Shown here: positions 1 through 64,000 of the stretch, one piece after another | Numbering within the stretch: position 1 is the first letter of the stretch | Layout of the letters: each line of letters begins with the position of its first letter | Made by a program: the position numbers and the translations under genes | Virus record (IMG/VR): IMGVR_UViG_3300019458_000020 | Coordinates: 186,814-250,813 of that record | Direction: 5' to 3' (one strand) | Length of the DNA stretch: 64,000 bases | The notes under the pieces: model-generated | The model's database searches: none | The model's input: only the letters and a program-made list of their open reading frames with translations | What the model was told of the DNA's origin: nothing

Positions 1-8004: not shown

Positions 8005-8126
8005 TGGTGGTTGATGTGGAATTGAACCACACCTTCGTAATATTTTGCAACCTTTTCACGAAGTCCTGACCTTTACTCAAACGATTACTTACGCGTTTCA
8101 TCGTTTTTTCGCTTTCAGTTTCAACC
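8005..8126 (-). ncRNA. 122-nt tRNA-like RNA E with two non-tRNA hairpins
   Basis: Acceptor GGTTGA/TCAACC, T arm TGTGG-TTCAATT-CCACA, ACCA; inner stems AAACGAT/ATCGTTT and CTTCGT/ACGAAG. Confidence 0.7.
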
Positions 8127-8135
8127 ATAAAAAAA

Positions 8136-8211
8136 TGGCGCCCCATGTGGGAGTTGAACCCACACGAAATTGTTTTAGAGACAACTGCTCTACCAATTGA
8201 GCTAATGAGGC
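8136..8211 (-). tRNA. amber suppressor tRNA (anticodon CUA)
   Basis: 76-nt canonical cloverleaf: GCCTCAT/ATGGGGC, D arm GCTC/GAGC, GTTGT-CTCTAAA-ACAAT, GTGGG-TTCAACT-CCCAC, G73, CCA. Confidence 0.92.
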
Positions 8212-8295
8212 GTAATGAGGATAGAATGTTGGCTTCGGTGTTTTCACCGTTGCCTTTAGAAACCTATGTTGGTTTAATATTCATTCTATTAATAA

Positions 8296-8323
8296 CTATA
8301 TACCAATTTCGTGTTTTGTCAAG
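8296..8323 (-). promoter_or_regulatory. sigma70-like promoter of the suppressor/mini-tRNA/pth2 unit
   Basis: TTGACA-16 nt-TATAGT on the minus strand. Confidence 0.65.
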
Positions 8324-8330
8324 AAAAAAA

Positions 8331-8368
8331 TAAACCCCCAAGTTTTAACTTGAGGGTTTTGTTTATAA
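8331..8368. terminator. intrinsic terminator after the beta-barrel gene
   Basis: aaacccccaag..cttgagggtttt inverted repeat with A/T-rich flanks. Confidence 0.6.
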
Positions 8369-8397
8369 CCTATTTAATTGTAATCAGATACCGTTAA

Positions 8398-9015
8398 TTA
8401 AAACGGAAATCTAAGGCCCGCTTGGACTGCTCGGCTTCCTTGGCTCCAATGAAAATCAACATTACGATATTGAAATTCTCCGAAGGCTCGGACGTGTTTA
8501 ACAACTTGAACTTCCAGACCCGCCTTTGCAACGTATGACCAAGTATTTCCTTCTTGCCAGTTCAAAACCGTTCCCAATCCACCATAAGGTGCAACGTGTC
8601 TTAACACGGGGCACTTCTCAAAGAGAGGAGCACGGAGTAAAAGCCCAGCATGAACTTCATCAACTTGCAATCGGTCATCGGTACTCTTGTAAATCGGAAC
8701 ATTAGCTTCCAATCCAACCAACTTGGTTGGGAACCAAAAGGCGCCGACAGTCAAATTAACCGTGCGATCTCCTTCACTACGAAGTGTACGGGTTTCGTTT
8801 TGTGGATGACAATATTTATAGGAACGTTCCACTTCATTCGGAACTTCCACTGTTCGAACTGAATCAGGAGGATTCACCAAACAACCAGAACTCAAAGTGA
8901 GTCCAACTTCTCCAGCGTTAAAAAGAGAAGGCACTACAGGACTTGGTGCGGCCTTAACATTAACAACTGAAAACACCGACAAACATGCGATCAATGCGAT
9001 TAATAACTTTTTCAT
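8398..9015 (-). CDS. outer-membrane beta-barrel protein (OmpW/Ail-like size)
   Basis: Cleavable signal peptide (..VNVKA), amphipathic beta strands, C-terminal AGLRFPF signature. Confidence 0.75.
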   Translation of the reverse strand: MKKLLIALIACLSVFSVVNVKAAPSPVVPSLFNAGEVGLTLSSGCLVNPPDSVRTVEVPNEVERSYKYCHPQNETRTLRSEGDRTVNLTVGAFWFPTKLVGLEANVPIYKSTDDRLQVDEVHAGLLLRAPLFEKCPVLRHVAPYGGLGTVLNWQEGNTWSYVAKAGLEVQVVKHVRAFGEFQYRNVDFHWSQGSRAVQAGLRFPF

Positions 9016-9114
9016 TTCTTTCCTTTTGTTTTCTTGTTTTTGTTTATACGGACACTAGTCGTCCGCGTTTCACTAGGGGATTAATATACAACCGAACAAA
9101 AGACAATCAACTTT

Positions 9115-9375
9115 TTATATTTGTTTGTTTTCAATGAATTTATAAAACTCTCTGGCTGTCTTTAAAATTTCATCAGCAGCGAATAATTGACAGGAGTTAT
9201 AATTTGGAGAAGCAATGGCGTGTCTAAGACTGACTGCTAATTCCAATACATGCAATCGAATCTCGTATGCATTTTTATTGACCGTACTAATATATTTTAG
9301 TTCTTTAACTACATTCGGTGTAAGTTGAGTGAATTGCGACTCGTTTTTATCGGAGTCTTTAATAACTTTTTTCAT
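9115..9375 (-). CDS. hypothetical protein
   Basis: ORF containing the segment YEIRLHVLELA..EILKTAREFYKFIE. Confidence 0.6.
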   Translation of the reverse strand: MKKVIKDSDKNESQFTQLTPNVVKELKYISTVNKNAYEIRLHVLELAVSLRHAIASPNYNSCQLFAADEILKTAREFYKFIENKQI

Positions 9376-9454
9376 AATATTTCTTTCTGTATATGTGTGT
9401 TGATTCCAATATAGAATCCACGATACATATTATGAAATTATTCGAAGAAAATAA

Positions 9455-9769
9455 TTATAATTCGCTTCGTTGAATTTGATGAATTTGTTGGATAGTGGGT
9501 GCAATCTCTTCCAACAATCTTATAACTTGGTCCAACTTTTGCTTAGCTATATCTGTGGTAGGTTTATTCGGATGGGTTCGATATAATTCATGAAAACCCG
9601 AAACTTCATCATAAATCGTTTCTAATTGAGATATCATTTTATTCCACGGCTGACCAATCATTGTACTTGGTGCGACATTGGCTTTTAATCTCTCCAAATC
9701 CGTCAATTCTTCCTTAATGACTTCGTTGACGGTTTCTCGAATTAAAGTTTGTAATTCTTCACGTTTCAT
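9455..9769 (-). CDS. hypothetical protein
   Basis: MKREELQTLIRETVNEVI N-terminus; ATGA overlap with the upstream gene. Confidence 0.7.
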   Translation of the reverse strand: MKREELQTLIRETVNEVIKEELTDLERLKANVAPSTMIGQPWNKMISQLETIYDEVSGFHELYRTHPNKPTTDIAKQKLDQVIRLLEEIAPTIQQIHQIQRSEL

Positions 9770-10371
9770 AGTTTATACATTTTGGAGTATTTATCTCTCG
9801 AATTATGAATACTATCAACGAATTGAACGGCCCATTCTTGTTTATCTCTTGGGAAATTCTTTTTGATAATTAATTTTGCACCTTCGGGGTCAACCAAAGC
9901 AGCCAATTCTAAATTCTTTTTGATGACTCTCTTTTTTTGTTCTCCGGCGGACCAAACACGATGGTCATCGGAATAATCATGATACCAATCTACATGTTGA
10001 GAAGAAACATCTAATTGTTTTAAAACTTCTTCTGGATTTAATTCGGTTGGAGGGAAGGATTTGGCATAATTGGCATTCTGTTTCTCTTGCCACAATCTTT
10101 TTGCAACACCGTATAAATCTCTCTTAAATTTGTAAGGAGTTTTGTAAACAATTTGTCCAGTTGAACCACTATAGTCTCCGACTTTATTAAAAGAAATGTG
10201 TGCTTCATCTTTGGCCGAATCTGAACCATACGATATTGTATATCCGGACGGGTTTTGAGTTAAGAAATCAGAAATGGCGGCTTCTGCCTTCTTTATTTCT
10301 TCTTCAGGCATAGTCTCTTGAGAAGCACCCATCAAACCCTCGAATATTCTATTTCTTTGTTCTTGATTCAT
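9766..10371 (-). CDS. hypothetical protein
   Basis: 201-aa ORF, TATTTAT motif upstream. Confidence 0.7.
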   Translation of the reverse strand: MNQEQRNRIFEGLMGASQETMPEEEIKKAEAAISDFLTQNPSGYTISYGSDSAKDEAHISFNKVGDYSGSTGQIVYKTPYKFKRDLYGVAKRLWQEKQNANYAKSFPPTELNPEEVLKQLDVSSQHVDWYHDYSDDHRVWSAGEQKKRVIKKNLELAALVDPEGAKLIIKKNFPRDKQEWAVQFVDSIHNSRDKYSKMYKL

Positions 10372-10428
10372 ATTTTATAAAAGCCTATGTCTATAAATAT
10401 AAATTGGCAAGAGGAATGGACAAAAAAA

Positions 10429-10836
10429 TGGTGGACCTAGTTGGAGTTGAACCAACGTGTTGAAAACCAAAGATATCCAGCAACTACATGTTTAGTTCGT
10501 TTGTGTATTCGCCTGTATGATAAACGAACAAACTGTCAGGCATAGATTGGCATACTGGCCTTTCGAATCAGTCTTGTAATTAAAACCACAAGCAGTTCTC
10601 CCTCTGTTTTACGCCGTTTTTGACCTAGAGGAGTCAGTCAATACGACGGAACGGATATTAGGCCGCTACTGCGTTGAATTCGATTTCAACATTATTCATA
10701 TTGAAAGAAAAATCAACATTTTGCAAACGAGTAAGTTTAGCATTTATTTTTCCGTCATCTTTTTTAAGAGGCCAGACGACCAACCTCTACATGCTCTGTG
10801 TATCCTATAATCTTCAGTCGATACCATTATAGGCCC
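10429..10836 (-). ncRNA. ssrA: tmRNA, predicted tag AKLTRLQNVDFSFNMNNVEIEFNAVAA
   Basis: 5' GGGCCTATAATGGTATCGAC, 3' GGTTCAACTCC..TAGGTCCACCA with G3-U70; ATAAAT-GCT resume context at 10741, UAA at 10660-10658. Confidence 0.93.
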
Positions 10837-10865
10837 ACAAGTATCAATAAATATACTACGAAATG

Positions 10866-11360
10866 TTAAACTGTCAACTCTTTTTCAAGAAATTGAACCC
10901 AACCATCGAAATTGTAAGCTATTCCACTGTATCCAATTTTATCAAATGCCAAGGCACCTAGCTGTTTATAATAATCCGGTGAAGGTGAGGCATGAACTTT
11001 ATAGGTATATTCAAATCGTTCTTTAAATATACTTAATCCAACGATACAAGAATCCGCCACGTCAGACATGTTTCTTGATTTTATTTTTTCATCCAACAAT
11101 CCAAACGTTATTGGTTGATGAATGTATCTAACAATAGATTGAAATATTCTAACTGTGTCTTCTTCATTTTTCTGATATTGACAAAGTGTACACAGAATCC
11201 AATCGGTTCCATGTAAGGGGATAAATTTTGGTATGTCCTTTAATTGTTCGGCAATGTAACCACGAAGACGAAACTGTTGATCCGAATCCGATTCGATATA
11301 TAAATCTTTGAATGATTCGGCTTTTTTGCCATCATACATTAATTCTAGTAATCCATACAT
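10866..11360 (-). CDS. hypothetical protein
   Basis: 164-aa ORF, TATTTAT motif upstream. Confidence 0.7.
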   Translation of the reverse strand: MYGLLELMYDGKKAESFKDLYIESDSDQQFRLRGYIAEQLKDIPKFIPLHGTDWILCTLCQYQKNEEDTVRIFQSIVRYIHQPITFGLLDEKIKSRNMSDVADSCIVGLSIFKERFEYTYKVHASPSPDYYKQLGALAFDKIGYSGIAYNFDGWVQFLEKELTV

Positions 11361-11392
11361 ACCAATAAATATTGGTATAATATCTCATTGCG

Positions 11393-12013
11393 TCAAAGAA
11401 TTTCAAAGTCGCCAGTAAATTCTATGATTTCATCCCGATCATACTTTTCATCGTGTTTATGGAATGGAAATTTTTTGTTTTTAAATCTTTCTCGCATCTC
11501 ATGAGACGCATAAGGCAACAAAGATTTATTGAAAATTTTATTCATCTCAGGAGCATAGGATTCTAATTTTGAACACAATGCAGTAACTTCATTGAAAGTA
11601 ATGGAGTCTATTTCACCATATTCGGTTATATCTATTGACCCTCTTAAAAAGAAATCCATTCGTTCGGGACCACCGGACATCATCATACATTCTCTAAGTA
11701 ACATTCCTTTTTTAGAATCCAGTAATTTTATACCTAATTCTGCAAATAAAACACAACCAGAGGTTTTCTTGGTGGTGTGATGAAGCCTGTGGCCGGCTTC
11801 AACAATCACAAACGCTGCGCCTTCCTTGGTATTCCATAATTCATTAACACTTCCTACCAATCCTTTACTTATATTTTTACTGTATTCCGTCCATGCATCT
11901 TGAAATTTTCGTTCTAAAAAATATTCACTACTATTTCCGACGCACATCATACTCAATGGTATTTCAGCATCGACTTTAAAGAGAGTATCTTCTAATAAGT
12001 TTACAGGTATCAT
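11393..12013 (-). CDS. hypothetical protein
   Basis: 206-aa ORF in operon. Confidence 0.7.
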   Translation of the reverse strand: MIPVNLLEDTLFKVDAEIPLSMMCVGNSSEYFLERKFQDAWTEYSKNISKGLVGSVNELWNTKEGAAFVIVEAGHRLHHTTKKTSGCVLFAELGIKLLDSKKGMLLRECMMMSGGPERMDFFLRGSIDITEYGEIDSITFNEVTALCSKLESYAPEMNKIFNKSLLPYASHEMRERFKNKKFPFHKHDEKYDRDEIIEFTGDFEIL

Positions 12014-12441
12014 AAACTAAACAATGTCTTCTTGAAAAGTTTTTCCCTAGAAAAACATACAGAGTTAAAAGTAATAGAATTCATGTGTAAACTCCTAATG
12101 TATGCCGGGTCTTTATCACCAACCGGAAACTCTTCCCAATCAGATTCTCCGGTTAAATAAAATCTTCCTGACTTAATAATCGTATCAATATCCGTGTCAT
12201 CATTTTCTATTAGATGAATATCCATAAGAATGTTTCTTCGGTCATCTATATAGATTGCCGTCGCATACATCGAATCGCCCTCCAAACTAAAATACTGTTT
12301 ACCGCTGGAAAACACTCCACGAGAAAATTGATATATAGCCTCTTGAATCAACGATTCATTTTCATTTAATACCATCAACCGTGAGTCTTCTATACCAATG
12401 TGTAGGTGAATAGTTCGGTGTGTTAAATCTTTATTAGTCAT
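12010..12441 (-). CDS. hypothetical protein
   Basis: ATGA overlap with the downstream gene. Confidence 0.7.
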   Translation of the reverse strand: MTNKDLTHRTIHLHIGIEDSRLMVLNENESLIQEAIYQFSRGVFSSGKQYFSLEGDSMYATAIYIDDRRNILMDIHLIENDDTDIDTIIKSGRFYLTGESDWEEFPVGDKDPAYIRSLHMNSITFNSVCFSREKLFKKTLFSL

Positions 12442-12741
12442 AGGTCATTTATTATTTAACATTTCTCCATTTAACCGCAGTTTTAATGAATACACATATC
12501 CATTTATAGTTTTTCATACTAAAACCCAATTTTGCAAAATCTTATTTCCACTAAACTTGTGAAGAAAGATATTCTTAAAAATAATACATTATCATAAGAC
12601 ATATACCATAAAACGACAACTTATTATAAAAAGTCTTCCCAAGAAAAAATTTTGCCCTGTGGCATTTTTGAAAATCGACCAAGAAGGACAAAAACTCATA
12701 TAGGGAAAACGCTAGAATGACGATTGAAGATATTAAAACCG

Positions 12742-13758
12742 CTAATACAAACGATTTAACTTTGGTTCTGTTACTAACCGTTTTTTATATTTCACCCAAT
12801 CACTCTCCCAGATATAAAAAACCTCATAACCAATCGACCTCAAACGATTTAATCGTTCCATAGTTTTATTGTATAAAAATCCATAAGTCACTCCTTTGGC
12901 TTTGTTCATGTCTCCGAGGTTATATCGTTCCGGATTACCATGCCAATAATCGCCTAAAAATTCATATATGGTATTATCTATGATTCCATCCACAACCATA
13001 GAGTCTATTGATTGTTGTCTTTTAATAATTCCATAGTGGTCAAGAAATTCTTTTTCAATTGGGGATTCATATCGATTCCAAGAACACTCGATACACGGAG
13101 CAGACTTTTTTTCATATAAAATAGCTTGATACCTACAAGTATATTCTACTTCTTTTTTACAAAACGAACATATTCTACACCATTTTTTTATATGTTCTTT
13201 AAAGAAAATACCATCCACTTGTTTTTTTCTATGTTTTCTTGTAATTAATTTTATATTTGATTTTTTTGTTAAATAATTTGTATGACATATCATACAATTT
13301 CTATTTTTTATTTCGGATTGAACCGCGTTGTCTTTTCGACTGTATTCTGTTTCTTTTTTACATTTTGGACAAATTCTACACCAAAACCCGTTTTTATTTA
13401 AAAATACATTATTATATATTTTTGGAGATTTCATAGAATCTCTCATTTTTTGTTTTGTTTCTTCTGAAACTTTGTGATTTTTATTCCTACAAGCACCACA
13501 TAATTTATTATTATTAAACGAAACTTTGGCGTTCCATTTGTGTGAAAAAACAATCTCCTTGTTACAATCAGGACATTTTTACACCATTTAGATTGTGGAT
13601 TTTTATAAATCATTGACGTTGTTAAATTTAAAGTGGATATATTGTTCCTTTTTCTTTTGATTAATCTTATCCTTGTTTCTCAAGTAATACTCCATCTGTC
13701 TTTTACGACGGGCAATTAGTTGTTCCTCTTCAGTGATATACTTTTTATGTCTTCCCAT
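12742..13758 (-). pseudogene. zinc-finger plus Vsr/DUF559-like endonuclease, frameshifted at the 5' end
   Basis: Repeated WCRICPKC/WCRICSFC fingers and EFLGDYWHGNP...IWESDW; intact frame 12742-13446, upstream frame broken near 13580 (tgg tgt aaa aa tgt). Confidence 0.7.
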
Positions 13759-14112
13759 ATTTAATACATAGATTTGAGTAGAATAAAAGTAGAGTAATTT
13801 ATGTTATAAAAATTTCTTCCCTGTGGTTTTTTGGAAAATGAGTATGATTAACCGAAAAGATGAGTAATAAAATTGACTCTTCACTCTACTTTTATTTTAG
13901 ACCAAATTTTTGTCTGTGATCAGCGAATGGACAAGGGGCGGCTGGGGGACCCCCCAAAACGGCTATCACGAAGGCCACCAAGCCCCTATATAGGGGGGGC
14001 TAAAATGGGGCTTTTTTAGGGTTTTTATACCCCTTGCCCGTAGGGGCTGGAGGGAGGGTAAATGGTGGCTATTAAGCTGGCTCCGTAGGGGAGGGTTTGT
14101 TCTTTTAGAAGA

Positions 14113-14172
14113 GGGCAGTCATTCGGTAGTAACTTAACCGTAGTGACTGCTCCGGTGATTTATCTCTCACCG
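14113..14172 (-). ncRNA. candidate two-hairpin small RNA
   Basis: TTGACA-17-TATAAT promoter near 14215, then CGGTGA/TCACCG and GCAGTCA/TGACTGC stems; no ORF. Confidence 0.45.
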
Positions 14173-14224
14173 ATTGAGATTGTTATTATTATACAACAAT
14201 CTCAGAAGATGTCAAATCCTTTTC

Positions 14225-14431
14225 TTAAGCAACCTTGGTGAAATTACCAAAGGGATTCATTCCACTTTCCAGCATGGTGACTTGCCATTGGTTCGTGCAT
14301 TGGTCGAGCAACTTCTCATATTCGTCCTGTTCCGGTTCAGGTTGAGGAAACAAATCAAGTTGTTCAGTTGGAGTGATAGTCATAAGGTCTTTCAGGTCAG
14401 ACTCGGCAGAGATATTGGAGAAATCGTTCAT
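14225..14431 (-). CDS. hypothetical acidic protein
   Basis: ATG 6 nt after a TATAAT box. Confidence 0.6.
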   Translation of the reverse strand: MNDFSNISAESDLKDLMTITPTEQLDLFPQPEPEQDEYEKLLDQCTNQWQVTMLESGMNPFGNFTKVA

Positions 14432-14829
14432 GTAATTATTATACATTATCCCTTGTTGATGGCAAGAGAATCTTTTAACTTAATCCATCAAAGGAAGCGA
14501 CCTGTAGTAAGAGTCAAGGCTCTCCTTTGTCCGATGGGCCTTGAAGGTTCTCGTATCAGGACTACCATAGTTGCCGAATATGATAGGTTTCTCCTATCTT
14601 TAGGTCTTTGATTTTCATAGGTATTAGTGCCGTTCTCCACTGGCAACGATTTCACCAAGTTGTCATTCGTCAAGAGATTTGATACGTTTCTTTGCCGTTT
14701 GTTCGTCATCCTTCCGACCAGCTTTGTATGACTCCAACTGAATTTTACGAATCTGTTTGGCGAAGTTCTTATTGCCAATGCAGTGGTGAAGCTTAAATTC
14801 CCTTGCCCAATCGTCTGGAGTGTTCATAT

Positions 14830-15036
14830 TCAATCCATTGATTCCTGAGACGTAATACGATACCATTTACGGCCGCGGTTTAAGCCACGGTCTTTAGGCG
14901 TCATACCAACGGTGTCTTCATTGAAGATTGGCCAAAGGGCGGATCCTTCGAGTGAATGCATATCGCCTTTCTCAATTTTTTCATCTGGCCCAAGTTCTCG
15001 AAAATGGAATAGAATTTTCATCTTAGAATCCTCCAA
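14830..15036 (-). CDS. hypothetical protein
   Basis: Short ORF in the early region. Confidence 0.5.
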   Translation of the reverse strand: MEDSKMKILFHFRELGPDEKIEKGDMHSLEGSALWPIFNEDTVGMTPKDRGLNRGRKWYRITSQESMD

Positions 15037-15353
15037 GGAATGTTAGTACCCACTGTGAACCACGTTTCTGAACTTTAAAGGTGGCCGTTGACCCGGTGAA
15101 ATACCGAAGGAAATCGGTCAAGTCTTGAAGATCATCGAAGAAAATTTTACCGTTCATGATGGTATATTATCCTTTTTATGTTTATTTGTCAAGCACGATT
15201 TTAATTTCTTTCAAAGTTTCTCTAATGGGTTTAAGGTCAACGAATACCGCACGAATGGCAACCATTTATGATACCTGCCAAGGTGGATTCAATCCTTTTC
15301 AATAAGGCTAGTTCATGAAAAGGAGAACGGGGATTCCTTTCCCCGTGATTGAC

Positions 15354-15650
15354 TTAGGCAGCGATGAGCTGCTTGACGTGTTCGGGCATAGGACCATCGG
15401 ATTCGCTCCAAACCCTTCGAGCAATGGCCTTGATTTCTGCCACGTAGTTATCGCCCATTTCAAACGTGCCGTAAGTGGCATCGGACTTAGCAGCCACGAA
15501 CCATCTGGAATAAGGATTTCCATTTTCCTTTTCAGGTGTTTGATATTTTTTCAACACCAAATATGTAATAGTTCCCAGATCTCCAGCATAGCCATGCCAA
15601 ATCTCGTAGGGATTTGAAATTGGCCGAGTTTTTCCACACAGATTTTTCAT
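15354..15650 (-). CDS. hypothetical protein
   Basis: Own promoter; PYEIW..YLVLKKYQ..RWFVAAKS..FEMGD..YV. Confidence 0.75.
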   Translation of the reverse strand: MKNLCGKTRPISNPYEIWHGYAGDLGTITYLVLKKYQTPEKENGNPYSRWFVAAKSDATYGTFEMGDNYVAEIKAIARRVWSESDGPMPEHVKQLIAA

Positions 15651-15756
15651 ATAAAGATACTAATTCATTTTCATATTTATGTCAAATGATTTTTGGCTGT
15701 TTTGTGGCATTACTTACAAATTTTTAATTGATTTGGTGATTTCCATGTCATCATAG

Positions 15757-16017
15757 TTATTCCTCAATAATATTCTGAGGAAGCTTGATAAGTGCCGACT
15801 TTCGGATGCCACAGAACTTGGCTACTTTCTTCTCGCTAATGGCATGAACTGTGAGATATTGCTTGTCGTAATGACTTCCAACAGGCTTACCAGCTAAGTA
15901 TTCCTTTTGACGAATAATCAAACGAACAACGGCACCCCGTTTATATTCGCTTGTAACGACATACAAATCGTCACTTAGAAGACAGTTTTCGCCGTCAAAG
16001 GCCTTGATGAATTTCAT
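15757..16017 (-). CDS. hypothetical protein
   Basis: ORF in the early region. Confidence 0.6.
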   Translation of the reverse strand: MKFIKAFDGENCLLSDDLYVVTSEYKRGAVVRLIIRQKEYLAGKPVGSHYDKQYLTVHAISEKKVAKFCGIRKSALIKLPQNIIEE

Positions 16018-16054
16018 GGAATGTTGAGAGAATCTATCCTATTTAACTGGCTTG

Positions 16055-16426
16055 TCAAGCGGTCAGTTTGAATTCTGTTTGGGTATGTTCAACCAGATGG
16101 GCAAAGTCTTCATTATTGACATCGACGTGAACGTTTTGTGCTTCAGTGGCCGTGAACCGAAAACCAGGCGAACAACCACAAAAACAACCGGAATACTGAC
16201 TCCATGTAAAATCCTTGGCGACAATCCCTTTCTTCTTGAATTCATCAATGACTTGAGGAATGACAACCTTACGATACAGGTTGTAAGGGCGAGAATGCCG
16301 ATTCATCAGGTTTTCAAGGATTGTCTCACCTTTGGACCGGATATACAGACGGCAGTTGAGGGTGGAGAACCTCTGTTTTCGGGCAGAACGGGATGTCGGA
16401 TTTAGCGGACGAAATTTAATGTTCAT
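16055..16426 (-). CDS. hypothetical protein
   Basis: Own promoter; WSQYSGCFCGCSPGF motif. Confidence 0.75.
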   Translation of the reverse strand: MNIKFRPLNPTSRSARKQRFSTLNCRLYIRSKGETILENLMNRHSRPYNLYRKVVIPQVIDEFKKKGIVAKDFTWSQYSGCFCGCSPGFRFTATEAQNVHVDVNNEDFAHLVEHTQTEFKLTA

Positions 16427-16496
16427 GGTTGGAATATATCAAACAATTGTGTGTTGTCAAGTCTTGACATTACAAAAAGATACGGTAATCTACCAC

Positions 16497-16967
16497 ATGA
16501 CGAAATCGCGGAAAGTTGTCATCGGTTTGGTAGTCTTCACGGTGTTAGTGTTCATCGTTGAAAAGACATCAGTGAACCGTGTTAGGGTGTCAGGTGAGAG
16601 TATGCTTCCGACTCTTTCACATGGACAAAAGGGATTGTGTAACAAGTTCAGTCTTTACTTTCGGACATCATCGAGGGGCGACATCATCATCTATAATGAC
16701 CCTACTTCCGAAAACACACTAGTAGTCAAACGAGTTATAGGCATCCCCGGTGATTCAATTTTGATTGTCAATGGAAAGGTTTTTCTGAACGGAAGATTTC
16801 TTTCTGAACCATATCTGCCACGTTATACCTATACCTATGGTGATGGTGAATGGTTTTTAGGAAAAAATGAATACTTTGCCCTTGGTGACAATCGCAACAA
16901 CAGTATGGATTGCAGGGATTACGGACCAATTAACATCAAACGGATAAAAGGTTTCTTTGTTCCTTGA
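16497..16967 (+). CDS. lepB: signal peptidase I (S26A)
   Basis: N-terminal TM helix, VSGESMLPTL (catalytic Ser), VVKRVIGIPGD (catalytic Lys), GDNRNNSMDCR. Confidence 0.92.
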   Translation: MTKSRKVVIGLVVFTVLVFIVEKTSVNRVRVSGESMLPTLSHGQKGLCNKFSLYFRTSSRGDIIIYNDPTSENTLVVKRVIGIPGDSILIVNGKVFLNGRFLSEPYLPRYTYTYGDGEWFLGKNEYFALGDNRNNSMDCRDYGPINIKRIKGFFVP

Positions 16968-17136
16968 CAATTTTTCAAACAACAGTAATTTCCAACTATG
17001 TCTAAATACAAATGTATCTATCGTCGGACAGACTTGGACTCGTGACATGATTGGATATAATTTACGATCACGGTCAAATGGAATACTTTTGGTGAATTTG
17101 ATTTGACAAACAAAAGAAAACGAATATCATACAAAT

Positions 17137-17376
17137 ATGAATACTACATGGGAAACTACAATTGAAGACGTTGAAAGAGTGTTAGAAGCTCATGGTCTTG
17201 ACCAGCTTGATGTTGTCGAAGTTCATGATGAATTGGACAAGGATGCGATTGAAGACGCTGCTCTTTACGGTGATGAGATGGAAGAACAGACTTATTACGC
17301 CCTTCAGGAAATTGAATTTCAGCTCCGGCAGCAGGGTCACATCACCACCGAAACAACCAAGTTTCCCATCCCATGA
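17137..17376 (+). CDS. hypothetical acidic protein
   Basis: Own promoter upstream. Confidence 0.65.
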   Translation: MNTTWETTIEDVERVLEAHGLDQLDVVEVHDELDKDAIEDAALYGDEMEEQTYYALQEIEFQLRQQGHITTETTKFPIP

Positions 17377-17479
17377 ATCTGAAAACCAAACTCACGCTGA
17401 TTTTCGTGGCCTGTGTGTTGATTGCTTACGTAATCGTGGCCAAGTATCTTCCGAAAGGCAAACCGAACTGGATTGGAAT

Positions 17480-17626
17480 ATGAATCATCCTTTTATCATT
17501 GCTCTGGCAATCATCTGGGGATGTGCCACCATTGGTGCCTGTGTAACCAAAAAGCACGAATGTTATCACTCCGCATTTTGGATCAGCTTTTTGATGGGAT
17601 TTGGTTACTTCTTGTTCAAGGTTTAA
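17480..17626 (+). CDS. small two-helix membrane protein
   Basis: MNHPFIIALAIIWG...FWISFLMGFGYFLFKV. Confidence 0.55.
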   Translation: MNHPFIIALAIIWGCATIGACVTKKHECYHSAFWISFLMGFGYFLFKV

Positions 17627-17671
17627 AAAATTAATCCTTGACATTTCTACAAAAAATTGTAGAGTGTGGAC

Positions 17672-17920
17672 ATGAATAACACAATTGTTAAAGGTTCGGT
17701 TGTAAAACACACTGCCAAGTCGGACTTCTCTCGTGCCGGAATCAAAACGGGCGACACGAGATATTACCGAGTGACAGCAACGTTCAAAAACACCGCCAAT
17801 ATCGGTGGAATCTTCAACGGCATCATCTACTTCAAGAGTGTGCCGTTGACGGAACTCGTTGAGGCCCACGATGAATGGTATGACAAGTGGCAGCAAAGTG
17901 AGACGTATCAATCAATGTAA
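17672..17920 (+). CDS. hypothetical protein
   Basis: ATG 6 nt after the -10 box; hairpin terminator at about 17928-17947. Confidence 0.7.
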   Translation: MNNTIVKGSVVKHTAKSDFSRAGIKTGDTRYYRVTATFKNTANIGGIFNGIIYFKSVPLTELVEAHDEWYDKWQQSETYQSM

Positions 17921-17978
17921 AACGAACAGGGGCAAGGATGCCCCTTGACTTCTTTCTAAAACAAAGTGATCTTTTATC

Positions 17979-18053
17979 TGGCCCTTAACTTAAAGGTGAA
18001 GTAGTGTGCTCATAACACAACGAGTGTAGGTTCGAGTCCTACAGGGCCAACCA
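17979..18053 (+). tRNA. tRNA(CAU), probably Ile2 (lysidine type)
   Basis: TGGCCCT/AGGGCCA acceptor, CTCATAA loop, GGTTCGAGTCC, ACCA. Confidence 0.85.
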
Positions 18054-18762
18054 TTTCATGTAAACCTGCATGCGTTTCAGCATGACAATTTTTACATACA
18101 CAAATACACTTATCCAACTCAACCTTTAACATTTCCCACGAATAGGTTCTAAGATTGGATATGTTGAATTCTTTCTTGGTTGGGTCAATATGATGAAAAT
18201 CCAATGCACCGATGTATTTGTTATATCCACAAATCATACATTTGCCACCTTTGTAATCTACACACTTTTGTTTCCGTTCGGTTTGCTTTTTTAATGAAAT
18301 TCTGTTATTACACCGTTTACACCAATAATGAAATTTTCCATTTTTCTTTAGATAGAAATTTTCATTTGTCAATGTCTTTTTTTGATTACACTGAGAACAA
18401 GTTTTATATCCTTCTTCTATCTCTTTCTTAATTTTTGTTCTTAATATTGTCCATTGTGGATTGGTTTTCAAACCATAAATGTTTAACCAATAACGGATAA
18501 CACATTGGCTACAATTTAGTTCACGGGCCATTTTATGAGTAGAATAATTTTGTCCAATGTATGTTTCTAATTGACATTTTTGAATCTTTAATGGTTCTCT
18601 TTTGTGTATAGTTTTTAACCCTAACTTTCTAAAATGACCCTTTATTGTTGACCAAGGCACCATCATTTCGTTGGCTACTTGTTTTGTAGTATATCCATTA
18701 TTGATGAAAGATTGATACTTGTCTTTTAACTCATTAGTTATATTTATGGTAATAACTATCAA
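18010..18762 (-). CDS. HNH homing endonuclease with HTH repeats
   Basis: CSQC..WCKRC; KCMICGY..ALDFHH..CVCKNCHAETH; convergent on the tRNA. Confidence 0.85.
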   Translation of the reverse strand: MIVITINITNELKDKYQSFINNGYTTKQVANEMMVPWSTIKGHFRKLGLKTIHKREPLKIQKCQLETYIGQNYSTHKMARELNCSQCVIRYWLNIYGLKTNPQWTILRTKIKKEIEEGYKTCSQCNQKKTLTNENFYLKKNGKFHYWCKRCNNRISLKKQTERKQKCVDYKGGKCMICGYNKYIGALDFHHIDPTKKEFNISNLRTYSWEMLKVELDKCICVCKNCHAETHAGLHEMVGPVGLEPTLVVL

Positions 18763-18858
18763 ATTAATGGTTCAAACATCATGATTTCTGTTGACAACCA
18801 TATAAAAAAGTGTTAAGATTCGTTTCGTGAAAATTAAATTTATCATAACGGAATACCC

Positions 18859-19047
18859 ATGATGCCGTCAAGTGTTATCAAACGTAAGCAGAAAATCGCC
18901 CAAATGGACCGTGAGACTGCGATGGAATATTTCCGTCCATTGGAACTTGACCAAATCAAATCAATGGAAAGGCGTCATTGTGTGAAGCCTGGAACCTATA
19001 CCCGATTTTATCGGATGGTGACTTGCCAAACCGAAGATTCGCAGTAA
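18859..19047 (+). CDS. hypothetical protein
   Basis: Downstream of a TTGACA promoter. Confidence 0.55.
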   Translation: MMPSSVIKRKQKIAQMDRETAMEYFRPLELDQIKSMERRHCVKPGTYTRFYRMVTCQTEDSQ

Positions 19048-19056
19048 AGTTTTTAT

Positions 19057-19416
19057 ATGAACATGTCATCATTTTTAACACCGGCGGGGCCAAAGGCTCC
19101 GGTTAATAAATTCTGGTTTACACTTGGCGTTTTACTTGCCATTGTAGTCGTCGTTGGTTCGTTATATCTCGGACTTTGGCTCTGCCTGATTGGTGGAATC
19201 GTTCAAGTCGTTGAAGCTTGTAAGTCGAATCCTGTTTCTTCGATGGGTATTGCCTTGGGATTTCTTCGATTCATCGCAACGGGAATCGTCAGTTGGGGCA
19301 GCTTTTTCATTGGTTGTGGATTAACCAGTTGGTGTTTCGGACGTGCGTATGCTGCCAGAAACAAGCAGAAGCTAGACCATCTGAATAAAGTTCAAAATGA
19401 ATTTTTCGGAAAGTGA
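19057..19416 (+). CDS. hypothetical membrane protein
   Basis: Two to three hydrophobic segments. Confidence 0.7.
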   Translation: MNMSSFLTPAGPKAPVNKFWFTLGVLLAIVVVVGSLYLGLWLCLIGGIVQVVEACKSNPVSSMGIALGFLRFIATGIVSWGSFFIGCGLTSWCFGRAYAARNKQKLDHLNKVQNEFFGK

Positions 19417-19606
19417 CGATTTGCGTAGGCTGTTCGCCGAAGGCAAACCAGTGGTGACATACGAAGAGGTTGAACAATGCGGCCTGGCCTATATTAAAGA
19501 CGTTGACGTAGGGCCAGAATATGCCTTTGAACTGGCTTCCAACGACTACGCTCCTGATTATGGTTATGTGGATAATGGTTGTGAACAATTTGTGAAAGTC
19601 GCTTGA
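19397..19606 (+). CDS. hypothetical protein
   Basis: Overlaps the upstream gene as in an operon. Confidence 0.6.
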   Translation: MNFSESDDLRRLFAEGKPVVTYEEVEQCGLAYIKDVDVGPEYAFELASNDYAPDYGYVDNGCEQFVKVA

Positions 19607-19636
19607 CAATCTAAATTGTTTTGATATATTCTCGCC

Positions 19637-19861
19637 ATGATTAGTTTCAAAAATGATACCGAACTGACGCTCGTTACTTCTTTTGACGAGAAAACCGACA
19701 CCATTACCGGCGAAGAGACGGAAACGTTTAAGGCCGGCGAACCTGTTGACGCTGATATTATCGACGAAAACGAAACTAAAGGTGAAATGTTCGTTGACTT
19801 GCAGTTTGGTGACGGATCTGTTGCCTTTGGTGTTCAACGCGAATGCTTTGATGTCCTATGA
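19637..19861 (+). CDS. hypothetical acidic protein
   Basis: ATG 6 nt after the -10 box. Confidence 0.7.
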   Translation: MISFKNDTELTLVTSFDEKTDTITGEETETFKAGEPVDADIIDENETKGEMFVDLQFGDGSVAFGVQRECFDVL

Positions 19862-20370
19862 TTCAACTAGAAGCACAATTCACGTCTGGCGTTGACGGGT
19901 TCTCCGCTAACCCTCTTACCTATACACAACTCGCCAGAACGCAACGGGCCGCAATCTATGAACGTTCCCGTGATGGTAAGCCAAAGGATTACGAAGTCTT
20001 TATCATCAAAGTTGACCTGAAGGGAAAACAAATCTTTCAGCAAGTTCTGGAGGATGACCGGGAACGATATCCAACGGCAAGCCAGTTCGGATTCATTGCA
20101 TGGTCTTTCAACAACAAAGACGTTGCCTTTGAACGGTTTAAGGAGTTAAACGAAGAATTGAATGCTCCTGAAGAATCCAAAGTCGAAAAAATCATTGTCA
20201 TTCCTTCTGGTGAGTTTAGTGTGGCTCAACTTGCTGACCATAACAAGGTTTCCTATATAGAAGCCTCTGCTTTTGTCAAGGAAAATCTTGATAAAACCAT
20301 CAAGTTCGTTCGCCAATTCAAGAAAGAGGGACAACGTGGAAAGCCGGCGAACTTCTACACGAAAATATAA
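19858..20370 (+). CDS. hypothetical protein with C-terminal winged-helix-like segment
   Basis: EFSVAQLA...QRGKPANFY. Confidence 0.65.
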   Translation: MIQLEAQFTSGVDGFSANPLTYTQLARTQRAAIYERSRDGKPKDYEVFIIKVDLKGKQIFQQVLEDDRERYPTASQFGFIAWSFNNKDVAFERFKELNEELNAPEESKVEKIIVIPSGEFSVAQLADHNKVSYIEASAFVKENLDKTIKFVRQFKKEGQRGKPANFYTKI

Positions 20371-20466
20371 AAACGATTTGACATTCTGAAAAGAATGTTG
20401 TAACTTGAATCTCGGTCGAAAGACTGTTGACAAAATCTCTTAATAAGAGATCACATAGACAGTGAA

Positions 20467-20537
20467 GATTCTGATAGTTTAGTTAGAAGAACACTGCCGT
20501 TGAGGCGGGGGCACGGGTGCAATTCCCGTTCAGATCA
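20467..20537 (+). ncRNA. degenerate tRNA-like element, no CCA
   Basis: GATTCTGA/TCAGATC acceptor with bulge, D-like arm, CTGCC-GTTGA-GGCGG, ACGGG-TGCAATT-CCCGT. Confidence 0.55.
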
Positions 20538-20591
20538 AGTAACTGGAACCACTTGAGCGTAGGCTCCGTGAAATCGTGTTCATTCAAAGAA

Positions 20592-20692
20592 GCCGGGAGC
20601 AGAGATGGTCAAATGGTTCGGACAGCCAGTGCCGAACCAATTTGGGCGAACCTCTCACCTTTAGTTTCGCCGCTAAGGGAAAAGCTCCCGGC
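20592..20692 (+). ncRNA. candidate structured RNA with possible pseudoknot
   Basis: GCCGGGAGC/GCTCCCGGC closing stem; TGGTTCGG/CCGAACCA; GGCGAA could pair with loop TTCGCC. Confidence 0.55.
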
Positions 20693-20737
20693 ACATTTTT
20701 CTTGACAATCTGTTTTGATTTGGTATAATTATATCAA

Positions 20738-20884
20738 ATGAAGAACGTGATGAAAACTCAGATGGAAGTCTATAAATCCATCCGTAAGCCCTTCGCTCCC
20801 TCTGTTAAGGTTGAGCGTCCGAACAAGGGTGCTGGTTATCGTCGTCACCGTGGAAACTGGCAGAAATGGGTTGACAACGAGTAA
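20738..20884 (+). CDS. 48-aa ArfA-like basic peptide (below the ORF-track cutoff)
   Basis: MKNVMKTQMEVYKSIRKPFAPSVKVERPNKGAGYRRHRGNWQKWVDNE; TTGACA-16-TATAAT promoter directly upstream. Confidence 0.6.
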   Translation: MKNVMKTQMEVYKSIRKPFAPSVKVERPNKGAGYRRHRGNWQKWVDNE

Positions 20885-20889
20885 ATCGG

Positions 20890-21090
20890 TTGTATAATAA
20901 CCACCAAATGAAACTTCGAGCAACGGTAATGTATAACGAAGGCAGAGGCCACTGGCAGGCAGTTTTGCGTGGTGGAACGGCTTTCAACATTCCAGATGGT
21001 CAAGCTGATTTTCTCCGTCATGGTGACGAGATTTATATTAGCATTCATGCCAATTATACCGATTGTGACGTAGTAAAGAAGGCAGCATGA
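20890..21090 (+). CDS. hypothetical protein
   Basis: Probable ATG at 20908 after a TATAAT box. Confidence 0.55.
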   Translation: MYNNHQMKLRATVMYNEGRGHWQAVLRGGTAFNIPDGQADFLRHGDEIYISIHANYTDCDVVKKAA

Positions 21091-21407
21091 ACTGGACTAA
21101 AGAACAAATTTTGGAAATCTTTGAAAAGGATGAACTTCTGCATCCTTCTCCGGAAATAGATCCGGATGACCTTATGAATTTGCACCTTGACCTTGCTGAA
21201 TTGATTCTAAAAGGTTATGCGGAACTTTTCTTCGATGACAACAATAGGCCAATGGTTAGAGCAACGGCCAAAGCATATCAAAAGGATATGATTTCGATTC
21301 CGCTTAGACGGGATCATTCTGCTGCTTTCTTTTTCACGGAGATAGTAAAGAAAACCATTCCTATTCAAATTCCTCTCTTGACATTCACTCCTGAAATGTT
21401 AAATTAA
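21087..21407 (+). CDS. hypothetical protein
   Basis: ATGA overlap. Confidence 0.65.
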   Translation: MNWTKEQILEIFEKDELLHPSPEIDPDDLMNLHLDLAELILKGYAELFFDDNNRPMVRATAKAYQKDMISIPLRRDHSAAFFFTEIVKKTIPIQIPLLTFTPEMLN

Positions 21408-21412
21408 TTTAA

Positions 21413-21943
21413 ATGTTATCGACAAACGTTCAGACGGAAGAAGAGAGAATTTACCATGTTGTTTATGGATTCGCATACCATGCTCATCAAAGCCGGGCAT
21501 TGACTCCTGAAAAACGTTTCCGTAAAAATGGCCGAGGACAGAATTCTGAAATTCTTTACATTACCCATCCAGTTGCTGTCAAGGATGATGCCATTCATCG
21601 GGCAAATGACTACTATCCTGCTGGTTCTCGAAACGTGTTCCTGATCAGTTTGGTTGCGATTCTCCATGATGTGCTAGAAGACACCGCCGTAACCAAGAAT
21701 GAATTACAAACATTTTTGATGGAGTTGCTTCCTTTCGCTGATGCAGTCAAGGTGATGGATGCTGTTTTACTTCTCACCAAAGACGGAAATAACTTCAATA
21801 TCATCACTTATCTTCATGGGATTCGATTGAATCCCTTCGCTACTATCGTCAAGTTGTCTGATCTTGACCATAACATGAGTGATTTGAAACCTGGTAATTT
21901 GCTTGACAAATACAAGCTCTGCCACTATTTTCTCACTCAATGA
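21413..21943 (+). CDS. HD-domain hydrolase, RelA/SpoT (small alarmone hydrolase)-like
   Basis: YITHPVAV..AILHDVLEDT..LLTK..TIVKLSDLDHN. Confidence 0.82.
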   Translation: MLSTNVQTEEERIYHVVYGFAYHAHQSRALTPEKRFRKNGRGQNSEILYITHPVAVKDDAIHRANDYYPAGSRNVFLISLVAILHDVLEDTAVTKNELQTFLMELLPFADAVKVMDAVLLLTKDGNNFNIITYLHGIRLNPFATIVKLSDLDHNMSDLKPGNLLDKYKLCHYFLTQ

Positions 21944-22215
21944 AATTCGTGTTTAGATACCGAAGTGGTCCAGATTGGATGACTCAAAAGGCGGCTAGCC
22001 GGGATTTTGCCGATAAATCCAGTGCCGAAGCTTTTGCTGATGGATTACGACTCGGGGGTGCTGGTAATGTGTCTTACGAAGAAGACGCGGGGGGTACCCC
22101 CACTCCATTACCTCGTAAGGGTAGAGGCCAATATTTTTGTGTTGTGTGTAATGAAAATCCAGTAAACCCACACGAAGGATTTGACACCTGTTCAAACTGT
22201 GTCAATAAAACGTAA
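21940..22215 (+). CDS. hypothetical protein with C-terminal CxxC..CxxC
   Basis: CVVC..CSNC; contains one GGGGGTACCCCC copy. Confidence 0.65.
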   Translation: MKFVFRYRSGPDWMTQKAASRDFADKSSAEAFADGLRLGGAGNVSYEEDAGGTPTPLPRKGRGQYFCVVCNENPVNPHEGFDTCSNCVNKT

Positions 22216-22218
22216 GTT

Positions 22219-22512
22219 TTAATCGTTTGTCTGTATAGTGTATATTAGAAGGAATGTTCTTTTCTTTTTTATACTCTCTAATAAATCTACTTCAAATTCA
22301 AAATTTTCTTCTCCGTATTTGTTCCATGATTTTTGTAAATAATCATTATCATGTCTATTGGCTTTCAAATCGTTTTTATGTTCGGACCATCTTCCTTTTA
22401 TATCATTAGAACTACCAATGTAGTATTTTCCATTAACTTTGTTAATGATTTTATAGATTCCAGATTTTTTTATTGACAGTGTATCATTCATGTAGTACAT
22501 GTATAATGACAA
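22219..22512 (-). pseudogene. truncated GIY-YIG homing endonuclease
   Basis: SGIYKIINKVNGKYYIGSS..HDNDYLQKSWNKYGEENF, then an abrupt loss of similarity to its paralog at 36849. Confidence 0.75.
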
Positions 22513-22542
22513 AGTAGAAACATGTATAAATAACGAGAAAAT

Positions 22543-22713
22543 ATGGGAAAAAGCTGGCGAGAAAATCCGTCAAAGTGGAAACACAAAATCAAACACAACA
22601 AGCCGGGTAAGTTCAAGGGCGGAAAACCCCGTCATGATGACAATGGTAACGGAGATAAAAAGTATTCTCCATTTGATGACTCACAAGGTTATCATTCATC
22701 GGTTAATTTTTAA
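22543..22713 (+). CDS. 56-aa basic Lys/Gly-rich protein (below the ORF-track cutoff)
   Basis: MGKSWRENPSKWKHKIKHNKPGKFKGGKPR...; ends immediately before tRNA-Leu. Confidence 0.55.
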   Translation: MGKSWRENPSKWKHKIKHNKPGKFKGGKPRHDDNGNGDKKYSPFDDSQGYHSSVNF

Positions 22714-22714
22714 A

Positions 22715-22803
22715 GGGCGTGTGGCGAAGCTGGTTGAACCGCGGCAGACTTAAAATCTGCTACTTAGGAAACATCGGGGGTTCGATTCCCTCCACGCCTA
22801 CCA
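22715..22803 (+). tRNA. tRNA-Leu(UAA)
   Basis: GCAGA-CTTAAAA-TCTGC, long variable arm, GGTTCGATTCC, ACCA. Confidence 0.95.
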
Positions 22804-23545
22804 TTTTAGGGTCATGTCTTCGGGACCAAATATTTATCTTCTTGACATCAATACCATTTCTAAGTGCGTGTTTTTTAACACTACTAGCAGATACTTTTAA
22901 TTTTCTAGCAACTTCTGATATGGGATTGTTGGATAATAGAGAAATCATTTCTTCATTTGAAGGCCATTTGATTTTTATCTTGAAAACATTTCCAACAGAT
23001 GAATAACGGCTTCTTATGGTTTCTATTCTTTTTTGTTGTTCTTCATAAATTTTCGATTGTAGGAAATGAATTCCACGTTTTTCAATCAAATCATTGATTC
23101 GGTAGTAGTTTCCCCCATAACCAACAAGTCCACATTTTAATAATGCTTCTCTTCGTGTATAAGATGATTCTATGGATATTATCAATTCTTCATCCGTGAC
23201 GTAATGGCCTTTCTTTTGTTTTTTTCTAGCTCTATAATTTGGAGTCAATGCATGACAATTACAACAAAAAAGTTTAAGATTTTCCAATTCATTATTTTTT
23301 CTATTGCCATCGACATGATGTAATTCTAACGGAATTGATTCATTTTTCCATTTTGTCAACTGGCAACCTTCACATCGATGTTCTTTTACACCATCTTTTA
23401 TTAGTTTAAGTTTTAATCTAAAAGTTGTCATGGTTATACATATACAACAAGTGTGAGTTCTAGTTAATTTAATTCTTGACTCTCTTTGAAAATCTGATAC
23501 TCTCATCCTATGATTGAAGTTCCACGACTTCCACGGATTACTCAT
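22760..23545 (-). CDS. HNH homing endonuclease
   Basis: HRCEGC..PLELHHVDGNRKNNELENL..CCNCHA; convergent on tRNA-Leu; true start uncertain. Confidence 0.85.
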   Translation of the reverse strand: MSNPWKSWNFNHRMRVSDFQRESRIKLTRTHTCCICITMTTFRLKLKLIKDGVKEHRCEGCQLTKWKNESIPLELHHVDGNRKNNELENLKLFCCNCHALTPNYRARKKQKKGHYVTDEELIISIESSYTRREALLKCGLVGYGGNYYRINDLIEKRGIHFLQSKIYEEQQKRIETIRSRYSSVGNVFKIKIKWPSNEEMISLLSNNPISEVARKLKVSASSVKKHALRNGIDVKKINIWSRRHDPKMVGVEGIEPPMFPK

Positions 23546-24028
23546 GTAACCAACAAGATTGAAAAATATTTGTTGGATTTATTTGAAGCCGAACCGGATA
23601 CAGCTTACCATCAAAAAGAATTATTGACGATGGTTAGAATGGAATACTCCGATGAATTCGGATGGGAATTGGAAGCACACGTTTCTCGTGCCTTGGATAA
23701 ACACCACTGTAACAACGATATCAAACGTGTAGCACCTGCGACATTTGAATCTGTATATGGTCCTGATGACGTGTATAGTGAAAGGGAAACGGGCCACATG
23801 CCTCTCGGAGAAACCGCCCAACGTCCCTTCAACGTTCATTTGAGGGAACAACAGAACAAGTTTCGGAGTCAGAAAGAATTCAACGAGGCCGTTCGCAAGA
23901 CAGAAAGTTCGGTTAGTATCCTTCGAGACAACAAGATGACCGATCAACAAATATCCGATTCTTTGATTCAAGCCGGTTTCAATCATTTGATTGTGAAAAA
24001 GGTTCTCCGTAACAAGAAAAACGGTTGA
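23510..24028 (+). CDS. hypothetical protein
   Basis: 172-aa ORF. Confidence 0.65.
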   Translation: MIEVPRLPRITHVTNKIEKYLLDLFEAEPDTAYHQKELLTMVRMEYSDEFGWELEAHVSRALDKHHCNNDIKRVAPATFESVYGPDDVYSERETGHMPLGETAQRPFNVHLREQQNKFRSQKEFNEAVRKTESSVSILRDNKMTDQQISDSLIQAGFNHLIVKKVLRNKKNG

Positions 24029-24236
24029 CAATCTATAAAAACATTGACCAGTCAAGACACAACAAAAACATTCCGATTCAATGTTGGTCTTAACATAAAT
24101 TCGTGAAACAACTTCTTTCAGACATGGAAAAGTTCATTGCCTACAAAGGGTTAGGCAATCTTCTTTCCACAGACGAGGGTAGGGAATTTCTCATAAATTA
24201 CTTGACTATCAAAGAAATAAGTGATACGGTTTCGAC

Positions 24237-25331
24237 ATGAAAATTGATTTGGCTTCGATTGACCGTGAACAATTCATGGTTCACGAACACATTCTTTTTG
24301 GGGAAGTCGTGTATCTCGTCCAACCACAACATATTGGTTGTAAGTGGACACAGGCCAATAAACATCTCCGGTCTGCTGTCTTCAATTCTGAAGGTGAACT
24401 GATTTCAATGGGTTTTCCCAAATTCACAAACTGGAGCGAAAACCCGGACAACTTCCCTGTTCCTACTTCTCTGAATGGTTGTAAGGTTATGGAGAAGCTT
24501 GATGGTTCTCTTTTGATTGTTTCCAAATACAAGGGTCAATTCATCCTTCGTACTCGTGGCACCATTAATGCCGAAAACCTTGACAACGGCCATGAACTGG
24601 CTTTGTTGAAACAGAAGTATCCAGAAATCTTTAAGTTTCAATCTTGTGGAATGGAAACTTGGCCGTTTTCTCTTTTGTTTGAATGGGTTTCTCCTATTAA
24701 TCGAATTGTTTTGAGTTACGGCGATGAAGCGGATTTCATTTTGGTTGGTGGTATCTACCATGACAAATGCATTCTTTGGGACCAAGAGTGGTTAGACGCA
24801 ATGGCCAAGGGTTTTGGTTGTAAACGTCCGATTACATATAACTTTCCTTCTGTAGATGACTTAATTGCCAATGTTGACCAGTGGAAAGGCAAAGAGGGAG
24901 TTGTTATCTATTCCAAAGACGGTCAAGCTCTCCATAAAGTTAAATCGGCTTGGTATCTCGTTTTACATAGAATGAAGGAATCCTTATCATCCATTGATAA
25001 AGTTGTGGATGTTTGGTTTGTTCAGGGGAAATTACCATATCAAGAATTTGAAGAATATATTACATCGACTTTTGATTGGGAATTGTGGAATCAAATTCGG
25101 GGAGAAGTTAGCCAAATTTGTGATGGTTGGAAAGAAGTTCAACGAATAGTTCAAGGTATGAAATCGTTCGTTGAACCGCTAAATACCTGGTCAAGAAAAG
25201 ATGCAGCAAAAAAGATTATTGATTCATACGGAATCACTAATCGAAGTTCCTTTTGTTTTCAATTGTTAGATGGAAAAGAATTATGTGACGATGCTCTAAA
25301 AAAACTTTTGTGGCAAGTTCTCAAAAAGTAA
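24237..25331 (+). CDS. RNA ligase, T4 Rnl1-like
   Basis: FPKFTNW..EKLDGSL (motif I)..FEW..EGVVI..KVKSAWY. Confidence 0.88.
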   Translation: MKIDLASIDREQFMVHEHILFGEVVYLVQPQHIGCKWTQANKHLRSAVFNSEGELISMGFPKFTNWSENPDNFPVPTSLNGCKVMEKLDGSLLIVSKYKGQFILRTRGTINAENLDNGHELALLKQKYPEIFKFQSCGMETWPFSLLFEWVSPINRIVLSYGDEADFILVGGIYHDKCILWDQEWLDAMAKGFGCKRPITYNFPSVDDLIANVDQWKGKEGVVIYSKDGQALHKVKSAWYLVLHRMKESLSSIDKVVDVWFVQGKLPYQEFEEYITSTFDWELWNQIRGEVSQICDGWKEVQRIVQGMKSFVEPLNTWSRKDAAKKIIDSYGITNRSSFCFQLLDGKELCDDALKKLLWQVLKK

Positions 25332-25364
25332 TTTGAGTTGGTTCATTTTTTAGTATTTGAAACA

Positions 25365-25435
25365 AAACACAAAGCATCGGATGGAACGGCATCATTTGAT
25401 AGAATTGACTCAAGTGAAGGTTATGTAAAGGGGTA
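25365..25435 (+). pseudogene. remnant of an HNH endonuclease
   Basis: Translates to ASFDRIDSSEGYVKG, matching ASLDRIDSSKGYVNG of the gene at 26556-27135. Confidence 0.6.
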
Positions 25436-25711
25436 AGTATTGGTCTTCCAGCCGTGGACATTGTGACAAGTATGGATGTCCCGAAGAACCTGATACTTCA
25501 GCCGAAATCGAAATCCAATCTTCTAAGAACAAGGAAACGGGTGAAGATGTGGAATTGACCGAATCCGAACAAGATGAAGTCATTCAAAAGGGATTTGAAC
25601 AAATTTGGTGATATGGAAGCCGATTATCCCGAACCTGACTTTTGTTCTCCTAAAGGGGAAACATGGAAATAATTTGTTGACAGTCTTGACCTTTAAGATT
25701 AAAATAACATC

Positions 25712-25927
25712 ATGAACCGAATTAAGATTCTCGTCTTAAACAAGAAAGCGGAAGTGTTCAATTCTTTTGTTGACATTGATGCTGCCGTTGGTTTTCTTCT
25801 CCGAACAGGATACCTCAATAACAAAACCGTCATTCTTCAACGTGGCGACAAAGCCCGTGTGTTTGAAACCATTACGGATGTCTTGGACCTTCAAAAGCAG
25901 TTAAGGGAACTTTCTACTACTCTGTGA
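25712..25927 (+). CDS. hypothetical protein
   Basis: ATG 6 nt after the -10 box. Confidence 0.7.
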   Translation: MNRIKILVLNKKAEVFNSFVDIDAAVGFLLRTGYLNNKTVILQRGDKARVFETITDVLDLQKQLRELSTTL

Positions 25928-26095
25928 AAGGTTTATTGATACTTCTGTCATTGATTATTGTCCCAATAGGCATTATCTTTTCATTGAATGAACTTTTTGC
26001 AGAAAGTCTTTTCACTGACCCAATTCCATACAATTTTTACACATGATTTGCAATCATGTTTATTGGTGTAGTTGTTAGATTGTTAATAACACCGG

Positions 26096-26569
26096 TTGTT
26101 ATTAATAGTCAACTCATTATTCCACCATATCCAGAAGAAAAGAAAGATGAGTTACCGAAAACAGAAACTTAGACTTTTTAATCTAAACCCGAATTGTTAT
26201 TGGTGTGGATGCCTCACGATAAATACCAACGAACAATCAATAAAGGGAAGGCCAAATCCAAAGATGGCCACGATTGATCATCTTATCTCAAGATATGACC
26301 CCAGACGTTGGCTTCGCACACCAACTAATGAACAAAAAAAAGTCTTGGCATGTTTTGAGTGCAACCAACGGCGTCAAAGAGAAGAAACAGCAAATTTATC
26401 TAAAACAGAAAAATTGGCCCGTTCTCTTGGTATTGTCTTCAAACCAAAAAATAATCTTCCAACAACATTAGAAAAACTCAAAGAGCTTTATGCCGAACAA
26501 GGGTTTGAACTGGATATAAATAATGGACAACCAAAAGCCATTATAGTAATGTCTATTGATGAAATGTAA
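26096..26569 (+). CDS. HNH endonuclease
   Basis: CYWCGC..ATIDHLISR..LACFECNQRR; start probably near 26147. Confidence 0.8.
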   Translation: MLLIVNSLFHHIQKKRKMSYRKQKLRLFNLNPNCYWCGCLTINTNEQSIKGRPNPKMATIDHLISRYDPRRWLRTPTNEQKKVLACFECNQRRQREETANLSKTEKLARSLGIVFKPKNNLPTTLEKLKELYAEQGFELDINNGQPKAIIVMSIDEM

Positions 26570-27135
26570 AGAAGGTCAGAGATTTGGAAAATTAATTGTT
26601 ATTAAATACGATTGTAAGAAAAAATCGTATCAAAGAAAATTTCCAAAAGAAGGTTGGAAACCTGTTTGGTGTTATAGTCATTACTGGCAATGTAGATGTG
26701 ATTGCGGAAAAGAAAAGTCTATTAGACAAAATCATCTTACTCAAAAAATAGTAAAATCTTGTGGTTGTATAAAAAGAGGCAAAAATAGTATTCACTGGCA
26801 AGGATGTGGAGATATTTCAGGATATACATTTTGTCAAATCAAATCCAAAGCAAAAGAATATAAAAATGAAATTATCTCTACAACAATTGTGGAGATTATT
26901 TCTAAAACAAGAAAGAAAATGTGCATTAACTGATTTATTACTAACTTTTGAAAAACAAAAACGGGGAGAAAAAACTGCCTCACTAGATAGAATAGATTCA
27001 TCCAAAGGGTATGTTAATGGAAATGTTCAATGGGTTCATAAGGATATAAACTGGATGAAAAATCGTTTTTCCCAAGAAAGATTTATAGAAATGTGCAAAC
27101 TCGTAGCTAAAAAATATGGAAAATCATTATCTTAA
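26556..27135 (+). pseudogene. HNH-type homing endonuclease split by a frameshift near 26850
   Basis: N-half WQCRCDCG..SCGC and C-half CALT..ASLDRIDSSKGY..NVQWV lie in different frames. Confidence 0.75.
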
Positions 27136-27475
27136 TTCAGGAGACTTAGTTAAACAAGACCCCGCCGTTATACCTATTCAAGTCGATATGATGAATATGA
27201 ACGGTTTTGCAGCAGTGAAACGTGATGGTTCTTGGACACTTTATGAAATGGAAAAATGGCCGGAGGTAAAAGTTTGGCTCCAAAACTTTCAATCCGATTT
27301 CAGTCAACAATATATTCTAATGTTGGTTTTCAAAGCCGGCATATTGAGTGGCCGTGTTACTCAATGTAATGAACAAAGGATTGCTATGGGATTAGATGTC
27401 ATGGTTGATGAAGATGTTGAAAGGTTGGCATCGTTTCAAGATCCTTGGATGGCCGTTAATCATCCTCGTCATTAA
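27116..27475 (+). CDS. hypothetical protein
   Basis: 119-aa ORF in operon. Confidence 0.6.
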   Translation: MENHYLNSGDLVKQDPAVIPIQVDMMNMNGFAAVKRDGSWTLYEMEKWPEVKVWLQNFQSDFSQQYILMLVFKAGILSGRVTQCNEQRIAMGLDVMVDEDVERLASFQDPWMAVNHPRH

Positions 27476-27710
27476 ATATGATTATCGACATAATAAATAC
27501 CCTTTCTGTCAATAAGTCGAACTTGACATAGAATTCGTTCTTGACTTTTCTTGGTGAATTTGTTATAGTATTGGAGTGGATGAGGCCGACCGAAAGGCGC
27601 CAAGAGTAGGGTACCTGGGAGACGATAAAAACTTTAACGATACCGTAAATACTTTCAAAAAATCTCCGTAATTTGTTTGACAAATAGGTTGAACTGGGTT
27701 AATATTCCCC

Positions 27711-28037
27711 ATGAAGAAAAAAGACATCAAAGCGTTGTTCAAAATGAAACTTGGAACGGATGCTAATTGGGCCGTCAAAGGAATGTTGAAGATTTACGAA
27801 TTCCAAACCACATCGGAAAAGGCCGTTCAAACCACAACGGACCACAATGACGTTGGTTTTTCTGGTTGTGATGCTGAAATTCTCAGTTCTTTCAGCGAAC
27901 AGGTTTTGAAGGGCCGTAATCTGAGTGAAAAACAAATGGCCATTGTGTTCAAGAAAATGCCGAAGTATTGGCAACAGCTTGTCAAACTGTCGGATATGGC
28001 GAAAGTTGAAGCTGCCGGTGCTAAGATGGCGGCATGA
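27711..28037 (+). CDS. hypothetical protein
   Basis: Own promoter; HNDVGFSGCDAEILSSF..LSEKQ. Confidence 0.8.
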   Translation: MKKKDIKALFKMKLGTDANWAVKGMLKIYEFQTTSEKAVQTTTDHNDVGFSGCDAEILSSFSEQVLKGRNLSEKQMAIVFKKMPKYWQQLVKLSDMAKVEAAGAKMAA

Positions 28038-28303
28038 ATCGGTTCACTTACAAAAATAACGGGGGAAAGTCATTGGATGGCTTCCCCTATGTCATTGAGT
28101 CTGATAACATTCTGAAGTCAGACACAATATTTAAGGAGAAAAGTGGATTCGATGTTGTAAAGTGTCCCTGGATAGGATGTTCCATAGAATTTAACATCTC
28201 AAATGATTATTTGACAAAATTGCTGAGTGTGATATTTTATATCCGAATTTACCAATCGGTAGCCGATGATATACGGAACCTGTTGGTGGCAAAGAAAAAG
28301 TAA
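28034..28303 (+). CDS. hypothetical protein
   Basis: ATGA overlap. Confidence 0.55.
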   Translation: MNRFTYKNNGGKSLDGFPYVIESDNILKSDTIFKEKSGFDVVKCPWIGCSIEFNISNDYLTKLLSVIFYIRIYQSVADDIRNLLVAKKK

Positions 28304-28541
28304 ACATCAAAAATAAAAAACATGAACACAAAACAAGCACTCCGTTGGCTCCACCGCAACTGCGGCCTCAAGTTGAATGGCACGTATCATGTCACCCGTA
28401 TGGGTGAAACCGTCAGTAATCGTAATTGGAACACGTTCCGCAAGGAATTTCTGGCACTGGTTGCTCGTGTGGGCTAAATCCCACAAAAAGGACAAGTATG
28501 TCCCTTGACATCTCCTTTTTTTCAAGTAAACTCTCGTCAAC

Positions 28542-28733
28542 ATGAAACTTATTGATTCTGTAAGTCCCGGTGACAGAGTAACAATCATCACCCGTCATGG
28601 TTCAAAGTTGTCAGGTAGGGCAGTGATGCCATCTTCTCATGGTGGCTGGGTTTTGAATGGAGGCGGACGACATGGGACACCAATGTTGGCCGATGACACA
28701 AACACCATCAAAGTAAGCAAGAAAAGAAAGTAA
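28542..28733 (+). CDS. hypothetical protein
   Basis: Own promoter. Confidence 0.7.
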   Translation: MKLIDSVSPGDRVTIITRHGSKLSGRAVMPSSHGGWVLNGGGRHGTPMLADDTNTIKVSKKRK

Positions 28734-28734
28734 T

Positions 28735-29082
28735 ATGACACTCAAAGACAAGCCAGTTCCGTTCAAAGAAATCAACCTAAAGGATTTGGAAGGCGAATGG
28801 GTAGGATCTTACCGGGGCCACTTCGAACAAGTCATTAAGTTCCACATTCAGCCGGATGGGTGGCTGATAGCCACCAAGATTACGGGAGATGAACACGTTC
28901 CGGGTGGGGAAATTACTTTCAAAGCAGATTTGAATCGCAATGGCATGGGCGTAGGCCAAGTTGCTGAAAAAGAATTTCGCAATAACACTTGGGTAATCGG
29001 TCAACTCATTGTTGAAGACAAGGAACATGTCATTTTTACATGGGCCGGATGTGGTTCGGTTAGATTCCGAAAAGATGGCTGA
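28735..29082 (+). CDS. DUF3506 (Cyclin_D1_bind/EXECUTER C-terminal)-like domain protein
   Basis: GEWVGSYRGHFEQVI..LIATKITGDEHVPGGEITFKA resembles the family's ATKITGDPNVPAG motif (recall only). Confidence 0.55.
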   Translation: MTLKDKPVPFKEINLKDLEGEWVGSYRGHFEQVIKFHIQPDGWLIATKITGDEHVPGGEITFKADLNRNGMGVGQVAEKEFRNNTWVIGQLIVEDKEHVIFTWAGCGSVRFRKDG

Positions 29083-29126
29083 TTTCCCTTGACATAAACA
29101 AAAAAACTGATTACTTTCACCAAAAT

Positions 29127-29357
29127 ATGAATTTAACTCCTACAATCAATCTGTATATCTCGCCTCGGGATATTGAAGCCATTTCCTCGGGCCAACCGGT
29201 CCAAGCTCGTAATAGCCGAATGGATAATATGGGCAATGACATTGCCCATTTGGTTCAGGTTTCGTTTCCAATCACGGCATACGAAATCATTCCGAGCGTC
29301 CAGAACCTCGGTCTGTTCACCGTCACTCGTATTCGTGAATCCGGCCAATTTTCTTAA
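29127..29357 (+). CDS. hypothetical protein
   Basis: Own promoter. Confidence 0.6.
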   Translation: MNLTPTINLYISPRDIEAISSGQPVQARNSRMDNMGNDIAHLVQVSFPITAYEIIPSVQNLGLFTVTRIRESGQFS

Positions 29358-29361
29358 TAAA

Positions 29362-29943
29362 ATGATTATCGTTGGCGACATTCACGGCCGATACAGAAAG
29401 CTTAATGATATCGCCCGTAAGCACAAAGACCAAACCATTGTCCAGATTGGTGACTTTGGTTTCGGCTTTGGAGAAATGTTTGATCTTGACGGAAGCTTAA
29501 TCGAAAAAAACATTCGATTCTTTCGTGGTAATCATGACAATCCAGAACTGTGTAACAAGCATCCTCAATCACTCGGCGACTATGGAGTGTTTGAAGGAAT
29601 GTTCTTTGTTGCAGGAGCAGATTCAATCGACAAGGATTTGAGAATTGAAGGATTGACATGGTGGCGTAATGAAGAATTGACGATGCAGCAATTCAATGAC
29701 GCCATCGACCAGTATAGTCATGTGAAACCAGAAATCGTTTTATCACATGATTGCCCACAACAAATTTGTACAGACTTCTTCGGTATTCCCGAATCAAGTA
29801 GAACGCGGCAGGGATTACAAGCCATGTTGGAGATCCATCGTCCCAGAGTTTGGATTTTTGGACATCATCATCGGCATTTTGCAAAAAATGTAGATGGATG
29901 TACATTCCGTTGTCTTCCAGAACTACAAGCATATCAATTATGA
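29362..29943 (+). CDS. calcineurin-like metallophosphoesterase
   Basis: GDIHG, GDFG, GNHD, SHDCP, GHHH motifs; true ATG at 29362. Confidence 0.92.
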   Translation: MIIVGDIHGRYRKLNDIARKHKDQTIVQIGDFGFGFGEMFDLDGSLIEKNIRFFRGNHDNPELCNKHPQSLGDYGVFEGMFFVAGADSIDKDLRIEGLTWWRNEELTMQQFNDAIDQYSHVKPEIVLSHDCPQQICTDFFGIPESSRTRQGLQAMLEIHRPRVWIFGHHHRHFAKNVDGCTFRCLPELQAYQL

Positions 29944-30209
29944 TTAAAATCCACATTCATCTAACAATCAGGGAAGGGCACATTCGAGGCGATGAAATTC
30001 GCAAGGATGGAACCAAGGGCAAAAATGTTTACTACTACATTGAAGATGGATTCCCGACTGTCTTGGCGGGATTCTCGGCTGCTGTGGATAGAATCATGTT
30101 TGATGAAGCGGAATGTGAAATCACATTCACAACAGACCAATCATATCAGAATGAGCTTAATACTGTCTTGGATGCAGTCAGAAGCGGAAAGGTTTTGATT
30201 ACACTATGA
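29940..30209 (+). CDS. hypothetical protein
   Basis: ATGA overlap. Confidence 0.6.
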   Translation: MIKIHIHLTIREGHIRGDEIRKDGTKGKNVYYYIEDGFPTVLAGFSAAVDRIMFDEAECEITFTTDQSYQNELNTVLDAVRSGKVLITL

Positions 30210-30389
30210 TAAGACTGATACAATTCGTCTCGGCCGTTACAGGCTGCATATTCATTGGCGTAGCCATGAACAGCTGGTTAATTGGTATTGGCATCGGATT
30301 GGTTTGGCTCACACTGCCGCCTTTCAATCCTGACCAAGACTAAGATTATCACTTGACAATTCTTTTAAGTATTGTATTCTATCGTCACC

Positions 30390-30926
30390 ATGACGATACC
30401 GAACGACATTGTTAAGAGAGTGGAAGACAAGATTCTTGACACTCTTTTACTTCTTCAAAAGCGATACCCGAACGCCAATTTGGAAATCCCGAAGTGGCAA
30501 TGGACAAAGATGGGAAGAACAGCCGGACGTGCTCACTACGGCCTTGGTTTGGTTGAATTGAATCCCGACTTCATCACTAATCATTTGGAAGAACTTATCA
30601 ATCAAACCCTTCCACACGAAATTGCCCACCTAGCATCATTCAAAATCTACGGCATTCTTGGAAAAGGACACGGCAGATTTTGGAAATCTGTGATGTATGC
30701 TCTTGCCCCTCTTGGTGTTCAAGTGAAACGGTGCCATGATTACAGTTTGGATGGTGTAACTACTCGGGTTCGCCCTCGGCCTTACGAATACGTCTGTGGT
30801 TGTAAAGATAAGACTATCAAGGTAACATCTAACATTCACAACAAGATCCAACGTGGCCAAAAACGTTTCTGTATTCGTTGTAAAGTCACCATTAAGTTAA
30901 AGTCTCTTGTTCAACAGGCCGCTTAA
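30390..30926 (+). CDS. sprT: SprT-like zinc metalloprotease
   Basis: TAGRA..LNP..TLPHEIAHL..HG..WKSVM..YVCGC..CIRC. Confidence 0.9.
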   Translation: MTIPNDIVKRVEDKILDTLLLLQKRYPNANLEIPKWQWTKMGRTAGRAHYGLGLVELNPDFITNHLEELINQTLPHEIAHLASFKIYGILGKGHGRFWKSVMYALAPLGVQVKRCHDYSLDGVTTRVRPRPYEYVCGCKDKTIKVTSNIHNKIQRGQKRFCIRCKVTIKLKSLVQQAA

Positions 30927-30978
30927 ATTTTCGCAGTAGGCATCTTGACAACCAAAACAAAAACAGTATAATATCACC

Positions 30979-31215
30979 ATGAAATACAATAATAACACTA
31001 CGGCCACAGCTACCGGTAACAGTTCCAAACGAAAGATTGGTGGTTACAACAGCTCGATTCTTCGGGCCAAACGTAATCAGAAGCGACATGAAGCCGAGGC
31101 ACGAAACCAAGCGTGGTCCGATTTGACTCCAAAGCAACAACTGGCCAGTCTCGCCGGCCGCAGGGGTGAATCCAAACGTCAAGTGGCACGCATTCAAGCA
31201 GCCAACAAGAGTTAA
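30979..31215 (+). CDS. hypothetical basic protein
   Basis: ATG 6 nt after TATAAT; terminator-like hairpin near 31250. Confidence 0.75.
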   Translation: MKYNNNTTATATGNSSKRKIGGYNSSILRAKRNQKRHEAEARNQAWSDLTPKQQLASLAGRRGESKRQVARIQAANKS

Positions 31216-31466
31216 GTTTTCCGGCATGGATGGATACGATGGATAAAGGAGAACCCGGTTCTTCCCCACGTTCAAAGGCCACCAAACAAAGTCAAGTGTC
31301 GAAAGATGCTTGACTTTTTTATTTTATGTCGTAAGTTCACGTCAACAGGTGTCAAACCGAGGATAGGGGACCGGAGGATCTCAAAATCACTTTAACGTTA
31401 ATCCCTAACCACAACAATTCTATAAAAAAGATTTGACAGACTGATTTACTTTGATATATTCCTACC

Positions 31467-32099
31467 ATGAATAAAAAGTCAACTACAGTTACAATTCAAG
31501 ACAGAAACGAAATGGTTGGATTCATCCGTTCACTCGGGACTGAATGCCGGTTTGTTTCTATGGTGACGGAAACTCCTGTGAAGATGCGCAAGACTGGCAA
31601 TCCTTTTGCCTCCGGCGTTATCAAGGTGAGCCGCCGAAACGGTCTGATTAACGTCAACTATGTCGCTGCCGTTGAACGGAATCTGAAAGAAGCGAATGGT
31701 GGCACGCCGGTTGAATACACTGCCGGCGAAACGTGGTATGTTCATGCTACCACCGATGACGGCCGGGCGATTCCCTTGTGTGTTCACAAAAAGGATTCAA
31801 AGAAACACTATCTCCAATACTTTCCTCACCGCACCCTTGGCCGCAACGAATACTTTTTCAATGGTCAGAAAATGACCACTGAACAAGTCGCCACCATGAA
31901 GAAATTTGTTCAGGAAGACAATCGGGCTGAGTTTAAGCCTACCGTGATTACCCTTGGAATCGACTCCATTCGGGTTCTGAAAGCTCGTCGAGTGGAGATG
32001 AAGAATAAGCTCGTCAGCCGCATCACAAGTCGTCTGGCGCAGTTTAAGAACATTCTGGCGAACATTGACGGACCAACGAAACCGGCAGTTGTCGCTTGA
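31467..32099 (+). CDS. hypothetical protein
   Basis: ATG 6 nt after the -10 box. Confidence 0.8.
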   Translation: MNKKSTTVTIQDRNEMVGFIRSLGTECRFVSMVTETPVKMRKTGNPFASGVIKVSRRNGLINVNYVAAVERNLKEANGGTPVEYTAGETWYVHATTDDGRAIPLCVHKKDSKKHYLQYFPHRTLGRNEYFFNGQKMTTEQVATMKKFVQEDNRAEFKPTVITLGIDSIRVLKARRVEMKNKLVSRITSRLAQFKNILANIDGPTKPAVVA

Positions 32100-32132
32100 C
32101 AATAACCACAACATCCAGTAAAGTAAAAAACT

Positions 32133-32501
32133 ATGAAATACATGAAAAACATTGTACCTATTAATATGGGTGCCCGTGTCGAAGTTAGATTTGAATTTGA
32201 CCGAATTCTGTCCACCCGGCGGCTCTTCGCCAGTTGGGTCGGCGACCGTACGTTTAGTACGTTAAGTAACATTCCGGACAACGTGGCTGAACTTTTGACC
32301 GCCGTGGCCACTGTTCCTGGCGTCAATAACCATCGTGACGGGCAGACTCACGTCAGCGGCAACGAGCTTTCCGTTGAAGTGATTGCTATTGCCAATCGTC
32401 CCGTTCGGGAAATCGTCAAGACCATTCTGAAACGTGTTCAACGCCGGGTGGCAAAGGGTGAACGTCTTCAAATGGTTCGGCTACTACCTCGCAGCAAGTA
32501 A
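32133..32501 (+). CDS. hypothetical protein
   Basis: Own promoter; terminator at about 32543-32578. Confidence 0.7.
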   Translation: MKYMKNIVPINMGARVEVRFEFDRILSTRRLFASWVGDRTFSTLSNIPDNVAELLTAVATVPGVNNHRDGQTHVSGNELSVEVIAIANRPVREIVKTILKRVQRRVAKGERLQMVRLLPRSK

Positions 32502-32542
32502 ACTTTTCCTTCCAATTGGAAACGAAATGGGGATACCGTCCC

Positions 32543-32578
32543 AGCCCGTTGGAGAAATCCAACGGGTTTTTGTTTTTT
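32543..32578 (+). terminator. intrinsic terminator
   Basis: cccgttgga-gaaa-tccaacggg followed by a T-run. Confidence 0.8.
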
Positions 32579-32728
32579 CCATTTGACTTTTTTTAATTAA
32601 ATGTTAAACTTAATTAACAGCCGACGAGGCGAGGGTAGGGGACCAGTGGATCGACAAAAATTTTAACGTTAAAGTAAATAGTTAAAAAACTCTTTGACAA
32701 CTGATTTCTTTATGTTATTCTTTATGGC

Positions 32729-32887
32729 ATGAATGAATTTGAAGCTAACTTAGCCGCTGAGTCTGCCGCCGAATGGGCCGCAGAGGAAGCAATGGAAAGG
32801 GAAATGCTTGAACAGGGTGATTGTTGTTTGGACAACGAGCCGCCTGATTATCCCGACGGTTTCGATGATGGATACGGTGGCGAATAA
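32729..32887 (+). CDS. 52-aa very acidic protein (below the ORF-track cutoff)
   Basis: MNEFEANLAAESAAEWAAEEAMEREMLEQGDCCLDNEPPDYPDGFDDGYGGE; own promoter. Confidence 0.65.
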   Translation: MNEFEANLAAESAAEWAAEEAMEREMLEQGDCCLDNEPPDYPDGFDDGYGGE

Positions 32888-32935
32888 CTTCAAAAAACTC
32901 TTGACAATCAAACCCTAATACATTAAGGTTGTCGC

Positions 32936-33787
32936 ATGAATAAACTTATCTTTGGAAAAGGTAATGCCAAACTGGCCGAAAACATTCTAACCTTTTCCCT
33001 TCCGTCTGGTTATAGTTGTCCGGGTGCAAAGGATTGCCTTTCAAAGGCCAATAGAGAAACCGGAAAGATTACAGACGGTGCCGGTTGTCAATTCCGTTGT
33101 TTCTCAGCGAGTCAGGAGTGCATTTTCCGTAACGTTCGGGAATCCCGATGGAACAATTTTGAACTGCTTCGGAACGCAAAAACGGTGAACGGCATGAAAG
33201 CTATTATTCTTGAATCACTTCCGAAAACTCCCTTTCAGGTTGTCGTTCGGATTCATGTCGCTGGTGATTTTTTCAGCCAGACATACTTTGACGCATGGTT
33301 GGCAGTCGCTAAGGAAAACCCTAACTTTCTCCTTTACGCTTACACTAAATCCCTTCCCTACTGGGTGGCTCGTTTGAATGATATCCCTTCTAACTTCATT
33401 CTAACTTCTTCTTTTGGTGGTAAGTATGACGATATGATAACGCAACACAATTTGCGTTACGCAAAGGTTGTTTACTCTGAGGAGCAGGCACAAGCCTTGA
33501 ATCTGGAAATTGACCATGACGATAGCCACGCCTATAAGAATGGACCTTCTTTCGCTCTGTTACTTCATGGAACACAACCTAAAGGAACAGAGGCAAACGT
33601 TGCTCTTCGGGTGTTACGGAAGGCAGGCAAAGGTGGTTATTATTCTCCCTATAACATCGGAAAGAACAAAGCCAAAAAGGGATATGGCCGTCTGGCCAAG
33701 TCAAAAAAGAAAACCGCTGGGGGGAGTACCCCCGAAGCCGGCTCCATAGGGGGGAAGAGTGTTTCTGCTGAACAAATTGCTGCTTGA
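32936..33787 (+). CDS. phage Gp88-like protein
   Basis: TFSLPSGYSCPG..VRIHVAGDFFSQTY..YAYTKSL. Confidence 0.75.
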   Translation: MNKLIFGKGNAKLAENILTFSLPSGYSCPGAKDCLSKANRETGKITDGAGCQFRCFSASQECIFRNVRESRWNNFELLRNAKTVNGMKAIILESLPKTPFQVVVRIHVAGDFFSQTYFDAWLAVAKENPNFLLYAYTKSLPYWVARLNDIPSNFILTSSFGGKYDDMITQHNLRYAKVVYSEEQAQALNLEIDHDDSHAYKNGPSFALLLHGTQPKGTEANVALRVLRKAGKGGYYSPYNIGKNKAKKGYGRLAKSKKKTAGGSTPEAGSIGGKSVSAEQIAA

Positions 33788-33790
33788 TTT

Positions 33791-34009
33791 ATGAAATGGA
33801 CACGAAAGAAACCAACGAAACCCGGCCGCTACTGGTTCCGTGGCTGGGGCAAAACAAAGGTGGTTGTCATAGCCCATCATACCGATGCGGAGATTGACGC
33901 CTGGCGAGTTTGTGCCGTCGAATTCAATGAATACGGAACAGCGTTGAGCCTCTTTCCGGAAAATGAATGTGAGTGGTCCGACCGGGCCATTCCTGAACCA
34001 ACGGAGTAA
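33791..34009 (+). CDS. hypothetical protein (KPxKPGxxW family, paralog at 43329)
   Basis: KKPTKPGRYWF vs KPDKPGIWEWF. Confidence 0.65.
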   Translation: MKWTRKKPTKPGRYWFRGWGKTKVVVIAHHTDAEIDAWRVCAVEFNEYGTALSLFPENECEWSDRAIPEPTE

Positions 34010-34102
34010 CGCTGGGGGGTACCCCCCGAATAATCCATCCATACGGTAGGGATAGGACTTGACAGTAGAATCAATGTCTGTTACATTGTAAGTTGAAAAA
34101 TT

Positions 34103-34813
34103 ATGAATACAAAAAACAAAACAATTGCTATCGTCTTTGATAACTCCATATCGGCAGTGTCAAAAAATACGAAACCACTTCAATTGGCCCTGTTTGGGCT
34201 TGGTTACAAGTGGAATCGTTTCGACACTCAACCGGTTGTTATCAACTTCCCGGCAAAGCAGTGTGTGATTTACTTGAACACCAAAACCAAGAGCCTCTCT
34301 TGGGATAACGTTGTTCAAAGCAACGTCAAAGTTGTCGGCAACTACTCTTATACGAGCATCCGATTGACCGGCAACAATCTTTCGGAAGTCCTTAATTTCG
34401 TGGAACATCCGGTAAAACCCAAAATCGACGTGACAATTGAGGAATTGCATGATGATCGGTCAATTAAATTCATCGTCAACGCCGATGAAAAAACCGTAAA
34501 GGTCAATCTCACAAAACGTAACACCCTCAATCGGGAATCGGTTCATGACTTTCCTATTGCTGTTGAATTGTTAGACAAAGTTCAATCAGCTTTGGGCCGC
34601 AATTCTGTTTTGCCTGTTGTGAACTTCATTTATCCTTCCAGTTCAACGGGAAGGCCAGTGAATCGCCGGGTTCGTGTTACATTCTTCAATGACGCATACA
34701 TTCGTGGTTATGAACTTGAAGATGAAAATGATGACAAGGGCACATTCAAAGCCTTCCAAACAAAGAAAATAAACGGATCTGTTCTGTTGGTTTCCTTCCA
34801 TTCTGGTAAGTAA
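34103..34813 (+). CDS. hypothetical protein with C-terminal WYL-like domain
   Basis: VNFIYPSS..NRRVRV..YIRGYEL..FKAFQTKKI. Confidence 0.55.
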   Translation: MNTKNKTIAIVFDNSISAVSKNTKPLQLALFGLGYKWNRFDTQPVVINFPAKQCVIYLNTKTKSLSWDNVVQSNVKVVGNYSYTSIRLTGNNLSEVLNFVEHPVKPKIDVTIEELHDDRSIKFIVNADEKTVKVNLTKRNTLNRESVHDFPIAVELLDKVQSALGRNSVLPVVNFIYPSSSTGRPVNRRVRVTFFNDAYIRGYELEDENDDKGTFKAFQTKKINGSVLLVSFHSGK

Positions 34814-34933
34814 TTTCGGTGTAGGTTCATGTTTCTCTAGCCCCTCCTGAGTGGGACGGGTGGTACTAAATTAATAGGGTGGGGGGTACCCTCCCCATAG
34901 GGGGCATTTAAAATAAAGGGAAAAGGAGAAATT

Positions 34934-35010
34934 TGGTAGTCCTAGTGGGAATCGAACCCGACATCTATAGGTTGAAAGCCTATTATCCTAAGCCATTGGA
35001 CGACAGGACC
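34934..35010 (-). tRNA. tRNA-Glu(UUC)
   Basis: ATAGG-CTTTCAA-CCTAT, GGTTCGATTCC, ACCA. Confidence 0.93.
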
Positions 35011-35021
35011 ATAAAAATTGT

Positions 35022-35096
35022 TGGAGCGGGTTGCAGGCAACGCTCACTGCACCTGACACTGGAAAGTGCCCATGATTCTCCTTTCACCAAACCCGC
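35022..35096 (-). tRNA. tRNA-Gly(UCC)-like, atypical
   Basis: GCGGGTT/AACCCGC, U73, CCA; anticodon loop appears 6 nt (TTTCCA); non-canonical T arm. Confidence 0.65.
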
Positions 35097-35139
35097 ACAC
35101 ATAACTATAGGACGGATCTATGAAAGTGTCAAAATAATT

Positions 35140-35226
35140 AAAACAGGCGGAAACTCTTTAGCGGGGTTTCTCTTATCCGTTTCCGTTAGGCGCCCACAGG
35201 CGCACAGTTATGACACTGCCTGTTTT
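35140..35226 (-). ncRNA. candidate structured RNA
   Basis: 9-bp closing stem AAAACAGGC/GCCTGTTTT with inner GGCGC and GAAAC/GTTTC stems. Confidence 0.45.
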
Positions 35227-35237
35227 GAAAAACCGAA

Positions 35238-35357
35238 TCTTAGCCGGAGGGTGCCCTCTCCATTGGTGATTACGATTCACCGGCCTCTGCAGAAGCCCTC
35301 AGGTATCCCCGAGCCGGACGTTTTACGCCGGACCTACGTTCTTTCTAATCGCTAAGA
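35238..35357 (-). ncRNA. candidate five-hairpin multibranch RNA
   Basis: TCTTAGC/GCTAAGA closing stem enclosing five consecutive hairpins; upstream TTGACA-16-TATAGT promoter. Confidence 0.55.
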
Positions 35358-35474
35358 CGTGTTAATAGTCATTCGACTCAATTACTGTCCAACTTCCATC
35401 AACAATGATACTATATCACACAGTATAAAAATGTCAAATCCAATTCTTTTAATTGAATTGATATATGTATCTCC

Positions 35475-35873
35475 ATGAAAGATAAAATCTTAGAACTTCA
35501 CAATTCAGGAAAATCATATAGAGAAATAAGACAAATTTTAGGATGTTCACATTCTCTCATTTCTTACTATGTTAACCCGGATGGCAAAACAAAACAACTC
35601 CAAAGACAAAATAAAAATCGTTTTATAAAAAGAGAAAAATACAAGTTATCTATGGGAGGAAAATGTTGTAAATGTGGATATGACCGTTGTCTTGCAGCCT
35701 TGCATTTTCATCATAAAAACCCAGAAGAAAAAAAGTTTTTGTTAAGTTCTGCTATGTGGGGAGTAAATTCAATAACCGAAGAAGATATCTTAAATGAAAT
35801 TAAGAAATGTGACTTGATTTGTGCAAATTGTCACGCAGAGTATCATTATCCAAATACTCTCAAGAAATGGTAG
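35475..35873 (+). CDS. HNH homing endonuclease with N-terminal HTH
   Basis: KCCKCGY..ALHFHH..CDLICANCHAEYH; stop overlaps the tRNA-fMet 3' end. Confidence 0.85.
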   Translation: MKDKILELHNSGKSYREIRQILGCSHSLISYYVNPDGKTKQLQRQNKNRFIKREKYKLSMGGKCCKCGYDRCLAALHFHHKNPEEKKFLLSSAMWGVNSITEEDILNEIKKCDLICANCHAEYHYPNTLKKW

Positions 35874-35942
35874 CAGGGACAGGAATCGAACCTGTGACCT
35901 TCGGGTTATGAGCCAGACGAGCTGCCACTGCTCTACCCTGCA
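35868..35942 (-). tRNA. initiator-type tRNA-Met(CAU)
   Basis: 1:72 mismatch, TCTGG-CTCATAA-CCCGA, GGTTCGATTCC, ACCA. Confidence 0.9.
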
Positions 35943-36094
35943 ATCTGTTGTCGGAGCTAAAAGCTTCTACGACGAAAATCAGCAGGCGGTTTTTATTCTC
36001 GGCTTCTTAGACCGAACCGGCTTCCTATTCGGGCCGGTGGTTCATCCGCGAACCATCTTCATACTCATTATTATATCACCGATTGTTCTGTTGT

Positions 36095-36580
36095 CAACTT
36101 GAAACGGCGATGATACGTCAACATTTTTTACCGTCTCGTGACTGTGGCTTTCATCTTCTTTCAACCAAGATGCCCACCGCTCAGGTTTAAATTCAGCCTT
36201 TTTGGTCTGCTGTAGGCCGAGGGAGCGACCCTCAACAGCGGATGGATCTCTTATTTTAAGTCGAACCCACCCTCGACGAAAGTACCGTGTCACTGTTCAT
36301 GCCGTCATCGTTTCAACTGGCTACGTTAAACCACAAGCTTCGTTTCTATTGTTTCGGCTACATGGTCCGCCATCCACTCAGGCAATTCCTAATTGATCGG
36401 AGTCGATTAACCAATTTCTAATTCTATAAACCGACCAATCTGCTCAGACACGCTAACAGGTTCGTATTTTAACTTTCCCTTTTTTGATTCACCGTCATAG
36501 GTTACACACGACGTTTTTCCGGTGACTCGACCTTCCATCTTAGCTCTCAACTTCCGAATCAACATTCACCGTTAAATAAC
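36095..36580 (-). ncRNA. candidate ~480-nt large structured RNA
   Basis: Own TTGACG-16-TATAGT promoter, long-range stem TTGAAACGATGA/TCATCGCCGTTTCAA, nested hairpins, no credible ORF. Confidence 0.55.
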
Positions 36581-36610
36581 TATACGACAGAATATAAAAA
36601 CGTCAAGTCT

Positions 36611-36787
36611 TTACAGCAATCTTTTTCTCTGGTCGCCCTTACCAACAATGTTGCCATTTCTATCACGGGTTATGTTCTCTCGTTCATTGTATTTGGCAAT
36701 AATCTTGCCAGTTCTATCACGGATAATGTCTCTATCAATTTTTCCGATGATTTTTCCCTCACGATTTCTAAGATATGCATCATTCAT
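36611..36787 (-). CDS. 58-aa beta-hairpin repeat protein (below the ORF-track cutoff)
   Basis: Three RNREGKIIG / RDRTGKIIA / RDRNGNIVG repeats. Confidence 0.65.
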   Translation of the reverse strand: MNDAYLRNREGKIIGKIDRDIIRDRTGKIIAKYNERENITRDRNGNIVGKGDQRKRLL

Positions 36788-36848
36788 ATAACGAACATAT
36801 CACAAATAAAATAATTGTCAATCGCATTCTTGTTATACATATCAGATA

Positions 36849-37681
36849 TGACAAATACATTAAAGACCGAAAAGATAAGTGGAATATACAAAATTATCAA
36901 TAATATCAATGATAAATACTACGTTGGTAGTTCAAATAACATTTACAAACGATGGAAATATCACAAGCAAGATTTAAATCGAGGCAATCACAGGTCACAA
37001 TATTTGCAACGTGCGTGGAACAAATACGGTGAAGATAATTTTACTTTTGTAGTCACCGAATTAATTATATTGGATGAATTACTTTTACAAATAGAACAAG
37101 AATATCTTAATATTGCTTGTCAAGAAAAGGAAAAATGTTATAATTCATCTTTTGTTGCTGGAAAAATTGAAATGAATGAGATTACGAGAAACAAAATAAG
37201 TCAATCTCACAAAGGAAAGAAATTATCCAAGGAAACAAAAGAAAAGTTACGGCAATGTAATTTAGGAAAAAGATTATCAGAAGAAACTAAAAAGAAAATT
37301 AGTGATGCACACAAAGGAAAAGTTTTAAGTCAACCCAAAGGATGGCATCATACCGAAGAATCAAAGAAAAAAATTAGCCAGAAATTAAAAGGAAAATATG
37401 TTGGAATATTGAGTCATAAATTTGGTACTAAACATACTGAAGAATGGAAAAAACAATGGAGAGAAAGACTGAAAAATCATCATCCGAGGTTAGACAAAAC
37501 TGTATATCGATTTCAAAACGAAGTTACCAACGAAGTTTTTGACGGGTTGCAGTTTGATTTTAGAGTAAAATATAACATTCCTCCAGGAAATTTATGTCAT
37601 ATAATTCGAGGAAGGAGAAAATCTATACAAGGATGGAAATTGGTGGTCCGACCGGGATTCGAACCCGGAACAAAGCTTTAG
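36849..37681 (+). CDS. GIY-YIG homing endonuclease with NUMOD3-type repeats
   Basis: SGIYKI..YYVGSS..HRSQYLQRAWNKYG; repeated SxETKxKIS..HKGK; convergent on tRNA-Arg. Confidence 0.9.
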
Positions 37682-37715
37682 AAGAGCCCTATGATATCCA
37701 TTTCACCATCAGACC
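37641..37715 (-). tRNA. tRNA-Arg(UCU)
   Basis: GGGCT-CTTCTAA-AGCTT, GGTTCGAATCC, ACCA. Confidence 0.93.
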
Positions 37716-37716
37716 A

Positions 37717-37998
37717 TTAAATCGTAAATTGTGATTGATGAGGATGATAGGAAACTTCATGATGAACATATTCAATCAATGAGTTGTTGCTATCACGTTC
37801 AGCAAGGAAAAGCTTACCCTTATACTTGACAAGCACATGACCACCATTAACCGTAAGCTTCACAGCCGCCGCTATGGCTTCTCTTAGCTTCGTTTCCTCC
37901 ATCACATCCTGTAGTTGAAACAGGTTTCTCTGGGCTGTCGGCCCTGAGTTCTTTAGGCTGTTCTGAAACACTATCACCAATTGAGCTACTGGCGTCAT
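37717..37998 (-). CDS. hypothetical protein (start uncertain, probably near 37903)
   Basis: C-terminal half looks coding and overlaps the next ORF. Confidence 0.4.
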   Translation of the reverse strand: MTPVAQLVIVFQNSLKNSGPTAQRNLFQLQDVMEETKLREAIAAAVKLTVNGGHVLVKYKGKLFLAERDSNNSLIEYVHHEVSYHPHQSQFTI

Positions 37999-38809
37999 TT
38001 GATGGAGAAGATAACAGACTTTTTTTAGTTGTCAAGACGAATTTAGGTTCACCAATAGTAATTCTTGTAAACCTAAAGTTCTCATTATTAAGAGTATCAA
38101 TCAAATAATATTTGTCTTCATCAACAATGACAATGCCATCAAAAGATTTTAGAATATTTGTCTTGATTTTTTCGGCAAATGAGTCATAAGTAAAGTTCTC
38201 AAAATCTATGGCATCAGAAAACCATTTGTCAAACTTAAATTCGTGTGAATGCTGTTTTAATTTGACAAGAAAATTACCTAATGCTCTTAATTTAGATTCA
38301 TTTAATTCATTTGGTTTATCCATGATGCCAATTGCATTCCATTCGATTGTTAACTCATGAGAATAATAATGCGTCAATGCTCTGTCGATAATATATAAGT
38401 TTTTTCTCAGACAAGTGATTTCGTTCATCGTGGCCGCATTATTATAAAAACGTATATCCTTTTTCTGTTCTTTGAATTCATATCGTTTGTTATCTATGAT
38501 AGAATCACAGCCTGTTATTCTTTTGGCCTTTATAGATTGCGGTATAGTGAGCAAACACCAAGCTTCTCCACGTCCCATTTGATTACGTTTTATATGCTTG
38601 TGAATTAATTTCTCCAATTCAGAATGATTCTCATTGGTTTCTTTTACAAGTTCTTCTATGGAGTTAAATTGAGGGATTTCAGTTATGTTATATAACTGAA
38701 GTTCAGCAACAAGGTTGGATATTAAATCAGTACGTGAGAAACCCATCTTGGTTTCTAAACGGTCCTTGATGAAAGTATATAATTCTTCCGGCCCCATCAC
38801 TGGGGACAA
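37847..38809 (-). CDS. putative PD-(D/E)xK nuclease-like protein
   Basis: GRGEAW..CDSIIDNKRYEFK. Confidence 0.5.
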   Translation of the reverse strand: MSPVMGPEELYTFIKDRLETKMGFSRTDLISNLVAELQLYNITEIPQFNSIEELVKETNENHSELEKLIHKHIKRNQMGRGEAWCLLTIPQSIKAKRITGCDSIIDNKRYEFKEQKKDIRFYNNAATMNEITCLRKNLYIIDRALTHYYSHELTIEWNAIGIMDKPNELNESKLRALGNFLVKLKQHSHEFKFDKWFSDAIDFENFTYDSFAEKIKTNILKSFDGIVIVDEDKYYLIDTLNNENFRFTRITIGEPKFVLTTKKSLLSSPSNDASSSIGDSVSEQPKELRADSPEKPVSTTGCDGGNEAKRSHSGGCEAYG

Positions 38810-38859
38810 ATAGATTACAAAATGCTCAATCTCAATTTATTTTAACAATTTGAGCTTTC

Positions 38860-40284
38860 TTATATACTTCTGCCCATCAGGAATCTGAAAAACTTCATTC
38901 CTTCAACCATGTCACCATCATTTAAAATACTCAGGTTGGTGATTTTAGAATTAAGACGATGACAAATTTGCTCTTCACGGGTTCCAGCAGCGAAGAGAAT
39001 TCGTTGGTAACACTTTGTTAATCCACCTTGACGATGAATTCTGCCGAGAACTTGAAGTAATTGGATAGCGGAGTAATTTGGATTGATGATTGTAGCACGG
39101 GGATGTTTACCGGTTAAATCATGAAGATTAATCGATTGCCCACCAGCAGCATTGTTAGCAATGATGATTCTTTTCCTGTCTGCATTGAAATCGGCAACGT
39201 CCTGAATTCTATCATTCACACTCTGCCCACCATAAATCAATCCAATCTTATCACGAAACTTTTTCTTGGAAGACAGACGGCGATTAATCAATTCAATGGT
39301 ATTTGTGAAGTTTACAAACACGCCAACAGACTTTCCTTCATCAAACAAGTCTTCAATCATTTCCAAAATTGTAGGCACCTTGAGCAATTCAATTTCACGA
39401 CGAGCTTTGATGATTACTGCCAAGATATGTTCGGCATACTTGGCTGTTTGTTCTTGAAGTCGAGCAATCTCATTTTCCATCCAGTCATATCTGGCTTGAA
39501 TCTTATCGGCGTTATCCATAGCGTATGCCTTGACAACGATTTGATTCTCTGGAAACAACGTACCCATTCCTTCACGGGTCAAACGAGACGATATCTTTTG
39601 AGTATCAAACAGATTTGTGTGACACAACTTCATTTTGGCTTGTGCCTCTTTATCATCATTATCGAAATACTGTGCTCCCCATTTACCTACCCATTGAGCA
39701 CCGTAATCAATACAAAAGTCATTGAAATCCGAAAGCTTATGGAGATTGACAGTATAACCAAACGCCTTCATCTCAAGAGGATTTGTGGCTTGAGTGGCAG
39801 ACAACAGAAGACAACGATATCCTTGACGTTTCAAGGCAATCATCAATCCTGCATTAAGACTTGATGGACCTTTACACTTATGAGATTCATCCAAGATAAC
39901 CAAACATCCTGGCGGCAGCTTCAATTCAGCAGTAAGAAACCTTTCCACCTTGTGCGTTTTCTTTGTGGAACGTATCAACACATCGTCGGCCTTTGGCTTC
40001 TTATACTTCAAATATTTGGTATTACCACGACAAAGCTTTTCGTAATTGATGATAATGGTTGGCTTCAATCCATACAAAGCCAATGTAGCAACCCAGTCAG
40101 GCATTACCATCTTCGGGCAAATAACAACGATTGGACAATTCATTCCCCTTGCGATACAAGAGGCGACGTGAGTTTTTCCACAACCTGTTTCCGACAAGTC
40201 AGCAGCCACACCATTAAGGTAAAGGCTGTCAATGAGAGTCATTGCATGGGCCTTTTGAGGGTCAAGAAGTCCGGTAAGATTCAT
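38860..40284 (-). CDS. superfamily II (SNF2/DEAD-like) helicase
   Basis: SETGCGKT, ILDESH, SAT, QVLGRIHR. Confidence 0.92.
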   Translation of the reverse strand: MNLTGLLDPQKAHAMTLIDSLYLNGVAADLSETGCGKTHVASCIARGMNCPIVVICPKMVMPDWVATLALYGLKPTIIINYEKLCRGNTKYLKYKKPKADDVLIRSTKKTHKVERFLTAELKLPPGCLVILDESHKCKGPSSLNAGLMIALKRQGYRCLLLSATQATNPLEMKAFGYTVNLHKLSDFNDFCIDYGAQWVGKWGAQYFDNDDKEAQAKMKLCHTNLFDTQKISSRLTREGMGTLFPENQIVVKAYAMDNADKIQARYDWMENEIARLQEQTAKYAEHILAVIIKARREIELLKVPTILEMIEDLFDEGKSVGVFVNFTNTIELINRRLSSKKKFRDKIGLIYGGQSVNDRIQDVADFNADRKRIIIANNAAGGQSINLHDLTGKHPRATIINPNYSAIQLLQVLGRIHRQGGLTKCYQRILFAAGTREEQICHRLNSKITNLSILNDGDMVEGMKFFRFLMGRSI

Positions 40285-40323
40285 GTTCGGAGATTATACT
40301 ATCAATTAAGAGAATGTCAAGCG

Positions 40324-40578
40324 TTAGTCATTGAAGACCACACACTCCACGAAAACACCTTGAACCGAAGTAACATATACCCACATTTGAAGTTCATTGT
40401 CTTCATCATCCGAACGAATTTCGAGGCCTTTGCCTGGCGGAAATTGACGATTCCACGGGTCAAGAAAACCATTCGCCATCAAGTCAGAATCCTCAGCAAC
40501 GTATCGGCCAGTTGTCTCTGTAAAGGACCAGAGTTTATTCTTAATGGGATACTTCTTATTGATTTCAGTTGGTTTCAT
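40324..40578 (-). CDS. hypothetical protein
   Basis: ORF in operon. Confidence 0.65.
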   Translation of the reverse strand: MKPTEINKKYPIKNKLWSFTETTGRYVAEDSDLMANGFLDPWNRQFPPGKGLEIRSDDEDNELQMWVYVTSVQGVFVECVVFND

Positions 40579-40763
40579 TTTGAATCGGTGACTTCAACCG
40601 TTTCGATGGTTAAATCTTGAATGTCTGCCTTGTCTTTCAATTTTTTATCCAAACAATTCATATCCAACCGAACATTGTCCATGTATTCATCTAGATTCAA
40701 ATCAGAATCGGCGGACAGAATCACGTTCACCGTCAGGGTAGCATAGATTTTTCTCATAATCAA
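40575..40763 (-). CDS. hypothetical protein
   Basis: ATGA overlap; own promoter. Confidence 0.65.
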   Translation of the reverse strand: MIMRKIYATLTVNVILSADSDLNLDEYMDNVRLDMNCLDKKLKDKADIQDLTIETVEVTDSK

Positions 40764-40795
40764 AATATATCACTTATTATCCATTTGGCAAAAAG

Positions 40796-40825
40796 AAAAG
40801 GGGAGGTTTTTAGCCTCCCCTTTTT
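40796..40825. terminator. bidirectional intrinsic terminator
   Basis: aaaaggggagg-tttttag-cctcccctttt. Confidence 0.8.
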
Positions 40826-40846
40826 GCTTCCCAAGCCTGATTTCAA

Positions 40847-41278
40847 TTAGGCAGTCGCTTCAACAGCAATGCCTTCGGGAGCGGTGACGATGACAGCCGG
40901 GGCGGGTGTCGGCTCAGCGGCGATAATCTCACCAGCGGGCAACGTCACAGCGGGCCTGACGGTAGCCGGAGCCAGAACAGCGGCCTTCTTGGCCGGCTTC
41001 GTGGTACGCTTGGCCTTGACCGGAGCGTTGGTCTTCAGCATGTAACGGAACGACGGGCGACCGACTTCTTTGGTCTTCAGGTCTTCCGAAAGACGGATGA
41101 GCGTCTTGGAAGCCACACCGGCCTCAATCTTGTTGCGAACGGTCAACTCACACACGTGCGGGTTGAGACTCACGACAGCGGCGATGGTGAAGGCGCCACG
41201 GGGGAACTTGATGACTTTGGCGGGAGCGCCAGGACCACGCTTGATTTCGGACTTCGTATTACGATTCTTGTTCTTCAT
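40847..41278 (-). CDS. basic winged-helix-like protein with Ala/Pro-rich tail
   Basis: AFTIAAVV..ELTVRNKI..GRPSFRY; visibly GC-rich codon usage. Confidence 0.75.
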   Translation of the reverse strand: MKNKNRNTKSEIKRGPGAPAKVIKFPRGAFTIAAVVSLNPHVCELTVRNKIEAGVASKTLIRLSEDLKTKEVGRPSFRYMLKTNAPVKAKRTTKPAKKAAVLAPATVRPAVTLPAGEIIAAEPTPAPAVIVTAPEGIAVEATA

Positions 41279-41577
41279 ATCAGTTTTCTTTCTACTAACG
41301 TTCTTTTTTTTGTTTGTTAATTCATTGATTCAACTATTGAATCAACTTTCGATATACCATCATAATTCATTTCTATAAGAAGTCAAACAGAATTTTCAAA
41401 ATTTTCTACTTTTCTTTTCTGAAAGAATCTTTCGTACAAATAACGTTTTCGACTTGACTTTTATAAAAAGTATGTTATAGTATTCACGTTGATGAGGTCG
41501 TCCCGAGGAACGCCGGGGGCACCAAGAGTAGGGGACCAGGGGATCGTTATAAACTTTAACGTTAACCTATTTAATAC

Positions 41578-41606
41578 AAAAAATCGCCAACCTTTCGATT
41601 GGCGAT
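41578..41606. terminator. intrinsic terminator
   Basis: aaaaaatcgccaa-cctttcga-ttggcgatt. Confidence 0.7.
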
Positions 41607-41625
41607 TGGAATGACAGCCTCCGAA

Positions 41626-41988
41626 TCAATCCCACCAGATTCTATAAACAGGAATGTTTTGTCCACCGAAGTCAATCGTTCTCAAATGACATTCATTCGC
41701 TTTGAGTGTATCCTTTAGAACACACGTATCCACTGTGATTGGAGAAATAACATACACACAAACCGATCCTTCCCTTGCCAAGATAACCTTGGAACCATTC
41801 GGCAACCGATTGAGAAGTTCTGGCCGAAATGCGTTATATCTGACAACAGTTCGTTCCAAAATCTCAACAGCTACCGACACCGAACAATATTCATTGGCAC
41901 GAAAGTTAAGATTCCGTTCATGCTTAGTTCCATTACAATCGGAGTAAGCATTCCGAACATCACGAAGCAAAGTTTGATTTAATTTCAT
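41626..41988 (-). CDS. hypothetical protein
   Basis: ATG 6 nt after TAAACT. Confidence 0.75.
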   Translation of the reverse strand: MKLNQTLLRDVRNAYSDCNGTKHERNLNFRANEYCSVSVAVEILERTVVRYNAFRPELLNRLPNGSKVILAREGSVCVYVISPITVDTCVLKDTLKANECHLRTIDFGGQNIPVYRIWWD

Positions 41989-42018
41989 GGTGAGAGTTTA
42001 CTGTTTTTTATACAAATG

Positions 42019-42396
42019 TCAAGCAGGTTTCTTAAAGAAAGCTGCAGTTCGATCTTCAAACTCAGCCATTCTCTGTGCAACTTGTGTGGGAACCATTAAC
42101 TTGTTTCCCTCTTGGAAAACACCAGGAAATGAATATCCATCCATGTAATCGATGAAAGCAACTTCCGTAAATCGCTTGTTGACTTTCAGAACGATATAAT
42201 GGGCATAACCATCACAAACATTCCACTTCAGATGTTTTCCTGGCTTCAAACCCTTTCCAGCAATCTTCTGAAGGGTTTCAACCAATTGCCAAAGTTGTTC
42301 GTCGTATTCACGCCATTTACCATCGTGGAGATTGTCACGAGCAACACCAGCAAGACGATTGATTTCTGTAATTGTATCAGTAATGAGATTTTTCAT
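42019..42396 (-). CDS. hypothetical protein
   Basis: Own promoter. Confidence 0.75.
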   Translation of the reverse strand: MKNLITDTITEINRLAGVARDNLHDGKWREYDEQLWQLVETLQKIAGKGLKPGKHLKWNVCDGYAHYIVLKVNKRFTEVAFIDYMDGYSFPGVFQEGNKLMVPTQVAQRMAEFEDRTAAFFKKPA

Positions 42397-42578
42397 AGAA
42401 AGGAGTTTACTATATTAAGGGTCAATGGCAAGTCAGACTTTCCATTTTCTATAACATTTTGTGCATTCGCAACGCCCACGTAAGATTGCTCTTCCAAAGA
42501 TATTCCAATGACCACCATCACGAGAGAAATGATGTCCACGATGGAACAAAGTGCATTTGATTGTTTGCCAAATCTTTT

Positions 42579-42890
42579 TCATGCAATCGGCTTCGGGTCA
42601 CCACCAAAACAATCGTCAATCCAAGAATTGGCTTCTTCCCTCGGCGTTACTCCGTTATGGTCTGCCATCTCGTAAATGAATCCACGGTCATCCTGAGCAA
42701 AAAGATACTTTACCATATCCTTACGAGTCATCTTCTTTTTCGTAAAAATATATGTAGAGTCGTCACTTCCTTCCGTTGCTGGATTCACATAAACAAAGAT
42801 ACCAGCAGACCGAAGAATCGGTGCAATCTCTTCAATTACCGAATCGGCAGATTCTTTCCAATCAAAGTTAAGTTCAATGGGGAATTTCAT
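42579..42890 (-). CDS. hypothetical protein
   Basis: ATGA overlap. Confidence 0.7.
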   Translation of the reverse strand: MKFPIELNFDWKESADSVIEEIAPILRSAGIFVYVNPATEGSDDSTYIFTKKKMTRKDMVKYLFAQDDRGFIYEMADHNGVTPREEANSWIDDCFGGDPKPIA

Positions 42891-43279
42891 AGGTCATCAA
42901 GTGTGTGTTGTGGAGGAATCGTCACGTTATATTTTTCTTTCACGAATGACCGAACCACTTCACAATAACGTTGAACGTCTTTTTCAAGGTCCATCGTCAA
43001 GTCACTCATAAGAAACGGAATCAATTCACCACCAACATAATCGCCAGCCTCGTTTGTCAATTGAACAGGAATTGAATCTTCACATTCCCAAAATGGAGTT
43101 GCCCAAATGTAATCGAAATGGCCCTCTTTGGATTCTCCGACGGCGTTCCAACAAAGGCAACCGGTCATATCTTCCACCCAACAATGTTTGCTTTCCATGA
43201 AAGCAATTCGATGAATGAGAACATTGATGTAATCGTAAACCAAATCTTTGTAGTCAACAGCGTTTTCAGTAACGTTCAT
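42887..43279 (-). CDS. hypothetical protein
   Basis: ATG 6 nt after TAAACT. Confidence 0.75.
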   Translation of the reverse strand: MNVTENAVDYKDLVYDYINVLIHRIAFMESKHCWVEDMTGCLCWNAVGESKEGHFDYIWATPFWECEDSIPVQLTNEAGDYVGGELIPFLMSDLTMDLEKDVQRYCEVVRSFVKEKYNVTIPPQHTLDDL

Positions 43280-43328
43280 GGTGTGAGTTTACCGTTTTTT
43301 ATAAAATTGTCAAGTGAATTTTATCGTT

Positions 43329-43592
43329 TCAAGGAAACAAGTAAAGTTCAGAATCAGGCACGGAACCTGTTGGACCTACGTAGTTTCCCCAACGGTCAGG
43401 CCACTCGGATTTATTAAATTCTGCTTCATCCGTTCCAACCATTTCATCATTGACATTGTAGTAACCACCAAACCAGAAGACTCTGAGATATGGGGGATAC
43501 GATGCATCTGGTTCAACATTAACCACTACGACCAATCTTTTGTGGCCTGTTTCGTCGAACCATTCCCAAATGCCTGGCTTGTCGGGCTTCAT
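43329..43592 (-). CDS. hypothetical protein (paralog of 33791)
   Basis: KPDKPGIWEWF N-terminus. Confidence 0.65.
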   Translation of the reverse strand: MKPDKPGIWEWFDETGHKRLVVVVNVEPDASYPPYLRVFWFGGYYNVNDEMVGTDEAEFNKSEWPDRWGNYVGPTGSVPDSELYLFP

Positions 43593-43636
43593 TTGTCAAG
43601 AAAAGCGTTTATATGATTTATTTATGCGCAATGGCA

Positions 43637-43951
43637 TTACTTTATCAAACCCAAGGCCCTCTTCTCTTCAGCCGTCAACTTCTTGAGAGCTTGAGTTCGG
43701 AGTTCAGCACGTTCGTTAATCTTTCGACGTTCATCACGTTCCTTGTGTTCTTTCCACCACGGTTGAAGGCCGGAAATCTGGTCGATGTTCAAAGGAACAA
43801 TAACATTATTTTTCTCCAGAACCGTCATTACTTCACAAAGCAAATGAGTCACCAAATCCAATTCCTTTTTATATGGTTGAGTCAGTTTCTTGTTTGCAGC
43901 TTTCTTTGCAGCTGCAATTTCTTCAGGAGATTCGTAGTATTGACATGGCAT
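43637..43951 (-). CDS. hypothetical protein
   Basis: MPCQYYESP..THLLCEVM..WWKEHKERD. Confidence 0.7.
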   Translation of the reverse strand: MPCQYYESPEEIAAAKKAANKKLTQPYKKELDLVTHLLCEVMTVLEKNNVIVPLNIDQISGLQPWWKEHKERDERRKINERAELRTQALKKLTAEEKRALGLIK

Positions 43952-43988
43952 AGATTTTATTTGTTAAATCAGTTGTGTGGATTATACT

Positions 43989-44626
43989 TCAACTTTTTAT
44001 ATTTGTCAAACGAATAAGCGCTGCTTTCCTCTTATTATTCCAGCAACCCATACAAAGAATCGTAACACCGTCAGAATCAAGAAAAGACATGTTCCCGATG
44101 CAATCCCAGTTATGAATAAGAGAATTGCAAACGTCACAACTCTCAACAAGGCCGCTGCCATTTGGAGCCACCTGCATGTCTTCTTCGAGAATCTTTGCAT
44201 TGAATGCGTTCACTCCATAATATTACGAATAATATTAAGAATGTCAAACAGAATCATCCGACAAACCCTCATTTCCACTCTTTTCTTTCCGTGGTCAATC
44301 GATGCCAGAGCTTCATCCTCCGTCTCATATCTCATGGAATAGATTGTGCCTGTATTCAGATTCAAAACTCGCCATTCCTTCAGCCTGCCACAATAAACGG
44401 CTGTTTCGTATATCATTCTGTTCTTAGGCATAATTCACATTTGTTCCCGTGGAGTCAACCCAACACGTTGCCGACTGCGATGATCCACGATTTTCATACC
44501 AGAAAAACCGGCGTCAACAATTTCATTGGTCAATAATCCATGACCAACCTTGTTGTTAGCAAACCGGTTTCCACGCCAAGAGAAGTGGTTTTTGTATCTG
44601 TGAACAATGGTCTGTTTCTTATTCAT
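43989..44626 (-). CDS. three short hypothetical ORFs (43989-44213, 44210-44431, 44435-44626)
   Basis: Abutting ORFs with promoter-proximal starts. Confidence 0.55.
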
Positions 44627-44762
44627 GGCCTCAACCCTATCATTGAAATATATAAAGTCAAATAGTGCGACACTTTTTTATACTTCTTACTTGACAACAT
44701 CAAACGAAAGTGTTATCGTGTTGCACACCGAAGATCCCCAAATTCCTGAATCCTATTGGCGT

Positions 44763-45308
44763 TTATGGAATACTGTGGCAGGCGATGAATGTATCACTCG
44801 GCATCCATTGCCGATGTTCCATGCTTAGGACATTCTTAAATCCTCGTATAACAATGGGATTGTGAACGGCAGCAATGATTTGGCATCCATTCTTCTCTGC
44901 CTTCCGAAAACAATCAACCAGAAAATGACATGACCGAATTGACAGTGCCATATCAGGCTCGTCCATGATAATCGTTTCATGCTTCCACGTCTGAATTTCA
45001 TCAATAATCTTCTTAACCATTTGACCATGAGACATCATTATACAAGCCAGTTGCGTCATTGTCTCAATTTTATGGCCAAGCCGAGGATTATCCTTCTCAA
45101 AGTCAAACTCTCGAATGGCGTTGTTTCCATCGGTATCAAACTTGACAACATTCTTTCCCGCTGCGTGTCTTCCCATTATTAACTTCAACAGACTGCTTTT
45201 ACCTGTTCCTTGTTCTCCAACCAGAAGATTGACGCCAACATTAAAGTCAAAGGTTTCCCCTGCCTTCAATACTCGAAAGTCTTTCAGTATTTCCATTCGT
45301 TTCAACAT
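44763..45308 (-). CDS. ABC/AAA-type ATPase
   Basis: GEQGTGKS Walker A; SHGQ signature; IIMDEPDMALS Walker B; VHNP. Confidence 0.85.
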   Translation of the reverse strand: MLKRMEILKDFRVLKAGETFDFNVGVNLLVGEQGTGKSSLLKLIMGRHAAGKNVVKFDTDGNNAIREFDFEKDNPRLGHKIETMTQLACIMMSHGQMVKKIIDEIQTWKHETIIMDEPDMALSIRSCHFLVDCFRKAEKNGCQIIAAVHNPIVIRGFKNVLSMEHRQWMPSDTFIACHSIP

Positions 45309-45359
45309 ATACGTGCGTCAACAATACTCCATAAAAATTCTTTGTCAAGTCGCTTGACA

Positions 45360-46190
45360 TTTATATAAAAAATGGTAATTTCTTTCACAATTTAAGAACG
45401 GATTCAAAAAGTGGCGGCGACACTAAAAGCCAGACTAACGGTAAAACGTGAAGGGTAGGGGACCGGCAGATCGATGCAGCTTGGCACTGTATTGGCGTAT
45501 ATGGCGTTTCCTATTATTATTAGGTATTTCCCCTATCTCTTACAGGCGTCTTACATAACTTGTTGAAACACAACGCCATTTCTATAACTTATTATCAAGG
45601 GTTTATACAATATTTATAATTATCACGAAATCAACGCTTTAGGCGTCTTTATCGTTAACTTTATCAATAACATCAAGATCCTCTTCAAGTTGCTCAGGAC
45701 CCTCCACTTTTCCAGACATACCTACTCCCCGTGCAAGTAGCCAAGCAATTACATTGAGTAAAACGACAATAATAGCACCTAAGACTTTTAAGGACATATA
45801 TTAATTTATTGATCAATTACTCCAGGGTACTTTTCCCTGGGTACTTTTTTCTTTTTAGTACTTTTAAGCAATTAGCAGCAACAGCGTTCTGGGGAGGTAC
45901 ATAGGAGGGGAGCAATTCCAAAGCGCCAAAATATTTTCATATAAATAATTCTGATACGGAGATACGTATTTACATTATTAAGTAAAATTTTTACCGTGCC
46001 AGGAATTTCTGAAAGTAAAGAACGCACGGAGAGTCAGCATTTTTACTTAATACTTTTTATACAATTAGCTCTGTAGGGGACAAAATGGGGTGAAGTGGGT
46101 CATTGTGGTGCTTATGGGTCAGTCTTCAAAAGTTGGGGGGTACCCCCGCGTTGAAACCCTCTCTGTATATAGGGTGAGGGCTTTATTCCG
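45360..46190. other. ~830-bp non-coding region with repeats (possible origin or terminus)
   Basis: Repeated (A)TAACTT, GGCGTCTT and GTACTTT; GC-rich palindromes. Confidence 0.4.
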
Positions 46191-46199
46191 TTGGACAAA

Positions 46200-46520
46200 T
46201 CACCGTTTTATAGCTTTTTCATCGAGGTAATCTTTGGCAGACTTCCACTCTTTTATTTTGATTGCGTAATAATGTCTTCCGAAGAAAGGTTCCCAAATAA
46301 TTATAACATAACTCTTTTTGACTGGTGCGTCCAAGCCCGTATTTCCGGAATACTGTTCAAGCATAGGTCCGACCAAGATACTTATCTTTAATCTTTCATT
46401 TCTATAATTGAAATGTCTATCAATTAATTTATCTTTATTAGAAGAGACGGCGAGGATAATGAAACTTATTATAAAACCAAAAAATAGAATAGTCAGTAAC
46501 GTGGCCCTTTTTACTTTCAT
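46200..46520 (-). CDS. membrane-anchored hypothetical protein (paralog of 49433)
   Basis: N-terminal TM helix; VKKSYVIIIWEPFFGRH. Confidence 0.65.
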   Translation of the reverse strand: MKVKRATLLTILFFGFIISFIILAVSSNKDKLIDRHFNYRNERLKISILVGPMLEQYSGNTGLDAPVKKSYVIIIWEPFFGRHYYAIKIKEWKSAKDYLDEKAIKR

Positions 46521-47200
46521 AAATATGTAATTGTAACCGGCTTGGCTTTTCTTCCGTCTATGTGTGACCTGTATCCTTTCTTACTTATATTCAAGATTCA
46601 TTATTCTTATTTTAGTTTAAGGAACAGAACAATGGTATATCTATTATTTGTTCGTTGAGTATAATAATTCCATTAAAACGTATTAGTTTTGTTCCTCTAT
46701 ATTGGGTGGAATATCCTAATTGAATTGGTTTCTTTCCGTTTGTAAGTTTATTAACTACGTGAATTACACCAACAATGATAGGAGTCAGAGCCAACATCCA
46801 TATTATTATCTTTTTGGAAATTTTCATGATTTATTCTTATTTAAGAATACATTAATTATCCAAATGAGATACATGCAAAGTGGTAATAGAAGAAAGATTA
46901 GAGATGACCACATGGTTCCCTTTGACAGTAAGACGATGCTCGATGCGAACGCGAGGAAGATGACAATAAATGTCAATAGGGTTTTGATTATCACACGTAT
47001 CATAAATGTGTATTGAGTTTTTTATCCAATTCAATGATTCGTTGTTTTATTTGACGCAGTTTCACTTCAGCATAAATGTTGTATCCTATCAATGGAATAA
47101 GCAACGTCAACATGGTTATGAGTAGTATCTTTTTCTTTTTATATTTTGTCATACGGTTGAATTCTACACTTATTACCTCTCTACATCTTTCATTTTCATA

Positions 47201-47515
47201 TTATATACACTCCAATACTTCAGCGAACGCTCGATTCAAATCTCCTTGGTCACAGGCAAGGGGATAACCTTCTGGACCATACTTTGAAATAATATCCTTG
47301 ATTCGTTGACGTGCAGGAGACTTCAAGAATGTTTCACGTTTGATTCTTTGTTCATTAGCTTTTCTTGTGGCTTCTTCTTCCGTCAAACCCGTTCCACAAA
47401 CTACTCTTCCATCTGAACAGAATAGAAATTGTCTCCAATAACTTTCATGGAAACCCATACAATTTTCTCCGTTTACTAAATGTGGTGGTTCATCTTTATT
47501 AATGATAGTATTCAT
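47201..47515 (-). CDS. hypothetical protein
   Basis: ATGA overlap with the ligase. Confidence 0.65.
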   Translation of the reverse strand: MNTIINKDEPPHLVNGENCMGFHESYWRQFLFCSDGRVVCGTGLTEEEATRKANEQRIKRETFLKSPARQRIKDIISKYGPEGYPLACDQGDLNRAFAEVLECI

Positions 47516-48381
47516 TGGATTTTAGAACGGAGATAATTCTTATACATTTCAACGGTCTTTTTGCCGACGGATTTCTTTACGGCTTCGGATTCCACAATTT
47601 CTCCCTTACCTTCTCTCAAAACATCTTCTGTCATGGCAGAGATAATATCTCTCATTTTTTCCATACAATGTCCTGGCAATTTATCCAAGACATGTTCTAG
47701 TCGCATCAAAGTCACCCACTCGTCCGCAACGGCGTTGGCATCATCCAACACTTTAAGTTGTGAAGGGTCAACAACAGGTCTTGGTGTGGATGTTTCTTTG
47801 AAAGAATCTCCCTTATGTTTACAAATAAGTCTCTCACCATTGCTTAGAGTAATTTCAATCAAAGGCCGGAGGACGACACCTTCCCGCTTTTTTGGTTCTG
47901 TGATTCCATTTCTTACTGACTGAACACTTGGTTTGTCTCGTTCGGCATCCAAAGCCACAAGGTCAGTAGAAACTTTTGTATAATCGACAAATTCGAGGCC
48001 CAATTTCTTTGCTATATCCGCAGCGTCCGGAACTGATAACCAACAATCACCAATTTGAACATCGAAGACAACGAATTTTAGTTCCTTTCCGTAAGTTGCC
48101 GACATTCCTTGTTGACTTCCGCCGTAAGCTTCACCAAAAACTGTTACATCTTTGTCAATAGGCGAACCAAGGTCTTTGAATTGTTGAATTAAATTTGTTT
48201 CATCAAACAAAGCTACGAAACGTACGTGACTTTCTCCACCAGAGAAGTAACGAATACTTCCATCTGACGGACGAAACGTGACGTGTGCATAGGTTCCATG
48301 AATTTTCTCCAAGGCATAACATTCCTTAAACAAAAGGATTGTCTGTTCTTTATACAAGTTACTAATGTGTAAATACCCGAT
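47512..48381 (-). CDS. RNA ligase, Rnl2-like family
   Basis: EKIHGT (motif I), FGEAYG, FDVQI, REGVVLRP, ICKHK; probable AUC start at 48381. Confidence 0.85.
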   Translation of the reverse strand: MGYLHISNLYKEQTILLFKECYALEKIHGTYAHVTFRPSDGSIRYFSGGESHVRFVALFDETNLIQQFKDLGSPIDKDVTVFGEAYGGSQQGMSATYGKELKFVVFDVQIGDCWLSVPDAADIAKKLGLEFVDYTKVSTDLVALDAERDKPSVQSVRNGITEPKKREGVVLRPLIEITLSNGERLICKHKGDSFKETSTPRPVVDPSQLKVLDDANAVADEWVTLMRLEHVLDKLPGHCMEKMRDIISAMTEDVLREGKGEIVESEAVKKSVGKKTVEMYKNYLRSKIQ

Positions 48382-48688
48382 ATGTCCTTTCCGCCCAACA
48401 ATTTACGTTGGTGCTTGGTTAATTTTGTGTCTCGTCAGATACCATTTTCTTCTGGACTTCTACCACATATTATACACTTGGTTTCTTGATTGTCAAGCAT
48501 CACTTATTATTCTTGTTGTCTATTTTGTATCCATCTGCAATCTATTGCCAATCCGTATGGTGCAATCAAATTTTTATCACACTTTATACATTTACATGAT
48601 ACCATACCAGAATCATTACGTGCAGTCAATTCTGAGAGAAGACACACATGATTACAGAATTTTTGTTTTATTAATGTAAAAAATGATT

Positions 48689-49120
48689 TCATTTATTCAA
48701 ATGAGTCAAACAGTTTTCAAACCCATCAGATAATTCTCTTAATGAAGCAATATGAACGGCATCTCCGTGATTGCGGAGAGATAATCTCCACACGTCATCA
48801 ACGAGAATTGAGACGGAACTGGCTACTTCAATTATACCAATTCTGAGAAATTTTGATAAAATTCTCACGTTTGCGTATGGCATTGAAAATAAGACATAGA
48901 AATTGGAAGGGTGTCCTTCACACGAAAAGTATGTGATTCCACCCATTCTTTCGATTGCTTCAACGAAATATGTTACTCCTCGTTCTAATGTTGCTGGCCG
49001 GTTAAAAATCAAATCATACCGAACAAGAGGCGGTTTCCTATAAGAAATATCCCACGGAGTTTCTAATTCTCCGGGCAATCTTTCTCTGTATGATTTTTTC
49101 ATATAACTGGAAAACTCCAT
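48689..49120 (-). CDS. hypothetical protein
   Basis: LERGVTYFV..TYFSCEGH. Confidence 0.65.
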   Translation of the reverse strand: MEFSSYMKKSYRERLPGELETPWDISYRKPPLVRYDLIFNRPATLERGVTYFVEAIERMGGITYFSCEGHPSNFYVLFSMPYANVRILSKFLRIGIIEVASSVSILVDDVWRLSLRNHGDAVHIASLRELSDGFENCLTHLNK

Positions 49121-49332
49121 CCCTTTCCGGGATTCTCATTCCATCCTACTCTTTTACCATTTTCAAGCGTCCACCATGAATGAACGTTACGATGCACTCC
49201 CGGCCAAGATTCGATATAACTTTCGTGTTCCGAAACAACTGACAGATGAAGAAACTTAGCAGCCCGAGTATCCATAAATGACCGAAAGAATTCTTGTGGT
49301 AATACATCTCTGAGTGTTTTCATGATTGACAA
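49099..49332 (-). CDS. hypothetical protein
   Basis: WPGVHRNVHSWW..VGWNENP..GWSFPV. Confidence 0.7.
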   Translation of the reverse strand: MSIMKTLRDVLPQEFFRSFMDTRAAKFLHLSVVSEHESYIESWPGVHRNVHSWWTLENGKRVGWNENPGKGWSFPVI

Positions 49333-49432
49333 TTATAACACCGATGTATAAAAAGTCAAGGGTGGTTTATTTCACTGGTGGGGGTACCCCCCAAAAAAAA
49401 GAATCCACCAACGGTATAGGGAGAGGATATAT

Positions 49433-49807
49433 TTACAAATCCCCACGTTGGCGATGATACTCTATTAAATCTTCAGACATTTGAATTGCTATTTCTTCTT
49501 TGTAATATTCTTCCATCGTCCACGATTTTGATTGGAATCGAAAATCGTGTGAACCAAATAAAGGTTGGAAGAAAAATACTATATAGCTTTGTTTAACTAT
49601 TCCATTCTTTATCTCTATATAAGTTCCACCTGAAACACGAACCTTGAAGACATCGTTCGTATAATCCCAAAATTTATTACGACGTTCGTTAAAAAAAGAA
49701 TTAAGACTAGAATGTAGAAATAAACCCAAAACAAGAATGAACGTTGATATACACAGATGTTTCATTCTAAATTTTTTCATATCAAAATTTTTCCGTAAAA
49801 GATTCAT
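49433..49807 (-). CDS. membrane-anchored hypothetical protein (paralog of 46200)
   Basis: N-terminal TM helix; VKQSYIVFFFQPLFGSH. Confidence 0.65.
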   Translation of the reverse strand: MNLLRKNFDMKKFRMKHLCISTFILVLGLFLHSSLNSFFNERRNKFWDYTNDVFKVRVSGGTYIEIKNGIVKQSYIVFFFQPLFGSHDFRFQSKSWTMEEYYKEEIAIQMSEDLIEYHRQRGDL

Positions 49808-51725
49808 CAGAATCGGCTTCCTCCTGTTTTATCATCGCCTGATGTATATACGCCCTATCTCCAAACGGATACCCCCATAGTTCCCATCCCTGTTCTAAGT
49901 ATTTATTAACGGCATTAGTTAAACATGATGGAGTTTCGCTGAGAATTTTGTATTTAATGATAGTATTCATAATTAATGGTAAAGTAATTTGTCATGATTT
50001 ATTTCCTACATTCTTTTTATCTTATCACTCGTAGAATATTTTCCATAAAAATTGATAAATTTCTTTTTGTCTTTGAAGTTCGTCTTTGCAAGATTGAACC
50101 GACTCTATACAATATCTAACAGATTCATTAGCCGCATCAGATTTTGGACAAACACCTAAATTATCTGCATCTAATTGATGAGCCCATTCTTTTCTAACTT
50201 CTGCTGAAGCTAATTCAGACTGAGATTGGATAAGATTTTCTGTACATCTATCGACTTCACATTGAATGAGTCTTAGAACGTATTTCGCTTTGTCAGCATC
50301 GGTCATTGTTTTCATAATGGAATGGCTGGACACCAAGCACCATGTCTATTTTCAGAGGAGTGTCCGTCTTTATCTTTAATTTCTTGTAGATATCTTTCCC
50401 AAGCAGAAATTGTCTGATCAAGAAATCCGGCTTCCCATTGAAGCAAACAATCTCTTGCACAAACAACTCCACGTTCATGACCCAAAGCACCATCAACTAA
50501 TTCAACAATTTGAACGATACGTCTTTGTTCATTCATTGGTAAAATCCTGTGATTGATAGTCTTCTTCAAGTTCACTCAAATCGCTAAATACTTCTAATAT
50601 CATTGTATCTTCATCCGTCAACCATCCTTCGGAATTTAAGTATTCATAGGCAGTTCTTCCGTCTCTCCATTGAAGCTCTAATTGGTCTTCGGCACTCAAT
50701 CCTTCATATTCTCCATAAATAGAAATAACTTTGTGCCATTGTTGCCAGTTAGATTCAAGAATGACCACCAACTGTTCATTTAAAACGTGTTTAGTTTTTG
50801 ACATATTATGATAATTCTACAGTAAGTTTAGTTTTTACCGATTTGGGAAGGGCCTCAATAATTCGGTAATCCTCTTTTTGATTATTTTCCACCCATTTAC
50901 GAAGTTCCTCCATCCCCTCGGGAGTATTATTAAATGCAATATATGTCACTATCGACTTATAATGTGCTGGATATCCGTGACCGGGACATTGAATACTTCG
51001 TTCGTCGCCGGGAACATAAACAGAATCAAGATGAAGAACGGCTGTATGTGGAACGGCGGGAAAGTCGGAACTTTGGGAACAGTATTTCATATTATTTCTT
51101 TCTATTTCTCTTTTTTGTAAAAGTGAATGTGGCCGGATAATAATTTTCATTGTATCCGGGTTTATCATATTCTACCTTCCATCCATTTTTCTCAAAAATG
51201 GGCTCAATATCAAGATAACCGGCATTAAATATTTCATCTCCGTTAATCTTTCCGTTATATTTAGTAATAATTTCATCAACTAATTCATTTTGAGTGAACT
51301 CGGCGTTTTGTTTTTGGTCACTCCAATTATTTACTATGCATTCATTGACAGCCTTAATAACCAAAGGAGGAATTTTTTTCGATTTAACTTTGCCTACATC
51401 TTCTGGTCTAATTGGTTTCATATTAGTATAAATCTTCACTAAATAATTCTTTTGAATTAAATTTTAGTTTTTTTATTTGTCCACGTTGTAAAGCAATTTT
51501 TGCTGCCTCTTCTCTATCAACAAATTTTCCATCATCCGTTACGAATCCTTGTGTATGTTCTCCACCAACTTTTTTGACTCCGGTTTCAGCAATAATTTTA
51601 CTAATTACATCATGGTGTCTTCTTCCAGTAAAAACTACTCCGTTGAATAGTATTGCTGACTCCTTTATCATATTATGCCACTTTACGTTCCTTTCTTTCA
51701 AGAATAGGCAACTCCCTACCGTCAA
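49782..51725 (-). CDS. run of short hypothetical ORFs (49782-49970, 50025-50336, 50312-50575, 50529-50804, 50806-51168, 51092-51439, 51423-51725)
   Basis: Consecutive overlapping minus-strand ORFs. Confidence 0.6.
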
Positions 51726-52926
51726 CCACGTCTTCTGTAATCTTACAAGAAACTACATCACTATTAGGAATATCAAACATGACATTCAACATGAGTTTTT
51801 CGACCAATCCACGAAGAGCACGGGCACCTGTTCCTTTTTTAATGGCGATGTTGGCCAAACGTTTCAAGGCTTCATCCGTAAAATTCAAGGAAACACCTTC
51901 CAATTCAAATAACTTTGTATATTGACGAATCAAGGCATTCCTTGGTTTGGTCAAAATATCAATCAACTGAGATTCAGTCAATGGTTTAAGAGAAGTAATC
52001 ATAGGCAACCGACCAATGAATTCAGGAATGAATCCGAATTCAGCCAAATCCTCCGGTTCCACATGTTCTAAAATTTCAGACGAAGAAATTTCTTCTTCTG
52101 GAATAAATGTATCTCTGAATCCCATTGTTCTACCAGAAGCACCATCCATACGTTTCCGAACAATATTTTCCAATCCATTAAAAGCACCACCACAGATAAA
52201 AAGAATCGAACTGGTATCAACTTTAATATATTCTTGTCCGGGATGTTTTCTTCCACCTTGAGGCGGCACATTACAAATAGTTCCTTCGATAATTTTTAAT
52301 AGTGCCTGTTGAACACCTTCACCAGAAACGTCTCTCGTAATTGAAGGTCCATTACTTTTCTTGGTAATTTTATCAATTTCATCAATGTAAACAATTCCCT
52401 GTTGTGCCTTTTGAACATCGAAGTCGGCATTTTGTAAAAGACGAAGAATCACATTCTCCACGTCTTCACCGACATAACCGGCTTCAGTAAGTGTAGTGGC
52501 ATCAGAAATAGAAAAAGGAACACCCAATGATTTTGCCAAAGAACGTGCCAGAAGAGTTTTTCCTGAACCTGTATTTCCGATAAGAAGAATGTTACTCTTT
52601 TCTAATTCCACTTCACCGGCTTTATTTTCATGTAACAGTCTTTTATAATGATTGTGAACAGCTACGGAAAGAGTCCTCTTTGTATGTTCTTGTCCAATAC
52701 AATATTCATCAAGACCTTCTTTGACTTCGATTGGTAGGGGAATTTTGGAAATGGTCTTTGGTGCCTTTCCGGCGAGCTTGAGAGATTCTTTATCCATCAC
52801 ACTTTGACATAGAGTGACGCAATTATTACAAATATATACCCCCGGCCCCTGAATCAATTTTTGAACTTCGGCATGGGATTTACCACAGAAACTACACATT
52901 GTTGTTGGGGTTTTCTTTGAACTCAT
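51673..52926 (-). CDS. clpX: ATP-dependent Clp protease ATP-binding subunit ClpX
   Basis: CSFCGKS zinc domain, [47 protein letters not shown] loop. Confidence 0.97.
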
Positions 52927-53441
52927 ATTATTTCTTTTATTATTCCGTGTTTTAGTTTTGGGTTTACACCCACAGAATCGAAGATTTTTTCATCCTTGTG
53001 AAACAAAACGTAGTTTCCGTTGACTAATCTTACGAGTCTTGTATCATTAACATTAAACGGATTGTATCTAATTGTCAAGGAGTTTGTTAGAGTTTTTTTA
53101 ACGTCTATCCACGTCTTGAACCGAAGTTCCACCAGCATCCTTGACACCGGAAAGGATCTCAATGAGAATTTGATTGAGGTTTGTTGTTACAGTGGGAGTA
53201 ACACTATCTAAGATGGTTGTCGATACCGAATTTGTCATGGTGGCAATCTACCACCATTAGTCATGTTGTCAACACTTTTTTTATTTTGTTCCTCTTCTTC
53301 TTTCTCCTTGGCAATCAATATCTTGTAATGTTTTATTCCAGTGATTAAATGATATAGTAACCAGATTAATAAACAGAATAAAAGACTGAGGACAAAAATC
53401 CACACCTTATCATCAAATGAAAGATACGACAAAAATACCAT
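52923..53441 (-). CDS. two short hypothetical ORFs (52923-53162; membrane 53235-53441)
   Basis: ORF track; TATTTAT motif upstream of 53441. Confidence 0.5.
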
Positions 53442-53578
53442 GCTCTATAAATAGAACCAATAGAATATGATATTAAGGAAATTGAAAATCACTTCACCGA
53501 CAACTAATGATAAATAAAAAGCCAGAAAACAAAGTATAATTATCTCTAATGCACAAAAGAAATTTTCTATGTATTTTT

Positions 53579-53986
53579 TCATATCCCATCCATTTCATTC
53601 ATTATTTGATCCATTTCGGTGTGCGAATCAGGAACAACAGGCATCGATCTTTCTGGTATATTAGAAGAAATTTCTTCTGGAAATAAAGTGGCTTTATAGG
53701 CAGACACCAATTCATCATCCAATTTCCCTTGATAATCTACAGCCTCACGATAAAGGGATTGAAATTTTTCTTTTTTATCAGGTATTTCATTGATGTGAAG
53801 TAAATATATTGCCACACAAGAACGAAGGGAGGTCATATATTTAATTTCCAAACCTTCTTCTAATTGAATGTATTCAAAATTTGATAAACCTAATTGGTAT
53901 GCAGCTGATTTTATTGAATACCCTGTAGATTCTCTAGTGTATCTGAGATATTCACCAAATATAACGATTGGATTTTTTACTTCCAT
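53579..53986 (-). CDS. XRE-type HTH domain protein
   Basis: FGEYLRYTRESTGYSIKSAAYQLGLS..YIQLEEG. Confidence 0.7.
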   Translation of the reverse strand: MEVKNPIVIFGEYLRYTRESTGYSIKSAAYQLGLSNFEYIQLEEGLEIKYMTSLRSCVAIYLLHINEIPDKKEKFQSLYREAVDYQGKLDDELVSAYKATLFPEEISSNIPERSMPVVPDSHTEMDQIMNEMDGI

Positions 53987-54475
53987 AATCGGTTTATAGT
54001 TTTTTGCTGGCCTTCAAATATATCAGTAATAACAACACAATCAAACATAACCAATGGATTGTATCAATAACTCCAATTGTTATCATACGTTGTTTTGGGT
54101 TTATTTTTGTAATACCGTCTGATATCTTTTATCATGAGAGAAATATCTCGAATTATCATCACAAATCCGAAGAGGATGAATCCGTAATAAAGAATCTTAA
54201 AAATTCCTTTAAGAATATCGCCCATAATCAACCCCTTTGATTCCACAAACAAATCTTCGCCATAACCAAACTATTGAATAGATGGTCATTAGTACTAAAT
54301 AAGTAAATGCTAATGGAACGATAATCATTTGTTTTTGGTGTAATAATAACAAAGAAATCCAAAAAATAGAATAGAACCAATCAATCCTGATTTAGATTCT
54401 GTAGTTGGATTGACCGAGCAGGCGAGTATCGATAATATGACGGCCAATGTTGTCAATCCTATTACTATGAGTTTT

Positions 54476-54790
54476 TTATTCATTTGATATAATTATTCGG
54501 AATGGTTTAGAGATGTAAATTTCCTGTTGATTACTTAATTGAAAGTAAACGAATCCGTTGTTAACAATTGGTTTATTAAATGTTTTCCAATTTGTTACGA
54601 CGTGGCCCCTTTCATTTAATTGTTCTATGATACAAATTTGTTTTGTAGATATTTTTTTCTTTTGGAAATTTATTGGTGGAGAAAAATAAAAAGTTCCGCT
54701 TAGTATTGTCAGCCAAATCATTATTAGACCAATCAAAATCATTAATATATTTGTGTAATTTTTTTTCATATAATGAATTAATTTATTCAT
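54476..54790 (-). CDS. membrane-anchored hypothetical protein
   Basis: N-terminal hydrophobic helix. Confidence 0.6.
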   Translation of the reverse strand: MNKLIHYMKKNYTNILMILIGLIMIWLTILSGTFYFSPPINFQKKKISTKQICIIEQLNERGHVVTNWKTFNKPIVNNGFVYFQLSNQQEIYISKPFRIIISNE

Positions 54791-55613
54791 AAGATGGTAT
54801 CATTCTTTGTAATTCTTGTGGTTGTTCTGTAAATTTCCAACAAGGTTTGACTATCCAACGTGTTCTTTCCACGTAATCACCGGAAGACAATATGGCATTT
54901 CTTAACACCGCGTTGTGTTTATAATCCGGGTCAATGTAAGTTTCCTTAACAATTAATCGTCCATGACGAAATCCCTTTGGATAATCCACTGCCCAACTTT
55001 TCTCTTTTTCAAAAATCATATCAATCATCTCTGATTGACTTTTACCATTTAATTGTTTGTGAGAAAATAATGATTGTGCAACCATTGACACACTGTTTCG
55101 GATACAATCTTGTTGTCTCCAAACAAAATAATTATAAACTTCCGTTGGGTCAGGAATGGTGAAAACACGAGCATCAAAGAAAGCCAATTTCATTGCTTCG
55201 ACGATGACTTTATCTGTACTCACTTTCTTTTGGTCGGATAAATTCATCCATCTAGCTCGTCGGAGCATATTGAATTCGGCAGTCATGATACTCGAAGAAA
55301 CACTCACCATTTTTTGAATATTTCCATCAAACCAAGCACAAGTTTGTGGCGTGGCAAAATCAGTCAATAATAGAGAAATTTCATCGGATTGAGTGTAAGC
55401 AAATACAACTCCTTGAACTTCTTTACATAAAGAAATAATGGAATTATCCATGTCGTCAAACAACCCTTGGTCGAATGGTTTTGTTAAACCTTTGGTGTAA
55501 GTGTGGAAACTTTTACCGTCAAGTCTAAGTATAGAATACGTTCGTCGGGGAAGAAACGTTCTAGTTCTATCCTCATAATTTAATTTCATTCTGTCGCCTA
55601 ACGTATCTTTCAT
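54783..55613 (-). CDS. thg1: tRNA(His) guanylyltransferase Thg1/TLP
   Basis: ILRLDGKSFHTYT, YTQSDEISL, FDARVF, WRQQDCIRNSV. Confidence 0.93.
   Translation of the reverse strand: MKDTLGDRMKLNYEDRTRTFLPRRTYSILRLDGKSFHTYTKGLTKPFDQGLFDDMDNSIISLCKEVQGVVFAYTQSDEISLLLTDFATPQTCAWFDGNIQKMVSVSSSIMTAEFNMLRRARWMNLSDQKKVSTDKVIVEAMKLAFFDARVFTIPDPTEVYNYFVWRQQDCIRNSVSMVAQSLFSHKQLNGKSQSEMIDMIFEKEKSWAVDYPKGFRHGRLIVKETYIDPDYKHNAVLRNAILSSGDYVERTRWIVKPCWKFTEQPQELQRMIPSYE

Positions 55614-64000: not shown

What the first reader, a model, noticed from the sequence alone, without database searches (positions are those of the whole stretch)
36095..36580. ~480-nt large structured RNA candidate beside the initiator tRNA
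Seen: dedicated promoter and no credible ORF. A ~220-nt domain is closed by TTGAAACGATGA/TCATCGCCGTTTCAA, with inner GTGAC/GTCAC, GGGTGG/CCATCC, GCTGT/ACAGC, GAGGG/CCCTC and CATCTT/AAGATG stems. A 5' domain has GATTC..TCACCG/GGTGAATC. A further hairpin cluster lies at 35945-36065. Established: phages carry large tRNA-associated ncRNAs (GOLLD, ROOL) of unclear function. I cannot assign this one to either family.
Basis: partly seen in the sequence, partly recalled or inferred. Interest (0 to 1): 0.65.

Follow-up and report, generated by a model that had tools for sequence, protein, structure and literature searches.

The report
Structured leader RNA of phage initiator tRNA
A huge phage carries a conserved, non-coding, folded RNA of about 480 bases, with its own promoter, just upstream of its initiator-type methionine tRNA; its old core is a hairpin that reads as two linked kink-turns locked by a pseudoknot, it matches no described RNA family, and its function is unknown.

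Summary
It lies on the minus strand of a ~341-kb phage from a cave metagenome.

- **Transcription:** a strong sigma-70-type promoter (36606..36579) heads an ORF-free stretch. This runs into a second, perfect promoter (36097..36070), a 120-nt structured leader, and an initiator-like tRNA-Met (35942-35868).
- **Relatives:** four related phages keep the locus. Blocks are near-invariant, hairpins are swapped or inserted, and no reading frame is conserved.
- **Supported structure:** compensatory changes support a local 3' helix, hairpin CAUCUU/AAGAUG, three leader hairpins, a long irregular hairpin (36383-36301) and a loop-to-linker pseudoknot.
- **Not supported:** Three other stems lie in an insertion found only in this phage.
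- **Core:** the irregular hairpin recurs in distant relatives (helicase ~55% identical), 17-44 nt upstream of tRNA-Met. Its two 3x6 loops fit the kink-turn consensus as a double kink-turn.
- **Family:** Rfam 15 (including GOLLD, ROOL, introns, T-box, RNase P) gives nothing.

Best reading: an expanded structured 5' leader or co-transcript of the phage initiator tRNA. No RNA reads exist.

The parts
36579..36606 (-). Promoter P1: TTGACG, 16-nt spacer, TATAGT. The inferred start is near 36572.
   Evidence: All 28 nt plus the following TATTT are invariant in the five clade members. The exact pattern occurs only in the two related IMG/VR contigs. The start site is inferred, not measured.
36519..36572 (-). 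5'-terminal stem-loop: CGGUGA (36570-36565) pairs with UCACCG (36525-36520). The loop carries the conserved motif CGAAAGCGAAG(AUGGAAG), which in the window reads GUUGAGAGCUAAGAUGGAAGG (36551-36531).
   Evidence: Every member can pair its first bases with a downstream segment of different sequence: GGUAAG/CUUACU in L002, UGGUAAGUUU/AAACUUAUCA in L083, AUCGGUGAC/GUUGCCGAU in L003, AGAUUGAUU/AAUCAAUCU in L077. L002, L083 and L003 are from single-sequence folds. The window and L077 pairs are read from the sequences printed there; their minimum-energy folds differ. This region aligns poorly, so support is by structure replacement, not column covariation.
36440..36460 (-). Hairpin S3: CCUGUU / AGCAG with loop AGCGUGUCUG. 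Loop bases CGUGUC (36452-36447) pair with GACACG (36291-36286) to form a pseudoknot.
   Evidence: The stem covaries: CUGUU/AGCAG, CCGCU/AGCGG, CCGUU/AGCGG, GGCGG/CCGCC. Loop-to-linker pairing holds in 90% of cells in register against at most 50% when slid. L077 changes two pairs on both sides. In L124, L126 and L090 a hairpin loop pairs with the homologous linker using other sequences: GAAGGA/UCCUUC, GAGAGAUG/CAUCUCUC, GAGGGAU/AUCCCUC.
36395..36436 (-). Clade-variable hairpin, present in the window, L002 and L003 and absent in L083 and L077.
   Evidence: Alignment A5; fold.
36301..36385 (-). Long irregular hairpin, the conserved core.
- Helix 1: GCC 36383-36381 with GGC 36303-36301.
- Lower 3x6 loop: U36380 G36379 A36378 opposite G36309 A36308 U36307 G36306 A36305 C36304.
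- Helix 2: GU 36377-36376 with AC 36311-36310.
- Upper 3x6 loop: G36375 G36374 A36373 opposite G36317 U36316 U36315 G36314 A36313 A36312.
- Helix 3: UGG 36372-36370 with CCA 36320-36318.
- Variable tip hairpin: 36369-36325.
   Evidence: RNAalifold found the helices. On 5 sequences 100% of cells pair and 4 of 8 pairs change on both sides. On 8 sequences 100% pair, 5 of 8 pairs change on both sides, and pair 7-115 shows four pair types (that alignment is model-fitted). Model R3 hits L124 (40.5 bits, E 1.4e-7), L126 and L127 (25.5 bits, E 8e-4) and L090 (17 bits), all just upstream of tRNA-Met. All G and A positions required for tandem G.A pairs are invariant in 8 of 8. The tip hairpin differs in sequence in every lineage.
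36279..36300 (-). Linker AUGAACAGUGACACGGUACUUU. It carries the 3' strand of the pseudoknot (36291-36286) and ends in the invariant CUUU.
36186..36278 (-). Insertion specific to this phage. It holds the hairpins GGGUGG/CCAUCC, GCUGU/ACAGC and GAGGG/CCCUC.
   Evidence: Absent in L002 and L077. A different ~95-nt insert is present in L083 and a ~215-nt one in L003, at the same point.
36142..36185 (-). Hairpin CUG-AGC-GGU-GGG-CAUCUU...AAGAUG-AAA-GCC-A-CAG, nearly invariant within the clade.
   Evidence: U-A changes to G-C in L003; the other pairs never vary. Model R2 does not find it outside the clade.
36101..36137 (-). Local hairpin GAGACGGU / GCCGUUUC with a 21-nt loop that holds the invariant GGUAAA and UAUCAYCG.
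Evidence: four of eight pairs change on both sides (A-U/U-A/C-G, G-U/A-U/G-C, C-G/U-A).
36070..36097 (-). Promoter P2: TTGACA, 16 nt, TGaTATAAT, a 12/12 match with an extended -10.
   Evidence: The hexamers are invariant, while the spacer varies in L077, as expected of a working promoter rather than an RNA helix.
35985..36055 (-). tRNA leader: three abutting hairpins, H1 36055-36038, H2 36037-36017 and H3 36016-35998 (loop CUAAGAA), followed by AAUAAAAACCGCC.
   Evidence: 96.8% of cells pair, 5 pairs change on both sides, and pairs 27-47 and 29-45 each show three or more pair types. Slid controls pair at 56% or less. Model R1 finds this only within the clade.
35950..35973 (-). Variable last hairpin of the leader, GUCG..CGAC.
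   Evidence: Relatives carry other hairpins here.
35868..35942 (-). tRNA-Met (CAU), initiator-like, with an encoded CCA.
   Evidence: It shows a 1-72 mismatch and an anticodon arm close to that of bacterial tRNA-fMet (read plus my own knowledge).

Best explanation
This is a genuine non-coding, structured RNA: the greatly expanded 5' leader or co-transcript of the phage's initiator-type tRNA-Met.

**Transcription (inferred).** It starts at P1 near 36572. No terminator precedes the tRNA, so transcripts run through P2 and the 120-nt leader into tRNA-Met. P2 adds further tRNA transcripts. RNase P cutting at the tRNA 5' end, and probably RNase E in the AU-rich linkers, would release the upstream RNA.

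**Structure (shown).**
- A 5'-terminal stem-loop.
- Hairpin S3, whose loop pairs with the linker downstream of the core hairpin, forming a pseudoknot.
- A long irregular hairpin whose two 3x6 internal loops fit the kink-turn consensus. The non-canonical helix of the upper one serves as the canonical helix of the lower one, which makes a 'double kink-turn'.
- Clade-specific additions: the 36142-36185 hairpin, the 36101-36137 hairpin, promoter P2 and leader hairpins H1-H3.

**Ancestry (shown).** In distant relatives the pseudoknotted double-kink-turn module sits 17-44 nt before tRNA-Met, so that module is the ancestral, selected part.

**Function (inferred, weakest step).** The two kinks would fold the hairpin back into a compact body. 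This body may act in cis on the nascent tRNA precursor, for folding, processing or protection, or as a docking site for a protein. It then persists as a processed by-product.
For: - **Promoters:**
- **No conserved ORF in six frames, with indels not in threes:**
- **Mosaic conservation:** some blocks are 100% identical while the neighbouring helicase gene is 76-82% identical at DNA level.
- **Covariation:**
- **Structure-preserving replacement of hairpins:**
- **R3 module upstream of tRNA-Met in L124, L126, L127 and L090:**
- **No terminator-like site between P1 and the tRNA on the minus strand:**; likewise in L126.
- **Kink-turn definition and double kink-turn precedent:** PMC5499556.
- **Invariant G.A positions:**
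- **Single copy in the 250.8-kb record held for this phage:**
Against: - There is no expression data. The only sequencing runs holding this DNA are two DNA runs of the source cave metagenome.
- Only 5 close and 3 distant distinct sequences exist, so the covariation statistics are weak. The 8-sequence alignment was fitted to the model.
- The kink-turn assignment rests on sequence pattern alone, and helix 2 has only two Watson-Crick pairs.
- No L7Ae-type protein is encoded in the 250-kb record.
- Relatives with a 62-64% identical helicase keep an ORF-free stretch before tRNA-Met (L085, L089) but give no hit to any model. L087 has almost no leader. The module is therefore dispensable or fast-evolving.
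- An own strong promoter and a second promoter in front of the tRNA could equally mean that the upstream RNA is an independent gene.
Confidence: 0.6

Rival explanations
1. It is an independent, trans-acting stable RNA of the GOLLD/ROOL kind. On this reading it is a phage RNA parked in a tRNA island, which uses the downstream tRNA only as a 3'-end processing signal. Its conserved loops would bind a host or phage partner, or drive self-assembly.
For: - It has its own invariant strong promoter, and a separate promoter serves the tRNA.
- Unpaired blocks are very highly conserved, for example 36142-36185.
- The 3' part is more conserved than the 5' part, and it lies next to tRNA-Met in a phage tRNA island. 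This matches the description of GOLLD in the cryo-EM preprint 10.1101/2024.12.08.627333.
Against: - There is no similarity to the GOLLD or ROOL models.
- The oldest module lies inside the tRNA-Met leader with no promoter in between in distant relatives (scanned in L126).
- No terminator or defined 3' end is present.
- The clade-specific modules are young.
Confidence: 0.25
2. It is a cis-acting sensor (riboswitch-like or T-box-like) that controls read-through or maturation of the initiator tRNA in response to a ligand, a protein or a tRNA.
For: - Kink-turn plus loop-linker pseudoknot architecture is typical of several riboswitch aptamers (my own knowledge).
- The module sits directly upstream of the gene it could control, and in distant relatives it is followed by the conserved CUCGAUUUUU.
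- An AUGA sequence is conserved in the lower loop.
Against: - No terminator, anti-terminator or other expression platform was found.
- The T-box model does not match.
- The conserved AUG overlaps the G of the G.A pair, so it is explained by the kink-turn consensus GAUGA.
- In this clade promoter P2 bypasses the module.
Confidence: 0.1
3. It is non-functional DNA: a degraded intron, a homing-endonuclease scar, a dead gene, or merely a spacer between promoters.
For: - Two free-standing homing-endonuclease genes flank the locus.
- Large lineage-specific insertions are present.
- The single-sequence fold is not better than shuffles.
Against: - Compensatory changes occur in at least six helices.
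- Some blocks are more conserved than the neighbouring protein genes.
- The endonuclease genes are absent from relatives that keep the RNA.
- No intron model matches, and no frame is conserved.
Confidence: 0.04

Closest known systems
GOLLD and ROOL RNAs (large ornate RNAs of phages and prophages)
   Same: They are phage-borne, several hundred nucleotides long, non-coding and of unknown function. They are often found in tRNA islands. GOLLD has a conserved 3' and a variable 5' part, and one example lies next to tRNA-Met (preprint 10.1101/2024.12.08.627333).
   Different: There is no match to either Rfam model at E <= 10 in the window or in relatives. This RNA is smaller in its conserved core (~170-200 nt). 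It is a chain of mostly local hairpins with a single pseudoknot. It lies upstream of the tRNA and is co-oriented with it, with promoters on both sides.
Double kink-turn module of euryarchaeal RNase P RNA helix P12 (PMC5499556)
   Same: Two kink-turn-type loops sit on the same strand, and the non-canonical helix of one is the canonical helix of the next. Each has a 3-nt bulge followed by G.A and A.G. A fold-back of a long hairpin is predicted.
   Different: The setting is a different RNA, a different domain of life and a bacterial virus. The shared helix here has five stacked pairs, three of them purine-purine, rather than three. No L7Ae homologue is encoded in the phage record. Folding has not been tested.
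Phage T4 tRNA-cluster stable RNAs (species 1 and 2, rnaC/rnaD), from my own knowledge
   Same: They are small, stable, structured RNAs of unknown function that are co-transcribed with phage tRNAs and cut out of the precursor. The T4 tRNA region also holds a free-standing homing endonuclease.
   Different: The T4 RNAs are much shorter, at roughly 120-140 nt. Co-transcription and processing are only inferred for this locus.
T-box leader Stem I
   Same: It is a long irregular hairpin with a GA (kink-turn) motif near its base, it is linked to tRNA biology, and a pseudoknot lies nearby.
   Different: The kink-turn bulged strand is on the 3' side here. There is no specifier loop, no T-box sequence, no terminator and no Rfam match. 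This element precedes a tRNA gene, not an aminoacyl-tRNA synthetase gene.

Membership tests
GOLLD RNA | Match to the curated Rfam covariance model (conserved 3' domain) | tested here: not met
   No match at gathering score or at E <= 10 on window 35700-36900 and on relatives L002, L077 and L003.
ROOL RNA | Match to the curated Rfam covariance model | tested here: not met
   Same searches.
Group I / group II introns | Match to intron covariance models, and an interrupted host gene | tested here: not met
   No Rfam match. The flanks are a small ORF and a complete tRNA. The two endonuclease ORFs are on the other strand and are absent in L002.
T-box riboswitch | Stem I with specifier loop, T-box sequence and terminator/antiterminator; match to the Rfam model | tested here: not met
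   No Rfam match and no terminator. The conserved AUG overlaps a G.A pair.
Bacterial RNase P RNA, tmRNA, SRP RNA, 6S RNA | Match to the Rfam models | tested here: not met
   The only tmRNA match in the window is at 10429-10836.
Kink-turn motif | On the bulged strand, a canonical helix, then a 3-nt bulge, then G.A and A.G pairs opening the non-canonical helix (definition in PMC5499556) | tested here: met
   The sequence pattern is met twice. Lower: AC / GAU / G36306 A36305 opposite G36379 A36378. Upper: CCA / GUU / G36314 A36313 opposite G36374 A36373. All eight G/A positions are invariant in 8 of 8 sequences.
Kink-turn motif | A tightly kinked three-dimensional conformation, or L7Ae-family binding | not testable with these tools
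   No RNA 3D or binding tool is available. No L7Ae-family gene is present in the phage record.
Double kink-turn module | The non-canonical helix of one kink-turn also serves as the canonical helix of the next (PMC5499556) | tested here: met
   The stretch G36314 A36313 A36312 A36311 C36310 opposite G36377 U36376 G36375 G36374 A36373 is shared by both loops. This holds at the level of sequence and secondary structure only.
tRNA 5' leader / co-transcript | Same strand as the tRNA, upstream of it, with no terminator between its promoter and the tRNA | tested here: met
   In L126, L127 and L090 the core module lies 17-44 nt before tRNA-Met with no promoter between (scanned in L126).
tRNA 5' leader / co-transcript | A physical transcript joining the RNA to the tRNA, and RNase P release | not testable with these tools
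   No RNA runs hold this sequence.

The most novel reading that the evidence does not exclude
The pseudoknotted double-kink-turn module may be a new class of cis-acting RNA device dedicated to a viral initiator tRNA. It would fold back onto, or recruit a factor to, the nascent tRNA-fMet-like precursor, and so control the tRNA's maturation, its protection from host nucleases, or its delivery to initiation. If so, it would be the first bacterial-virus example of the double kink-turn, which is so far known only from archaeal RNase P RNA.
Probability: 0.15. Interest if true: 0.85.

Novelty: new variant of a known kind. Interest (0 to 1): 0.6.

Why it matters
Huge phages carry large tRNA sets, and the RNA that lies between those tRNAs is almost unexplored. 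This locus shows that a phage initiator tRNA comes with a conserved, elaborately folded upstream RNA that no database describes.

- Its core may add a second natural example of the double kink-turn. The paper that described that module explicitly asked others to look for more (PMC5499556).
- The core is small enough, at about 170-200 nt in L002 and L077, for direct probing, crystallography or cryo-EM.
- If the RNA acts on the initiator tRNA, it would bear on how huge phages take over translation initiation.
- If it is only a processed spacer, it still marks a reusable signature for finding tRNA-Met genes and transcription units in this phage group.

Tried and rejected
**Searches that found nothing useful**
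- **Rfam:** gathering and E <= 10 scans on the window and on L002, L077, L003, L087 and L124 gave only noise.
- **Paralogues in the phage:** none by nhmmer, blastn or model R3.
- **INPHARED phages by blastn:** only a tRNA match.
- **IMG/VR:** exact 28-mer, 15-mer, P1 pattern, kink-turn pattern and helicase profile found only the two relatives L002 and L003, plus chance hits and relatives with helicase identity of 52% or less.
- **Metagenome pattern scan:** one new member, L077.
- **Genome collection scan:** 12 matches, none confirmed. Each is on a bacterial or archaeal MAG or isolate contig, about what a 21-base gapped pattern gives by chance. They were not scored with nhmmer or the models.
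- **Sequencing runs:** DNA of the source sample only.
- **Adjacent small proteins:** no informative Pfam family.

**Models**
- R1 (leader hairpins) and R2 (3' hairpins) find nothing outside the clade.
- R3 finds nothing in L085 or L089.

**Ideas considered and dropped**
- **RNase P-like RNA:** motifs such as GAUGAAAGCCACAG and ACGGUAAA recalled conserved regions, but there is no P4-type long-range pairing and no Rfam score.
- **T-box specifier AUG:** explained by the kink-turn consensus.
- **SRP-like tRNA-Glu leader:** no Rfam score.
- **Alternative genetic code:** although a CUA-anticodon tRNA is present, TAG=Q and table 4 open no conserved frame.
- **UAUCAYCG pairing with YGGUGRUA in promoter P2:** 8 bp, but only G-U-type changes. 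It cannot be told apart from joint conservation.
- **Pseudoknot complementarity in single sequences:** not significant against shuffles. Its support comes from homologous position and compensatory changes.

Full report
**Setting.** The window is bases 186814-250813 of a 250.8-kb IMG/VR virus record. The same sequence lies on a 340.9-kb metagenome contig (L075) from a cave metagenome. The phage carries 41 tRNA genes and a tmRNA.

The finding lies on the minus strand, so it is read from high to low coordinates. The local order on that strand is:
- a 58-aa ORF with weak beta-flower similarity (36787-36611);
- promoter P1 (36606..36579);
- about 475 nt without a gene;
- promoter P2 (36097..36070), a 12/12 match with an extended -10;
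- a 120-nt leader;
- tRNA-Met (35942-35868), which is initiator-like.

Two ORFs on the opposite strand flank the locus: a GIY-YIG/NUMOD3 gene (36815-37681) and an HNH-type gene (35475-35873). A 91%-identical-helicase relative lacks both, so they are free-standing homing endonucleases inserted between RNA genes.

**The observation.**
- The promoter and the lack of a credible ORF are confirmed.
- The minimum-energy fold of the 658-nt stretch is no better than shuffles (z = -1.2). The sequence alone therefore proves nothing, and the case rests on comparison.

**Relatives.** The neighbouring SNF2-type helicase (38860-40284) served as an anchor, together with one DNA pattern. This retrieved four other phages that keep the locus:
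- L002 (helicase 91% aa identity);
- L083 (89%);
- L077 (83%);
- L003 (81%).

The alignment (A5) is a mosaic.
- P1, including its spacer, is invariant.
- Blocks such as CCUGAGCGGUGGGCA..GAAAGCCACAGUCA are 98-100% identical, whereas the helicase gene is only 76-82% identical at DNA level.
- Between the blocks, hairpins are replaced by unrelated hairpins or by insertions of 0, 93, ~95 or ~215 nt.
- No open frame is shared in any of the six frames, and the indels are not multiples of three.

This pattern is that of a structured RNA, not of a gene or a decaying remnant.

**Which pairings are real.**

*Supported by compensatory change:*
- The local hairpin GAGACGGU/GCCGUUUC (36137-36101): four of eight pairs change on both sides.
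- Hairpin CAUCUU/AAGAUG within 36185-36142: one compensatory change.
- Three abutting leader hairpins H1-H3 (36055-35998): five pairs change on both sides, 97% of cells pair, and slid controls pair at 56% or less.
- A long irregular hairpin (36383-36301) with three short helices: 100% of cells pair and four of eight pairs covary.
- Hairpin S3 (36460-36440). Its loop CGUGUC pairs with GACACG in the linker behind the irregular hairpin. L077 has GGUGCC/GGCACC and L003 has GGUGU/ACACC.
- A 5'-terminal stem that has a different sequence in every member.

*Not supported:*
Its 3' arm is used by the local hairpin instead.
- GTGAC/GTCAC fails as well: in alignment A5 the 3' GUCA is invariant while the 5' partner becomes CAAAC (L003) or UAGGC (L077).
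- GGGTGG/CCATCC, GCTGT/ACAGC and GAGGG/CCCTC lie in the insertion found only in this phage (36186-36278).

**The old core.** Three covariance models were built: R1 for the leader hairpins, R2 for the 3' hairpins and R3 for the irregular hairpin.
- R1 and R2 find nothing outside the five-member clade.
- R3 finds the hairpin in much more distant phages (helicase about 55% identical): L124 (40.5 bits, E 1.4e-7), L126 and L127 (25.5 bits, E 8e-4) and L090 (17 bits).
- In L126, L127 and L090 the hit ends 17-44 nt upstream of tRNA-Met on the same strand. In L124 it ends 44 nt before a tRNA-Met-like sequence that neither ARAGORN nor Rfam calls.
- A strong promoter lies 330-400 nt further upstream. 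The only promoter-like site between the module and the tRNA in L126 is a weak 9/12 match that runs into the tRNA.
- With these sequences, helix 1 shows four different pair types at one position and all 64 cells pair (on a model-fitted alignment).
- The loop-to-linker pairing recurs with new sequences at the homologous place. The pairs are GAGAGAUG/CAUCUCUC in L126, GAGGGAU/AUCCCUC in L090 and GAAGGA/UCCUUC in L124. In each case the 5' strand sits in a small hairpin loop.

The ancestral unit is therefore hairpin S3, the irregular hairpin, and the linker that pairs with the S3 loop, lying inside the tRNA-Met leader. In the window's clade this unit has been pushed away from the tRNA by two more hairpins, a second promoter and a new three-hairpin leader.

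Relatives at an intermediate distance of 62-64% keep an ORF-free stretch before tRNA-Met (L085, L089). One has almost none (L087). None gives a model hit. The element therefore evolves fast or can be lost.

**Reading the core.** Both internal loops of the irregular hairpin are 3x6.
- On the 3' strand each has a Watson-Crick helix, then three unpaired bases, then G-A.
- On the 5' strand each has G-A directly before the Watson-Crick helix.
- This is the kink-turn pattern as defined in PMC5499556.
- All eight G/A positions are invariant in the eight sequences.
- The purine-purine helix of the upper loop, continued by the two Watson-Crick pairs of helix 2, is also the canonical helix of the lower loop. 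That is the definition of the 'double kink-turn' described for helix P12 of euryarchaeal RNase P RNA.

This reading follows from sequence and secondary structure only. The phage record encodes no L7Ae-family protein. The conserved GAUGA contains AUG, but its G is needed for the G.A pair, so I do not read it as a T-box-like specifier.

**What it is not.** Rfam 15 was scanned at gathering score and at E <= 10 on the window and on three relatives. No match appeared to GOLLD, ROOL, group I or II introns, T-box, RNase P, SRP, 6S or any ribozyme or riboswitch. The resemblance to GOLLD and ROOL is one of setting only: both occur in phage tRNA islands, and one GOLLD lies next to tRNA-Met.

**Mechanism.**
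- *Shown:* two conserved promoters, no terminator-like site before the tRNA on the minus strand, conserved pairing, and linkage of the core to tRNA-Met across a wide phage group.
- *Inferred:* P1 transcripts read through into the tRNA. RNase P, and probably RNase E in the AU-rich linkers, cut the upstream RNA free. The double kink folds the hairpin back, and the pseudoknot locks a compact body.
- *Least certain:* what that body does. I favour a cis role on the nascent initiator-tRNA precursor, in folding, processing, protection or recruitment of a factor, because the module keeps its place in front of this one tRNA.
- *Alternatives:* an independent trans-acting RNA is the main rival. A ligand- or tRNA-sensing switch is possible but has no visible expression platform.

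**Limits.**
- There are eight distinct sequences and no RNA reads.
- The host is unknown.
- The quota of models and metagenome scans was exhausted before a joint model of the whole core could be searched widely.

Noticed in passing
window 35011-35104 (-), with promoter 35132..35104: The tRNA-Glu leader is a second conserved structured element, with closing helix GCGGGUU/AACCCGC. Homologues with a covarying closing helix occur in L085 (12900-13010) and in L087 (9000-9110), where it is stand-alone with its own promoter and a T-run. Further homologues are in L126, L090 and L089. It has no Rfam match.
   Followed up: partly
window 35133-35403 (-), behind promoter 35437..35410: This is another ORF-free stretch of ~270 nt with its own strong promoter, conserved in L002, L003, L083 and L077. 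It is a further candidate RNA with the same 'promoter-RNA-promoter-leader-tRNA' layout.
   Followed up: no
window 35475-35873 (+) and 36815-37681 (+): An HNH-type ORF (Pfam sees only its N-terminal HTH) and a GIY-YIG/NUMOD3 ORF lie on the opposite strand between the RNA genes. Both have about 30% GC. L002 has neither at these places, so they are free-standing homing endonucleases.
   Followed up: partly
L083 about 7880-7990 (A5 columns 1139-1174); L085 12800-12888; L124 8687-8774: The tRNA-Met of L083 carries a 36-nt insertion in the anticodon loop. The tRNA-Met-like genes of L085 and L124 have long extra arms and are not called by ARAGORN; L124 is also not called by Rfam.
   Followed up: no
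window 8136-8211 (-) and 10429-10836 (-): There is a tRNA with anticodon CUA (an amber reader, which ARAGORN labels Pyl) and a phage tmRNA. Reading TAG as a sense codon opened no conserved frame in the region studied.
   Followed up: partly
window 36109-36116 and 36075-36082 (-): The invariant UAUCAYCG in the loop of the 36101-36137 hairpin is complementary over 8 bp to YGGUGRUA inside promoter P2. Only G-U-type changes are seen, so a read-through-specific alternative hairpin can be neither supported nor excluded.
   Followed up: partly
L126 7640-7725: Four to five tandem copies of GCAGUAGUAGUAAAAAA lie inside the tRNA-Met leader of a distant relative.
   Followed up: no
window 36611-36787 (-): A 58-aa ORF made of GKI/GNI repeats shows weak beta-flower Pfam similarity. 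It lies directly upstream of P1 in all five clade members, and also in L085 and L089, which lack the recognisable RNA.
   Followed up: partly
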